A stretch of DNA of 60,486 nucleotides from an uncultured Candidatus Saccharibacteria bacterium (GTDB taxonomy: Bacteria > Patescibacteriota > WWE3 > 2-01-FULL-39-13): contig CAZEDS010000002.1 of NCBI GenBank assembly GCA_964510925.1, positions 32,482 to 92,967 of the forward strand, read 5' to 3'. Every line of letters starts with the position of its first letter. Within the stretch, counting starts at the first letter, position 1. The position numbers were made by a program, and so were the translations under genes. Below are positions 1 through 60,486 of this stretch, one piece after another. A model generated the notes under the pieces. The model was not told the DNA's origin. It worked only from the letters and a program-made list of their open reading frames with translations, and searched no databases.

Positions 1-69
1 TACAATGTTTGTTATTTTTTATAGAATTGTCTTTTGTTGGTTTTGCAGGACTTTTGCGGGTGCGACCTT

Positions 70-2121
70 CTATTTTTGTTTTTTGAGATCTTTGATTTTG
101 TCACGGATTTCGGCTGCAGTTTCAAAGTCGAGGATTTCGGCTGCCATTTTCATTTTATTTTCGAGCGTTTTTATGAGAGCTTTTTGCATTTTTCCGCTCA
201 TTGTTTTGAATTCATATTCCGGAACGTTTAGTTCTTTGATTTCTGAGTCGCTCTCGTCAACCGATTTTTCCATTATTCGTTCTCGAATTGGTTTGTGAAT
301 TGATTCAGGTGTGATTCCGTGTTCTGTGTTGTATGCAATTTGTGCGTCTCGTCTTCGTTTGACTTCATCCATCGCACGTTGCATTGATCTCGTGATTTTA
401 TCTGCGTACATTATTACTCGACCTTGAACATGTCTTGCTGCTCTACCCATTGTTTGGATTAATGCAGAATCGCTTCGCAAAAAGCCTTCTTTGTCTGCAT
501 CTAGAATTGCAACTAAAGATACTTCAGGTAAATCTAATCCTTCACGAAGCAAATTGATTCCTACTAAAATGTCGTAATCACCTTTTCTCAAATTGTCTAA
601 GATATCTGATCTTTCTAATGTTTGAATATCGCTATGTAAATAGGCAACTTTAAAACCTTTGCCTTCTAAATATTCTGAAAGTTCTTCGGCCATTCTTTTT
701 GTAAGTGTGGTGACTAAAACTCTTTCGTTTTTAGCTACGGTTTCTGAAATTTTTGACTCAAGATCTAAAATTTGACCTTTAGTTGGAAGGATTGTGATTT
801 CTGGATCTATTAATCCTGTCGGACGAACCAAAAGCTCTACAACTTGTTTGCTTTTAGAAAGTTCCCATTCAGATGGTGTTGCTGAAACATAAATTGTTTG
901 TCCCATTCGCCTTTCGAATTCGTCAAATTTTAAAGGTCTGTTATCTAGAGCCGAAGGCAATCTAAATCCGTAGTCGACTAATGTTTGTTTTCTAGCTTGG
1001 TCGCCATTGTACATTCCTCTAATTTGAGGAATTGAGATGTGTGATTCATCAATAATTAATAAGTAATCTTTTGGAAAAAAATCCAATAAAGAATATGGTG
1101 CGTCTCCAGGTTTTCGATTGTCAAAATAACGAGAATAATTCTCGATGCCTTTGCAGTAACCAATTTCTTTGATCATTTCGATATCGTAGTTTGTACGTTG
1201 TTCAATTCTGTATGCTTCAAGCTTTTTGCCTTGATTGTTTAAGGTTTCAACTCTTTGGGCTGCGTCGATTTTTATTTGAGCTAGAGCTTGTTCAAAGTTT
1301 TCTTCTGGTGCTACGTAATGTTTAGCTGGATAAATGACTAAATTGTTAACTTTTGTTGAGTGATTTTTAACAAAATCTTCTTGAGCTTTTGTGAGTTTAT
1401 TTGTTTCTGCTTTTACTTTATCAATATCTAAAAATTCGCCAGTTACAGGATCATAATGTCTAATTTTGCTTATTTTATCGCCTAAAAACTCAATTCGCAC
1501 GGCATAATTTTGATATGCTGGGAAAATATCAACTGTATCCCCTTTTATTCTGTATTTTCCACGTGAAAAATCGAGATCATTTCGTTCATAATATAGAGTC
1601 ACTAATCTTAGTGCTAAGTCTTGAATGCGAATTTTCATTCCAACGGTTAGCTCAATCAGTTGCTTTTGATATTCTACTGGTGAACCAAGGTTATAAATGC
1701 AAGAAACCGAAGCAATAACAATTACGTCTTTGCGTGTTATTAATGATGCGGTTGTTGATAATCTTAATCGGTCTATTTCTTGGTTTATGTCTGCATCCTT
1801 TTCAATGTAAGTATCGGTTGCAGGCATGTAGCTTTCTGGTTGGTAATAGTCGTAATAGCTTACAAAGTATTCAACAGCATTATCAGGGAAAAAATCTCTA
1901 AACTCTTGATAAAGCTGTCCTGCCAGCGTTTTGTTATGTGAAATAACCAAGGTTGGTTTATTTATCTCTTGAATAATATTTGCTGCGACATAGGTTTTTC
2001 CTGATCCAGTTACACCCAATAAGGTTTGGTCTTTGTACTTATTTTTAAGACCGTCTAGCAGCTTCGCAATTGCATCAGGCTGTCCTCCAGTTGGTTTGTA
2101 TGGGGCTTTGAGATTAAACAC
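70..2121 (-). CDS. uvrB: Excinuclease ABC subunit B
   Basis: 683 aa; Walker A GVTGSGKT, YYDYYQPE beta-hairpin, DESH, QTMGRAAR, C-terminal UVR domain; GTG start. Confidence 0.97.
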   Translation of the reverse strand: MFNLKAPYKPTGGQPDAIAKLLDGLKNKYKDQTLLGVTGSGKTYVAANIIQEINKPTLVISHNKTLAGQLYQEFRDFFPDNAVEYFVSYYDYYQPESYMPATDTYIEKDADINQEIDRLRLSTTASLITRKDVIVIASVSCIYNLGSPVEYQKQLIELTVGMKIRIQDLALRLVTLYYERNDLDFSRGKYRIKGDTVDIFPAYQNYAVRIEFLGDKISKIRHYDPVTGEFLDIDKVKAETNKLTKAQEDFVKNHSTKVNNLVIYPAKHYVAPEENFEQALAQIKIDAAQRVETLNNQGKKLEAYRIEQRTNYDIEMIKEIGYCKGIENYSRYFDNRKPGDAPYSLLDFFPKDYLLIIDESHISIPQIRGMYNGDQARKQTLVDYGFRLPSALDNRPLKFDEFERRMGQTIYVSATPSEWELSKSKQVVELLVRPTGLIDPEITILPTKGQILDLESKISETVAKNERVLVTTLTKRMAEELSEYLEGKGFKVAYLHSDIQTLERSDILDNLRKGDYDILVGINLLREGLDLPEVSLVAILDADKEGFLRSDSALIQTMGRAARHVQGRVIMYADKITRSMQRAMDEVKRRRDAQIAYNTEHGITPESIHKPIRERIMEKSVDESDSEIKELNVPEYEFKTMSGKMQKALIKTLENKMKMAAEILDFETAAEIRDKIKDLKKQK

Positions 2122-2153
2122 GCTTAGATTTTAACATTTTAAAGATGTTTATT

Positions 2154-2795
2154 TTAAGCTTTCTTCTTGGATGCGATTTGTGTCGTTTTGTTAGTTTCCC
2201 TCATTTTAAGGATCGCCACAATAATACAGGCATAGATATAAAAGATTATCGCGTTCCCAATGAATATGAAGCTTTGGAATATAGAATAATAATTAAAGTT
2301 CATTTCAAGAAAATATATAGGTTCAAAAATTAATAATATTAGATTAAAGAGTAGGCTTTGATCTGGGCAGCCTCCACCCATCGCACAAGCTGTTAGCATT
2401 ATAAAAAAGAAAATGCTTGAGATGGCGAATGCTACTGTCAAAGCAATTTTATTTTTTGTTGGCTTAAGGAATTCAGTTAAAAAATTTCCAATGTTTGTTT
2501 TAGATAAATTTATAACCAAAAATGATAGTGCTAAATAATATAGTGCTGATGCGATTATTCCAATTAATATTCCTGCTATAGAAAATTCTTGTTCTCCAAA
2601 AATTGCTGTGTAAACAAGATTTAACGGGAAATTTATGATGCCAGAAACTGCAAATAATATTAACTCAGAAAAATTTGTAGTGGTTATGCCAAGCTTATAG
2701 AATTTAATAATTGAATAAATGTATAACGCCGTATTCGAAATAAATAATCCGAAGAAAATTTGTAAGAATTTTTTGTCAATATTTATGTTAGTCAT
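2154..2795 (-). CDS. Hypothetical multi-pass membrane protein
   Basis: 213 aa with about 5-6 hydrophobic segments; no recognised family. Confidence 0.7.
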   Translation of the reverse strand: MTNINIDKKFLQIFFGLFISNTALYIYSIIKFYKLGITTTNFSELILFAVSGIINFPLNLVYTAIFGEQEFSIAGILIGIIASALYYLALSFLVINLSKTNIGNFLTEFLKPTKNKIALTVAFAISSIFFFIMLTACAMGGGCPDQSLLFNLILLIFEPIYFLEMNFNYYSIFQSFIFIGNAIIFYIYACIIVAILKMRETNKTTQIASKKKA

Positions 2796-2905
2796 AATAC
2801 AAGTTTACATGGTGTGTTTGCTTTGTCTATTTTAATTTTAGAGTTAGGGCGTATCCTATAGTCTCCGCTGTAGGTGGTTTTTAGAGGTTTTAGTAAAAAA
2901 TACTA

Positions 2906-2933
2906 TTGCATACACTAAAATATTATTTATAAT
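2906..2933 (+). promoter_or_regulatory. Sigma70-type promoter upstream of candidate ncRNA
   Basis: TTGCAT (2906-2911), 16 bp spacer, TATAAT (2928-2933). Confidence 0.55.
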
Positions 2934-2940
2934 TTATTTT

Positions 2941-3057
2941 AGGTTAGGATCTGAAAAGGATGGCAGCATCCTACCTCACCGAGAGTTTTGGTGAAAAAAT
3001 TTCTGAAAGTTCTTCAGAATATAAACTAAACCAAAACTCTCGGTGTCATCTCCTTTT
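2941..3057 (+). ncRNA. Candidate structured non-coding RNA or lexA leader
   Basis: Perfect 16-bp inverted repeat CACCGAGAGTTTTGGT (2977-2992)/ACCAAAACTCTCGGTG (3030-3045), inner TTCTGAA/TTCAGAA stem, AGGATG-GCAG-CATCCT hairpin, ends in a T-run; follows a promoter. Confidence 0.4.
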
Positions 3058-3120
3058 AAATTTCAAAATCAGTATAAATCACAATACTTTATATTCGTAA
3101 CCTATTTAGGAATTTGTTTG

Positions 3121-3163
3121 TTGACACTTCGGTATCGGTTCGGTATCTTCGTATTATGTTCGG
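3121..3163 (+). promoter_or_regulatory. lexA promoter with overlapping direct repeats (putative operator)
   Basis: TTGACA (3121-3126), 17 bp, TATCTT (3144-3149); TTCG at 3128, 3139, 3148, 3159. Confidence 0.65.
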
Positions 3164-3202
3164 TTTAGTTTTGCTTTAATTAATTTATTGCAACATATTT
3201 TT

Positions 3203-3826
3203 ATGGCCGTATATTTATATCAAAAACAAAGTGAGATTTACGATTTTATAAAACAGTATATTCAAAAAGTTGGTTCAGCCCCTACCCTAAAACAAATTGC
3301 TGAAGCAATGGGATTAAAATCTTTAGCTACGGTTTCTGAACATCTTGATGCATTAGAACGAAAAGGTTTGATTGAAAGAATTTTTGGTGAAGCTCGAGGT
3401 ATTCGTATTTTAGCTGAAAGCGATGCGTTTAAAGATCCTATGGATGTAATTGAAGTTCCAGTTGTTGGTTATATCGCCGCAGGTAAACCAATCGAAGCAA
3501 TCGAAAGTAACTCAAAAACAATAATGATTCCAGCTGAGTATGCAAGTCGTACCAAAAGAACTTTTGTATTGCAGGTCGTTGGTAATTCCATGATCGACGC
3601 ACATATTATGGATGGTGACCAAGTTATTTGTGAGCAAGTTAGCACTGTTAATGCTGGTGAAATTGTAGTTGCTATTGTTGATGGTGAATATGCCACTCTA
3701 AAACGATTCTATAAAGAAAAAGATCGTATTCGTTTACAACCTGAAAACTCAACTATGGAGCCAATATATGCTGTTAATGTTGAAATAAAAGGCCGGGTTA
3801 TCGGTGTTATTAGAAAATACGACTGA
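3203..3826 (+). CDS. lexA: SOS repressor LexA
   Basis: wHTH (APTLKQIAEAMG), Ala-Gly cleavage site IAAG, catalytic Ser (GNSM) and Lys (TLKRF); ATG at 3203 preferred over TTG at 3188. Confidence 0.95.
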   Translation: MAVYLYQKQSEIYDFIKQYIQKVGSAPTLKQIAEAMGLKSLATVSEHLDALERKGLIERIFGEARGIRILAESDAFKDPMDVIEVPVVGYIAAGKPIEAIESNSKTIMIPAEYASRTKRTFVLQVVGNSMIDAHIMDGDQVICEQVSTVNAGEIVVAIVDGEYATLKRFYKEKDRIRLQPENSTMEPIYAVNVEIKGRVIGVIRKYD

Positions 3827-3913
3827 TATCTTTGCAAGTTTTACAGGATTGATAACCGATCAGTTATTGATTTTGTAATAGTCTCTTTTTTTCGTTTTAA
3901 TTTAAATGAGCTC

Positions 3914-3948
3914 AAAACAAACCCTACTTAATTGTAGGGTTTTGTTTT
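3914..3948. terminator. Bidirectional intrinsic terminator
   Basis: AAAACAAACCCTAC-TTAATT-GTAGGGTTTTGTTTT between convergent lexA and dedA. Confidence 0.7.
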
Positions 3949-3988
3949 TATAATTACTTTTTGTGAGCGAATTGCTAACTATTTTGGC

Positions 3989-4651
3989 TTATGATTTGAA
4001 CTTTGAAAGGATTGATTTAACCATATCTAAAATATCTTTTCTTTTAAAGTAAGCAAAAGCTAAAGCACCTAAAACAATGAGGTATTTAACGAGAGTTTCA
4101 TATTCAGATGTGTATTCAGATATTACCGTATAATTTTCACCAAATGCATAGCCTAAATAGGTAAGAATAAAGCACCAAAGGTAAGTTCCAACAAATGTTA
4201 ATGCAATGAATAGCCAAATATTCATTTTAATGAAACCTGCTGGAATTGAAATAATAGTTCTACCTAGTGGGAGCATTCTTAAAAAGAATACAGTCCAAAC
4301 GCCATATTTTTTGAACCAAACTTCTGCGTTTTCGATTTCTTCTGGTTTAATAAAAAAGTATTTTGCGTATTTATTTATGAATTTTCTTGAATGATCTTGT
4401 GCAGATTTGTATCCAACATAATAAAGCACGAGAGCGGCTGCTAATGAACCTAACGCACCAAAAAATGCTACTAAAAATATATTGAATCTTCCTTGTGATG
4501 CTAAAAATCCTGCACTTGGAAATACAAATTCTGAAGGAATTGGTGGGATTACATTTTCAATAAAGGTTACGGCAAAAATACCGAAATAACCGAATTTATC
4601 GATTGTTTGATTTAATACTGATATTAACGTTTCTATAATGGAATTTAACAT
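3989..4651 (-). CDS. dedA: DedA family membrane protein
   Basis: ENVIPPIPSE..AGF and FLRMLPLGRT.ISIPAG motifs; start likely ATG 4651. Confidence 0.9.
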   Translation of the reverse strand: MLNSIIETLISVLNQTIDKFGYFGIFAVTFIENVIPPIPSEFVFPSAGFLASQGRFNIFLVAFFGALGSLAAALVLYYVGYKSAQDHSRKFINKYAKYFFIKPEEIENAEVWFKKYGVWTVFFLRMLPLGRTIISIPAGFIKMNIWLFIALTFVGTYLWCFILTYLGYAFGENYTVISEYTSEYETLVKYLIVLGALAFAYFKRKDILDMVKSILSKFKS

Positions 4652-4677
4652 AATTGTTTGCCAATTATCACACATGC

Positions 4678-4783
4678 GGGTCGCACCTTCAAATGTTTTG
4701 TAATATCAATGTTTTTTGAAATCGACAGAATTTAGATGTTTTCAAAAAACATTTAAAAATAAACACATTTGAAGGTGCGACCC
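4678..4783. repeat. REPIN/MITE-like palindromic element, copy 1
   Basis: Perfect 19-bp terminal IR GGGTCGCACCTTCAAATGT (4678-4696/4765-4783) plus 13-bp inner IR (4709-4721/4740-4752). Confidence 0.85.
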
Positions 4784-4806
4784 TAAATGAAGTAGAATTG
4801 CCTCAT

Positions 4807-5514
4807 ATGTCGACCTTGTATGTTGTTCCAACACCAATCGGAAATCTTGAGGATATTACTATTAGAGCTGTTAACGTTTTAAAATCTACAAACATTCTTT
4901 TGTGTGAAGATACGAGAAATACTCGCAAATTAATGGTTGCTTTAGGAATTGATCCTTCTGGAAAAATCATGATCCCCTATTTTGAGCATAATGAGCGTAA
5001 AAAGCTTTTAGAGGTTTTAAATATGCTTAAGAATGGTGAGGATCTTGCATTGGTTTCTGATGCTGGAATGCCATTGATTTCGGATCCAGGTTATCCTTTG
5101 ATTCGTGAGATTAGGCAGAATCATCCTGATATAAAACTTGAGATTTTGCCAGGTGCATCGTCGATTTTAAATGCATTGGTTGCAAGTGGGTTTCCTACGG
5201 ATAAATTTACGTTTTTGGGATTTGTGCCGAGAAAACCAAATGATAAAAAGCGTTTTTTTGGATCTGCTATTGAGTCTGCAAAAGTTTTAAAATCTACTTT
5301 TATATTTTTTGAATCACCGTTGCGATTTTCTGCCACAGCTGAGGTTTTAGTCGAATTGCTTCCAGCTGAGGCTGAAATTTGCGTTTGCCGAGAACTGACT
5401 AAAAAATTTGAGACTGTTTTTGTAACAAAAGCTTCAAATTTTGTGCAATATGTTAAAGATCATGAAAAAGCTTTAAAAGGTGAAACTGTTGTTCTCTTTC
5501 ATATTATAGATTAA
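4807..5514 (+). CDS. rsmI: 16S rRNA (C1402-2'-O)-methyltransferase
   Basis: LYVVPTPIGNLEDIT.RA, CEDTR, VSDAGMPLISDPG, FESP.R, RELTKKFE. Confidence 0.93.
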   Translation: MSTLYVVPTPIGNLEDITIRAVNVLKSTNILLCEDTRNTRKLMVALGIDPSGKIMIPYFEHNERKKLLEVLNMLKNGEDLALVSDAGMPLISDPGYPLIREIRQNHPDIKLEILPGASSILNALVASGFPTDKFTFLGFVPRKPNDKKRFFGSAIESAKVLKSTFIFFESPLRFSATAEVLVELLPAEAEICVCRELTKKFETVFVTKASNFVQYVKDHEKALKGETVVLFHIID

Positions 5515-5523
5515 CGTTTATAT

Positions 5524-6207
5524 ATGAATAAAAGTTTGTGGGAAAAAATCAAAAAAGCTGCTCAAGATTCTATTAAAAATCCAGGTAAAAATAATGTATC
5601 GTTGCCGAAATTTGAATCTGAAAGATATCCAGAAATTTATGTTTTTAGGCATGGTGAATCATATGATAATAGAAATAAGATTTTTTCAGGATGGCGAGAT
5701 TCCAAGTTAACTGATATTGGCGAACATCAGGCTCATGTTTTAGCTTCAAAGTTAAAATCAAAAGATATAAATTTGTGTATTACTTCCCCATTAACTAGAT
5801 CTAAAGAAACCGCAAAAATAGCTTTGGCAAATCATCCCGATATTATTTTCGAAGAAGATCAAAGAGTTATAGAGCGTTCATATGGTGATTTGCAGGGTAC
5901 GAGCAAGGAACGTTTGATGATGACACATCCGGATTTAGCAATAAAATACCGACGAGCATATGATTTTCCACCTCCAAATGGTGAATCTATGAAAATGGTC
6001 GAAAAAAGAGTTTTTAATTTTTGTGAAGAGCTTATTGAGCGAGTTAAAAAAAATAATATAAGCGTTGCAGTTTCTTGCCACGGAAATTCAATGCGGGCAA
6101 TCCGTAGATATTTTGAAAATTTATCAATTGTTGAAGAGCTCACCATCGAAAATCCATTAGCACAAGATTATGCTGAATACGTAGTAAAAACTAGTAAGTG
6201 GAATTAG
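5524..6207 (+). CDS. gpmA: Histidine-phosphatase family phosphoglycerate mutase (dPGM-like)
   Basis: RHGES, ERSYGDLQG, PPNGES, HGNSMRA; about 35-aa N-terminal extension. Confidence 0.8.
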   Translation: MNKSLWEKIKKAAQDSIKNPGKNNVSLPKFESERYPEIYVFRHGESYDNRNKIFSGWRDSKLTDIGEHQAHVLASKLKSKDINLCITSPLTRSKETAKIALANHPDIIFEEDQRVIERSYGDLQGTSKERLMMTHPDLAIKYRRAYDFPPPNGESMKMVEKRVFNFCEELIERVKKNNISVAVSCHGNSMRAIRRYFENLSIVEELTIENPLAQDYAEYVVKTSKWN

Positions 6208-6275
6208 GCTAGGTTAATATAATCGTACCGTTTTGCCCAAGTTCTGAAGTATTAAATGTTGGGTATGATTCCACT

Positions 6276-7418
6276 TCAATTTAAAATATTCCTTTGAATT
6301 TCAAGTAATCTATTATATTTTGCAATACGTTCGCCTCGAGCTGGAGCTCCGAACTTTGTGAACTGTGCACCAGAACCTACTGCCAAATCTGCAATAAAAT
6401 CGTCATTGGTATCTGTACCTCTGTGTGAAACTATGATGTGCCAGTCTTTGCTTTGTGCTAATTCGATTACGTCTAATGTTTCAGTGATCGTACCTATTTG
6501 ATTTGGTTTTATAATGATTGCATTCGCACAGTTTCGTCTCATTGCTTCTGCTAAATGTATTGGATTTGTTGTTGTTAAGTCGTCTGCAACTGTGATAACT
6601 TCGCTTCTATATGTTCTGTAGAAATTTTCCCATTCGTTCCATTGGTCTTCCATGTATGGGTCTTCAATAGATAAAATATTGTAGTCTGCGATTAATTCTT
6701 CATAATTTGGTAACTCTTTTTTTAGCTCGATAAAAGAATTTGCGGCGACATCTAGTGCAATTTTTTCATCCTTGATAACTCGAGTTAACGTGTCGAGCAC
6801 CATATTGTTGTCCATCCCTGCAGGAGAAAATGCTCCTTCTGCACCTAAATTTGTTGATTGCCCCATATCGTGCAAAACTTTCTTTGCCTTTTTATAAATA
6901 TCTACGGCTTGAGGAATTGTGTCGCATACGGCCATGAACTCTTGGATTGATGCCTCGCCTGAACCGTGGAGTCCACCTTCAAAAATTAAAACCATCATTT
7001 GTGGCATTGCAAATTTAATATCATTGAGTGGAATATCCGGATTTAGAATTGTGTGAATATGTTCATAAAGCTCAAGCTTTTTTGATTTTGCCTCTGCTCT
7101 ACAGAATGCGCCAGATAACGAGAGCATTGTGTTTGATCCCAATTCTGATTTGTCGTTTGTACCATCTTTTTCGATTAAAAAATCATCAAAGTCTGATTGG
7201 TTTTTAAAAGATTTTCCAATTAATTCTTCTTTTAAATCCTCTATTACAACAAGTGCATTATCTGGTGATATTGAAGTAGATTCTTTTCCACCTTTTGATA
7301 ATCCACCTGGAACTGAAAAGCTGCCTTTGTTGTCGTATTCATCAGTTATTGTTGTTTGAATTGTCCAACTTGCGTCGGAGTTAAGTATTTTGTTTGTTTC
7401 TATATTTTTTATTTTCAT
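6276..7418 (-). CDS. eno: Enolase (short, divergent)
   Basis: QEFM, ALDVAA, SIEDP, ADDL, IKPNQIGT, SHR, ERIAKYNRLL; 380 aa. Confidence 0.85.
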   Translation of the reverse strand: MKIKNIETNKILNSDASWTIQTTITDEYDNKGSFSVPGGLSKGGKESTSISPDNALVVIEDLKEELIGKSFKNQSDFDDFLIEKDGTNDKSELGSNTMLSLSGAFCRAEAKSKKLELYEHIHTILNPDIPLNDIKFAMPQMMVLIFEGGLHGSGEASIQEFMAVCDTIPQAVDIYKKAKKVLHDMGQSTNLGAEGAFSPAGMDNNMVLDTLTRVIKDEKIALDVAANSFIELKKELPNYEELIADYNILSIEDPYMEDQWNEWENFYRTYRSEVITVADDLTTTNPIHLAEAMRRNCANAIIIKPNQIGTITETLDVIELAQSKDWHIIVSHRGTDTNDDFIADLAVGSGAQFTKFGAPARGERIAKYNRLLEIQRNILN

Positions 7419-7466
7419 ATTTTTAAGTTACTTGATTTGAAGGAGAGATCTTCATTTTTTGGTTTT

Positions 7467-8258
7467 TTATCCGCGAGCATCAATTGCATATGGACTAAGA
7501 TCACTTGCTTCATCTAATTCTTGTAAAAATAGTTCTTTATACAAAACTTTTTTTGGATCTGCTCCTGCGGCTTCTGTAGCAGCATAGTGTAAGGTATTTA
7601 CTTGGTATTCACGAAAAGTTGGCAAATCAATTCTTCCAGTTTCCGCCGTAATTGCGACTGCAAGGGTTAATTTCCCTTTTCTTTCAAAATTTGCATCTAT
7701 TCCCTCTTGATCAACAAATAGTATATTATTTTCATTTAAACCTGGGTATTTTGATGATATTTGCATTTCAGTTGTATCATCATATGAATCTAAAATTTCG
7801 TTTCTTCGAAGTTCATCAATTATTGTAAATTTCACTCTTCCGCTTCCATCTCCTCTTAATGTGGCATCTGATATTTCATATTGATTAACACTTGGTTCTG
7901 TTTTAAGAACTTTCTCACCGTAACTTCTTTTTCCTTGAAGATCTTTGATGTTAACAGTAAGTGATCTTAATTCTGAAGATTGGACTCCTTTTGAAATTAA
8001 TCCAAGTACATCAACTTCGATTGCTGGTGCATGTAATAACTGCTCACCTGTTTTCTGATCCTCAATGGTTGTTGTACTAAAGAAAACATCTAATGGATCG
8101 ATTGCTTTATTTTTTTCTGAGGTAGTTGTTTCAGGCTTACCATCATTTTTTAAGAATGGATTTCCAAACAGCTTATTAAGCAGAAACATAGTTGACCCGA
8201 TTGCCGCTCCATTTTTAATGGCTTCAAGAGCTTGCCTTCTAGTAATTCCTTCTGACAT
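7467..8258 (-). CDS. Hypothetical protein with twin-arginine-like N-terminal anchor
   Basis: MSEGITRRQALE followed by a hydrophobic stretch; the rest is unrecognised. Confidence 0.7.
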   Translation of the reverse strand: MSEGITRRQALEAIKNGAAIGSTMFLLNKLFGNPFLKNDGKPETTTSEKNKAIDPLDVFFSTTTIEDQKTGEQLLHAPAIEVDVLGLISKGVQSSELRSLTVNIKDLQGKRSYGEKVLKTEPSVNQYEISDATLRGDGSGRVKFTIIDELRRNEILDSYDDTTEMQISSKYPGLNENNILFVDQEGIDANFERKGKLTLAVAITAETGRIDLPTFREYQVNTLHYAATEAAGADPKKVLYKELFLQELDEASDLSPYAIDARG

Positions 8259-8288
8259 GTTTTTTAAAATTAAAACTAAATATAAAAT

Positions 8289-10580
8289 TTACTTTTTCTT
8301 TTTTATCACTTCAATTTCGGCTTCGGTTATTATTTTTCTAGTCAGATAAGCGGTATCTGCTGAAACTGAAATTGATGAGATTCCCCATTTTACTAATTTT
8401 TCTGCTAGTTCTGGATAAGTTGTTGGTGCTTGTCCACAGATAGAAGATTTTATATTGTTAGCCTTTGCTGTTTTTATTGCTTTTTCTAATAGCCATAAAA
8501 CAGCTGGGTTTCTTTCATCATAAATGTGTGCGATTTTTTCGTTGTCTCTATCGATACCCAATGTTAGCATCGTTAAATCGTTTGAACCAATAGAAATTCC
8601 ATCGATGCCTTCTTTTATAAAATCATCTAGCATTAAAACACATGATGGAATTTCAACCATTAAATAAAGTTCGAAACTGCCTTTTCGAGTGAGTCCGAAT
8701 TTTGATAAGAGTTTTTTGACTTCTATAAGTTCTTCGACTGTTCTTACAAAAGGTAGCATTAAGTGCAAATTTTTATAACCAAGTTCGTTGCGAATTTTTT
8801 TGATGGCTTCGATTTCTAGCCTGAATACTTCTTGATCTATTAAATATCGAGAAACACCACGATAACCGATTAATGGGTTGTTTTCTTCGCCTTCGTATTT
8901 ATCGCCACCCTTTAGTGATCGATACTCGTTAGTTTTGAAATCTGTGGCACGATAAATAACAGGGCGTGGATCAAATTCTCTGACAAAAACTTCAAGACCT
9001 TTTACCAAGGCATCTGTGAATTGTGAACCTTTGCCTTCTTCGATAAATTTTTTTGGATGTTTGCCTATTTCTGCGATCATGAATTCAGCTCTTAAAAGCC
9101 CGACTCCGTCAACACCCATTTGTGCAATTTTTTTTGCTTGGTCTGGTTCTCCTAAATTCACATAAAGCTTTGTAGCAGTTTTTACGCTTCGGTATTCGGA
9201 ATAATCGCGGTCAACTTCTGCTGACTTTAATTCTTTTGCATAGTCTCCGGCGTAGATTTTTCCTTGGAATCCATTTACCGTTATTACTTCTCCATTTTTA
9301 AGCATTTTTGTTGCCATATCTGTACCTACAACGGCTGGGATTCCTAATTCTCTTGAAACGATTGCAGCATGCGATGTTGCGCCTCCTCGATCAGTTACAA
9401 TAGCGGATGCTCTTCTCATCGCTGGAACAAAATCAGGATTTGTCATTTGTGTTACAAGAATATCTCCTTGTTTGATTTTTGAAATTTCACTTGCCGCAGA
9501 AATTATTTTTACGGTTCCTGAAGCGATCCCAGGTGAAGCTGGCATTCCTTCAAGCAAAATATCTTGAATTGGTATTGAAAGCTCAACTTTTTGTTGTTTT
9601 GCGTTTTCTTTTGTATTTTTTTGTAGTGTGGTGATCGGTCTTGTTTGAACAATGTAAATTTTTCCACCTTGCATACCCCACTCAATATCTTGTGGTCTAC
9701 CATAATGTTTTTGGAGCTTTAGTCCAATTTGCGCCAACTCAATTATTTGTTTATCAGGTAATTTTTGCTTTTTTTGGTAAGCTTTTGAAATTGCGATTCT
9801 TCCCGCTTTAGTTAGCTGCCAGGTTTGCGGGACGATATATCTTTTTTCAATCTCGAATCCTTTTTTTGAAAGAATGTATTGATCTGGAGTGATTGTTCCT
9901 GAAACTACAGTTTCGCCTAGACCATATGCTGCTTCGACAGAAATTTCTTCTTCATTATTTGTCATTGGGTTAACTGTGAACATGATGCCTGAAACTTCAC
10001 TTTGAACCATTATTTGAACTGGTACAGCTATTCCAATTTTAAAGTGGTCATATTTTTGTTGCACCCTATAATAAATTGCTCTTGCTCCAAAAAGTGATGC
10101 CCAACATTTTTGTACATACTCAACTACATCTGACCATCCTGTGATATTTAAAAAAGTTTCTTGTTGCCCGGCAAAACTTGCGTCTGGCAAATCCTCTGCT
10201 GTTGCAGAAGATCTTACTGCTACATATTTATCTGTATTGCCACATAGCTCGTGATACGATTTTTTTATATCTGTTTTTATTGACTCTGGTATTTTTGCCT
10301 GAATGATTGCCTTTTTAATATTGTCTGATGCTTTTTGAAGTGCTTTGGAATTTTCTACATCCAAACCACTGAGTTCATCTTTGATGAATTCAGCGAGTTT
10401 TGTTTCTTTTATAAATCTATAATATGCGGTTGAAGTTACAACAAATCCATTTGGTACTGGAATTTTTGCGTTATACATTTCTCCCAAGTTCGCTCCTTTT
10501 CCACCTGCTAACTCGAGGTCATTTTTTGAAATCTCAGAAAAAAACAGGGTTGTTTTTTGAAACTTAGTTTGTATAGGCAT
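8289..10580 (-). CDS. ppsA: Phosphoenolpyruvate synthase
   Basis: GGKGANLGEM, AVRSSATAED, ASFAGQ, phospho-His TSHAAIVSRELGIP, GLLRAEF, IGSNDLT, ICGQ. Confidence 0.95.
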   Translation of the reverse strand: MPIQTKFQKTTLFFSEISKNDLELAGGKGANLGEMYNAKIPVPNGFVVTSTAYYRFIKETKLAEFIKDELSGLDVENSKALQKASDNIKKAIIQAKIPESIKTDIKKSYHELCGNTDKYVAVRSSATAEDLPDASFAGQQETFLNITGWSDVVEYVQKCWASLFGARAIYYRVQQKYDHFKIGIAVPVQIMVQSEVSGIMFTVNPMTNNEEEISVEAAYGLGETVVSGTITPDQYILSKKGFEIEKRYIVPQTWQLTKAGRIAISKAYQKKQKLPDKQIIELAQIGLKLQKHYGRPQDIEWGMQGGKIYIVQTRPITTLQKNTKENAKQQKVELSIPIQDILLEGMPASPGIASGTVKIISAASEISKIKQGDILVTQMTNPDFVPAMRRASAIVTDRGGATSHAAIVSRELGIPAVVGTDMATKMLKNGEVITVNGFQGKIYAGDYAKELKSAEVDRDYSEYRSVKTATKLYVNLGEPDQAKKIAQMGVDGVGLLRAEFMIAEIGKHPKKFIEEGKGSQFTDALVKGLEVFVREFDPRPVIYRATDFKTNEYRSLKGGDKYEGEENNPLIGYRGVSRYLIDQEVFRLEIEAIKKIRNELGYKNLHLMLPFVRTVEELIEVKKLLSKFGLTRKGSFELYLMVEIPSCVLMLDDFIKEGIDGISIGSNDLTMLTLGIDRDNEKIAHIYDERNPAVLWLLEKAIKTAKANNIKSSICGQAPTTYPELAEKLVKWGISSISVSADTAYLTRKIITEAEIEVIKKKK

Positions 10581-10613
10581 TAACAAAATGTTAGCACATT
10601 TCCGTTTATCCGT

Positions 10614-10718
10614 TTTGAAGGTCGCACCTTGATTTGTATTGATATTTCAACAAAAACATTTTTAGCCACAAAACATAAATGTTGAAATATCAACCATTAT
10701 AAAGGTGCGACCTTCAAA
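10614..10718. repeat. REPIN/MITE-like palindromic element, copy 2
   Basis: 17-bp IR TTTGAAGGTCGCACCTT (10614-10630/10702-10718) and 14-bp inner IR (10639-10652/10680-10693); same GGTCGCACC core and nearly the same length as copy 1. Confidence 0.85.
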
Positions 10719-10722
10719 TTTG

Positions 10723-11139
10723 CTAAAGCCATTTTTTTATGGCTTGTTTTAGGGTTTTATAGCTTGATTCCAAAGTAGGAGCTGACGGTGAAAAATCGAG
10801 CTCGTGTGCAATTTTGTTTCTGATTTTATGGGCTTCCCAAATTTTTTGGTAGTCGTTCCAGTCATAGTGTTTTGTTGCAGACATTAACCGCTCACCTAGC
10901 GTCTCACCTTTAATGTTATTCATTTTTAAAACATAGTCTAAAAGTTTGTCGGTTTCTGTTACTACGTTTTTTAAATGGATCGTATCCGAAGATTTGCTCA
11001 TTGCATCAAGTTCTGTAAGTTTTTGTGAAACTTTCAGTTTCCACTTTGTGTTTTTTGCTTTGCCTTTTAGAGCAATTGAAAAAAAGACGCCAAAAATAAA
11101 AACGAGAAAAAGTGATAAGAGCAGTATGGAATTTTCCAT
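10723..11139 (-). CDS. Hypothetical protein with N-terminal TM helix
   Basis: 138 aa; ETDKLLD..GETLGERL..WEAHKIRNKIAHE resembles a recurrent CPR family with an RxxxxH motif. Confidence 0.75.
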   Translation of the reverse strand: MENSILLLSLFLVFIFGVFFSIALKGKAKNTKWKLKVSQKLTELDAMSKSSDTIHLKNVVTETDKLLDYVLKMNNIKGETLGERLMSATKHYDWNDYQKIWEAHKIRNKIAHELDFSPSAPTLESSYKTLKQAIKKWL

Positions 11140-11144
11140 TTTTG

Positions 11145-12497
11145 TTAATTTGCTTTAATTATATTTTCGACTTCGCTTGTTATTTTTGCAACTAAATCTT
11201 GCGATTTGGCTTCAATGTTTAAACGGACAAGTGGCTCAGTGTTTGATTTTCGTAAGCTCATATGCCAATCTCGATCTTTATCAAAAGCGATTCCGTCGAG
11301 TTTGTCTGCTACTAATCCTTGTGATGTATAAAAATCTTCGACTTTTTGGATTGTGGTATCAGCATTTTGCACTGTGTAATTAATTTCTCCGCTTAAAAAG
11401 TATTTTTTCTTGTATTCAGTCATGATGTCTGAAAGGTTTAAGTTCTTTTTTTGTAAATTTTCTAACATTAATGCGATCGTTAAAAATGAGCTATCTGCAT
11501 ACGCAGTATCTTTGTAATAAAAATGTGATGAAGTTTCTCCTCCAAAAACTGAATCTTCTTGGCGCATTCGTGCTTTGATAAATGAATGACCAGTTTTTTC
11601 TAATAATGGTGTTCCACCGTTTTCACGGACTTTATCTTGGATTGCCCAGTAGACTTTTGGTTCGTGAACAATTTTTGAGTTTGGGTATTTTTTTAGCATT
11701 AGCTCTGCAATTATTGCTACAACAAAATATCCAAGAAATGCTTCGCCAGTATTATCTACAAAAAAGCAGCGGTCGGCATCTCCATCTAAACCAATGCCAA
11801 GGTCTGCATTTTCGGCTTTTACTCGAGCTGCTAAAGCTTGAACATTTTCTTCTTTCATTGGGTCTGGAATATGGTTTGGGAATGTTCCATCTGGTTCAAA
11901 ATACATAGGGATAATCTCAAGGTTTGTGTTATTGAGTATTCGTTCTAGCATGTATCCGCCCATGCCATTTCCTGCGTCTACAACAATTTTGAATTTTTTC
12001 AGAGATGAAAGATCAACTAATGAATTAATTTTTTCTCTGTATGCTGAAAAAACTTCTTGGGTTGTTATGCTTGGCTCAACATGTGTTGTTTGAGATTCTA
12101 ATGCTAACGCAATTTCGGAAATTTCCTTTAGGCCAGTCTCGATTCCTATTGGGTAAGCACCTTTTGAAACCATTTTCATTCCACAATATTGAGGTGGATT
12201 ATGTGAGGCTGTAAGCATAATTCCTGATTCGTAGTTAAAGTGTCCTACAGCAAAATACATCATCTCTGTTCCAATTAAGCCAAGGTCTACTATTGAAGCT
12301 CCTGCATCAGCAATTCCTTGGTAAAGGCTTGGTTTTAATTTGGGATTCATTGTACGCATGTCGTATGCAACAGCGACTTGTTTAACTTTTAGATGTTTTA
12401 CAAAGGCATAACCAATTTTATATACACCGTCTTCATCTAATTGGTCTGGGTATGTTCCTCGAATATCATAAGCTTTAAAAATACTTGGATTCAACAT
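11145..12497 (-). CDS. manB: Phosphomannomutase/phosphoglucomutase
   Basis: FKAYDIRG, TASHNP, DGDADR, GETSSHFY, SNTEPLVRLNIEA. Confidence 0.92.
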   Translation of the reverse strand: MLNPSIFKAYDIRGTYPDQLDEDGVYKIGYAFVKHLKVKQVAVAYDMRTMNPKLKPSLYQGIADAGASIVDLGLIGTEMMYFAVGHFNYESGIMLTASHNPPQYCGMKMVSKGAYPIGIETGLKEISEIALALESQTTHVEPSITTQEVFSAYREKINSLVDLSSLKKFKIVVDAGNGMGGYMLERILNNTNLEIIPMYFEPDGTFPNHIPDPMKEENVQALAARVKAENADLGIGLDGDADRCFFVDNTGEAFLGYFVVAIIAELMLKKYPNSKIVHEPKVYWAIQDKVRENGGTPLLEKTGHSFIKARMRQEDSVFGGETSSHFYYKDTAYADSSFLTIALMLENLQKKNLNLSDIMTEYKKKYFLSGEINYTVQNADTTIQKVEDFYTSQGLVADKLDGIAFDKDRDWHMSLRKSNTEPLVRLNIEAKSQDLVAKITSEVENIIKAN

Positions 12498-12667
12498 ATT
12501 TGTTCCTTTCTGTTTAAAAAATGACTAATATCACACCTATTGTGCGTTTTATAAATGTTATTTTACACCATTCTATCTTTATTTATTCAATAAAGTCCTT
12601 CAAAGTATTTAATTTTAATTATAAAATGTTCAAAGAGATTCCTCCTGCAACTCTTGCCTGAAAGTTT

Positions 12668-14809
12668 TTGATGTTATCCATATCTAAATCAATATTTTTA
12701 TTTTTAATATTCGCTTTATTGAGCGTTCATAAAGTTTACGCAATGCCAACTATTGGGTGTGTTGGAGGTACGAATATTAATATTGTCGCTCATGCGGATG
12801 ATGATTTGTTGTTTTTGAATCCTGATATTTTGCACGATATTAAGGCTGATATTTGTGTATTAACGCTAGTTGCAACTGCAGGTGATGCGAATCTTGATAG
12901 TTCATATTGGTTTTCTCGTGAATCTGGATTAAAAGCCGCATATGCAAATATGGCAAACGTCGAAAATACTTGGGTGCAATCAGATGATTCAATTAATAAT
13001 CATACAGTTAAGACTTTTAAGCTTGTTGATAAGCCGACTGTCTCTATCGGTTTTTTAAGATTGCCCGATGGAAATTGGGATGGCAGTGGGTTTTCAAATA
13101 ATGGCTATGAGAGCTTACAAAAGCTTTGGACTGGAAATATTAGTAGTATTAATACGTTGGATTCAAATAGTTCATATACAAAAGAATCTTTAATTGAAAC
13201 ACTCAATGGGCTTATGCAGTTGTATTCGACCCAAAATATTCGTACTCAAAATTACGTAGATTCCTATAGTGAAGCAGACCATAGTGATCATTATACGATT
13301 GCATATTTTGTAAATGAGGCTAGTAAAAGATATCAATCTCAACATAACTTATTGCCATATTTTGACTATGAAACACAAAATATGGAAGTTAATGTTTTTG
13401 GTGAAGACTTAGTCCAAAAGCAAAATGCATTTATGGCTTATGCAGCAAATGACAACCAATTGTGTCAAACATTATCTGAGTGTATGAATAGAAATTATGG
13501 CCAATGGTTGCAACGACAATATCAGATAAATAAAAATAATAATTCAAGCCCTAACGAACTTTTGCAAACTGGTTGGAATTTTTCTGCAAACAGCGGGTCA
13601 ATCGAAAAAGATTTGGCTTTGAATAACAGATCATTTTCGGGTACTTCGAGCCTCGAAATTAAGTTAAATTTACATGGAGCAACTTTTGGCACTGGTGAAG
13701 ATGAGGCTTCAATAATTTTTATTCAGGATAATTTATGGAAAGCAGTCAATATTACAAGGTTTGTTCAGAATGGTTCGGTTTCGGAGCAAACTGTTACGAT
13801 CCCATTAACGGCTTTTTCTGCAATAGGTGATCCAAATAATCGATTAGACATTAACCGTGCGATTTCTAATTTACATGTTAGATTTTGGAATAATAATTTT
13901 TATAATGTTGATATTTTGAGTATAAAATTATCAGATGAAGTTGTTTTTACACCAACACCGGTAGTGACCCCTACTCCAAGTCCTTTGCCTACACCTGTAT
14001 TTAGCAGACAGTTGATTCAGAGTCCATGGATTTTTAATGGAGACAATGGTTCAGTTGAGAAAGATCAGCAGATTAATAGCAATTCTTTGAGTGGTGTTAC
14101 AGGTGTTCGGATCAGAATAAATTTAAATGGTAATCGCTTTGGCCTTGGTGAAGACGAAGCATCATTAATTTTTATTCAAAACAATACGTGGAAAGCCTTA
14201 AATATTATTAATTATATTGAAAATGGATCAAGTAATATGCAACAGGTTGATATCCCGATTACTGCTTTTAGAGCGATTGGAAATTCTATCAATGTTTTAG
14301 ATGTTCAATCGAGTGTTTCGAATTTGCACGCAAGATTTTGGCATAATAATACTTTTAATGTTGTAATTGATGGTATTGAATTGATTACATCAGAAGTTGA
14401 TCAATCTCCTTCACCAACGAATAATTCCGTTCGCTTGATTAATTCAGATTGGAATTTATCCGCTAATAATGGTTCTTCAGAGCTTGATACTCAAATACCT
14501 GATAATGCATTTCAAAATAAATCAAAAGTAAAAATTAAGATTGATTTAAGAGGCAAAAGCTTTGGATCTGGTATTGATGAAGCTTCAATTATTTTTATAC
14601 AAAATGGAGATTGGTATGCTGTTAATATCACTGGGTATGTTGAAAATGGTAAAAATGGTTCGCAAGAAATAACTATTCCATTAGATAGATTTAAAAAAAT
14701 TAATGATTCATCTCAATTGGATCTTTCTAAAACAATTTCAAACTTGCATACAAGATTTTGGAGTGATTCAAGCTTTGATATTGAAATATCAGTAATTGAC
14801 CTTGAGTAA
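12668..14809 (+). CDS. Secreted PIG-L/LmbE-family deacetylase with three tandem beta-rich repeat domains
   Basis: Signal peptide; VAHADDDLLF, TAGD, DHSDH motifs; three repeats of about 125 aa at 13556-13936, 14009-14392, 14432-14806. Confidence 0.8.
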   Translation: MMLSISKSIFLFLIFALLSVHKVYAMPTIGCVGGTNINIVAHADDDLLFLNPDILHDIKADICVLTLVATAGDANLDSSYWFSRESGLKAAYANMANVENTWVQSDDSINNHTVKTFKLVDKPTVSIGFLRLPDGNWDGSGFSNNGYESLQKLWTGNISSINTLDSNSSYTKESLIETLNGLMQLYSTQNIRTQNYVDSYSEADHSDHYTIAYFVNEASKRYQSQHNLLPYFDYETQNMEVNVFGEDLVQKQNAFMAYAANDNQLCQTLSECMNRNYGQWLQRQYQINKNNNSSPNELLQTGWNFSANSGSIEKDLALNNRSFSGTSSLEIKLNLHGATFGTGEDEASIIFIQDNLWKAVNITRFVQNGSVSEQTVTIPLTAFSAIGDPNNRLDINRAISNLHVRFWNNNFYNVDILSIKLSDEVVFTPTPVVTPTPSPLPTPVFSRQLIQSPWIFNGDNGSVEKDQQINSNSLSGVTGVRIRINLNGNRFGLGEDEASLIFIQNNTWKALNIINYIENGSSNMQQVDIPITAFRAIGNSINVLDVQSSVSNLHARFWHNNTFNVVIDGIELITSEVDQSPSPTNNSVRLINSDWNLSANNGSSELDTQIPDNAFQNKSKVKIKIDLRGKSFGSGIDEASIIFIQNGDWYAVNITGYVENGKNGSQEITIPLDRFKKINDSSQLDLSKTISNLHTRFWSDSSFDIEISVIDLE

Positions 14810-14811
14810 TG

Positions 14812-17800
14812 TTAATCTACAAAATGTTTGCCTCGATTTAATAGCCAAACTCGTATAAATGGGAATGCTAACCAAAGCATTAATAGCCAATAGCGCTCTT
14901 GTTCAAATGCAGAATACAAGCCTATTACAAATGAAGTTATTGCAAAGAAATCAAAATAATATGCAAATTTTCTTTCAAAATTTAATTTTGCCATTTTGAG
15001 AATTGTAGGATTTTTTGAAGTTCTAAAATTATCTAATGGAATATTATAGTTTATAATTGTTTTTCCGCTTGTGTTAAATATTTCACCTAAGTAGTTATAG
15101 TCGGATGTATCTTTATTTGCTTTTATTATTGTTGATGGAAAGCTAAATCCGTTTTTTTCAACAAACATTTGGTAGATTCCTTTTTTAACCAAAAAAGAAT
15201 ATCTGCCTTTTTTTCCTGTTGTTTCAGTTGCTATTAATTTTTTGTTTTTATCAGTTAAGAATACTTTAGCTTCTGCTATTGGATCTTTTGATATTGAATC
15301 ATATACAAATCCAACTGCTTTGAAATATCCAATTATAGGTAAATATCTATGAATTTTATTTAAAATTTTCCAAAGTGTTTCATTTTTACTTAATAAAGGG
15401 ATTAGATTTACGTAATTAACTATTAATAACAAGATTAATAGTTTTGGCATGTATGCTGATAGTCCATTAATGAATGGGAATTTCTCATAAATTAATTTTG
15501 TTGTATTTGTTGCTACACCTAAAATTTTTCCAATTATAATTTTGGTGATTATTTCCGGATTTTGGTTCTCTGATTGCTCAATTTCAGTTGAGAAATTGTC
15601 TTCTGGAGTTGGTGTAATGCTTGGAGTTATTTCAGCCAATAAATCCGAATTTGACTCTGGAGTTGGTGTAACTAAAAGTCCGTCGTCTTCAGTTATTGTT
15701 GGTTCAATTGTCGGTGTTGGTGTTGGACTTGCACTTGCACTGATAACTGGTTCAGGTGTTGGTGTGATTGTTGGAGTTGGGTCGATTATTTCTGTGAATT
15801 TGGTATGGTTTCCGGCATTATCTCTTGCGTCTAATACTATACTTGCGATTGATCCAACCTGTACATTTTTAATTTCTAATAAATGTTCTTGAGCGTTTCC
15901 ATTGCTAAAAAATTCGGCAATTTTTTCTTTGTTCGTATTATAAACATCGCCGGATATATCAACTGATTTGTTTAAAATTACTACTGGGTTTGTAATGTTT
16001 TCAAACTTTGTAACTAAGAATTTAATTGGGGCTGTATCAATTGTAAATGCTACTTTGCAATCGTTATAACATGCAAAATCACTTTGATTTCCATGTTCAT
16101 CAATTGCTTTTACTTTTACATAGTAATCTCCATCTTCAAGCTCTTGCCCTTTTTTACCTTTGTCATATTGACCATTATCTAGGCTTTGTCCAACATTGAA
16201 AGAACGATTTTCATCTGAAGAATCTTTTGATCTGTATTCTACGACTATATTTTCGTCGTCGAATTGTGGTTTTGTTGAAATTAATATTTTAAAAGAGATT
16301 TCGTCAGCATCTGGATCCGTTAATTTAAATTTTAAAGTGGGTGTTTTATCTGAAAATGAACTACCGATTTTTTCGTCTTTTATTTTAAGTGATGAAGGTT
16401 TATTTGGATTATTTCCACTGCTTGGCGTTGGTGTTGGAGTAGGAGTTGGCGTCGGAGTTGGTGTTGGTGTTGGTTCTGATGATCCGCCATCATTTGAAAG
16501 AATTGTATACGTGTATACGGTATTGGCTCCAAGTGTTGCATTTGTAGGTGATGATATTGTGAATTCAATTGTTTCATCGTTTTCACCTGTTGCATCATCG
16601 AGAATGGTTAATGGTAAATATGCATAAATATCTTCTGCATAAATAGTTATGGTTGATCCTGATAATGTGTAGTCACTGCCTAAGGTTGCTGTACCTCCAG
16701 TAACGGTAAATGTTACTGATACATCTTGATTTGATATTAATGTTGATTCTAATTGTATTGTTGGTGCTGTAACTGATTCGGCTCCAGATACTGATGTATT
16801 TGTGAATTGTGTTACGGGAGTTTCCGTAGAGCCGTCACCAAATTGTCCGAATCCAAATTGTCCATATTGAGTTAGTGTGTCTCCATTTATTGAATAATAT
16901 AAACCGGAAGAATATAAAGTATCAAAAAAGACTTCAATATCATATGTGCTTGGATAATCATCGACACCTGAATCCCATGAAGTTATAGCCCCAGTCGTTT
17001 TGTTAACTTCGGCTAATGAAAATCTTGTAGCACTATTTAGGGTCGTATAATAACCACCTAAAAATATCGAATTACCATCGGCTGCAACATCGATTGCTAC
17101 AATTCCATCATCAGCTTGTGGGTCCCATGCTGTAATTGTTGGTGGATTATTTGTTGTGTCGTATGCTGCACCGTAGCCTCTAGTGTTTCCAGAAAAATCA
17201 GTGTCATAATCAGAGCCAACATACAATAAATTGTTAAAAGGGTTGAAGGCAATTGCATTGATGTCATATACGCCGGGGTTCCAGCTTGTAATTGTGTATG
17301 ATGGCAATGAAAATCCAGCTGCACCTCCTCTTAATTCAGCTCCAACCTGTGTAAAAAAACCGCCAACATATAAAATATCGTGGTTTGTATCTACGTCAAA
17401 TGTTAAAACGGTAAAGTCAAAATTGGGATCCCAAGAATGTAATGAATTATCTGCAAGATCGAATGCAGCTCCATAATTTCTTATTGTACTTGCGATATTA
17501 TTGAAATCACCTCCAACGTATAATATGTCTTTATATACTTTTAAGGCTTTAACAGTTGAATCCGGTGCTGGAGAAAATGAACCGACTGTACCTGTTGTTG
17601 CTGAAATGACTGCTAAATTAGTTCTAGCAGTAGCCCCATTGTTGAGCGAGGTTATATCGCCTCCGATAAAAATATCGTCATCATTTGAATCGATTGCATA
17701 CACAATATCGTTAGGTGCTAAATCTGGATTCCAAGTTGAATCGACTACTCCACTTTGATTTAATCTTGCGATACCATACCTGGCGGCACCTCCAATACTT

Positions 17801-19083
17801 GGTGGTCCCATTGCCATTAGATTATTTTGCGATTTTATTACTTTGTACCCAACATAATCTGATGTTCCACTAAAATCCCAACTCAGTGCTAATCCTGTTG
17901 ACCTTGATAATGATGCAAATGAAATTCTATGTTGTCCCCCTATTTTTATGAATCCTCCGCTTACATAAACTTCAGTCCCGTCATCTGATATCGCTACACC
18001 ATAAATACCTCCGACATTTGGTGTAGGATTCGGATTAAAACTTGTTGCTGTTCCGTTTGTTAAATCAACTTCTACTATATATTTTCTTGTTGTTCCTCCA
18101 TTAACTGTTGTGAAATCACCCGCGATAAATGCGGAGCTTGAATCTGCTTCAATGTATGTTGCATTTGTTGCAATGTTAGGGTTCCACGCAGTGGCTACTC
18201 CTGTTCGAGATGAACCTGCGAGTTCGAATGCAGCTGCATTGTTTCGTGTAACTGTTCCTCCTGTGACCCTATCGAAAGCTCCAACTGAATAAATTGTTGA
18301 GCCTTGTATTTTAATTGATTTGACATCTGCGGCTGGGAATCCTGCTGCAACCGTGACGTTTGGATTCCAGGATGCGTCTACTGTTTTTGATGTAAGGTTT
18401 ATTGCGGCGAAACCCCTTCTTGTTGTTCCATTTACTGTAGTGAAAGAACCTGAAATATATAAAAACCCATTATGGACTTTCATATCTGAAACTTTGCCAT
18501 TAACAGTGGCTGTATATGAAGTGTCTTGTACTCCGGTTGTTGCATTAAATGCTCTTACTTCTCCCAAGCCATTTCCGTGTGCCATAAAAACTAAATTTGT
18601 GACTGAATCATACGTTATCGATTCAGGTTCAAATGTAAATGCAGGATTTGCGGTCCAAGCTGGGTCAACGCTTCCGTCTGATAATATGTGAACTGAATAT
18701 TGATTTGTAGTTGATCCTTGAATTTGTGTGAAAGATCCAATTACATAAAATCCCCCAGAGCTATCTGGTGCTGCGTTATGAAAATATAAACCGCCTGTGG
18801 GTTCATAACTTGGTGAAATCGTTGCTTTTGTTGTAAGGTCAAATATTGCCATTGGACCAGAGTTTGGACCTACATAATTGAAGTCTCCACCTATGTATGT
18901 ATAGTTTCCTGCTCTGTGTACGGCGTAAGCTGTGTGGTCTGGCTGCCATGCACTAGTACTTAAAGTGCTTGAATATGTATAATACGCACTGACTTTGCTA
19001 ACTATTATTAAAAAAAGAAACAGAGAAAAAATTCCAGATATAAATTTAAAATATTTGTTGCGGAGTTTATAAAAAATACCCAT
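14812..19083 (-). CDS. Large surface protein (beta-propeller repeats, Calx-beta, FnIII-like, PT linkers, TM, carboxypeptidase-regulatory-like domain)
   Basis: Repeated YIGGDF..VNG..R / WNP blades; Calx-beta GTATLGSDY..TILDD...ENDETI; VYDSISKDPIAEAKVFL near the C-terminus. Confidence 0.75.
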   Translation of the reverse strand: MGIFYKLRNKYFKFISGIFSLFLFLIIVSKVSAYYTYSSTLSTSAWQPDHTAYAVHRAGNYTYIGGDFNYVGPNSGPMAIFDLTTKATISPSYEPTGGLYFHNAAPDSSGGFYVIGSFTQIQGSTTNQYSVHILSDGSVDPAWTANPAFTFEPESITYDSVTNLVFMAHGNGLGEVRAFNATTGVQDTSYTATVNGKVSDMKVHNGFLYISGSFTTVNGTTRRGFAAINLTSKTVDASWNPNVTVAAGFPAADVKSIKIQGSTIYSVGAFDRVTGGTVTRNNAAAFELAGSSRTGVATAWNPNIATNATYIEADSSSAFIAGDFTTVNGGTTRKYIVEVDLTNGTATSFNPNPTPNVGGIYGVAISDDGTEVYVSGGFIKIGGQHRISFASLSRSTGLALSWDFSGTSDYVGYKVIKSQNNLMAMGPPSIGGAARYGIARLNQSGVVDSTWNPDLAPNDIVYAIDSNDDDIFIGGDITSLNNGATARTNLAVISATTGTVGSFSPAPDSTVKALKVYKDILYVGGDFNNIASTIRNYGAAFDLADNSLHSWDPNFDFTVLTFDVDTNHDILYVGGFFTQVGAELRGGAAGFSLPSYTITSWNPGVYDINAIAFNPFNNLLYVGSDYDTDFSGNTRGYGAAYDTTNNPPTITAWDPQADDGIVAIDVAADGNSIFLGGYYTTLNSATRFSLAEVNKTTGAITSWDSGVDDYPSTYDIEVFFDTLYSSGLYYSINGDTLTQYGQFGFGQFGDGSTETPVTQFTNTSVSGAESVTAPTIQLESTLISNQDVSVTFTVTGGTATLGSDYTLSGSTITIYAEDIYAYLPLTILDDATGENDETIEFTISSPTNATLGANTVYTYTILSNDGGSSEPTPTPTPTPTPTPTPTPSSGNNPNKPSSLKIKDEKIGSSFSDKTPTLKFKLTDPDADEISFKILISTKPQFDDENIVVEYRSKDSSDENRSFNVGQSLDNGQYDKGKKGQELEDGDYYVKVKAIDEHGNQSDFACYNDCKVAFTIDTAPIKFLVTKFENITNPVVILNKSVDISGDVYNTNKEKIAEFFSNGNAQEHLLEIKNVQVGSIASIVLDARDNAGNHTKFTEIIDPTPTITPTPEPVISASASPTPTPTIEPTITEDDGLLVTPTPESNSDLLAEITPSITPTPEDNFSTEIEQSENQNPEIITKIIIGKILGVATNTTKLIYEKFPFINGLSAYMPKLLILLLIVNYVNLIPLLSKNETLWKILNKIHRYLPIIGYFKAVGFVYDSISKDPIAEAKVFLTDKNKKLIATETTGKKGRYSFLVKKGIYQMFVEKNGFSFPSTIIKANKDTSDYNYLGEIFNTSGKTIINYNIPLDNFRTSKNPTILKMAKLNFERKFAYYFDFFAITSFVIGLYSAFEQERYWLLMLWLAFPFIRVWLLNRGKHFVD

Positions 19084-19138
19084 CAAAATAAATGTTAATG
19101 CGTTTTATTTGTCTTTACAATGAGATTCGCAAAATTTT

Positions 19139-20101
19139 TTAAGGAAAGATTTTATTATCAACACTCCAATTTGGTGTTGAATATTTTCCCCATACGTTAT
19201 CAGTATCTTTTGCGTTAAAGTAGACCACCGTTTTTAAAAGAGGATACTTATCAAAATTATTTTGCATGTTATATAACCATGCTGTTTGATCAACATTTAC
19301 ACCAAGTTCTGCTATCATGATTGGTTTTTGGTAGTTTTTAAAGCGGTCATATCTTTCAGAAAATGCTTCATCAAAGCTCCGGACTTTTTTATAAAAATCT
19401 AGTTCAAATTCTTTATTTATATAAAGCGATAATCCAATGTAATCAACGTTTTGAGGGTCTGGCCAATAAAGATTTGCATTAGATTCCCCAGCTGGTGACC
19501 AGATATAGTATGCATTTTTTGTTTGGCTTTTACATTTATTAACAAAGTAGTTGTAGCCATCAATAAATTTTTGTGGAGTGTCCACAGCCCATGGATATCT
19601 ACCTGTAACACGTTCCATTTCATGTCCCCATCTTACAAAGACTGGCGTAGATGATCGATTTATATGTGAGCAGATTTCAATGATTTTGTTATCGTCTTTT
19701 CCAGCTTGGATTTCTGAAAATAGATCGTCATTTGTTGGATATGGTTCAATTGTTAGTATTACCCACCTATTTTTTTCTTTCGCTTTTTCGAAAAGATAAG
19801 AAAGGTTATTTATTTCTGATTGGTTTTTCCAATCAAAAAAATAATGATTAAATGCTAAAAGATTGTTGTCGAATGTTTTATTAAAATCGTATACACCCCA
19901 GTTAACTTGACCTGGCTCTTTTAGCTTACAAGCATTTGTGTCTATTTTGCAAAACAAAATATCTTTTTCCAATTCTAATTGTGATTTATTTACATCCCAA
20001 AAAAGGCCTTTAATTGCATCTTCTCCTTTTTTGAATATAAAAAGCCCAGCTAGTAGTATTGCTAACGATAGGATTGTTATTTGAAGATAAATATTTTTCA
20101 T
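19139..20101 (-). CDS. Glycoside hydrolase family 26 protein, membrane-anchored
   Basis: VFVRWGHEME (acid/base), YWP....VDYIGLSLY, KPIMIAELG (nucleophile); ATGA overlap with GT2. Confidence 0.85.
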   Translation of the reverse strand: MKNIYLQITILSLAILLAGLFIFKKGEDAIKGLFWDVNKSQLELEKDILFCKIDTNACKLKEPGQVNWGVYDFNKTFDNNLLAFNHYFFDWKNQSEINNLSYLFEKAKEKNRWVILTIEPYPTNDDLFSEIQAGKDDNKIIEICSHINRSSTPVFVRWGHEMERVTGRYPWAVDTPQKFIDGYNYFVNKCKSQTKNAYYIWSPAGESNANLYWPDPQNVDYIGLSLYINKEFELDFYKKVRSFDEAFSERYDRFKNYQKPIMIAELGVNVDQTAWLYNMQNNFDKYPLLKTVVYFNAKDTDNVWGKYSTPNWSVDNKIFP

Positions 20102-21654
20102 GAGTTTTGTTCCTTTTCGTGCTTTATAACAATTGTTGCGAGTGTAAAAATGTACATTAATAATCCTGAGATCACAAAATAGTAATAGCCTTCTACTTGA
20201 GTTGAGTTACTCCAGACAATTCCAACCGTAACATATGTAAATATTATCAAAATATAAGGCATTAAAACTTTTGTAGGTAATGGTATATATCCAGTTTTGT
20301 TTTTTGGTGTGACTTTGAATGCAAATTCCGATTTAGTAATAAAATCAGACACTGAAGATAAAACCCCTAATAGTGTCCATGGCCATCGTGAAAGTTGAAA
20401 AACTATAATTTCCCAGCTTAATATTTTTGCATTAGTTGGTCTTAATAATTTAAGTTTTTTTAGGAAAATCATGATTGATAGTGTGATTGAAATATTAAAA
20501 AAGTTAAGTATTAAAAATACCGGATAAGAAACTGAAACCATTGGTTTGTTAGTGATTATTGTGAAAATTGGCATAAATAATCCTAAGCACATTATTGATG
20601 AATATAGTGGATACCACATTTGGGCAAATACAAATTCGATTTTTAAACGCCAAGGTAATTTTGCAATATATTTTGGTGTCCACATTAATAATAGGTTTGT
20701 TAAACTTCGTGACCATTGAAATTCTTGTGTCATAGCATCAGCAAATGTTGCAGGTCCGTCACCGATTGCGATTGCATCAATTGCATGCATACCGCTCCAA
20801 CCATTTGCATTCATAATCATTGTGGTTGAGTGGTCCTCAGCAAGTTCGGGTCCTAATCCGCCTATTTCTTTTAAAGCTTTTGCTCTTACTGCATAGTGCG
20901 AACCAAAACAAAGAGGTGCAAATTTATTTGCATGGCCTGATTGTTGAGCTCCATGTAATAATCCTTCAGCATAAAGCCTGGCACGTGCGCTCCAACTTTC
21001 GTTTGCATTGCTTGAGCAAATGCTAGGTGCACTTACATAGCCGATTTTTTCATCAGCAAAAGGTTTTATCATTTCTTCTAGATAGTTTTCTTGAGGAATG
21101 TGGTCGGCATCGAGTTGAACGACAATATCGTAGTTATCATAACCATATTTATCGTAAAAATATGCAAGATTGCCTTCTTTGCATTTTGTTCGCCTTGGCC
21201 ATGTTTTTCGGTTGTATTCTTCGATACCTTTTCGGCAAGATATCTTTATGCCATGTTTTGATGCCCAGTCTAATAATTCAGGTGTAGGATCTTCGTCTGC
21301 GATCCAGTTATCGTGTGGATATTTTTGAGCGATCATTCCTTGCATTGTCTTTTTTATTAATTCAAAAGGTTCGCTTGGAGCTTTTGTTACTACAATTGCC
21401 ACTCTAAGACCGTCAGGTATTTTTAGCTCTGGATTTGTTTTTTTCATTCTTGCTACAAAAAAGAAAAAATAAGCAGGTAATAAGTACGTCCAGCTAAGGA
21501 ATAAAGTATTAATTATGAATAACGTTGGGTTCACTATATGGCTTTTTTGGAACCACCAAACAAAAAACACGATGTTTGTTATAGCCCATAGGCTTAAAAG
21601 CATATAAAAGATCGATTTTTGTTTTTTTGTGAATATATCTATTGAATATTGCAT
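20098..21654 (-). CDS. Processive GT2 polysaccharide synthase (cellulose-synthase-like)
   Basis: KEGNL, DADH, LAEDH, QEFQW (QxxRW variant), N- and C-terminal TM helices; AGGAG SD. Confidence 0.88.
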   Translation of the reverse strand: MQYSIDIFTKKQKSIFYMLLSLWAITNIVFFVWWFQKSHIVNPTLFIINTLFLSWTYLLPAYFFFFVARMKKTNPELKIPDGLRVAIVVTKAPSEPFELIKKTMQGMIAQKYPHDNWIADEDPTPELLDWASKHGIKISCRKGIEEYNRKTWPRRTKCKEGNLAYFYDKYGYDNYDIVVQLDADHIPQENYLEEMIKPFADEKIGYVSAPSICSSNANESWSARARLYAEGLLHGAQQSGHANKFAPLCFGSHYAVRAKALKEIGGLGPELAEDHSTTMIMNANGWSGMHAIDAIAIGDGPATFADAMTQEFQWSRSLTNLLLMWTPKYIAKLPWRLKIEFVFAQMWYPLYSSIMCLGLFMPIFTIITNKPMVSVSYPVFLILNFFNISITLSIMIFLKKLKLLRPTNAKILSWEIIVFQLSRWPWTLLGVLSSVSDFITKSEFAFKVTPKNKTGYIPLPTKVLMPYILIIFTYVTVGIVWSNSTQVEGYYYFVISGLLMYIFTLATIVIKHEKEQNS

Positions 21655-21777
21655 AAATCTCCTGATATTGAAGCCTTTTACTAATGTGTCGATACTCTAT
21701 CGGCTTGGCTTAACTGCGTATTATACACTAGATATTTAAATTGGTATCAATTAATTTAACATGATTCACTTGATAAA

Positions 21778-22512
21778 ATGGGCATAAAAGCACATAATGC
21801 TCCAATGCAATTTCAACAAGAATCGGTACCAACACTCGACTTCGAATTAGAACCTATTAGCGATGGAGTTTCAATCCTTACACCACAAGAGCTTTTTGAG
21901 AATCCTGGGCTTATGGTAGCGGCTTCCAATTTGCTGATCAGTGGAATTGATACTGCAAGTCATTTTTATCCTGCACAAAATATCAAGGATTCATTACGCA
22001 ATTATAGTTTGGATGATAATGCATCTTATCACCCTACTTTTTCATTATGGAAAGAATTACAAGATAAACCTGAAATAGAACCTTTTTTGGCTTTTGAGTT
22101 AGCGAATGAAGAGCTTTTGTCTGTCGCCATAGGTAAGATTTTTGAAGAAGGTAATAATGAACACCGTGCAAAACGTCTCCATATTAATTGGGTGGTCTCG
22201 CAAACTGGACTCAAACATGGAAATCCATTAGCAAAAGGATCTGCTTCAAGGGTTTATTCTCTTTTGGAAACATATGGCAAAGCTACAAAATGTGATTTTA
22301 TGAGTGCTGCGGTAGTCGATATTAATAAACCTTCGTTAAAGTTACACGAAAAATTTGGCTTTACTAAGATTCCAAATACACCAGAAATGGCTGCGAGTGG
22401 TTTGTTTATGATCAATGGATCATTTAAACCATTTTTCACTTTGGGTGGACTCGATATTAATGGAGCTGAAATAGCTCCTGCAAAGCTCGAATATTATTGG
22501 AAGCATCTATAA
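21778..22512 (+). CDS. GNAT-family N-acetyltransferase
   Basis: C-terminal KGSASRVYSLL..V.DINKPSLKLHEKFGF matches GNAT motifs A/B. Confidence 0.65.
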   Translation: MGIKAHNAPMQFQQESVPTLDFELEPISDGVSILTPQELFENPGLMVAASNLLISGIDTASHFYPAQNIKDSLRNYSLDDNASYHPTFSLWKELQDKPEIEPFLAFELANEELLSVAIGKIFEEGNNEHRAKRLHINWVVSQTGLKHGNPLAKGSASRVYSLLETYGKATKCDFMSAAVVDINKPSLKLHEKFGFTKIPNTPEMAASGLFMINGSFKPFFTLGGLDINGAEIAPAKLEYYWKHL

Positions 22513-22539
22513 AACTATTGTGCTAACATTCTATTAATT

Positions 22540-22866
22540 ATGAATTTTAATCTTAGACTTACCTATTTGTATTTAGTTTCTTTTATCGCACTTATCATTT
22601 GCGTAATTGCTTCCGTGCAATTAATCGATCTTGGTTTAAAAGCATTTGTGTTTAAGGATGCAGACAAATTTGAGTATTACGCTGCACCGCTAAAAGATGA
22701 GCAATCTCAGTATGATGTAGAACAAGCAAAACTCACCGCAGAACGTGAGCAATCAAGATCAAGACAGAGAACAGCTTCAAATGCAATTGCAATGATAATT
22801 ATCGGTTTGCCTCTTTACGTATATCACTGGAAAGTTATCCAAAAAGAATCTAAAAGCCTTTCATAA
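22540..22866 (+). CDS. Two-TM hypothetical protein (DUF5671-like)
   Basis: RLTYLYLVSFIAL...IIGLPLYVYHWK pattern. Confidence 0.65.
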   Translation: MNFNLRLTYLYLVSFIALIICVIASVQLIDLGLKAFVFKDADKFEYYAAPLKDEQSQYDVEQAKLTAEREQSRSRQRTASNAIAMIIIGLPLYVYHWKVIQKESKSLS

Positions 22867-22959
22867 AAATAACAAAGTATCCCCTTGCCTTTTATCTTTT
22901 TTACTTTAGACTTACTCAAGTTACTTTTTGTAACTAAGTTTTTAATTCGAATTTTAAAT

Positions 22960-24459
22960 ATGGAAAATTTTATGGATGGATCTAGTGATCTTAATTCTGT
23001 TGATTCTTATCAACAATATGTCGAAGAACAACAATTGTTTGAGGCTGAACAAATGTTTCTAGGGAAAAAAACAGCAGCTGCAATGTTTGCGGTATCAGTC
23101 GTATTAACTCCATTCCAAGCTTATTCGCAAGATATTCAGCCTAATAATGCCAATAGTGAAACTAGCGAATCTAGTAGCCCTTTTCGTGTTTATTTGCCTT
23201 TGGTAGAAGCATCCAAAGCTCCAGCTGAGGTTGTAAAGGATGCCGTTACTAAAACTTATGGCGACTTATCTATTCCTGTTGAAAATATTAATGTTGTTAG
23301 GCCATTCACAGTTGATGAGGCTAAAACTTTAGAATTAACTTTTGCAAGTGGTGTAGAACACGCAAAGATTGTTAATAGTTTATTACCTACGGATAATCCA
23401 ATCTTTAAAGGTATCAAAAATTTTTCAATCTATGCTGGAGATCCAAGATTGTTGAATTCAGGAGCTGCACAATTGGTTGATTCAGATACAAATGGTGTAC
23501 CGGAATATTTGAATGTTTTTTACACTAAATTTTCTGATACAGCTAAAATGCCACCGATATTGTCTAATGAGCTTTTTGCATCAATTTGGGGTTTTGGTAA
23601 CGAAGCAAGAAAAACAGCGTCAGACAGGTCTTCTGCTCCTTTTACATATGAGGCAGCATCAGACATTTTTGAAATATTAAATACTTCGTATCCAAGAGCA
23701 AGTTTAGAAGTTGATGGAAATGAGGCTTTATCGAGCCAGTTAAAAGTTGACCGAAAATGGGGTATTACAACTTTGCCTTCAAAAGATAGACAAGTTTTAA
23801 ATGCATTATATGCACTTGGACTTGTAAATATTGACCAAGCACAATTATTATCAGAGCATACAGCTGCAGTTTTAGCTTCTAAAGTTTTAGCTGGTTTTAG
23901 TAAAGATGAAGCTGGTAGACAAGCTGCATTGGCTGATGTTTTATCATATTTCCCGGGATATTTTGAAGTTAACGCAGCTCAAGCTGATAATTCAGTAACA
24001 AGTAAAGCGGTTAATTCATTAAGAGATGATTTGTATCTAGTTGCATCTAAAGTAGATTTAAATGACCCTGCTACACGAGTAAAAGAGCTTGTTGGTGATT
24101 ATCGCTTTGGCTTTGGTGGAAGTATTGATGGTCTTTTGATTGATGGTGTGCAGAAGGTACGTGTAACACCTTTTACAATGCGTGTAAAAAAGAATTCTGC
24201 AGGAACTGATATTGATCCTAATATAGAATTTGAGGATGATGCAAGATTTAAAGTAAATCAGATAAGTGTACGACATGCAGATGGGAGTGTCACTGAAGTC
24301 CTTTCAAGTGATGTTAGCATGGTAAAAGAAAATGGCGTTTTGTCATCATTATATATTCCAAAAGAAAAATATAATTTAGCTGAAGGTGATGAATTTGCTC
24401 TTGAATATAAAAATGGCTTAGTTTTATATGTATTGATTGCGCCAAGTCTTATAAAATAA
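22960..24459 (+). CDS. Hypothetical exported protein
   Basis: Long ORF; internal signal-like segment KKTAAAMFAVSVVLTPFQAYSQ then RVYLPLV; start 22960 is a guess (ORF open from 22885). Confidence 0.7.
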   Translation: MENFMDGSSDLNSVDSYQQYVEEQQLFEAEQMFLGKKTAAAMFAVSVVLTPFQAYSQDIQPNNANSETSESSSPFRVYLPLVEASKAPAEVVKDAVTKTYGDLSIPVENINVVRPFTVDEAKTLELTFASGVEHAKIVNSLLPTDNPIFKGIKNFSIYAGDPRLLNSGAAQLVDSDTNGVPEYLNVFYTKFSDTAKMPPILSNELFASIWGFGNEARKTASDRSSAPFTYEAASDIFEILNTSYPRASLEVDGNEALSSQLKVDRKWGITTLPSKDRQVLNALYALGLVNIDQAQLLSEHTAAVLASKVLAGFSKDEAGRQAALADVLSYFPGYFEVNAAQADNSVTSKAVNSLRDDLYLVASKVDLNDPATRVKELVGDYRFGFGGSIDGLLIDGVQKVRVTPFTMRVKKNSAGTDIDPNIEFEDDARFKVNQISVRHADGSVTEVLSSDVSMVKENGVLSSLYIPKEKYNLAEGDEFALEYKNGLVLYVLIAPSLIK

Positions 24460-24479
24460 TAGTTTTGATTAAATTAATT

Positions 24480-25418
24480 TCACAGCCTGTTCTGTGAGAT
24501 TAATTTATCAGATATTAAACTAGCAGCAATTGCTCCAGACATTATAAAAAGTATTATTAAAAAAGAAATTACGGAGTTGATTTCAATAGCAAAAATCCCA
24601 GCAACCATTTTCAATCCGATAAAAAGTAGAATAAACGCTAATCCAGTTTGTAAGTATTTTAATTTGGATATTAGCCCTTCGAATAAAAAGAATAAAGATC
24701 TTAATCCCAGTATCGCGAAAATATTTGAAGTAAACACGACAAAGATATCTTGAGAGATTGATAGTACCGCTGGAATTGAATCGATTGCAAACAAAATATC
24801 AGTAATTTCAATCATACATAAAGTTAAAAATAAGGTTGTGAATGCGAATTTGCCGTTAGCTCTATGAATAAATTTTCCGTGGTGGTCCCCTTTTGATATC
24901 GGGAGATACTGTTCTAATAGATTAAGTGATTTGCTTTCATTAAAATTTTGTTTTTCATCTTTGCCTTTGCTAAGAAATAATTTAATTGAGGTGTAAATTA
25001 AAATTCCGCCTAAAACATATAGAGCAAAATGAAAATGCGATAAAATAACAGCTCCAAGGCCGATAAAAATTGCTCTAAAGATCATAGCACCTAAAATTCC
25101 CCAAAAGAGAACTCGGTGATAGTACTTTTTATCTAGTTTGAAAAATTTAAAGATAAGCAAAATAACAAATAAGTTATCGATTGATAGTGCTTCTTCTGTT
25201 AAATATGCTGACATGAATTCAAATGATTTTGTTTTGCTGTCGAATAAATATATTAATACTGCAAAAAGTAGTGCAGCGACAAACAATAATATTGTGCGAA
25301 ATAATGCGGTTTTAAATGAGATTTTATGTGCTTTAGTTTGAAAAATACCGAGGTCGATTATTAGGAATGTGAATAAACAGATAACAAATACAATAAAAAG
25401 AGCTAGCTCAGTCCCCAT
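24480..25418 (-). CDS. terC: TerC/Alx family membrane protein
   Basis: YLTEEALSIDNLFV, RVLFWGILGAMIFR, IEITDILFAIDSIPA, TSNIFAILGLRSLFF. Confidence 0.92.
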   Translation of the reverse strand: MGTELALFIVFVICLFTFLIIDLGIFQTKAHKISFKTALFRTILLFVAALLFAVLIYLFDSKTKSFEFMSAYLTEEALSIDNLFVILLIFKFFKLDKKYYHRVLFWGILGAMIFRAIFIGLGAVILSHFHFALYVLGGILIYTSIKLFLSKGKDEKQNFNESKSLNLLEQYLPISKGDHHGKFIHRANGKFAFTTLFLTLCMIEITDILFAIDSIPAVLSISQDIFVVFTSNIFAILGLRSLFFLFEGLISKLKYLQTGLAFILLFIGLKMVAGIFAIEINSVISFLIILFIMSGAIAASLISDKLISQNRL

Positions 25419-25466
25419 ACCATCGATTATACATTAATAGTTAGGCATATTATTTAGTTCGGCTTG

Positions 25467-25754
25467 TTATTTAAATTGTTTGATGTCAACGCCTTCATTT
25501 TTTAGGAGTTCAAGTTTTTTTTGTACTCCACCTACCCCTGAGTAGCCACCTATTTTTCCATCGCTTCTAATTACTCTGTGACATGGTACTTGTGGTGCAT
25601 AGGGGTTTTTTCCTACTGCATTAGCTACTGCTCTTATTGCTTTTGGTTTCCCAATCATGATTGCTAGTTCTTTGTATGTGATTACGCTCCCTTGAGGGAT
25701 AGTTTTTAGTGCTTCCCAGACTTTTTTTTGAAATTCTGTGCCTTGATGCATCAT
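25467..25754 (-). CDS. ogt: Single-domain methylated-DNA-protein-cysteine methyltransferase
   Basis: FQKKVWEAL..IP.G...TY..LA, RAVANA, PCHRV (active Cys), GGY. Confidence 0.9.
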   Translation of the reverse strand: MMHQGTEFQKKVWEALKTIPQGSVITYKELAIMIGKPKAIRAVANAVGKNPYAPQVPCHRVIRSDGKIGGYSGVGGVQKKLELLKNEGVDIKQFK

Positions 25755-25786
25755 TGTAAGTTAAATCTTACCAAAACATATAAAAG

Positions 25787-25916
25787 AAAAACGGGTCTGA
25801 CCCATTTTATTAAAATTTAATTAACTTTTAGCTCTAGGGTATGTCTTTGTACAAATGTCGATATCGCAAACTCGCATAGTTTTTAATATTAACAGTTCAT
25901 AAAACGGGTCAGACCC
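25787..25916. repeat. Pair of AAAACGGGTC(T/A)GACCC palindromes (REP-like)
   Basis: Copies at 25788-25803 and 25901-25916; the 11-bp cores are reverse complements of each other. Confidence 0.75.
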
Positions 25917-25963
25917 TTTTTTTTCAGGTTTGCACACCATCAATAATTAGTTACACTGTATAT

Positions 25964-26530
25964 ATGAACAAAACAATTCTTGCCGTCTTAATAACATTCG
26001 TTATAATCATTGCTTCCGCTGCCTTCATCTTGAAAAACAAAGAGCTTGGTGGCATTAGACAAATTGGTAACAACAATCCAAGCACTGGTGAATCAATGTT
26101 GGGTGATGATAAATATTATGAATCAGGCAAACTTTCTTTTTCGTATCCAGGAAATGTGATGAAGGTTGGCGAAGCCAAAGATGCGATCAATCCTAATATG
26201 GTTATGGCAAACGAAACTAGTACAAAGATAATTTATGGTGACGATGATAATATAATCTCAATTACAGAACACAAAGAAACTATGGATGATATTATCAATA
26301 TGGTTGAAGCAAAAGGTTTTACGGAAACTGACATTCTAAAATCTGGTGATTTAAGATGGACTATTTTTTATGGTGACCCAGTAAAAACTAAAATGAAATA
26401 TGATTCATACGTTCTAGTAACTGCTTTGGATGGCGTTACATATACGATCGATATTGATGGTTATGAAGGTTGGAATCCTGATGAACCTACCGTTCTTAAA
26501 ATTTTAACTTCTATCAAGATTACTAAATAA
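25964..26530 (+). CDS. Hypothetical membrane-anchored protein (PsbP/Mog1-like fold possible)
   Basis: N-terminal TM, LSFSYP motif, ends ILTSIKIT; promoter TTGCAC-16-TACACT ends 6 nt before the ATG. Confidence 0.7.
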   Translation: MNKTILAVLITFVIIIASAAFILKNKELGGIRQIGNNNPSTGESMLGDDKYYESGKLSFSYPGNVMKVGEAKDAINPNMVMANETSTKIIYGDDDNIISITEHKETMDDIINMVEAKGFTETDILKSGDLRWTIFYGDPVKTKMKYDSYVLVTALDGVTYTIDIDGYEGWNPDEPTVLKILTSIKITK

Positions 26531-26551
26531 AATTTTAATTTAAATTAAAAC

Positions 26552-26583
26552 AAAAAAAGCGACATTTTATTGTCGCTTTTTTT
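26552..26583. terminator. Bidirectional intrinsic terminator
   Basis: AAAAAAAGCGACA-TTTTAT-TGTCGCTTTTTTT. Confidence 0.8.
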
Positions 26584-26588
26584 TATAG

Positions 26589-26678
26589 TTTCAAACCCTA
26601 CTATCTAAAGAGAGTAGGATTTCAATCTACTATCCAAGAGATTCAAAACGCTACACACTTTGGTAGCGCTTTGAATCT
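26589..26678. repeat. Degenerate tandem repeat plus GTAG-type hairpin
   Basis: TTTCAA..CTACTATC.AAGAGA twice, then AGATTCAAAACGCTAC (26639-26654)/GTAGCGCTTTGAATCT (26663-26678). Confidence 0.55.
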
Positions 26679-26691
26679 AGGTATTTAAATA

Positions 26692-27936
26692 TTAATTAAA
26701 TTCTATATATAAATATGGTTTATAAGTTGAAGTTCCTTCTCTTGAATAATAGTGCGCAGCACTTGTCGATGTTGATGATCCTCTAAAGCTATAGATACCA
26801 TCTGCTTTGATTATCGAAGTAACATCAAAGTCAATCCATTTATTTGCACTGATAGCACCGACTGAAGCCACAGGCGAACCTTGTGATGCTGGAGCTGTAT
26901 TCCATGTAACTTTTGGTTCTGTCCAATCATTTGTTACTTTATATAAATCTCCACCTTTTGAGCTAGAGTATTTTGAATAAAGTCTAATAGTAGCTTTTTT
27001 GATTGTTTTTTGTCCTAAATTTTGAACATTAAACTTAAGAAGAAAATTTTCGTTTGCACCAGTACTTGCGTCAACTCTTAGTGAATATCCCGCATTATGA
27101 TTTTTGTCAGGTGATGAGCTTTCAATTCTAACGTCATCACTTGGTGAAATCTGCAAATTACCACTCGTTGTTGGCACTACTGTTGGAGTAGGAGTTGGCG
27201 TTGCCGTAAGTGTCGGAGTCGGTGTTGGTGTTGGTGTAATCGTTGGTTTTGGAGTCGCTGTTACCGTCGGAGTTGGCGTAGGCGTTGCTGTTGGTGTCGA
27301 TGTAGGCGTTGGTGTCATAGTTGCCGTCGGTGTCGGCGTCGCTGTTGGAGTAGCCGTAGGTGTTGGTGTTAATGTTGGAGTTGTAATGACTGCGGCGATT
27401 ACAGAATCTGAAAATGTAGCTTGTGCAATTGAAAGATCTTCGTAAACAATTTGGTAATCTATTTTGTCCCAGTTTACTTGTGTTGAGGTTAGATTCTTTG
27501 GGGAAAAATAAATATCTCCAATCTTAAAGTTGCCAGATGGTTTGCTGGCAACAGATGTCGGTTCTACACCTAAAACAAATACAAATTTACCGGTAGTGTT
27601 CGCTCTATCAATCGTTGTTTCGTCGATAATTCTATTCAGAGTACTTGTTGGGGTTAGTACAGAATCCATTTTAAGTTGGTTTGTATCAAATGTAATTACA
27701 CCTCGTATAAAAGAGATTTTGTTTCCAGCGTTTGCCCAAATCTCAAACTTTTTACTTACACTTAATGTTGTATTGTTTGGAACTATTGATAAGCTAGTTG
27801 GCGCACCGATTGTTGTTCCTTTTACTGAATTGTAAAAATAATAATTTCGGTAGAATACAAAAGTTACCAAAAAAATTAATACGGTGAATGAAATAAAAAA
27901 TAAAGGAGATTTGATTTTGTTTAGTATGTTTTCCAT
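26692..27936 (-). CDS. Membrane-anchored cohesin-like + PT linker + DNRLRE/CBM96-like protein
   Basis: N-terminal TM; cohesin-like beta-sandwich (about 27410-27795); long PT linker; [38 protein letters not shown] domain. Confidence 0.75.
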
Positions 27937-30900
27937 TATTTTGCCTCCCTGAAACTAAATGCATAATCGGTGTTATTTATTTCCATAGATTGAGTAATTT
28001 GTGTTTTTCCGTAATTATTTAACCAGATTGAATAATCAATACCGTCATTTTTTCCATCTCCATTAAAGTCCCCTTCTTTAGCTCCGTTTATTGTTGTTGT
28101 GTTATAAAATTCAAACCAATAATCAAAATCTAAATTATCGACTTTATTATCACCATTCGCATCGCCTTGCAAAGGAGCAACTGTAACAGTTGGAGTTGGC
28201 GTTGCAGTGACTGTAATATTGGCGACATCTGTATCAAATAAATAGTTATAACCTGTGGTTGCATTCCAAATATTTGCATTAGCAAGTCTTACCGCATATT
28301 CAGGTGTGTTTTGAATACTTGAACTAGCATCAGGCAGCCATAAATATACTTTGTATGAACCAATTGCTAAATTTGCGGTTGATACATTTGCATCAATTAT
28401 ATTAGTTGCAATATCTTTTGTTGGAAGCCATCTTCTAGGATCAAATCCATCTACTTTTATTGTAGTTTTCACACCTGTTTGTTTGTTTTCAAAAACTAAA
28501 TATGTAGGTCTTTCGTTATACATCGGAGCATACCCTTCGTTTTTAATTTCTGCATGAAAATTAAACGATGAATTTGTAGGTAAAACATTTGGAACGGTAA
28601 TTTTGTTAAGTACAAAACGGTAGCCTAAGTTTTTATGAATATCGTTATAGCAACCTTGAGTCTTTAATGCTGACAAAACAGTTGGTTCCCAATCATTACT
28701 TAAGGCAGTCCAGTGCATATATTTTAGATCTGCAAGTGCTACTGAACAGGTTGAATAAGTTGCTGAATAAGCACAGCTTTCTCCAGTCATCGGCACATAT
28801 CTAGTTTGATTTGCCATATAGTCTTTAACCTGTTGAGGTGTTTGACCTGTAACATTATAAGTTCCACCGTCAGTTTTATCTGATGCAAAACAATCATTGT
28901 GAAAACCGGTTCTTGAAAGTGGAGAACCATTGAATGCATTTGAAGATGTAATTTCTGATGGTGAGATTAATCCTTTATGAAATGCAGCATATCTTAGTGC
29001 AGTGAATCTGTTTGAAGGAACTGCATTGAGTATTCCATCAAAAATTGGTTTGAGTGTTGTAAAATCTGCACCGTTTCCGTCAATTCCAGTATTAAAGTTT
29101 GTTGAAGAATGCCATTCACCCCAAGCTCCTACAAAACCAGCTTGAACCATATAAATGACATCTTTATTCTTTTCTAGAATTGGTTTTAATTGTGCTAAGT
29201 GCTTTGCAATCCATGCGGCGGATGCATCTGTAGAAGTCTCATCAAAATTATATGTGAATCTTAAAATAGTTTTGATTTTTGCGCTTCTTAGTTTTGTAAA
29301 TCCGCCATCAATGTCAGTCAACAGTGTACTAGGTAAATCCGTGGTTTTGTAATTATCAAGCCTAATATATGTATGAACTAATGTTGATCCATTTGCTCTT
29401 ACTGAAGAATAATCTGATGAAGCAGTTAAGTTTTTATCATTATAAAAACCGCGTTCAGGATTCAAGAAATCTTCAGCTGTTGGTTGGAATAATATATCTC
29501 TGTTTGTAACTGTGCCACTTGGTATTGGTGTTGGTGTTGGTGTAATCGTTGGAGTTATCGTAACAGTTGGTGTCGGTGTTATTGTTGTCGTTGGGATAAC
29601 TGTTGGAGTTGGTGTTGGAGTCGGTGTACCTGATTTTGTTAATGTAACTTGGTCAAGAATTGTAGTTGAAGTTGGCGTTTGCAACTTGAATGCAATTGAT
29701 TGATTGTCTGCAGTTACTATAACTGCTGCTGGTCCTGCGTTGTATCTAAATTTGCTGTCAGCATCTGGTTGTGTGCTAAATGAATAAATACCTGCTCCGC
29801 CTAATCCGTTTGTGATATATGGAACACCCGCTTTGTCATGTCTTTCATAAACATGATTGTGACCAGCAATTACTGCATTTGCTCCCCATTCTTTAAATGG
29901 CCATTGCATATATGTACTTGGCCCATGTTGTGAAGTTGTGTTGTATGGCGTATGGTGGAACATGACTATTTTCCATGGTGAAGTTGAGGCTGCAAGTTTA
30001 TTTTTTAACCACATTGCTTGGACTGAATCTTGTTTGTATCCGTCTGGTTCTCTTCCATCGCTATCAATCATGAACATATGCACTGGTCCTCTTACAATAT
30101 CGTAATAGCGCTCGTTACCTGGCAAATCAAAGTAATCAAAATGTGGTCCAGTAACTGTTGTTCCACTTTTTGTTAATCCGTCCCAATCATGGTTTCCTAA
30201 TGTTGGCCAAAATCTATTGTAATTTGTTGTTGGAGCTGGTGTGATACCTGATTTTGTTGTTGCGGTTCCGACAAATGGATAGATAAATGATTTGTAGTAT
30301 GCTCCTACGTAGCTTTCCATTGTTGCCATTGAGCCTAATGGATAATTATTATCTCCAACTGTTGCGATAAAATCAGGGTTCATATTGTTTAACCATTTTG
30401 CAACGGCTAATTCGTTTGAGCTTCCATCTCCAAAATCTCCAATTATTGCAAAGTTGATTAATGAAGCATTACTTGGAGTTGGTGTCGGACTTGGTGTTGG
30501 TGTAGGCGTTGGCACTACGGTTGGAGTTGGACTTGGCGTAGGAGTTGGTGTTGGTGTTGGTGTACCACCATATTCGAGGTAACCCATTTCTGGTGCTGTA
30601 CCTGTGAATGAAATATTAAAAGTTTCACCATTCATTGTTAAAGTTTTTGCACCTTTGTCGATTGCTGGTGATGTGCTTTTTAGTGAGAAGTCACCTGTAG
30701 ATGCGTTATTAAATTGAGGGTCAACTTTTAAGATATTTGTTTCACTAATAAATGATGCTGGTGTGTAATTTGCAGTGTTTCCGAAAAACAATGAATTTGA
30801 AACAGAAGTATTTGCAGTTGAAGCCGTCGTGTATTTATAAGCTAAAACAGAAATGTTTGAAAATATATTATTAGCAATGATTACTCCATCACCTGTTGTG

Positions 30901-31775
30901 TTTGGAGATGGTCTTCTTCCACTTCCTGTTATTCCGTATTGACCGCCATAAAATGTGTTATTAAAGATTCTGACTTTTTCATCAAGTGTTGCTGCACTAA
31001 ATTTTTCTGAAGTTTCCGTTTCTGGGCTAATTGCGATACCAACATATGCGTTTGCGTTAAATAAGTTTCGATCTACATAAACGGTTGTTTTTGGAGTTGT
31101 GTATTGTGAATATTCTAAAAATTGAATACCGTTTTGGCCACTACGCTCAAATGTATTGTTTCTAATGGTCATTGTAGCTGCAGTTGTATATTCAAAAAAT
31201 CTTTGTTCTATTCCATCTTGGCCGCTATTTCTAATTTTATTGTTTTCGACTAAAAGATTTTTATTTAAGCCATCAATGTCGATACCATCGTCACCAGAGT
31301 TTGTAAAAACATTGCCACGAATCGTGCCTCCGCATCCAGGTTCGCAACCTATTAAGTCTTTTCCGTTGTCTCTAAGATAGTTATATTCTGCGGTAAAAGT
31401 TGTGCTTACAGATATACCATCATTACCGCCGGCAATAACCAAGCCCCTGATTACTGTTCCTGTTGCACTAATTGTTAGTGCATTGCTTGAACTTGAGCCA
31501 TTAATTATTGTTGTATTTTTTGTTGGATCAGCTGAGTTATATGTGGCACCTTCTAATGTGACTGCTTTATTTATAATTAAGCTTTCATTATATGTATTTG
31601 GTGCTATTTTGATTGTGTCATTTGTTAAAACTTTTGATGAGTCTATTGCTCCTTGTATTGTGAGTCCAGAAAAATCGTTTGGATAATTCCATGTCGCTGC
31701 TTGAGCTTTTGCGATCGGTTTAAAAAGGAATCCTAAACATAGAATCAAACTGGTAAGCAAGATAAATTTTTTCAT
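27936..31775 (-). CDS. Secreted modular enzyme: beta-helix + metallophosphoesterase + DUF4874/DUF4832 + dockerin
   Basis: Signal peptide; parallel beta-helix; IGDFG, VGDNNY, LGNHDW, AGHNH; NPERGFY, GAWGEWH, GFHNDCF, LGYRF; duplicated GDANGD/GDFNGDG dockerin at about 28008-28166. Confidence 0.82.
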
Positions 31776-31833
31776 ATTAATATATCATTAGCTTTGCGAG
31801 TGTCAGAGTCAACCCTTTTCTGTGTTTTTGCTT

Positions 31834-33468
31834 TTATAAATTATAGCCTAGTGCTTTTAATGCATTACTGCCTTTTTCAAAAGTTAGATTTTTAGCTTTA
31901 AGTTCTTTATAAACTTTTGAAGTTTCTAATAATGGTTCAATGATTGGACTAACGCCTGATACTAATACTTTTTTCCCGTCCGCAAGTAAATGTTCAACGA
32001 TTTCATCAAAAATTTCGATGCCATCTAGATCAATAAAATATACGCCTCTGAATCTAAATATAATATTTTTAAATGGTTTCTTAAATCCTGTTTCAAATCG
32101 TAGCAGATGAGCTTGGCCGTTTACATACGCAAGTTGACCTTTAAAAGTGTATACAAGAGTATCGGCTGGTATTTCAACAAGATCTTGACCCTCATCACCT
32201 TCTCCTTCGTATTTTTTTGTCATTGCTTTGTTTGTATCGTTTATTATGAGTTCGTATTGACCTTTTGATAATTTTTCTACAAATATCAATAATGATATTG
32301 TTACTCCAAATAAAATTCCGACAATTGGGTCTTCGTAAACCGTTATAAAAGCAACCAAAAGACTAACAATGAATGATTTTTTATCTTCTGCAAACATCTT
32401 GTTAAAGTGTTCGGTTTCAATCATTTTGATCGCAACATTAACGAGGATGGCAGCAATTACTGCCATTGGGATAAATTTAAAAGATGTTAAAAATATAAAA
32501 GATATAACAATAATCGATAAACTACTTATTGTTGCTGATATTTTATTTGTTGCGCCTGATTTTATATTTAGAGAAGTTCTAGCAAGTGCAGCGGTTGCAG
32601 GGATTCCTCCCATTGCCCCGCAAACTAGATTTGCAAGACCTAGGCCAAACATTTCTTTTCTTTTGCTATGTTTGGTTTTGGTCATACCATCGGCAATTTT
32701 GGCGGATATCATTGTTTCAAGTATTGCTACGAATGAAACGACCAGTGCCGTTGTGAAAATTTCATAACTTAATTTAAAGCTCCATGGCATAAATAATTGT
32801 GGATTTATGTCTTGAAAGCGCATTCCTAAGGTTTGTGTTTGAATAGGTATTTGATGTGTAGTTGATAAGTATCCTAGCAAAATTCCTACAGGTGCTAATA
32901 TAATCGCACCAGGAATTTGCTTAGAAATTTTTGGCCAAAAAATTAATAGCGATAAAAAGATAAAAAAGATGGCTGCTGTTGGTAAATCAATAAGATGCAA
33001 ATTTTTAAAGGATTCCTCCATGTTTGCTATTAAATTTTCATGAGTTTTTATACCATTAATGCCAAAGGCTGAGTTAAATTGGTTTAGTGCAATAATGAAT
33101 GCTACTCCAAGTGTGAATCCATGTATTGTACTTGCAGGTACAAAAACAAGGTATTTCTCCAGCTTTAATAAATACGCTACCAATATCATTAAACCTGTAA
33201 CAATCGATAAGGTTGGAAGTGCTTCAGCTCCATTTGTTATTGCAAATGTCGCTAGAATTCCAGAAAGTGCACCTGTTGGGCCTACAATATTAAAATTGCT
33301 TCCACCAAAGATTGAGGCAATTAATCCAGCCCAAATTGCTGTAATAATACCAGCAATTGGTGACGTTTGTGAGGCAACTGCTAATGAAACTGATAAAGGA
33401 ATAGATACTAGTGATACTGTAATACCTGATTTCCAGTTGTGTTTTAAGTTATTTAATAATTCTTGCAT
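31834..33468 (-). CDS. sulP: SulP family anion transporter with STAS domain
   Basis: GITVSLVSIPLS...A, IVGPTGA, GFTLGVA, GGIPATAALART, C-terminal STAS (VYFIDLDG). Confidence 0.92.
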   Translation of the reverse strand: MQELLNNLKHNWKSGITVSLVSIPLSVSLAVASQTSPIAGIITAIWAGLIASIFGGSNFNIVGPTGALSGILATFAITNGAEALPTLSIVTGLMILVAYLLKLEKYLVFVPASTIHGFTLGVAFIIALNQFNSAFGINGIKTHENLIANMEESFKNLHLIDLPTAAIFFIFLSLLIFWPKISKQIPGAIILAPVGILLGYLSTTHQIPIQTQTLGMRFQDINPQLFMPWSFKLSYEIFTTALVVSFVAILETMISAKIADGMTKTKHSKRKEMFGLGLANLVCGAMGGIPATAALARTSLNIKSGATNKISATISSLSIIVISFIFLTSFKFIPMAVIAAILVNVAIKMIETEHFNKMFAEDKKSFIVSLLVAFITVYEDPIVGILFGVTISLLIFVEKLSKGQYELIINDTNKAMTKKYEGEGDEGQDLVEIPADTLVYTFKGQLAYVNGQAHLLRFETGFKKPFKNIIFRFRGVYFIDLDGIEIFDEIVEHLLADGKKVLVSGVSPIIEPLLETSKVYKELKAKNLTFEKGSNALKALGYNL

Positions 33469-33671
33469 ATGCTGAGAACTAAATTGGAGCGATTATTTTG
33501 ATCAACATTATATACCTATTTTTTAAATTGTAATGATGCGTTGGCAAGTCGGTAATTGTTAAGATTTTGAAAGCAATTTAACGTATGCACCAAATAAGCC
33601 TCTTTCTGGTAAATATTCATTGATTTGTTTCTCAAAGCTTTTTTTCAGTTCGAGTTGATTTAATCATCTTT

Positions 33672-33863
33672 ATGAAAAATATAAAGCTAATAACACTGGT
33701 AACTTCTTCACTCATTTTGTTAATAAGCATTTTTGGTGAGGTATACTGGCGGCAAAAATCGACACAAGAAACTCAGGCAAAAGCTTCTACCGAGCAACCT
33801 GGCTTTGGTAATAAAGAACGAGTTCGTGGCCAACCTTCAACAAGAACGACTAGATCTTCATGA
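33672..33863 (+). CDS. Small hypothetical protein with signal/TM (possibly truncated)
   Basis: 63 aa, hydrophobic N-terminus only. Confidence 0.35.
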   Translation: MKNIKLITLVTSSLILLISIFGEVYWRQKSTQETQAKASTEQPGFGNKERVRGQPSTRTTRSS

Positions 33864-33876
33864 TTTGTTCTATCGA

Positions 33877-34623
33877 TTATTCGCCTTGAGGTTGGATTAT
33901 TGAATTACCAACAATTATTTCAATATCATTTTTATATTCGCCTTTATAGTCAGCATCCCAGTTAAAAATATAGATGGAATCATTAGCAAGGACTACAAAA
34001 TTAGATGAATTTTTATAACCAGCATATTCGAAATATTGACCAGTATAGTTACCTATTGTTTTGCTTGAAAGATTTTGAACCTTAACAATTGGGTCCTGTA
34101 CGAGTTCTAGTTCAGTTATATAGTCCTCAATTGAGTTAATTACTGTTCCATGATAGGACTCTGTTCCTAATTTTATCTTTGCAATACCTAGGATTACACC
34201 TTCATTCATCTCTGAATTAATAGTCTTGTAGTCTGGTGAACGAAAAACCCCACATTCTTTAAAATTTTCTTGCGTCTTAGATTTTAAACTTAAATTTGCT
34301 GATGTCGTTCCATCAGCGCTAAGTGCTGACCAATTTTCTGGAATTATTACTTTTAGATTGCATTCTGTTGTATATGCGAGCCCTACTCCTCTTTTTTGGG
34401 TATTATTTACTTTTGTATCGATGGTTTCAGTTTGCTTTTCTGGAATTATTTCTGGATTCGTATTGCTGTTGAGATCTGTTGAATATCCTGATCTAAATAA
34501 AACAGGACTAGCGATTAGTCCTAAAACAAACGAGATCAAGATTATTAACCATGTTTGGGTTTCTTTTAGTCTTGATTGAAATTGAGGGGCATCTGTTTGG
34601 TTTGTAACATTTTTATTATCCAT
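33877..34623 (-). CDS. Hypothetical membrane-anchored protein (PsbP-like C-terminus possible)
   Basis: N-terminal TM; LKVIIPENW motif; 248 aa. Confidence 0.7.
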   Translation of the reverse strand: MDNKNVTNQTDAPQFQSRLKETQTWLIILISFVLGLIASPVLFRSGYSTDLNSNTNPEIIPEKQTETIDTKVNNTQKRGVGLAYTTECNLKVIIPENWSALSADGTTSANLSLKSKTQENFKECGVFRSPDYKTINSEMNEGVILGIAKIKLGTESYHGTVINSIEDYITELELVQDPIVKVQNLSSKTIGNYTGQYFEYAGYKNSSNFVVLANDSIYIFNWDADYKGEYKNDIEIIVGNSIIQPQGE

Positions 34624-34706
34624 TACTTTAGTATGGGGTATTTTATATGTCTGGTAAAGATTTATTGTATTGGATTATTTTTGTATCTGAATTAAAATGC
34701 CAGGTT

Positions 34707-35498
34707 ATGACAGATGCATTATTATCAGAATCAATAGTTCGGGACGAACAGCTTACACTTAATGGTGTCGATTTAATAGAAATCGGTTTGGATGAGACTG
34801 AAAAATTAGCTCTGCTTGGAGCTAAAAGAGATCTTTTAGATTATTCGCCACAAAATATTAGTGCAAATCCGTATATTTTACCTATGAGTGTTAAGAGATA
34901 TCTTGTTTCACCCGATTGTATTCGTAACCTTAAAAAAGGAGTCGAAAAATTAGGTATTGGCGATTCTTTTAAATTGGGTATTGTAAGACAACAGTTGGGT
35001 TCAGAAAGCTTTATTCCTTTGCATTTTATTTCGATGTTTGAATACAATGGTTTTAACTTTGTTTCCCCTATTTTTATTTCAACATTGCACCATGTGATGA
35101 AATCAACTGTTGCACTTGAGAAAAAAGCATCTGTAATTTCTTATTATCTTAATAATTATTTTGTGCAAAACAAACAATTTGATTTCAACATAATGGGAAT
35201 GCCAAGCTTAAAACCAGGTTCTAATACTAAAGATTTGCTTACAAGTATTTCAGGATCACCGGTTCAAACCTTATTTGATGGTTATGTTTCGAGAGATTTA
35301 TTTTTTTTCGCTAATAATTTTAATGCTCAAGCTTATAGACAAGCATTTATGAATGACCCTGATCTTTTGACTATTAATGCAGGAATATTAGGTGCATGGT
35401 CAGAAAATTTAGCGATGAGTAAAGATTTAGATATTGAGGACATTCCTATAATCAAATCTCAAATTGATAGTGTAGTTTGGTCATTGTTGGCTATTTAG
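34707..35498 (+). CDS. Hypothetical protein
   Basis: Long ORF, no recognised motif; start 34707 is a guess (open from 34647). Confidence 0.65.
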   Translation: MTDALLSESIVRDEQLTLNGVDLIEIGLDETEKLALLGAKRDLLDYSPQNISANPYILPMSVKRYLVSPDCIRNLKKGVEKLGIGDSFKLGIVRQQLGSESFIPLHFISMFEYNGFNFVSPIFISTLHHVMKSTVALEKKASVISYYLNNYFVQNKQFDFNIMGMPSLKPGSNTKDLLTSISGSPVQTLFDGYVSRDLFFFANNFNAQAYRQAFMNDPDLLTINAGILGAWSENLAMSKDLDIEDIPIIKSQIDSVVWSLLAI

Positions 35499-35751
35499 AA
35501 TACTTATGCACGTTTTCTGGGCTTAATTCATCCGCTTTGGGTGCACAAATTCCCATTCTTGTGACAATCCAGTTTGGTTTTCCTTCAGTATGAAATCTGG
35601 CAAAACATATTTTTAGTATTGAAAAAAGCCCGATTATTAAAGTTTCACACTAATAAAAAAAGAGGATTGATTCGATTGTCCAATCCCAAAACAACACGCC
35701 AAATAATGGAATAAAGTTTGAACCTATTAATAACGCATTTTTGAGAAACAT
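35491..35751 (-). pseudogene. DUF6498-like membrane protein pseudogene
   Basis: Manual translation: MFLKNALLIGSNFIPLFGVLFWDWTIESILFFY*CETLIIGLFSILKICFA; TAG at 35650-35652 where the family has YW; truncated at 35491. Confidence 0.6.
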
Positions 35752-35755
35752 TAGG

Positions 35756-35929
35756 TTATTTTTTTGTCTTTAAAAAAAGATAAATGCTTATAATTGCGCC
35801 GATTGCAATTATGAAGCCATCTAAAATTCCTATGCCAGTGTCTAAATTTCCAAGCCCTTTGCCTAATGACAAAATTGATATTGTAAAAATTCCAATGGCT
35901 ATTATCTGTTGTTGTTCTTTTTGTTGCAT
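35756..35929 (-). CDS. Small two-TM protein (57 aa, below the ORF-track cutoff)
   Basis: MQQKEQQQIIAIGIFTISILSLGKGLGNLDTGIGILDGFIIAIGAIISIYLFLKTKK. Confidence 0.55.
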   Translation of the reverse strand: MQQKEQQQIIAIGIFTISILSLGKGLGNLDTGIGILDGFIIAIGAIISIYLFLKTKK

Positions 35930-35997
35930 ATTATAAGGGTAAAGGCTTTTGAAGGTATATTAAAATGGTTTTTGGAAAGTTAATGAATAAAAAAAAT

Positions 35998-36041
35998 AGC
36001 TTGGATAGTCAAACTTTTGTGAAATTTGAGCTATCCAAGCT
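35998..36041 (-). terminator. Intrinsic terminator
   Basis: AGCTTGGATAG(C)TCAAA stem with one bulge, followed by a U-tract on the minus strand. Confidence 0.65.
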
Positions 36042-36049
36042 TAGTGAGT

Positions 36050-36235
36050 TTAGCAACCTCCGCCTGTGCAAATAATTGCACTGACATAGATGAAAAACGC
36101 ACCTAATACTATTGCTACGGCCAATAGTAGCCACATACATCCTCCTAGTCCTTCGTTTTCCTGATTCCTTTCTTCTGCGTGTGTGGTTTCGTCAATTTCA
36201 TCATCCGTTTTCCCACCGAGGATTGTCCTTTTCAT
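36050..36235 (-). CDS. Small single-TM protein (61 aa)
   Basis: AGGAG SD before ATG 36235; acidic N-terminus, C-terminal TM. Confidence 0.6.
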   Translation of the reverse strand: MKRTILGGKTDDEIDETTHAEERNQENEGLGGCMWLLLAVAIVLGAFFIYVSAIICTGGGC

Positions 36236-36296
36236 GTTAAATCTCCTAGTTTCTTTTATCATCTTTACAGACGCAGTGTCTGTTTAGTGACTGGTG

Positions 36297-36325
36297 AGTG
36301 TATCGTGCTTTGTCTAGCGCGTCAA
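36297..36325 (-). promoter_or_regulatory. Sigma70 promoter
   Basis: TTGACG-17 bp-TACACT on the minus strand. Confidence 0.65.
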
Positions 36326-36515
36326 GTACTATGGGATATCTGCGGAAAGCTGTTTTAGGGCGGTTGTAGATACAGAAAAGTAAAGATATATTCTGATTCT
36401 CTTTATTTCATTCTACCTTTCATCGTAATCCGTTTGATTAAGCATTGAAACGGCTGCTCCATTCGAATCATAACGTTTGAGATTCTATATTCGATAAAGA
36501 AAGTGAAATTCAGAG

Positions 36516-36583
36516 TGGCTATCCAAGTTGGACTTGAACCACCGACACTCCCGATTAAAAATCGGGATGCTCTAACCACTGAG
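36516..36583 (-). pseudogene. 5'-truncated degenerate tRNA-Lys(UUU) copy
   Basis: CTCAGTGGTTAGAGCATCCCGATTTTTAATCGGGAGTGTCGGTGGTTCAAGTCCAACTTGGATAGCCA; lacks the 5' acceptor strand. Confidence 0.75.
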
Positions 36584-36604
36584 TATATTTGTGAATTTAA
36601 AAAA

Positions 36605-36680
36605 TGGTGATCCAGGGTGGACTTGAACCACCGACACCCTGCTTAAAAGGCAGGTGCTCTAACCACTGAGCTACTGGACC
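36605..36680 (-). tRNA. trnK: tRNA-Lys(UUU)
   Basis: 76 nt; acceptor GGTCCAG/CTGGATC, anticodon arm CCTGC-CTTTTAA-GCAGG, GTTCAAG T-loop, encoded CCA. Confidence 0.95.
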
Positions 36681-36681
36681 A

Positions 36682-36930
36682 TTAATAAGGTCTTTCGATT
36701 AGCTTTTGAATATATTTGTGGCTTTTATAACGCTTGATTTCCTTTTCACGTTTTAGTGCCAACGACTTTGTTTCAAAAGTTTCGAAATATATTAAATCTA
36801 CAGGCAATATAGAGCTAGTATACTTCGATCTTCCATGTTTGTGGCGGTTTATTCGATCTTCTAGATTCGATGTGTATCCGATATAGAATTTGTCGAACTT
36901 TTCACTTTTTAAAATATAAACGTAAAACAT
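36682..36930 (-). CDS. Small GIY-YIG nuclease
   Basis: YVYIL..KFYIGYTSNLEDRINRH..G.SKYT..ALKREKEIK; stop codon lies 1 nt before the tRNA. Confidence 0.9.
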   Translation of the reverse strand: MFYVYILKSEKFDKFYIGYTSNLEDRINRHKHGRSKYTSSILPVDLIYFETFETKSLALKREKEIKRYKSHKYIQKLIERPY

Positions 36931-36945
36931 TTATATTGCTAATTT

Positions 36946-37001
36946 ACCACCGACACTTCCGATTAAAAATCGGAATGCTCTAACCACTGAGCTACTGGAC
37001 C
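36946..37001 (-). pseudogene. 3'-truncated tRNA-Lys(UUU) copy
   Basis: GGTCCAGTAGCTCAGTGGTTAGAGCATTCCGATTTTTAATCGGAAGTGTCGGTGGT; stops at the T-loop. Confidence 0.8.
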
Positions 37002-37155
37002 AAAGATTTTGGCTGTTTTGAGCTTTAAGATGTGCTCGTAAAACAACCTGATAATGACTCTCATTATTATACATATAATGCGGGATTCACGGAAGCGGTT
37101 ATCCTACTATTCTTACCATTTATTGATCTCTTTGCTATAATGTCAGGCATAACTT

Positions 37156-38274
37156 ATGTCTGAGCAATTTCCAATTGAATCCGATTTATCGGAACAAGGT
37201 CAATATCAATATCCATATATCGAATTTAATAGCGGATCGTTTGTTGATGGATTAGCTGCGATTGAAGGTGCTGCTGGATTTGTTGAATTATCTACAAAAC
37301 GGACAACTCAAGCTTTTTATAAAATTCGTGAATCTCTTGCGAAAAACCTACACAAACAAGGGATAAAAGATCCACAAATTGGTTTGAGCGTTTTGGGTAG
37401 CCGTTTGTTTGAGCCTAATTATGCAATGGGTTGGACTACGTTTATGCGTGACGGTAATTCATTAGTACCAACAAGTTTTGATATGCCAGATATATCAACT
37501 CTTGGTGATTTAGCTAGTTCTTCAGTTAAAACGGCATCAAATTTTCCACGAGATGGTATGAGTACAATTGGAAACTTAGCTAAAACCTTAGGTTGGCATT
37601 TGCTTTGTGTTAAAGATCAGGAAGAACAATCAGCGATGTTGAATAATACTTTGTTGCATTGGCATGATATTGGAAACGCCATTCATCGAATGCGTTTTGG
37701 TATTAGGGTTCATTCTGAGCAAATTAGTAAGTCGCCACAATTATTAACTGAAATTTATGATGGTTTGAATCGTAATCAATTATTGAAGAAAGCATACTTA
37801 TCCGTCGAAATTTCACATTGGATGCAAAGTCCAAGCGAATGGATTGAGTTTGTAAAAACTATTCAAAGAGATAAGCCATATTTAAAAGTTGTTGCTTCTG
37901 GTGATATTTCACATGTTCAGCAAAGTATGGATAGCCGCAATATGGATGGAACAGCATTTGAGACTCTTCGCAGAATTATGGAAGATCCTAGCGCACCAGA
38001 GTTTTCAGGTATTGAACTACATAGCTGGGACGGAAATAGCGAACATGCACATGGCAGTTTGCAAGAACTTAATCCAAATGGTTTATCAGATTTATTTTTA
38101 GCCTATGGAGCTTCGGCTGCACGTAAATCTCAGGCTGTAATCAGGGTCCCAAGCAATGCAATTATTGAGACAGCACCTCTAAGTGAAACTAAGTTCTTAG
38201 GAATTCCTCAAGGTGCATCATGGTTAATGCATAATGTTATGAATCCTTACCGCAGAGGTTTTAAGGGTAAGTAA
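37156..38274 (+). CDS. Hypothetical protein, possible xylose-isomerase-like/AP-endonuclease-2 TIM barrel
   Basis: Order of possible metal ligands SVEISH, GDISH, ELHSWD, HGS, IIE fits that fold. Confidence 0.5.
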   Translation: MSEQFPIESDLSEQGQYQYPYIEFNSGSFVDGLAAIEGAAGFVELSTKRTTQAFYKIRESLAKNLHKQGIKDPQIGLSVLGSRLFEPNYAMGWTTFMRDGNSLVPTSFDMPDISTLGDLASSSVKTASNFPRDGMSTIGNLAKTLGWHLLCVKDQEEQSAMLNNTLLHWHDIGNAIHRMRFGIRVHSEQISKSPQLLTEIYDGLNRNQLLKKAYLSVEISHWMQSPSEWIEFVKTIQRDKPYLKVVASGDISHVQQSMDSRNMDGTAFETLRRIMEDPSAPEFSGIELHSWDGNSEHAHGSLQELNPNGLSDLFLAYGASAARKSQAVIRVPSNAIIETAPLSETKFLGIPQGASWLMHNVMNPYRRGFKGK

Positions 38275-38357
38275 TAGCTTTAACTACTATCTGGTTTTAC
38301 ACAAATAATCTCCAATCAAATTTAGTCTACTAATAATGTATTTTTATATGGAATTCT

Positions 38358-38430
38358 CGACAGGTCTAAAAGTGTTTTTCATTTTTTTGAATGCGATTGC
38401 ATCCAAATGATTAACATTTTAGACCTGTCG
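38358..38430. repeat. Palindromic element
   Basis: CGACAGGTCTAAAA(G)TGTT (38358-38376)/AACATTTTAGACCTGTCG (38413-38430). Confidence 0.75.
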
Positions 38431-38457
38431 GTGCGGCGGCGGTGTTAGTTTAGATGA

Positions 38458-38916
38458 TTATTGATATCCGGTGAATACGTAGTTTTTGGGGTCGTTTGCA
38501 CCTGAGGTTGTTGCTCCCCAGCTCGATTTCATCGAGACTGTGTAGAAGCATTCTTCCTGTGGATGCCAAAGGCCAACTGCGGGGATTCTGTCGATGTTTT
38601 CCCAGTTTAAAGGGTAGTAATCACCCTTAAATCTGAGATACATCGGTTGAGGACTATTGCAGTCGACGGCTGCAGACCAGATGTTCCAGTCCCCGAACAG
38701 AAAACAATTTTTGCAGTCTTTCCCATCGATTTCCCACCATGTTACGGTTGGCATGGGGGTGGGTGTGATTACAATTGGCGTTGGGATCGAGGCCGGATCC
38801 AAACTTGAAACCAGCGGTAACCAAATGTTGTTATCTTGTGCCAAACAGGCTTTGTAGACTAGAAACGAAATCAACATTGCCACTACAGACAAAATTACTT
38901 TTTTGAATTTTCTCAT
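38458..38916 (-). CDS. Secreted hypothetical protein, GC-richer than its flanks
   Basis: AAGGAG SD before ATG 38916; signal peptide, IWLPLV motif, PT linker, Trp/Cys-rich domain. Confidence 0.7.
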   Translation of the reverse strand: MRKFKKVILSVVAMLISFLVYKACLAQDNNIWLPLVSSLDPASIPTPIVITPTPMPTVTWWEIDGKDCKNCFLFGDWNIWSAAVDCNSPQPMYLRFKGDYYPLNWENIDRIPAVGLWHPQEECFYTVSMKSSWGATTSGANDPKNYVFTGYQ

Positions 38917-38998
38917 TTTTTTCTCCTTATTCCGCCGCTTTTTGCTGTCTTGGCGTGTGTTTTTTAAAAGTAGCAGTCTTAACCTATAATGAGTTAAA

Positions 38999-40084
38999 AT
39001 GATGGGACAAATGCACGATTTCAACCCTAAAATTACAAAAATCCAAAATGTGTTGGGCGATTCTGTGCCTAGGTTTCGTTTGGATCAGATCGCTGAGGCG
39101 ATTTACAAAAAACATATATCTAAGTTTTCGGATATTAGTACCTTGCCTATTTTTTCTAGAGAAAAACTAGAAGAAACCGTTGGCGATACGTTATCTTTGA
39201 CCATTGCACGTGAATCTATTGGTCAGCAATCTCACAAGGTTTTGTTTTCTACTAAAGAAGGAGATCAAAAGATTGAAGCCGTGCGAATGACTTATTTGCC
39301 GAATGCCAATAGAAAACATGTTCATTATTCATTGTGTGTTTCGAGCCAGTCGGGTTGTGCATTGGGTTGTACATTTTGTGCGACTGGTGCAGTTGGTTTC
39401 AAAAAAAATCTTACGGCCGAAGAAATCACTGACCAAGTTTTGTATTTTTTACAAAAGGGTTTGCCAATCGATAGCATTGTTTTTATGGGAATGGGAGAAC
39501 CGTTTTCGAATCCGCATCTTTTTGATGCATTAAAAATTTTAACGCATGAAGATTTTTTTGCGATGAGCCCAAGGCGGATTAGTGTTTCGACGGTTGGAAT
39601 TATTCCTGGTATTGAGAGATTGATTAAAGAATATCCGCAGATGAATTTGGCTTTTTCGCTTCACTCGCCTTTTAATGAAGAGCGTTTATCGATCATGCCG
39701 GTTAATCAATCTTATCCGATAGAATCTGTAATGCAGACGATTAATAAATATGTTGTCGAAACAAATAATCGTGTTTTTATTGCTTATATTTTATTAAAAG
39801 GCGTTAATGATTCTCCAAAACATGCAGAAGCTCTTGCTGATCTTATAAAAGGACAAGGTTCAAAGAGTTATCTTTATCATGTTAATTTGATTAGATTTCA
39901 TCCAGGTTCAACTTTAGAAACTTATCAAAAACCTGAAGATTCCTCCGTGAATAAATTTATGTCAATCTTGACTAATCATGGTGTTAAAAATACTTTGCGA
40001 CAAAGTTTTGGTTTAGACATTGATGGTGCTTGCGGGCAACTTTATGGAGAGTATGAATCCAAAAATAAAAAGGTTATAGACTGA
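38999..40084 (+). CDS. cfr: Cfr-like (RlmN/Cfr family) radical-SAM 23S rRNA A2503 methyltransferase
   Basis: CALGCTFC, FMGMGE, SLHSP, ACGQL; Cfr-type segments KKNLTAEEITDQVLYF, SPRRISVSTVGIIP, YHVNLIR, FGLDIDGACGQLYG. Family certain; clade judged by eye. Confidence 0.75.
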   Translation: MMGQMHDFNPKITKIQNVLGDSVPRFRLDQIAEAIYKKHISKFSDISTLPIFSREKLEETVGDTLSLTIARESIGQQSHKVLFSTKEGDQKIEAVRMTYLPNANRKHVHYSLCVSSQSGCALGCTFCATGAVGFKKNLTAEEITDQVLYFLQKGLPIDSIVFMGMGEPFSNPHLFDALKILTHEDFFAMSPRRISVSTVGIIPGIERLIKEYPQMNLAFSLHSPFNEERLSIMPVNQSYPIESVMQTINKYVVETNNRVFIAYILLKGVNDSPKHAEALADLIKGQGSKSYLYHVNLIRFHPGSTLETYQKPEDSSVNKFMSILTNHGVKNTLRQSFGLDIDGACGQLYGEYESKNKKVID

Positions 40085-41174
40085 TTTCTTTTAGATACTC
40101 GATTTGATTTTTATATTCATTCGAATTATTTTTCAAAATGTGTGGTTGTCCAAAATCTTCAATTAACGTTGGATATATATTGATTGCTTCAATTTTTTTT
40201 GAAGCTTTATCTATTGTTGTTTTAACGATTATTCCTTCACGAGTTTTTTTTGACCACATTTGGTCAAAAATTGTGTTTCCATGAGAATAAACGATTAGTT
40301 TATCTTTGTAGATTTCGAGTGGTTGAATCCAATGCGGATGGTTTCCCAAAATCATATCTGCCCCGTCGTTGATTGCTTGATATGCAATATCGATTTGGTT
40401 CTGTGTAGGTTTTGCTTGATATTCGACTCCCCAGTGAAACATTATCACCACAAATTCTGAGTTTTGTTTTGTGATTGCAATCTCATTTTTGATTTTTGTT
40501 GAATCAATGCAATCAGGGCGTTTTTGAGTGCATTCAATTTGGTTGTAAGCTAAAAGTGCAATTTTGACGCCATTTTTTGTGATGTATTTTGGATTTTCCA
40601 TTCCTACCGGAACAATATCTGCATCTTCTAAAATTTTTATTGTGTCGGAGATTCCTTTTTCGCCATAATTAAATGTGTGGTTGTTGGATAAACTTGCAGC
40701 ATCAATTCCTGCCAAAAGCAGACCTTGTGTATGCTTTTCAGACGCACAAAAAATCATGCCGGTATTTTTTGAAGGGCAGTTTTCAAATAATGGATTTTCT
40801 AAATTAATAAATGTTAAGTCGCTATCTTTTAAGGTTTCAGAAATATTTTTGAAAGCCCAACTAAAATCTTTATGCTCAATTGTTTTTATGTTTACAGCAC
40901 GGCCAAGCATAATGTCACCGGTTGAAGTTATTGTGAATGAGTCGTTAGTTTGAACTTGCGGTTGTTGTTCAAATATTTGGCTTGTGTTTGTTATAAATGT
41001 TTTGGTTTTAGCGGGTTTTTGTGGTTTTCGGTTTTGAATGCTTTGATCTATGACTTCTGTTTTTGATTGATAATGTGTTTGATTTAACTCGCTTTTTTTA
41101 TGAAAGTATTTATAGATAAAGATGGCTTCAACTATAAGAGCGATTAATGCTAAAGAATAAATGTATTTTTTCAC
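40074..41174 (-). CDS. capA: CapA/PGA_cap family metallophosphatase-like protein
   Basis: TGDIMLGR, NLENP, SLSNNH.FNYG, FHWGVEY, ILGNHPHWIQ, YSHGN. Confidence 0.88.
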   Translation of the reverse strand: MKKYIYSLALIALIVEAIFIYKYFHKKSELNQTHYQSKTEVIDQSIQNRKPQKPAKTKTFITNTSQIFEQQPQVQTNDSFTITSTGDIMLGRAVNIKTIEHKDFSWAFKNISETLKDSDLTFINLENPLFENCPSKNTGMIFCASEKHTQGLLLAGIDAASLSNNHTFNYGEKGISDTIKILEDADIVPVGMENPKYITKNGVKIALLAYNQIECTQKRPDCIDSTKIKNEIAITKQNSEFVVIMFHWGVEYQAKPTQNQIDIAYQAINDGADMILGNHPHWIQPLEIYKDKLIVYSHGNTIFDQMWSKKTREGIIVKTTIDKASKKIEAINIYPTLIEDFGQPHILKNNSNEYKNQIEYLKEISL

Positions 41175-41914
41175 TTAATGCTTCGTGTGAACTTTTCAAA
41201 AATTATATTTTGTTCTGGAATTTTATTTGCCCAAAGAGTTTTTTCGCATTCGTCGACCATTGCTGGATGACCGCACAAATAATAATGCGCATGATTATCA
41301 AATTTGCTTGTATCTGAGATTGCTAAAGTTATTCGTCCTGCATTATATGGAAAAGTTTCATCTTGCTGTGGCTGCGAAAAATATACTTTGCAAACAAAAT
41401 TTTTGAGGATTGTTCCAATTTTGCGGATTTCTTCGGCATAAAACATTTCGGTGCTATTTCGAACTCCAAAAAATAAGTTTATAGAACCTTCATAGGTTAT
41501 GTCAGAAAGCTTATGTAACATCGGTATAAATGGCGCAAGGCCAGTGCCTGTAGCAAAAAAATTAATTTGAGGAACTGCAGTGTTTTTTAGTCTAAGCATT
41601 CCAGCTGGTCCAATAAAGTTTACTTCGTCACCTATTTTGAGCTGACGCAAATAATTTGAACCGACGCCTTCGTGTGCAGCTGTAACAATTATCTTTAATT
41701 GTTCCTTGTTTTTATAGTCTGATGCTATTGAATATGTTCGATACGCCATTGGTGATACTTTGAGTGAGATAAATTGACCAGGTTCAAAATTTAAAATTGG
41801 CGGATTTATATGCCTAAAAGTGAATTCCCAAACACGGTCATTTAGACGTGCGATGTTCAAAACTTCAGATTTATATTGTTTTGGTACGTTTGCATTTTTT
41901 ATCAAAGTTGCCAT
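41171..41914 (-). CDS. Ferredoxin-NADP reductase family FAD/NAD oxidoreductase
   Basis: PGQFI, RTYSIAS, GVGSNYL, ATGTGLAPF, LFFGVR, YLCGHPAM. Confidence 0.88.
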   Translation of the reverse strand: MATLIKNANVPKQYKSEVLNIARLNDRVWEFTFRHINPPILNFEPGQFISLKVSPMAYRTYSIASDYKNKEQLKIIVTAAHEGVGSNYLRQLKIGDEVNFIGPAGMLRLKNTAVPQINFFATGTGLAPFIPMLHKLSDITYEGSINLFFGVRNSTEMFYAEEIRKIGTILKNFVCKVYFSQPQQDETFPYNAGRITLAISDTSKFDNHAHYYLCGHPAMVDECEKTLWANKIPEQNIIFEKFTRSIK

Positions 41915-41965
41915 ATAAATTTAATTCAATCGTAACATACCATGTGTTTATGGTAGGCTCAATTA

Positions 41966-43174
41966 ATGTCACGTATTAATAAAATTGTAAAGTCGCCTAT
42001 TTTTATAGTATTTATCATTTTGATCGGCACTTTGTTACCTATTATTTATTTTTTGAGCATAAAGTTTAAGAATCTAAATCCGGTGGATTATATTCCTCAA
42101 GCTTCATGCAAAAGCTCAATAAAAAAGCACATGATTCATAGTCAAGACGAATTAAACAAATATCCATTTGCAATATTTGCTGGTGGTTGTTTTTGGTGTA
42201 CTGAAGCCGATTTTCAAAAAATGGACGGCGTTTTAGAAGTGATTTCGGGTTATACAGGTGGAAAGCTCGAAAATCCAACCTATTCTGATGTTACAAGTGA
42301 AACATCCGGTCACCGTGAAGGAGTCAAAGTTTATTATGATCCATCAAAAGTTAGCTACGAACAGTTAGTTCGAAACTTTTTAAAACATATTGATCCAACA
42401 GATGCTTTTGGCCAATTTTATGATCGAGGCGAAAGCTATGAGACAGTTATTTTCTACTTAAATGATACAGAAAAGCTTACAGCTCAAAAGAATTTAGACG
42501 AATTAAATAATGCAAAGATCTTTGAAAAACCAGTTGCCGTAAAACTTATTGCCTTTACTAATTTTTATAATGCAGAAGAATATCACCAAAATTTTGCAGA
42601 AAATAACACAACAAGATATTGTGCATATAGAAATGCTTCAGGCAAAGATACTTTTTTAGACAAATATTGGAAAAACCGAGACTGGGTCGATTCAAATAGT
42701 AGCTCGGGTTCAAAGTCGTCGACCAATGTTTACACAAAACCTTCACAAGAAGAAATCAAAGCAAAGCTAACTCAGCTTCAGTATGATGTTACACAAAACG
42801 AAGCAACCGAACGTGCTTTTAATAATGAATACTGGGACAAAAAAGATGCCGGTATTTATGTCGATATTGTAAGTGGCGAACCACTTTTCAGCTCAACCGA
42901 TAAGTTTGATTCAGGTACAGGCTGGCCAAGTTTCACAAAAGTTTTAGATCCAACATATATAGTAGAGAAAAAAGATAACCGATTATTTTTTTCAAGGACC
43001 GAAGTCAAAAGCAAAATTGCAGACTCCCATTTAGGTCATGTTTTTAATGACGGACCAAAAGACAAAGGAGGTTTGCGTTATTGTATGAATTCGGCTTCCC
43101 TAAAATTTATTCCAAAGGCACAGATGGAAGCCATGGGTTACGGCGATTATCTTGACCAAATATCGGAAAACTAG
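41966..43174 (+). CDS. msrAB: Membrane-anchored MsrA-MsrB fusion
   Basis: N-terminal TM; AGGCFWC, AEEYHQ; [23 protein letters not shown]. Confidence 0.93.
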
Positions 43175-43805
43175 GATTCGGAAACGACCACCTATTTTCA
43201 GGCTTTGTTTTATTTGAATTTATATATCCATGTAGTTCTAATAAGTTGAATTCTTGTGTTTGCTGTTGTGGATATTCAGACGCACATGAAATCGCAGTTA
43301 GCTCTAGATTTGGATCGTTTTCAATCCCCAAAAATAAGATTTCTGGCGTACGTTGACCTTTATAACCATGAGGTTTGTTCTTAAAAGTTAAATTAATCGC
43401 ACCTTGCGCTTCTCTCGCTAATGAGATCGCATTAACATTGTGCCCTATTTGGTTTCTAACGAATTTAACATTTTTCTGCCATTCAGATAATCTATATAGC
43501 AATGCGTCGCATAATAATTTTTCATTGTTACTAAAAACCGAAATTTGTGTAACGTTATTCCATTGCTTTAAAGGATTAATCAAAAATGCCAAAGTATCAG
43601 CAAGTTGAGCACGATTAAACCTTTGTTCCCAATCATTTAAATCTTTGGCATCAGGTTCAATTAATATTATTGATGTTGGATTTTTTGCTATTAGCTCAGC
43701 AGTTTCGTGTATTTTATATATTTGATCTGCTTCAGGTTGTTCACCTTCAGTATAAAATCTTGTAATTGAAGTCTCTTCTTCTAGGTGAAATTTATCTATC
43801 ATCAA
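43107..43805 (-). CDS. Hypothetical protein
   Basis: 232 aa ORF with TATAAT just upstream; overlaps the msrAB 3' end; no family recognised. Confidence 0.55.
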
Positions 43806-43918
43806 GAGATGATTATACTATAGGACAAGGTTGCAGGATATATCGCAATATATATGTTTTATCTTGATAATATACCGAAATTGGCCGAATTCCCTTATAG
43901 ACCGGACAAATCAATGCT

Positions 43919-43927
43919 TGGTATAAT
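43919..43927 (+). promoter_or_regulatory. Extended -10 promoter for tRNA-Glu
   Basis: TG-G-TATAAT ending 12 nt before the tRNA. Confidence 0.65.
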
Positions 43928-43939
43928 TACCATCAGTTT

Positions 43940-44014
43940 GGCCCTATCGTCTATCGGTTAGGACAGCAGGTTTTCATCCTGTAAAGCGGGGTTCGATTCC
44001 CCGTAGGGTCACCA
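43940..44014 (+). tRNA. trnE: tRNA-Glu(UUC)
   Basis: 75 nt; acceptor GGCCCTA/TAGGGTC, anticodon arm GCAGG-TTTTCAT-CCTGT, GTTCGAT T-loop, encoded CCA. Confidence 0.95.
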
Positions 44015-44020
44015 AAAAAT

Positions 44021-44053
44021 AGCCAGCACCTAAAAGGTGGTGGCTTTTTTTTT
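44021..44053 (+). terminator. Intrinsic terminator after tRNA-Glu
   Basis: AGCCAGCACC-TAAAA-GGTGGTGGCT followed by a T-run. Confidence 0.8.
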
Positions 44054-44131
44054 TGATCCTACAACGGAATTTAACTTTCTGTTGCGATAGCACAGAGGTT
44101 CTGGGCGAAGCCTAGCGAACGCAGTGAGCGC

Positions 44132-44149
44132 TTCCCCGTAGGGTCACCA
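44132..44149 (+). repeat. 18-bp direct repeat of the tRNA-Glu 3' end (att-like)
   Basis: TTCCCCGTAGGGTCACCA, identical to 43997-44014. Confidence 0.85.
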
Positions 44150-44254
44150 TTTGTCCTTCACTCACATCAAATTCACGTTTTAGCTCTATAAATGGGGCTA
44201 ATTGTGGTGTTCCATACTTTAATTCATCGTAGGTAGGAAGACCTTCAAAAATAA

Positions 44255-44515
44255 GACTCTCAAGCATACACACATTTTGTTGAAACTCTTGGAATCAAAA
44301 TCTCTATGAGTAAAAAATCAAGCCCATGGGAAAATGGCTTTCAGGAATCTTTCTATTCACATTTTAAATCAGAATTTGGTGACTTTAATAGGTTTGACGA
44401 TATTGCCTCTTTAATCGAAAATATTTACAGGCAAATTTGGTATCACAATAATCAAAGAATTCACACTGCTTTAAAAATGAGCCCACTTAGTTATAGAGAA
44501 TTCCATTCCAAATAA
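44255..44515 (+). mobile_element. IS3-family transposase remnant (integrase-core C-terminus)
   Basis: Frame open from 44255: ..LGIKISMSKKSSPWENGFQESFYSHFKSE..YHNNQRIHTALKMSP; the upstream part is missing. Confidence 0.75.
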
Positions 44516-44810
44516 TTGGGTACTTGCCATTTAGTATTGATTCTTTTTCAGTTTCCTCTATTGCTCTTAATCCACCTTCAACCATTGTTACTGATTTATT
44601 ATTATTTGCTTTTGGTAAAAACTCATCAAAGAATGATTTTAATTGATCAAATTGTGAATGGTCAGAATCAAACGTATGAATAGATCCAAAATAATAAAGA
44701 AATTGATTATCCTTTTCTATTTTAAAAGTTATAGGTTTGCCAGTTAGTCGAGAGATTAAATTGTTGTCCCATTTTGATAGTAGCGATTTAATTTCATTTA
44801 ATTTATTCAT
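44487..44810 (-). CDS. Hypothetical protein, probably truncated
   Basis: 107 aa; the C-terminus runs into the antisense of the IS remnant. Confidence 0.4.
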   Translation of the reverse strand: MNKLNEIKSLLSKWDNNLISRLTGKPITFKIEKDNQFLYYFGSIHTFDSDHSQFDQLKSFFDEFLPKANNNKSVTMVEGGLRAIEETEKESILNGKYPIIWNGILYN

Positions 44811-44889
44811 TAGGATTCTATGCTTATTAACTTGAAATAATAATTTTCTTCTATATTATATCTTTATTACACAATTATATTCACATGGT

Positions 44890-45603
44890 ATGACTAAACA
44901 AGGGCTAGAGAAAATATTCGAAAATAATAAGGATTTACAAAAAAGAATAGAAATACTTAAGCTTGCTTCAAATTTGAATCCAGGTTTTAAACAACCTCAT
45001 ATAGTTGGTGGATTTTTAAGAGACCTAGTTCTAGATAACAAGCCCTCTGACTGTGATGTAATTTTTGAAGGTAATATAAAAAATCAGCCAGGGATCTTAG
45101 AGTGTGTTATTGAGGCAGCAAAGACTTTGGGCTACGAACCGTACAATGATTGGGAATTTGAAAACTTTAAAACATGGGATTTGTCAGATAATATAATTGA
45201 GGATTCCATTGGATTCTATTCTAATCATACCGACTATTTATCCCAAATTACCTATGATACAGAAAAAAGAGTGTCTATTGGTTCTGATAGAGTTTTATAT
45301 TGCTTAGAAAATAGACTATATGATGTTAGATATGATGGAATTTTAGTCTGGGTTGGCTTCAGAGGACGAAGTTATTTTAGATCTTTGGCTGGTCTTTGCG
45401 TTAGAGGGCTTTATCTTTGTCATAAGCTTAACCTAAGCACATCGGAAGCTTCAACTAAATTATTTAAGAAATTTGATGAATTATATGAGAAATTAACTAA
45501 TAAAGAACAAGAGGATGTACTAGAACAATGGAAAAGAAAAACAATAAACCTGAGTAATTTAGAAGTAACGCTTTCAAAATACGAAATAAAAAAGTTAAAG
45601 TGA
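44890..45603 (+). CDS. Nucleotidyltransferase (CCA/poly(A)-polymerase-like head, Pol-beta fold)
   Basis: IVGGFLRDLVL...SDCDVIF (GGxxRD and DxD); no HD domain. Confidence 0.7.
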   Translation: MTKQGLEKIFENNKDLQKRIEILKLASNLNPGFKQPHIVGGFLRDLVLDNKPSDCDVIFEGNIKNQPGILECVIEAAKTLGYEPYNDWEFENFKTWDLSDNIIEDSIGFYSNHTDYLSQITYDTEKRVSIGSDRVLYCLENRLYDVRYDGILVWVGFRGRSYFRSLAGLCVRGLYLCHKLNLSTSEASTKLFKKFDELYEKLTNKEQEDVLEQWKRKTINLSNLEVTLSKYEIKKLK

Positions 45604-46542
45604 ATTTATAATTAAATCGGCCTCTACCACAAATTTCTTTAACATTTCATAGTTCCTTACCTTTTTAGATTCTGAGTACTCTATACCGTCCAATATTTTC
45701 CCCGCATAAAAGTTTATTTTGTTCAATAACATTAGAACTCTTGTCTGATTTAATAATCTATGAAAATCATAGCCCGTATATAGTTGCTCAAATGCTTCTA
45801 AATTTATATCGGTCTTTGCCATTACCTCTACATAGTTTTCTATATATTGATTTATGTCGACGAGTCCGCTTCCAAATCTCGTATTAACCCAATCTAAAAC
45901 TTTAATTTGCCCTGTAATTCGATTGACCAATAAATTCTGAGTTTCCAAATCTCCGTGTTCAAGTATATTGGGTAATTCATCATTTTCCTTTAAAAATAAT
46001 AAATATTGTTCTTCCCTATTCTTTAGATTGAGCAGCATATCGTTAAGTTCTTCGAATTTACCTCCCATTAATAATTTTTCAATTATATTCAAAGGTTTGA
46101 GAATTAAATATTTTTTTTGAATATCAACTGGTTCTTTATATAATGTAGTATCTACTTTGAATGTAATTTGATGTTTATTTATTATCCAAGTCTTTAATTT
46201 AGATAGGTCGTTTCTATCAAAATTTCTATAATTATCAGAAGATAGGTATTCCATGATGATAAGGTTATTCGAGGAATATAATATTTTAGGGGCGGATAGG
46301 GCATCATGAGTATTAAGTATTTCGGTATATGTCTTAACCTCTCTTGTATGCCAATCTTCTAAATACTCTTTAACAATGAATCTTTTATTTACAACTTCTA
46401 TCAAAAAAACATTGTCTGTAAAACCACTTGGTATGTGCTTTGATTTTATTACACCAATATCTTCTTGAAGAATATTCCTTAAAGCTTTTTTTATTTCTTC
46501 AATATCATTTAGCTCTCCCCATACAAGCTTATTCTTTTCCAT
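45595..46542 (-). CDS. Aminoglycoside-phosphotransferase/choline-kinase family kinase
   Basis: SGFTDNVF, FIVKEY, Brenner motif HGDLETQN, VLDW. Confidence 0.82.
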   Translation of the reverse strand: MEKNKLVWGELNDIEEIKKALRNILQEDIGVIKSKHIPSGFTDNVFLIEVVNKRFIVKEYLEDWHTREVKTYTEILNTHDALSAPKILYSSNNLIIMEYLSSDNYRNFDRNDLSKLKTWIINKHQITFKVDTTLYKEPVDIQKKYLILKPLNIIEKLLMGGKFEELNDMLLNLKNREEQYLLFLKENDELPNILEHGDLETQNLLVNRITGQIKVLDWVNTRFGSGLVDINQYIENYVEVMAKTDINLEAFEQLYTGYDFHRLLNQTRVLMLLNKINFYAGKILDGIEYSESKKVRNYEMLKKFVVEADLIINSL

Positions 46543-47374
46543 ATTTTTCTATTAAGTGGTCAAGAATAGTTACACCTTTATTTTCTAGCTCTATTCTCGG
46601 TGTATATTTTGTAACAATATTATTATGCCAAGTTTGATCCTTTAAAAAATCTTTCTTTCCGTGTAATTCATATACGTTATTAATTGAATCTATTATTTTT
46701 TTATAAGTTGCTTTGCTACAAAGACTATCTTTACCATAACTTCTAGTATAGTTAACTAGTACTTGAGGTATATATGAAAAAGCATTGGGGAAGAATTCAG
46801 CATGTCTTAATAAAAATTCAAAGTCTTCATAGAGGTCAAGTTCTTCATTCCAATAACCTACTTTATTTATTGTTTCACGACTATGAATCATTCCATTCGT
46901 ATCACATTGTATTTTTAAACTTATTATATTTTCATAGCTAAAGATATCTTTTTCAAATAGTAATGATTCAATAAAAGTTTTTTGAACAGTTCCATCATTA
47001 TTCAACAAATTAACCTTAAAATTTTTATTAGGCATAAAAATTTTTTTATCAGGCTCTTTTTTTATATGGGAGTCAATAGTTGATAGCCAATCAGTATAAA
47101 CAAAATCATCGCTATCCAAATAAGCTATATATTCACCTCTAGCCATTTTAATTCCCATATTTCTTGCACTTGAAACACCTGTGTCATTTTCATTTAGGAT
47201 ATATTTAACCCTTTGATCATTAAAAGCCGTAACTAACTTATCAGTACCATCCTTAGACTTTCCATCAACTATTAATAACTCCCAATCCGAGAAATCTTGG
47301 TTAATAACACTTCGAATGGATTTCCATATAATGTTCGCTCTGTTTTTTGTTGGAGTAATTATTGTGTATTTCAT
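46529..47374 (-). CDS. GT2 family glycosyltransferase
   Basis: IITPTKNR, IVDGKS.DGT, GVSSARNMG, YLDSDD, YEDFEFLLR. Confidence 0.9.
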   Translation of the reverse strand: MKYTIITPTKNRANIIWKSIRSVINQDFSDWELLIVDGKSKDGTDKLVTAFNDQRVKYILNENDTGVSSARNMGIKMARGEYIAYLDSDDFVYTDWLSTIDSHIKKEPDKKIFMPNKNFKVNLLNNDGTVQKTFIESLLFEKDIFSYENIISLKIQCDTNGMIHSRETINKVGYWNEELDLYEDFEFLLRHAEFFPNAFSYIPQVLVNYTRSYGKDSLCSKATYKKIIDSINNVYELHGKKDFLKDQTWHNNIVTKYTPRIELENKGVTILDHLIEKYGKE

Positions 47375-47868
47375 TCTATCTTAATTATATTTTTCCTAGC
47401 TAGAAAATCAAAAAATAACTCTTGGCTATCAAAAACATGTAAATTGTTTACCATTATGAATCTATAATATTGAGATGTTTTATTTGCTATATCTTCTTCT
47501 GTAACCTCCGTACTGTTATATTTGGTACGCAGTCCAGTTCTTTGTTCCTTATTACCTTTAATTCGGTGTAATAAATCTATTGATTCCTCTGGTCGCAAAT
47601 TTTCATGTCTTAAAGCTATTAATTTAGCTGCTTTCCCAGATAAATAACCCAATAATTTTTTTCTGCCAACAGGGTGAGTTATTTCTTTTGGATATAAAGT
47701 TTCAACATCTTCGTCCGTTAAAATTATTTCTAGGTTAAAAATGATTTCATATCCACTTTGAACTATATCTGCTAATAACAACTCTTCTTGGCTTAGTTCT
47801 AAAGTATCTGGTTTTATCATTATTCCTGAACTATCTTCTATAGTTGTTCGGTCAATATTTTCTATCAT
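47371..47868 (-). CDS. Nucleoside-diphosphate-kinase-like protein
   Basis: IMIKPD, GYEII, LT.EDVETLY, GLRTKY, NNLHVFDS (compare NAVHGSDS). Confidence 0.65.
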   Translation of the reverse strand: MIENIDRTTIEDSSGIMIKPDTLELSQEELLLADIVQSGYEIIFNLEIILTDEDVETLYPKEITHPVGRKKLLGYLSGKAAKLIALRHENLRPEESIDLLHRIKGNKEQRTGLRTKYNSTEVTEEDIANKTSQYYRFIMVNNLHVFDSQELFFDFLARKNIIKIE

Positions 47869-47927
47869 AAACGGGAACTTATTGTAACATAATGATCTTC
47901 TTTTACTTTTAATCTATAATCAGGTCT

Positions 47928-48371
47928 ATGAATCACTTAGCTATTTATAGCAGAAACAGAAGTAAAGATTACATCACGATGATGCTGTTAGGTACAAAAA
48001 CAGTCGATGTAAAACTTAGCTATAGGAAAATGGCACCATATAAAAAATTGGCCGAGGGTGATGTTGTTTATATAAAAGAATCTGCTGGCCCAATTGTTGG
48101 AAGATTTACGATTAACAAAGTAAAGGATGTAGAGATTATAAACCCTAATCAAATACTAGATATGCTATTTGATATTCGCGATGAAGTAGGATTAGAGACC
48201 GATGAAGCTGTCTTAAAAATGTATAACAAAGTTATGTATAAAAAATATATGACAATTTTTTGGTTTGAAAATCCTGAAAAATTAGTACCTCCAATTAAAA
48301 TAATAAAATCTGATAGACGAGTTTGGGTTCCTGACTATAATATTCCTGATGAAATTTATTACTCCTTCTGA
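47928..48371 (+). CDS. ASCH/PUA-like domain protein
   Basis: HLAIY..YITMMLLGTKTVDVK..PYKKLAEGDVVYIKESAGPIVGRFTI. Confidence 0.72.
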   Translation: MNHLAIYSRNRSKDYITMMLLGTKTVDVKLSYRKMAPYKKLAEGDVVYIKESAGPIVGRFTINKVKDVEIINPNQILDMLFDIRDEVGLETDEAVLKMYNKVMYKKYMTIFWFENPEKLVPPIKIIKSDRRVWVPDYNIPDEIYYSF

Positions 48372-48416
48372 TTTTCTTATACATAAATTGTATAAGGAAG
48401 TGTTGGCGCTTTATAC

Positions 48417-49700
48417 ATGATAGGTATAAGATTTCTTAGTATGCAAAATATCAAAAAGTTGAGAATCAACTTGCATAGTAAACAAATAGAGGCTAATTGG
48501 GATTTATATCAGAAAAGATATTTAGAAATCGAAGCACAGCTACAGAAGCCTCTTACCCTACTTTTCTCAACAAACTTAAAAAAATATATACATAGTACTG
48601 GATCCTTCCAAATTAATAGCAAAGAGTATGAATTAATTGATGACAAATTAAAAAATTTCTTTGAAACAGACCAAAGTGTTATAAGAATGAAAACAAAGAT
48701 TATTTTTAGAGGTAAAAATTATTATCCAGGATTGTATGAAGACTTGAATGATGAAAGCAAATTTAAACTAATTTTTTCAGAAATTAACGAAATCAAAAGT
48801 AGTTTAAGTAACCTAGATTTAAAGTCTAATCTAATATTATTCTTAGTTTTGGCTGATTATCTTAAAAATTATTATTTGATTATTTTAAATGCCTTTGATG
48901 AATCGTTAAGAACTGTTTGCCCAAATGATATTGATGACAAAATTTATTTTAATTTAATAGAAACAATACAAAGAATTGAATATTGTACATTTAAATCAAT
49001 TAATGATGAAGTAATACATTGGGATAAAGATATATTAAACTACAATATTCGTAAGATTGAGAAGCATCTATTGGAAATATCTAAATTAAAAATAGTATTT
49101 AACAAACCTTTAATTAGAAATATAAGGGAGTGTAATCATATAATAAAAATCCTAGATTTCGCAAATAGGATCTCGGACGAATACTTACCTAGAAATACTC
49201 TCTTAGTAAGCTTTGCCTATGGTGGAATAGAACTTCCATTTTCTATTAATGCTTTGAGAGCTATTCGGGGAAAAAGCACCTTGCCAATCTGTATTTGTCG
49301 CCTATCTAATTATTCTTCTGGAACGATAGATAAAATACAGGATTTATCTGATACGCTGTCTCATTTCTATTCAGAGAAATACATTGAACAATTTGAAAAT
49401 ATAATGATTTTAGATGATTCAATAACAACGGGAAAAACTATTCAAAACTTTGTAGACTTACTTCCTAATAAACTAAAAAAGCTTTATTTGGGGATTGTCT
49501 CATTTAAAAATAGTAACAGATATCACCATTTAGTAATGCCTTACCATGGGGGTGTTAATCCCGAAGTCTTAAAAAATGCGGTTATAACTTCAACTAGTAA
49601 TTTTGCTAAGACGTACAAGAAATTTAGTTATACAAATAAAAATGGTGTTTTTGATAAAGAAAAAACAAAAATATACAAATTATTAAATATTTATAAATAA
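48417..49700 (+). CDS. Type I phosphoribosyltransferase-domain protein with unknown N-terminal domain
   Basis: LVSFAYGGIELP loop and PRPP-binding ILDDSITTGKTI. Confidence 0.75.
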   Translation: MIGIRFLSMQNIKKLRINLHSKQIEANWDLYQKRYLEIEAQLQKPLTLLFSTNLKKYIHSTGSFQINSKEYELIDDKLKNFFETDQSVIRMKTKIIFRGKNYYPGLYEDLNDESKFKLIFSEINEIKSSLSNLDLKSNLILFLVLADYLKNYYLIILNAFDESLRTVCPNDIDDKIYFNLIETIQRIEYCTFKSINDEVIHWDKDILNYNIRKIEKHLLEISKLKIVFNKPLIRNIRECNHIIKILDFANRISDEYLPRNTLLVSFAYGGIELPFSINALRAIRGKSTLPICICRLSNYSSGTIDKIQDLSDTLSHFYSEKYIEQFENIMILDDSITTGKTIQNFVDLLPNKLKKLYLGIVSFKNSNRYHHLVMPYHGGVNPEVLKNAVITSTSNFAKTYKKFSYTNKNGVFDKEKTKIYKLLNIYK

Positions 49701-49702
49701 AA

Positions 49703-50377
49703 ATGACAATTATATTCGACTTTGATGGGACTATAATCAAGTCCTCACAATTACATAAAAAGGGATGGGATCTAGCCCTTAAGCAATTAAATATTGATGA
49801 TTCATTGGATATTTTGCTTCCGTATGAGCCTAATTTAAAAGAACGTTTCGATAGCTATAGAAGAATTAAATCTGGATTTATTGAAAATAAAAAAATATTC
49901 AACAAGGTAAGTGGATACTTCCAAAGTAACGATAAGTCTTTTTTGGTTAAATCTATTATGGATTTAAAAGAAAACATGACAATTTCAAACGTAATGAATA
50001 TGGATACATATGATTTGATATCTCTTTGTGCGGTAAATTTAACCCCTGCTCTAATGGAGTTGAAAGATAATAAAAATACTCTTGGAATAATTAGTTCTAC
50101 AAGGAAAACTATTATAACGTCTATTCTAACAAAGCTTAATTTAGTAGACCTTTTCGACGAAATAGTTGGAGAAGAGAGCATGTATAAACAGGATATATTA
50201 ATGGATAAGCCGGATCGATATTCAGGAGATATATTTAGTAGCAAAACCAATAAAAAGATAGATGTATATGTAGGCGACAATGATTTAATAGATAGAGAAT
50301 TTTCAAACAACTATCGCTGTAAATTTATACTAATGGATTACAAGTTTGATATGTTTAATTTAAAAAATTTAATATGA
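49703..50377 (+). CDS. HAD-superfamily phosphatase
   Basis: IIFDFDGT (motif I), IISST, DKP, YVGDN.ID. Confidence 0.85.
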   Translation: MTIIFDFDGTIIKSSQLHKKGWDLALKQLNIDDSLDILLPYEPNLKERFDSYRRIKSGFIENKKIFNKVSGYFQSNDKSFLVKSIMDLKENMTISNVMNMDTYDLISLCAVNLTPALMELKDNKNTLGIISSTRKTIITSILTKLNLVDLFDEIVGEESMYKQDILMDKPDRYSGDIFSSKTNKKIDVYVGDNDLIDREFSNNYRCKFILMDYKFDMFNLKNLI

Positions 50378-51693
50378 AAAAACTTAAAATATGTAATATA
50401 AAAAATCTATATGAGACTCGCAGTGCTGCAACTCTAGGCGTTGATTATCTCGGTTATCATTTAATTTCTGAAAGTGATTTCAACAGATCGAAAGAAATAA
50501 AAAATTGTATCTCTGAATTAAGAGATTTCTACCCTAAAACAAAAAGTGTTCTAGTAACAAAAGAGAAAAACATAGAAATATTAGAAAAGACAATTGATTT
50601 ATTTGAATTCGATGCAGTTCAGCTTCATTATGAGGAATCGAAGGAAGTAATAGCTCATTTACGAGGTAAGTATGGAGATGTAATAGAGATATTTCAAGTA
50701 TTAACAGTAGATTCAAGCGCAGTTGATATATCTGCAGAAGCGGACTATCACATACTTGATAAGTCATTCTTAGGAGGAACGGGAAAAGAGATAGGTTTAG
50801 AAACAATTGAAAATTATATTAAAAAGCTAGGGAACGTAAAGTTATTTTTGGCTGGTGGGTTATCTCCTGAGAATGTTCATAAATATATAAATCTTGAAGT
50901 ATTGGGTTTTGATATACAATCTGGTATGAAGGCAGATATTACTAGCGAGTATGAAAATACTTCTTTCATAAAAATAAAAAAAATAACTACTTTGTTGGGA
51001 AAAGAGCTTCAAGTTAAATCAAATCAAATTGGCTTTGCTATTCAAGATATAAATCAAAAAAATTCAGACCTATTAAAAGAAGCCATCGCAGCAGGAATTG
51101 ATTTCTTTCATTTAGATATTAGTGATGGCTTTATTGGTGATATTACTGATTTAACAAAAACAGTAAGCTTGATTTCTGGATTAAATGAATTATCATCTCA
51201 TTTCCCTATTCATTACCATTTCTTTACTAAATCATTTGAAAAATTCATTGAACTTAATAACGAGTTATGGATTGATAAGTTAGATAACGCACATTTTTTT
51301 GTTCATATAAATCGGGATAATTATAAATATTTTACATCATTAGAACGAGATCATAAGAATATATTTTTCGCCTTAGATGTTAAAGATTTGATTGATGAAT
51401 CTTTTCCTTGGGAAAATTTTGTTAAAGAATCATTATTGATTTGTTTTCAATCTGAATCTCATGCTGAAAGGATAGATAACTATAATAAAGCTAGAAAAAT
51501 GATAAATTATTCAACAAAGAAAAATCCGATGATTATAATAGATAGAAGCATTAGTATAGATGTAGTAGAGCAAATTGATCAAATTCGTAACTTAAGTATA
51601 GTGAGTGGAAGTTACTTAAAACAAGATATTAATAAGAATTATAATATCTTAAAAAATTATTTAAATGAAAGGATTAAATATGAAAAACAATAA
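50374..51693 (+). CDS. TrpF-like isomerase fused to a ribulose-phosphate-3-epimerase-like domain
   Basis: N-half KICNI, AVQLH, ILDK..GGTG, LAGGLSPENV, DIQSG; C-half HLDISDG, HYH, IIDR, VSGS. Confidence 0.72.
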   Translation: MKKLKICNIKNLYETRSAATLGVDYLGYHLISESDFNRSKEIKNCISELRDFYPKTKSVLVTKEKNIEILEKTIDLFEFDAVQLHYEESKEVIAHLRGKYGDVIEIFQVLTVDSSAVDISAEADYHILDKSFLGGTGKEIGLETIENYIKKLGNVKLFLAGGLSPENVHKYINLEVLGFDIQSGMKADITSEYENTSFIKIKKITTLLGKELQVKSNQIGFAIQDINQKNSDLLKEAIAAGIDFFHLDISDGFIGDITDLTKTVSLISGLNELSSHFPIHYHFFTKSFEKFIELNNELWIDKLDNAHFFVHINRDNYKYFTSLERDHKNIFFALDVKDLIDESFPWENFVKESLLICFQSESHAERIDNYNKARKMINYSTKKNPMIIIDRSISIDVVEQIDQIRNLSIVSGSYLKQDINKNYNILKNYLNERIKYEKQ

Positions 51694-52630
51694 AATTAGA
51701 ACTGCTGTTATAGATGTAGGGACTTTGAAATCCAAATTCGAGATTCGTGAATTCGATGAAAATCTTAATTCAAAAGTTTTATATAAAGATAAACAATTAA
51801 CTGTTTTAGGCCGGGACCTAGATAAAACAGATAATATGATTATAGAAAAATCGGTAGTTAAAACTATTGAAGCATTAAAAGATTTTAAGAATAAATTAGA
51901 GGAGCATAAAGTTGATAAGTATATAGCTGTTACAACAGAAGCTATTAGAAAGGCGAAAAATGCAAACGAAGTTATAGATAGGATATATAATGAAACAGGT
52001 ATAAATTTAACAACTTTGTCTCATGAGGATGAAGCTAAGCTATATTTCTATTCAGTCTCTAAAGATTTTAAAGATAAAACAATCGCCGTCTCTGACATCG
52101 GTGGTGGAAGCGTCCAAGTAGTTGTGGGTAAAAATAATGATATACATGAAATTCATTTGTTTAAAACTGGCACTTATTATCTACAAGAAGGCTTTTCTAA
52201 AACGCATCATCCAACATTAGAAGAGGTTGAAAATGCATTTAAGTATGTAAAAAAAGAATTGGAATCATTACTTGAAACAAAGCATACTCCTGAATATTTG
52301 ATTTATGGAACGACAAATATAGTAGATTTTTTTAAGAGCATGAACTTAGAACTAAGCCCCTTGGACGGTGAAAATAATGATCACAGTTATTATCTGGAGG
52401 TGAAAAAGCTAATCCCTCTATACGAGAAATTAATAGGTCTAAGCTATGAAGATAGAATGCCTTTATATCCAGAAGAACCATATTATATGTGGGCCGCTGA
52501 TAAAGCATTAATGAATATATTTGCTATTTCTGAGCATTTAAAGGTTAAAAATGTAGTGCCAAGCAATAACAATATCTCTACAGGTTTATTAATTGATTTG
52601 GCAAGACAACTAAGAGATGCAAAAGAATAA
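51680..52630 (+). CDS. Ppx/GppA family phosphatase (ASKHA fold, no HD domain)
   Basis: AVIDVGT, TTEAIRKAKNA, LSHEDEA, DIGGGSVQ; AAAGGA SD before ATG 51680. Confidence 0.85.
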   Translation: MKNNKIRTAVIDVGTLKSKFEIREFDENLNSKVLYKDKQLTVLGRDLDKTDNMIIEKSVVKTIEALKDFKNKLEEHKVDKYIAVTTEAIRKAKNANEVIDRIYNETGINLTTLSHEDEAKLYFYSVSKDFKDKTIAVSDIGGGSVQVVVGKNNDIHEIHLFKTGTYYLQEGFSKTHHPTLEEVENAFKYVKKELESLLETKHTPEYLIYGTTNIVDFFKSMNLELSPLDGENNDHSYYLEVKKLIPLYEKLIGLSYEDRMPLYPEEPYYMWAADKALMNIFAISEHLKVKNVVPSNNNISTGLLIDLARQLRDAKE

Positions 52631-53411
52631 TATAAAGAAAATTTTAATAACTGGAATTAGTAGCGGTATAGGCAAAGAGATTGTAAGAACTCTATCTAAA
52701 GATCCGAACTTATACATTATTGGTTGTAGTCGTAAAAACATAGACATAGATTTTAAAAATTTTGAATATCATTATTTGGATTTAGAAAATCAAGAAAGCT
52801 GTAGAAATCTCGCAAATAAACTAAAGAATATCGATGCGATAGATGTTTATATTAACAATGCATCCTTAGGTTATAAAGGGACGGTAGAAGATTTGGATTT
52901 AAATTTTATAAGGCAACAATTTGAAGTTAATCTTTTCGGACCACTTGCCATATTAAAATCAATAATTTCAAGTTTAGAAAAAAACAAAGGAATGATTATA
53001 AATATAGATGCATTAGGTAGTGTTATAGACACCCCTACTTTTGGGTATTATGCTTCATCGAAATTAGCTTTTAATAAACTGTTAAATATTTTAGCGATGG
53101 AAACAAATATAAGCTTTCATAATATATATCTTGGAGCTGTTAAATCAAATTTTGGTAGAAATATACAATCAAATATTGATATAGAAAATAGTAGATATAA
53201 AAATTTATATGAAGAATGGCAAGAAAGATTCATTAATTTCTTTAAGGCGAGAAATAAAGCAGAGGATGTTGCAACTTTAGTAGAAAAACTAATAAACGGT
53301 GAATCAAATAAATCATTTATATCTATCAGGGATCATATCTTATTCTTAAGTAAGATATATTTGCCTCAAAGTCTATATAAGTTAGTATTATTTCATTTCT
53401 ATAAATTATGA
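52617..53411 (+). CDS. Short-chain dehydrogenase/reductase
   Basis: ITGISSGIG, INNAS, FEVNLFG, YASSK (YxxxK). Confidence 0.9.
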   Translation: MQKNNIKKILITGISSGIGKEIVRTLSKDPNLYIIGCSRKNIDIDFKNFEYHYLDLENQESCRNLANKLKNIDAIDVYINNASLGYKGTVEDLDLNFIRQQFEVNLFGPLAILKSIISSLEKNKGMIINIDALGSVIDTPTFGYYASSKLAFNKLLNILAMETNISFHNIYLGAVKSNFGRNIQSNIDIENSRYKNLYEEWQERFINFFKARNKAEDVATLVEKLINGESNKSFISIRDHILFLSKIYLPQSLYKLVLFHFYKL

Positions 53412-53989
53412 AACCTAAAAGATTTGGGCTATTTGCCTCCATTAAGTATATCGATAAGAACATAGATACATATAAAAAGATTGCGGATGTTATTAGAAAA
53501 GAAGGGATTGATATGTATAAGCCAGAGTTCGTAGACGATTACCCTAATTCAAAGAAAAAAACAGCAACCAAGAATGATTCAATTGTTGAAGGAACTCAAA
53601 AACAAATAAGATATATAGATTTTGCGGTTGCTTTCTTTTCTGATAAATCTAGGACAGTGTTTTTTCAAACGATATTAGCACTTGAAAATAAAATCCCTGT
53701 TCTATGTGTTATACACGAAAATTCTTATGAAAACTTTCCTGAAACGTTGTTATCCTATGGAGAAGATTTTATTACCGTAAGAAAATACAAGAACCTTAAT
53801 GACTTAGAGGAAATATTAACTGATTATATTAATGAGATCGAACCTCCCAAAAGGCGCTTTAATGTAGTATTGAAAACAACAACTCTAAAACAAATGGAGC
53901 AACTCTCTTCAAAAATGGATTATAGTAAAGCCGAGCTCATAAGATTCTTAGTAGAAAAGGAGTATAAGCGAATTTTTGGATCTAGATAA
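53408..53989 (+). CDS. Nucleoside-2'-deoxyribosyltransferase-like domain + C-terminal ribbon-helix-helix
   Basis: IDFAVAFFS..LALENKIPVLCV; C-terminal RRFNVVL..LKQMEQLS..SKAELIR.LV. Confidence 0.6.
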   Translation: MKPKRFGLFASIKYIDKNIDTYKKIADVIRKEGIDMYKPEFVDDYPNSKKKTATKNDSIVEGTQKQIRYIDFAVAFFSDKSRTVFFQTILALENKIPVLCVIHENSYENFPETLLSYGEDFITVRKYKNLNDLEEILTDYINEIEPPKRRFNVVLKTTTLKQMEQLSSKMDYSKAELIRFLVEKEYKRIFGSR

Positions 53990-54051
53990 TAAAATAGCTA
54001 TCTTTTCTATAAGGGATCTTTCAAATAATATTTATCTAAAGTATATAAATA

Positions 54052-54457
54052 TTATTTGAGTAAGTTCGCTTTTTGAATCTGAAACTCTTTTTCTGTTAAT
54101 ATTCCACTTTCTTTAAGTTTTGCTAGCTTTGCCAGTTCATCTGCAATACTAGTATTACTATTATCGCTCTTTACATTCATTATTGCTTCTTGTGCTTTAT
54201 AAATAGCCTCTTTTACCTCTTTTTTCTTATTTGTTGGTATTTTATATTTTATTCCGCCTGAAGTTTCAATTATTATTTGCATGTATCCCATCATCCCTAA
54301 TTGAATACTAGCAACTTGATTAATTGGAACATTTTGAGTCCCAGCCTGCTTTGAACTCAACTCTTGCGGGATAAACTTTTATCCAAAAACCAAGATAGCC
54401 TGTTTCGAAAATAGGTTTATCAACATTAGCATTGTGATTATTTTTGAAAAAATTCAT
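54052..54457 (-). pseudogene. Frameshifted PH-like/SHOCT protein
   Basis: Frame from ATG 54457 (..FWIKVYPARVEFKAG) stops at 54320; a +1 frame continues GTQNVPINQVASI..SIADELAKLAKLKESGILTEKEF (SHOCT). Confidence 0.6.
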
Positions 54458-54485
54458 ATATCAATTTTAACTTATAATACTATAC

Positions 54486-57400
54486 CTAATTAAATTTCCC
54501 ATTCGAAATATCAAAGAATCGTTCAAAAAATCCAGTCAGTTTATCGATTACTGTTTCTCTCTTTTTTGTGCGATCACCGGTTGGCGAGAAAAGTGACATT
54601 GGAGGCAGTACTTTGGTAATAGCCGTACCGGTTGTCGTTACAGATCCATCCCTAAATGCATTTTTTATGAAATTATATGTTGCTGTTGTATCTAGCGATT
54701 CATTCTTTATAATTGCATCTAACTCTTCGATCTTTTCTTTTTCGATAAAAGTTCGCCAATCATTTTCAATTTCTGAATGAACATCTAAAGTTGATATAAA
54801 TTTGTTAATAAGGTCTTTTTTGTTTCTAAGTTCAACGCTTGAATCTACGGCTTTGTTAATATCTACTAATATTTCTCGGTTTTTTGTGTGGTCTTCGTGA
54901 TATTTTTTAATGAGGCTTAAAATATAATCGATATTAATTTCTATCTGTTTTATTAGTTCCATTTCAAAAATCAGATCATCGTTTATATTTTCCTTTTCTT
55001 CATTTTTTCCTTTTCTAAATTCTTTATAAAGATCAATATAAATGCTGTGATAATCTTGTATATCACGATCTGTTAAGATTTCGTTACCAGTAAATTCATC
55101 AAAGCTTGTTAGTATATTTCTTAATCTCAAAATTGAGTTATACAATTTAATAAAATCTTTTTGATTTTGTTCACCAACAATTCTTTCACCAATTGGAAAT
55201 TTTTGTAAAAGCTCACCTACCAAGCTTGCATAGCCTCGAATATCTTTTTCATCTTCTTTATAACCATTGTAATAATCTGAATAAGATTTAAGCAAAACAA
55301 TACCGCAAGCTTCTTTGTCTCCAAAGAGTGAGATTGAATCGTTTGTTGCTTTTTCTAAATTTCGGAAGCAGACAATATTTCCAAAAGTTTTTACACTATT
55401 TAATATACGATTGGTTCGGGAAAATGCTTGTAATAGACCGTGCATTTGTAAGTTTTTATCTACCCATAAAGTATTAAGCGTCGTCGCATCAAAGCCGGTT
55501 AAAAACATATTAACAACAATCAAAATATCGAGTTCTCGATTTTTAACTCGTTCGCTTACATCTTTATAGTAATTTTGGAATTTATCAGCTGATGTATCAA
55601 ATGAAGTTCCAAACATTTTATTATAATCTTCGATGGCTTTTTCAAGAAAATCTCTTGAACTTGCATCTAAACCGCTCGTATCTTCGGAGTTTTCGTCCGT
55701 CATTCCATCTGAATCTTCATCATTTACTCCAAAACTATAAATAGTTGCGATTTTAAGTTGTTTGTCGCTTGGCACTTGGGCTAATTGATTTTTAAATTCT
55801 GAATAATATTTTTTTGCCATTTCAATTGATGAAACAGCAAATATAGAATTAAAACCTGCAAGTCTACGATCTTTAAGTTGATAGAAAATATTTCGTTTAG
55901 TTTTTTGATCAAAATGTTTTAAGATATAACCTACAATATTTGATAATCTAGCAGGTGAAGATAAAACTGCTTCCCTATCAATATCTTTTATTTGGGCGTC
56001 TTCGATATTTTCCGCTTCACGCACTGTTGATACATAATCAACCTTAAATGGTAAAACATTTTTATCTGCAATTGCATCAACAATTGTATAGGTATGCAAC
56101 TTAGCTCCAAAAGCTTGTTCAGTTGTTTTTAATTGAGACTTACTATTAGATGAAGCATTATTTGCAAATATTGGAGTACCTGTAAAGCCAAAAATATGAT
56201 AATTCTTGAAAGCTTTGGTAATAGCTGTATGCATATTACCAAATTGAGAACGATGGCACTCATCAAAAATTAATACTACATGGCCATTAAAAACAGTATG
56301 TCCAAGATTTTTTGATATAAATCGATCAAGTTTTTGAATTGTTGTGATGATAATTTTCGCGTTTGAGTCTTCAAGCTGTTTCTTTAAGATTGATGTACTT
56401 TTATTACTATTTGCAGCTCCTTTTTCAAACTTATCGTACTCTCTCATTGTTTGGTAATCTAAGTCTTTTCTATCAACTACAAAGATTACCTTATCGATCA
56501 TTTTTAATTTGCTAGCCAATTGAGAGGTTTTAAAACTGGTTAAAGTTTTACCAGAGCCGGTTGTGTGCCAAATATATCCACCGGCATCTACAGTACCAAG
56601 CTTTTTATAATTGGTGCTGATTTCTATTCGATTTAATATTTTTTCGGTTGCAACTATTTGATAAGGCCTCATGACTAAAAGTTGGCGATCAGCAGTAAAT
56701 ACACAGTATTTAGTTAATATATTAAGTAGCGTATGTTTTGCAAAAAAAGTTTTAGCAAAATCTATTAAATCAGTTATTGGCCTATTAGTTTCATCTGCCC
56801 ACCAACTTGTAAATTCAAAACTGTTGCTTGATTGTTTACCTTTTTTTACTTTGGAAGAACCTGATTCTTTAATATGTTGAAAGCGCGTTGTATTACTATA
56901 ATATTTGGTATGAGTACCATTTGAGATAATAAACAATTGAATGTATTCATATAAACCAGATAAAGCCCAAAAGCTTTCGCGCTGATATCTATTAATTTGA
57001 TTAAAAGCCTCTTGGATTGAAACCCCTCGCCTTTTAAGTTCAATATGAACAAGTGGTAAACCATTTACCAAAACAGTTACATCGTAACGATTCGCACGCT
57101 GACCATCTTCGGTTGCATATTGATTAATAACCTGCAAAGTATTGTCGTGAATATTGTTTTTATTTAGAAAATAGATATTTCGTATGAGTCCATTATCAAG
57201 TGTTAAGTTTTTAACATGATCCTCTTGAATAGTTGCTGTTTTGTCTTTAATACTCTGATTTGGATTTGCGATTTCGCCGGTAAAGAATCTATCCCATTCA
57301 CTATCTGTAAAAGTAAAATTATTCAGCTTTTCTAGCTGCTTGCGTAAATTTAAAATTAAATCGGCTTCTGATTTTATCTTAAAAAATTCATAACCTTGGT

Positions 57401-57551
57401 TTTTTAACTGCTCAATAAATTCCTGCTCTAACTCTGATTCGCTCTGATAACCTTTATCACGAACAGATAAAGTATCAGGAAAATACTGTGCGACGACCGT
57501 ACTCTTATTGTTTTGTGCAACAGTTTCATAACCAATAGATTTATTTGCCAT
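54486..57551 (-). CDS. hsdR: Type I restriction endonuclease subunit R (EcoR124I-like)
   Basis: RYDVTVLVNGLPLVHIELK nuclease, HTTGSGKT, DECH, FTGTP, MFLTGFD, QAFSRTNR. Confidence 0.96.
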   Translation of the reverse strand: MANKSIGYETVAQNNKSTVVAQYFPDTLSVRDKGYQSESELEQEFIEQLKNQGYEFFKIKSEADLILNLRKQLEKLNNFTFTDSEWDRFFTGEIANPNQSIKDKTATIQEDHVKNLTLDNGLIRNIYFLNKNNIHDNTLQVINQYATEDGQRANRYDVTVLVNGLPLVHIELKRRGVSIQEAFNQINRYQRESFWALSGLYEYIQLFIISNGTHTKYYSNTTRFQHIKESGSSKVKKGKQSSNSFEFTSWWADETNRPITDLIDFAKTFFAKHTLLNILTKYCVFTADRQLLVMRPYQIVATEKILNRIEISTNYKKLGTVDAGGYIWHTTGSGKTLTSFKTSQLASKLKMIDKVIFVVDRKDLDYQTMREYDKFEKGAANSNKSTSILKKQLEDSNAKIIITTIQKLDRFISKNLGHTVFNGHVVLIFDECHRSQFGNMHTAITKAFKNYHIFGFTGTPIFANNASSNSKSQLKTTEQAFGAKLHTYTIVDAIADKNVLPFKVDYVSTVREAENIEDAQIKDIDREAVLSSPARLSNIVGYILKHFDQKTKRNIFYQLKDRRLAGFNSIFAVSSIEMAKKYYSEFKNQLAQVPSDKQLKIATIYSFGVNDEDSDGMTDENSEDTSGLDASSRDFLEKAIEDYNKMFGTSFDTSADKFQNYYKDVSERVKNRELDILIVVNMFLTGFDATTLNTLWVDKNLQMHGLLQAFSRTNRILNSVKTFGNIVCFRNLEKATNDSISLFGDKEACGIVLLKSYSDYYNGYKEDEKDIRGYASLVGELLQKFPIGERIVGEQNQKDFIKLYNSILRLRNILTSFDEFTGNEILTDRDIQDYHSIYIDLYKEFRKGKNEEKENINDDLIFEMELIKQIEINIDYILSLIKKYHEDHTKNREILVDINKAVDSSVELRNKKDLINKFISTLDVHSEIENDWRTFIEKEKIEELDAIIKNESLDTTATYNFIKNAFRDGSVTTTGTAITKVLPPMSLFSPTGDRTKKRETVIDKLTGFFERFFDISNGKFN

Positions 57552-58716
57552 ATTCCTTAAAACTCAACAACTTATCACGATAATACTCGTACTGTTTTCT
57601 GCGTGCGTCAAGTTCTGCCGGTAAACCGATTGAAATATCGTTTACCAATGCGTCAAATTTATCGAGGATGGAGACGATGCGGGATTGTTCTGGGAGAGAA
57701 GGTAATAAAATTGGATATTTAAGAAACATTGGTCTTCTCAATGAAGAGACAGAAGCATGAACAGAAATTTGTTGTAAATATTTACCAAAGTTAGTCAACA
57801 TATAATGATAGATAAATTTTACATTCACATCCTTATTTGGAACTATACGATAAGCTCGTTGATGTAATGCATATTTGCCATTAGCAAAATGAAAAACCTT
57901 TCCTACACCCACACCATCACCAGCTGTAATAATTGCACTTTCATCGAAATCATAAGTGTTCAGAGATAAGGGTTCTCTACCTCGTGCATAAAAAATATTT
58001 TTACCATTCTCAATTGCCTCTTTTGTATCATGAGATCCTGTACCAATTGTCGCTATATCACCAAGTAATACTTCTTTAGATTCTTTGCTAGAAAAAAGTA
58101 TTCTATCTCGATAATATTCATATTGCACTTTTCTTGTTTCTAGTTCTGTTTCTAGTTCTGTTTCTAGTTCTGTAAAAGTATCAAGGATTTTTACTATTTC
58201 TTCTTGGATGGGTAGAGGTGGAACGGGGATTTTAATTTTTGATAGGTCATTAGCCGAAATATCAATAACTTTTGTCCCTTTTGCAAACTTTGTTTTCTCG
58301 CTGGAAAAGATTGCAGTTTGAAAATAATAAGCTAAGTATTTAGGATTTTCATGATGCCTAAATATAATTGCATGACCACCTGTTACAATCTCATCGTCAC
58401 CGAGCCATGCAACAGCCTTACATACATCCTGAATATTTTCGCTGGTGCTAGTAATTATCAAATCACCTTTTGCTACTTTTTTTAATTTATTAGCGGTTTC
58501 AACAGAAACGAATGATTTAGTTTTTTCTGTGAATGTCCTATAAAAAGTATATATTTGTCCATAATGAATACATCCTACTCCACTTTCAACGAAATCCGTT
58601 TTAGGTAATCCATTACCACGTATTAAATTTCCAACTGATCCGAGTGGTTTATATTCAACACCATTCGGACAAAAGTTATTGATTAATTTTTCGATTTTAT
58701 TTATTTGTTTAGCCAT
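57541..58716 (-). CDS. hsdS: Type I R-M specificity subunit S (type IC-like)
   Basis: Two TRDs; PVPPLPIQEEIVKILD and PSLPEQSRIVSILD; RKxQYEYYRD; TELE repeats. Confidence 0.93.
   Translation of the reverse strand: MAKQINKIEKLINNFCPNGVEYKPLGSVGNLIRGNGLPKTDFVESGVGCIHYGQIYTFYRTFTEKTKSFVSVETANKLKKVAKGDLIITSTSENIQDVCKAVAWLGDDEIVTGGHAIIFRHHENPKYLAYYFQTAIFSSEKTKFAKGTKVIDISANDLSKIKIPVPPLPIQEEIVKILDTFTELETELETELETRKVQYEYYRDRILFSSKESKEVLLGDIATIGTGSHDTKEAIENGKNIFYARGREPLSLNTYDFDESAIITAGDGVGVGKVFHFANGKYALHQRAYRIVPNKDVNVKFIYHYMLTNFGKYLQQISVHASVSSLRRPMFLKYPILLPSLPEQSRIVSILDKFDALVNDISIGLPAELDARRKQYEYYRDKLLSFKEYGK
58135..58173. repeat. 12-bp tandem repeat x3 in the hsdS central conserved region
   Basis: TGTTTCTAGTTC at 58135, 58147, 58159; encodes TELE-TELE-TELE. 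Confidence 0.9.
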
Positions 58717-60188
58717 ATTAACAACTGTATTAGCGAATTAGTTGAGCTCTCTAAATCCTCTTCATTAAATTTTTTATTATGCGTGTTTTCTGGATGATGA
58801 ATTATATTTCTGATATAAGTGGGAAGTGTGGTGTTGTATTCTATGGTATTCCCATCTTTAAGTAACCGTATATATTTTATATCTTTCCCTAATTTGTGAC
58901 TCACGTTTTGAGTCTCCGCTACCAACCAATCATCAAAATTTTTTTCCTCATAATAATTTTCATTCAACAAAGTCGCTTTGGCCTGAATAAACCCATATAG
59001 TTCGTTATGGAATTCAACTGATCCAACACCAAATGCATAATAATTGATTTCGCCCCAAGTCGGGCTCGAATCACCAAAGAGATTTAATTCTTGACTTGGC
59101 GCCACTTTATTTAAACCATTATTCTTTGAAAATATATTTATCGAATGGGTGCCTTTTTTATATTTCCTTAATAAATATGGTGAATGTGTGATGATAAATA
59201 CTTGCGATTTATTCGATATTTTTTCAAGAGCATTTATCAATTTATTTTGTGCTTTAGGATGTAAAAAAGTTTCAGGCTCATCAATGAAAAACATTATTGG
59301 TTTTGAAACCGTCTCAGCGTTAATAGAGGTTATTTCAGCATATACCTGAATAAGCGCAAGTGCTAATGATCTTTGCATACCAGTACCTTTTTCCGCACTT
59401 TTTGTCTCAATTCCACTTTCAGATAACTCTATATTTCCTGTTTTAAAAAAACTCTCTATTTCAGGCAAGGAAAAACTGAATCTAACTTCAGTTTCACCAT
59501 ATTGTTCCGATAAAATTGTTTTTAACTTTTCTTCAACGGGTCTTAAAATCCTACAAATACTTTCTTCACCATCTCCAAACGCTTTTGCATGTGATTCCCT
59601 AAATTCCCTCCATGCTGGAGATTTAGTAAAATCTTTTGTAATGGCATTAATAATTTTCCCGCATATCTTGGTTTTTGAAAAATCTGATACATCATTTGAA
59701 TCGGTATCAGCCCAAACAAATTGAGCATCAAATAATGCGGAAATAGTAGTATCTACCCCCGTGGGATTCTTAAAGTCCCTAGTCGTAGGATTAAAAAACC
59801 GAACATCCGCTATAGATAAGCATCTACTTCTGTTGTTTTGTATAACTTCATCCTCCTTACTAGAACGCATTACACGTATACTTTTTTGACCATCATTATC
59901 AATTACATATGATTGATATTTCTTAAGTCCCACTTTAACAAGAAGATCCTCGATATCATCTCCCTTGAATTCAATTTCTACGGAAACAAAACCTGAACCA
60001 TTAATCTCTGTTTTTGTAATTACCTCTTCTCTTAATTTTTTACTCCGGATAAAATCAATGGCTTCAAAAACTGTCGATTTTCCACAATTGTTATCACCTA
60101 CAAATAGGTTTACACCTTTTTCAAAATCTATTTCATGATCACCCTTATAGCCTTTGAAATTATGAAGTTTGATTTTCGATATATACAT
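58701..60188 (-). CDS. ABC/OLD-type ATPase with C-terminal HEPN-like domain
   Basis: GDNNCGKST, GTGMQR, FIDEPETFLHP, ITHS; no TOPRIM; C-terminal FHNELYG..IRNIIHHPEN (RxxxxH). Confidence 0.75.
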   Translation of the reverse strand: MYISKIKLHNFKGYKGDHEIDFEKGVNLFVGDNNCGKSTVFEAIDFIRSKKLREEVITKTEINGSGFVSVEIEFKGDDIEDLLVKVGLKKYQSYVIDNDGQKSIRVMRSSKEDEVIQNNRSRCLSIADVRFFNPTTRDFKNPTGVDTTISALFDAQFVWADTDSNDVSDFSKTKICGKIINAITKDFTKSPAWREFRESHAKAFGDGEESICRILRPVEEKLKTILSEQYGETEVRFSFSLPEIESFFKTGNIELSESGIETKSAEKGTGMQRSLALALIQVYAEITSINAETVSKPIMFFIDEPETFLHPKAQNKLINALEKISNKSQVFIITHSPYLLRKYKKGTHSINIFSKNNGLNKVAPSQELNLFGDSSPTWGEINYYAFGVGSVEFHNELYGFIQAKATLLNENYYEEKNFDDWLVAETQNVSHKLGKDIKYIRLLKDGNTIEYNTTLPTYIRNIIHHPENTHNKKFNEEDLESSTNSLIQLLIWLNK

Positions 60189-60223
60189 AATTTTTATTTA
60201 TTACCTCAAATATTTAATCATTT

Positions 60224-60486
60224 TCATTCACTTAACTTTTTTGTAACATTCTTCTCCACTTTCTTAATATTCTCCAAATATTCTTTTTCCACCTCAGATA
60301 ATGTTTTTGTCTGGTATTTTTTATATTCTGTGTGGGCTTTTGCTTCGGCTTCAATTTTGCTAATTGTGCCAGCATCTTTTAGAACTTTTCTGTCCATCGA
60401 AGCAATAAGATTATCTAATTGGTTGAGGTAATCTTGCATGTGTGTTTCTTTTTGATCTAAGGCTCTTAATTCTGCTATATCAAAAT
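60224..60486 (-). CDS. RhuM-family protein, C-terminal part (continues beyond the window)
   Basis: Frame open to the edge: FDIAELRALDQKETHMQDYLNQLD..AGTISKIEAEAKAHTEYKKY. Confidence 0.75.
   Translation of the reverse strand, partial: FDIAELRALDQKETHMQDYLNQLDNLIASMDRKVLKDAGTISKIEAEAKAHTEYKKYQTKTLSEVEKEYLENIKKVEKNVTKKLSE

Follow-up and report, generated by a model that had tools for sequence, protein, structure and literature searches.

An OLD-type ABC ATPase with an orphan Rx4H C-terminal domain in a type I restriction-modification operon: a putative single-polypeptide defence module

Why does a type I restriction-modification (R-M) operon carry an additional gene for an ABC ATPase, and does this gene have to cooperate with the R-M proteins surrounding it? 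We address this question for a gene (hereafter gene X) located in a 60,486-nt stretch of DNA (the window), which an earlier sequence-only reading had proposed to be a backup effector sharing the layout and context of PrrC. Defences built on an ABC ATPase, among them OLD, Gabija, PARIS, Septu and PrrC, form a major theme of bacterial immunity, and tRNase activity is now known for several of them.

Gene X and its operon

Gene X (58701..60188, minus strand) codes for a 495-aa protein which, according to its reading frame, translation and homologues, consists of an OLD-type ABC ATPase and a fused HEPN-like C-terminal domain. Its start, MYISKIKLHNFKGY, agrees with the N-terminus of the family. The hsdS ATG (58716-58714) lies within the 3' end of gene X, the stop codon of which occupies 58703-58701, so that the two genes overlap by 16 nt as originally described. 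hsdS itself (57541..58716, minus strand) encodes a specificity subunit with two TRDs (Pfam Methylase_S in two stretches, 6e-39; PADLOC Specificity_I) and overlaps the next gene, hsdR (54486..57551, minus strand), by 11 nt. The hsdR product is similar to EcoR124 (TIGR00348, 4e-171; Pfam EcoR124_C, T1R_D3-like and HSDR_N), which confirms the location of gene X inside a type I R-M operon and assigns this operon to type IC.

On the other side gene X is preceded by the 3' end of a rhuM-family gene (60224..60484, minus strand; Pfam Virulence_RhuM, 3e-13; PADLOC PDC-S05). hsdM is outside the window, which stops at the contig end inside the rhuM gene. The end of another contig, C26, which carries hsdM and rhuM, matches the window end at 96.8% nucleotide and 98% amino acid level. 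Judging by this match, the rest of rhuM and hsdM are probably located on C26, and the operon order is most likely hsdM-rhuM-X-hsdS-hsdR. Scanning for promoters and terminators found signals no more frequently than expected from shuffled sequence.

An intact ATPase without TOPRIM

The N-terminal 356 residues of the gene X product (aa 1 to ~356; 59121..60188, minus strand) form a catalytically intact ABC ATPase of the OLD/AAA_15 type, homologous to P2 Old, GajA and retron-Eco8. Pfam AAA_15 matches aa 1-339 (3e-34), with AAA_21 and SMC_N as further matching families. The PADLOC "Old" model matches at 3e-50, and its AriA model at 4e-34. P2 Old is the best phage match in tblastn (27% identity over aa 3-376, E=2e-19), the OLD ATPase structure 6p74 is matched at 1.5e-6, and the best Foldseek matches of the ATPase are GajA, the retron Eco8/Eco7 ATPases and Rad50 (E~1e-12). 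Walker A (G31-DNNC-G36-K37-S38; 60075..60098, minus strand) and Walker B (M299-FFID-E304; 59277..59294, minus strand) are both present. In an alignment of 61 full-length sequences Walker A, the signature, Walker B and the H-loop are all invariant, the invariant residues being N33, G36 and K37, G268 and G270, E304, P305 and E306, H310 and H335.

No Pfam match to AAA_13 was obtained for gene X at E<=0.1, and the tail queried at E<=10 against Pfam and PADLOC gave no match to TOPRIM or DUF4435. The "Old" model match is limited to the ATPase part, positions 2-345 of 578; together with the missing TOPRIM match, this led us to reject a TOPRIM remnant as the origin of the tail. The prediction of an OLD/AAA_15-type ATPase lacking TOPRIM thus held.

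The C-terminal domain and its Rx4H motif

The remaining ~140 residues (aa ~357-495; 58704..59120, minus strand) constitute an orphan domain, represented by 506 clusters at 50% identity when the tail is considered alone. The sequence-only reading had pointed to an RNIIHH element in this domain. It is indeed located at aa 460-465 (58794..58811, minus strand), and R460 and H465 are present in all 131 representatives of the 50%-identity tail clusters as well as throughout the 61-sequence alignment, down to 23% identity, which makes a chance occurrence most unlikely. Residue 461 is N (104 representatives), H (21) or D (4), that is N/H/D in 129 out of 131, and H464 is kept in 125. Tail residues invariant in the 61-sequence alignment are H394, E396, R460, H464, H465, P466 and N468.

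AF2 models have a pLDDT of 93 for the tail alone and 88 for the full-length protein. The predicted order of elements is helices 378-386, 391-408 and 410-428, a beta-hairpin at 437-453, helix 455-464, a loop, and the last helix, 476-494. R460 is placed in the penultimate helix, 455-464, while H465 opens the loop toward the last one. The hairpin forms an insert ahead of the motif helix, and invariant E396 belongs to helix 391-408.

Is the tail a HEPN domain?

HEPN domains are defined by an Rx4-6H motif with a polar N, D or H directly after the arginine; the motif is found at the end of a helix and the start of the following loop, with an insert before the motif helix and an acidic residue in an upstream helix (PMC3710099). 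R460-N-I-I-H-H465 agrees with the motif part of this description, and the order of secondary structure elements and motif placement in the tail, both known from prediction only, fit the rest. In the model Rx4H closes the penultimate helix, a placement diagnostic for the metal-independent RNase site of HEPN proteins. From these features we infer a HEPN fold relationship and RNase activity of the tail.

Profile and fold comparisons identified the tail neither as HEPN nor as any nuclease. Pfam (HEPN families included), NCBIfam and PADLOC did not match any domain in the tail alone or in 51 diverse members of the tail family. A sequence-profile search of PDB with the tail returned a single chance match (14.6 bits) and nothing relevant. 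Foldseek comparison of the tail model with PDB and BFVD gave best E-values of 0.2-0.3, none of them for a HEPN protein, and TM-scores of at most 0.26 by query and 0.37 by target. Aligned by hhalign with profiles from genomes of the same phylum, the tail reached a probability of 0.2% against classical HEPN and 0.5% against five RloC-like tails, with only 19 residues around the arginine aligned in the latter case. ApeA-type HEPN was found at two loci, too few for a profile. Tools of all these kinds have difficulty with small helical domains, which limits the weight of the negative results. The earlier assignment of the tail to HEPN agrees with the motif and with the predicted order of secondary structure elements, but none of the profile or fold searches supports it.

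These negative results leave some room for a different catalytic effector, such as a metal-dependent DNase or phosphoesterase employing H394, H464, H465 and E396/E467, or a degenerate beta-beta-alpha nuclease. The conserved residues of the tail are rich in His and Glu, and the three invariant histidines with a glutamate could equally build the metal site of a different hydrolase. The motif helix comes straight after a beta-hairpin, and the nucleases of the OLD, Gabija and Septu relatives, which act on DNA or tRNA, have other folds. We nevertheless regard such an effector as rather unlikely: R460-x4-H465, with N/H/D after the arginine and its helix-end placement, is a specific HEPN signature, and the hairpin region has no conserved His or Asp in the 131 representatives, only T454 and L455 being conserved there. 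A His-Me (beta-beta-alpha) finger would lack its general base because of this, and we rejected the His-Me nuclease for the same reason.

Genomic contexts of gene X relatives

Over 1000 homologues share 64-72% identity with gene X, with alignments that cover 95-100% of the query and, in nearly all cases, 99%. The family is very common: it abounds in CPR bacteria, and oral streptococci account for 12 of the 29 species-genome loci. In agreement with the expected R-M association, R-M proteins make up about half of the immediate neighbours that gene X relatives have in 80 metagenome loci. Around half of the relatives lie, translationally coupled, within R-M operons of types I (IC and IB), II, IIG and III or adjacent to type IV enzymes. 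Mapped gene orders include hsdM-X-hsdS-hsdR, hsdS-X-hsdR, type III mod-res-X, EcoRI-MTase-X, X-D12 MTase-AlwI, IIG-X and X-GmrSD. Besides the window, about 30 loci have a gene X relative embedded in a type IC hsd locus. Location upstream of hsdS did not turn out to be a family trait, as in more distant members the gene is found between hsdS and hsdR. The junctions with R-M genes are tight, measuring at most 30 nt in 45 of the 46 upstream and 30 of the 31 downstream cases, and 28 of the 31 downstream junctions are overlaps. Frameshifted copies of gene X were found at L032-L034.

Other copies have no R-M genes around them. Lone copies on plasmids are flanked by IS elements or integrases, further ones reside in prophage-like contigs, and an E. 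coli prophage copy, 37% identical to gene X and possessing the same motifs, adjoins an integrase. Across 120 loci we found no conserved non-R-M partner gene, the neighbours being R-M genes, integrases, IS elements and housekeeping genes; the stand-alone clades similarly lack a conserved partner gene with a recognisable domain. ABC-HEPN proteins are known to occur in R-M/RhuM loci (PMC3710099), and ABC ATPase defences embedded within other systems have been described (bioRxiv 2024.01.29.577857).

If gene X were a strict analogue of PrrC, the surrounding Hsd complex would bind and silence it, and a phage anti-restriction attack on this complex would set it free. Translational coupling inside hsd operons, the use of the prrC slot (hsdS-X-hsdR) by the members L068, L075, L102 and L103, and the R-M embedding of all 26 sequences of the window clade would suit this mechanism, which we still consider unlikely. 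Relatives at 55-69% identity accompany unrelated enzymes, namely type IB, type II (EcoRI MTase, AlwI), type III and GmrSD, and the tree requires at least 15 context switches, so that a dedicated protein-protein mask would have had to arise anew many times. The lone plasmid and prophage copies have no R-M system nearby, and the ATPase is of the OLD type rather than the AAA_13 type of PrrC. Since stand-alone copies exist and the family is associated with unrelated R-M types (I, II, IIG, III, IV), PrrC-style masking of gene X by Hsd proteins is doubtful.

The junction spacing, which implies tight expression coupling to R-M subunits, could also be expected of a non-toxic R-M accessory, such as a regulator driven by ATP, a sensor of DNA ends or an assembly factor, in which the tail would be a binding module, or of a hitch-hiking selfish gene that plays no part in defence. 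The tail has no recognisable nuclease fold and several copies are frameshifted, as either of these would allow. Against this, the invariant polar Arg, His and Glu residues, retained across 23-100% identity, would speak for catalysis, autonomous defence genes, P2 old among them, typically occupy the "moron" positions in which lone copies are found in prophages and on plasmids, and a single accessory is unlikely to suit mechanistically unrelated R-M types. We find a role of this kind unlikely. Adjacency to R-M genes can nonetheless stem from defence-island hitch-hiking without functional coupling.

Proposed mode of action

Overall, we put at about one half the probability that gene X is a self-contained defence module, in which a single polypeptide combines an ABC-ATPase sensor or switch with a fused effector, and which spreads as a mobile cassette travelling with R-M systems. 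Most likely it is an ATP-gated effector of the abortive type and probably an RNase. We speculate that in the resting state the ATPase would keep the tails separated or shielded. A signal of infection would then alter the nucleotide state or the oligomer so that two tails meet and build one Rx4H site between them. This composite site would cut RNA, with tRNA or rRNA as the most plausible substrate, and so abort the infection. The signal could be a DNA-mimic anti-restriction protein, as in PARIS, or abnormal DNA ends, as in OLD. Translationally coupled insertion into many types of R-M operons could provide a second layer for the cases when restriction fails. As the gene is also found alone on plasmids and in prophages, a particular R-M partner appears to be unnecessary.

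In this family the OLD ATPase chassis has been fitted with a different, unannotated effector. Since the distinguishing tail has no PADLOC or Pfam model, current defence finders would at best mislabel these proteins as partial "Old". Tentatively, and with the odds against it, we suggest a broader interpretation: the tail may found a HEPN clade not recognised so far, or represent a wholly new small nuclease fold, and proteins combining OLD with this tail may make up a widespread abortive-infection system of single genes that has escaped cataloguing, a universal "restriction guard" for any R-M operon. The system would respond to general consequences of failed restriction (DNA-mimic anti-restriction proteins, unprocessed DNA ends) and not to a specific Hsd partner, and it would have spread horizontally between Patescibacteria, oral streptococci, Campylobacter, lactobacilli and enterobacterial prophages. 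The clade may already have been named in the ABC-ATPase classification of Krishnan et al. (2020). Its occurrence with five R-M classes and as lone prophage and plasmid copies offers a good test of restriction-failure sensing versus hitch-hiking of R-M-embedded genes, and the prophage homologue in E. coli SCU-316 makes the family experimentally tractable.

Comparison with known systems

The layout of an ABC ATPase with a C-terminal HEPN or HEPN-like domain is shared with APECO1_4465 and ERFG_01251 from the 2013 list. APECO1_4465 is prophage-borne like the E. coli copies of gene X, but a search of the APEC O1 chromosome (NC_008563.1) with the gene X tail profile gave no match, while the positive control NZ_CP054371.1 was matched at 4e-43; identity of the gene X family with APECO1_4465 was rejected on these grounds. 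ERFG_01251 differs in having a classical MNT-type HEPN without profile similarity to the gene X tail.

With P2 Old and other class 1-2 OLD proteins, GajA of Gabija and retron-Eco8, gene X shares a homologous ATPase and the combination of sensor and effector in one polypeptide; as with P2 Old, some copies occupy a prophage position adjoining an integrase. The C-terminal TOPRIM nuclease of these proteins is absent from gene X and an unrelated domain takes its place. PARIS also has an AAA_15-type ATPase, and there the ABC ATPase triggers a tRNA-cutting effector upon encountering anti-restriction proteins, which is a possible conceptual parallel to gene X. Unlike gene X, PARIS consists of two genes (the AriA ABC ATPase and the AriB TOPRIM protein). 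No AriB/DUF4435 gene is located beside gene X in the window or the mapped loci, nor was a conserved partner similar to AriB, GajB or PtuB, a trait of PARIS, Gabija and Septu, found across the 120 loci.

PrrC and RloC resemble gene X in having a C-terminal effector that depends on Arg and His and is, or in gene X would be, under the control of an ABC ATPase at the N-terminus, and the logic of a second line of defence is shared (PMC3710099). Like PrrC of the E. coli prr locus (type IC EcoprrI), gene X resides within a type I R-M operon, at times together with RhuM, and some of its relatives fill the same slot between hsdS and hsdR. The differences concern the ATPase, which is of the OLD/AAA_15 type in gene X and of the AAA_13 type in PrrC, and protein size, the true AAA_13 proteins of the same phylum being ~760 aa long. 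RloC-like tails have an RxxxE...SH pattern in contrast to RNxxHH of gene X, and the gene X family accompanies type II, III and IV systems too or occurs alone. The suggestion of a PrrC-like layout and context in a distinct family is supported, given that gene X has no AAA_13 and no match to the Arg...Glu...His ACNase tail: gene X probably resembles PrrC in design, not in ancestry.

Locus and host operon

X, a 495-aa ORF (58701-60188, like all genes of this operon on the minus strand), lies in a type I R-M operon at the end of the window, which is also the end of contig C2 of the source genome. The upstream rhuM-family gene is truncated there to its last 86 codons (60224-60484) and is separated from X by a 35-nt spacer containing GAGG. 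The 16-bp overlap with hsdS reported in the sequence-only reading is real: the X stop codon (58703-58701) lies 16 nt within hsdS (57541-58716, Methylase_S in two stretches), whose ATG is at 58716. hsdS overlaps hsdR (54486-57551) by 11 nt. With a TIGR00348 (HsdR) match at 4e-171 and an EcoR124_C domain, the latter is type IC-like. A gene for a 102-aa SHOCT-domain protein (54052-54360, minus strand) is located directly downstream of hsdR; in many relatives this slot is taken by a DUF2130 gene.

The source genome (892 kb, 45 contigs, ~30% GC, CPR/Patescibacteria type) has one copy each of hsdR, hsdS and X. hsdM and, after it, rhuM are found on the 6-kb contig C26, whose end is 96.8% identical to the window end at the nucleotide level and 98% at the amino acid level. 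Judging from sequence, the full operon order is most probably hsdM-rhuM-X-hsdS-hsdR, with C26 joined to C2; this order is found uninterrupted in L011, one of the loci (L-numbers) from other genomes and metagenomes used for comparison. The junction is not proven because of six mismatches in 188 nt. A second N-terminal fragment of hsdM (84% aa identical) lies on contig C40, and the C26/C40 pattern reflects either strain micro-heterogeneity in the MAG or a second, orphan hsdM. The assembly break falls exactly within the R-M island of the window. A third N6_Mtase-type ORF (C33:1240-2193) has an in-frame TGA, which may mean a pseudogene or a misassembly.

ATPase domain

The OLD/AAA_15-type ATPase is intact, in agreement with the sequence-only reading. 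Pfam AAA_15 matches aa 1-339 at 3e-34, followed by AAA_21, SMC_N and AAA_23, and there is no Pfam match to AAA_13, the PrrC/RloC type. The top PADLOC model is Old (3e-50), ahead of AriA, GajA and PtuA; its match is limited to the ATPase part (positions 2-345 of 578), consistent with the claimed absence of TOPRIM. P2 Old is the closest of 50,697 phage records (27% identity over aa 3-376, E=2e-19). The AF2 model of full-length X (pLDDT 88) is nearest to GajA, the retron-Eco8 and retron-Eco7 ATPases and Rad50/SMC heads (E~1e-12), these matches spanning ~400 columns, that is, the ATPase part only. Across 61 family sequences reaching down to 23% identity, there is no variation in Walker A (G31..G36-K37-S38), signature residues G268 and G270, Walker B (D303-E304) or the H-loop H335, so the ATPase should be active.

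C-terminal tail

The tail (aa ~357-495) carries R460-N-I-I-H-H465. A HMMER search with the last 150 aa of X against 1.84 billion cluster representatives matched 506 clusters (129 at E≤1e-10), in nearly all of which the domain forms the C-terminus of ~480-aa proteins. Among 131 representatives, R460 and H465 are invariant, H394 (126), H464 (125) and E396 (124) nearly so, and P466, E467 and N468 are each kept in at least 122; R460 is followed by N in 104, H in 21 and D in 4. This constrained Arg/His/Glu set sits in a confidently predicted fold (AF2 on a 51-sequence alignment, pLDDT 93, pTM 0.87). Two strands completing the ATPase sheet are followed by helix 378-386, helix 391-408 with H394 and E396, helix 410-428, a β-hairpin (437-453), a short helix (455-464) bearing R460, and a loop of 11 residues that opens with H465 and leads into the long final helix (476-494).

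The HEPN core is an up-down bundle of four helices, ~100-120 aa long, with frequent inserts between helices 2 and 3, N/D/H after the Arg and an acidic residue conserved in a helix further upstream (PMC3710099). At the level of sequence and predicted secondary structure, every one of these features is present in the tail. The tests for homology were negative throughout. The tail has no Pfam match even at E≤10 and none in NCBIfam or PADLOC; no HEPN family appears among the Pfam matches of 51 tail members, and a PDB sequence search returned nothing relevant. Foldseek against PDB and BFVD gave a best E of 0.2-0.3 (TM ≤0.26 normalised by query), and hhalign probabilities were 0.5% for five RloC-like tails and 0.2% for 26 classical HEPN proteins, all from same-phylum genomes. 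The only stretch aligned to the RloC-like proteins, TLPTYIRNIIHH versus TLANVMRRILEH, lies around the RloC catalytic Arg and is suggestive, not significant. The sequence-only reading of an RNIIHH-bearing HEPN-like domain is matched in motif and predicted topology, and profile and fold comparison of the tail does not confirm it; the tail is best called HEPN-like rather than assigned by homology. Alternatively, conserved His and Glu residues may bind metal, as part of a hydrolase of another kind. With no conserved catalytic residue in the hairpin, a His-Me finger is unlikely.

Family spread and stand-alone copies

More than 1000 proteins match X at E≤1e-5. The best 120 share 64-72% identity, with a query coverage of 95-100% and almost always 99%; the few with an organism name come from Beckwithbacteria, Paceibacterota and other Patescibacteria MAGs, and product names, where present, are "AAA family ATPase" or "OLD family endonuclease". 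Taking one genome per species, relatives occur in Saccharibacteria, Paceibacterota, Dojkabacteria and Peribacteria, in a dozen oral streptococci, Streptococcus suis and an Enterococcus, and in Campylobacter and gammaproteobacterial MAGs. Identities of 54-69% across these phyla indicate spread by horizontal transfer. One 1835-aa ORF of Candidatus Enterococcus wittei (L030:3945-9452) has an N-terminal HTH_3, then ~1300 residues without a Pfam match, and ends in the X module (~480 aa). True AAA_13 RloC-like proteins (~760 aa, RxxxE...SH tails) were present in only 5 of 301 sampled same-phylum genomes (L134-L138); in the sequence searches, most X-family matches are from this phylum.

X also exists without an R-M partner and is in this sense autonomous. 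Plasmids of Lactobacillus, Weissella and Klebsiella carry lone full-length copies (29-38% identity) flanked by IS elements or integrases, and 15 IMG/VR contigs carry X among integrase, replication, terminase and baseplate genes. In 10 of 5,426 complete E. coli genomes, a prophage inserted at the rcnR locus carries a 482-aa copy (37% identity, sharing the EINF..ELHNELYG and IRNHIHHPEN motifs) immediately behind its integrase gene, much as old is placed in P2. In E. coli SCU-316 the copy is annotated "ATP-dependent nuclease" (L169:6998-8446), and the nine other chromosomes are alike. No conserved partner gene was found in the stand-alone clades.

Association with R-M operons

X is operonic with many R-M types. 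The order hsdM-(rhuM)-X-hsdS-hsdR is seen in about 20 loci, including one type IB operon (L007). The position upstream of hsdS, taken earlier as a difference from prrC, holds for the window; four loci (L068, L075, L102, L103) have hsdS-X-hsdR, with X in the slot of prrC. Type III mod-res-X occurs in all 12 Streptococcus loci having mod-res and intact X, as well as in metagenome loci. Other arrangements are EcoRI-type MTase-X-DUF2130/GmrSD (L015, L044, L046, L051), X-D12 MTase-AlwI (L013), type IIG (Eco57I-like)-X (L064, L099) and X-GmrSD (L065, L066).

The R-M linkage of homologues, on which the earlier interpretation hinged, is borne out in 80 metagenome loci picked solely by tail similarity: roughly half of the immediate neighbours have R-M Pfam domains. 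Upstream (55 scanned) these are N6_Mtase (9), ResIII (5), Methylase_S (4), EcoRI_methylase and N6_N4_Mtase (3 each), and Eco29kI, BsaWI, type ISP and Mrr (one each); downstream (49 scanned), Methylase_S (12), HSDR_N (6), GmrSD_N (3) and others. Junctions with R-M genes are 30 nt or shorter in 45 of 46 upstream and 30 of 31 downstream cases, 28 of the latter overlapping, versus median gaps of 99 and 62 nt, respectively, to non-R-M neighbours. On a maximum-likelihood tree of 95 full-length proteins the context changed at least 15 times, versus 42.6 with shuffled labels. The clade of the window (26 sequences, support 98) is entirely R-M-embedded, with 21 type I and five other MTase contexts.

A DUF2130 protein (~480 aa, no PADLOC match) is encoded just after hsdR or X in ten related loci (L015:9427-10884, L018, L040, L042, L045, L046, L048, L052, L069, L119) and seems to co-travel with X cassettes. 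X is split or truncated by frameshifts in a Saccharibacteria MAG (L032), S. gordonii DD07 (L033) and S. oralis E665 (L034), and in the last of these the flanking type III mod-res remains intact, which suggests repeated inactivation of X.

Proposed mechanism

X is accompanied by no other effector gene. We propose that it acts as a one-protein sensor-plus-effector like P2 Old, in which TOPRIM would be exchanged for a HEPN-like RNase. Engagement of the ABC heads may control whether two tails come together to form a composite Rx4H site, and activated X would then cut RNA, perhaps tRNA, leading to abortive infection; tRNA cleavage has been reported for OLD, PARIS, retron-Septu, PrrC and RloC. A strict PrrC model, with Hsd contact as the specific trigger, accommodates the type I operons, including those with X in the prrC position, but is improbable, as X sits with unrelated restriction enzymes and also alone. 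For the same reason the trigger of the proposed sensor-plus-effector is more likely a generic infection cue. This cue might be a DNA-mimic anti-restriction protein, as in PARIS, or it might consist of DNA ends and RecBCD inhibition, as in OLD.

Comparison with known systems

ABC ATPases with HEPN domains in R-M/RhuM loci are of a kind known since 2013 (PMC3710099), and a 2024 study (bioRxiv 2024.01.29.577857) demonstrated "guilt by embedding" for ABC-ATPase defences. What is new here is the match to the HEPN-definition topology set beside negative profile and fold tests, the quantified association with multiple R-M types together with its phylogenetic lability, the link to P2 Old, and an E. 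coli prophage homologue that offers an experimental handle. Identity with APECO1_4465 was rejected: X has no copy in APEC O1, the home of that gene, with a control genome scoring 4e-43. Neither PADLOC nor Pfam has a model for the tail. Overall, X can be considered a member of an abundant, unannotated and testable family, its function being proposed, not proven. It differs from PrrC and RloC in both ATPase clade and tail, so the suspected distinctness from PrrC stands; the lack of a TOPRIM sets it apart from OLD proper, and the lack of a partner gene from PARIS, Gabija and Septu.
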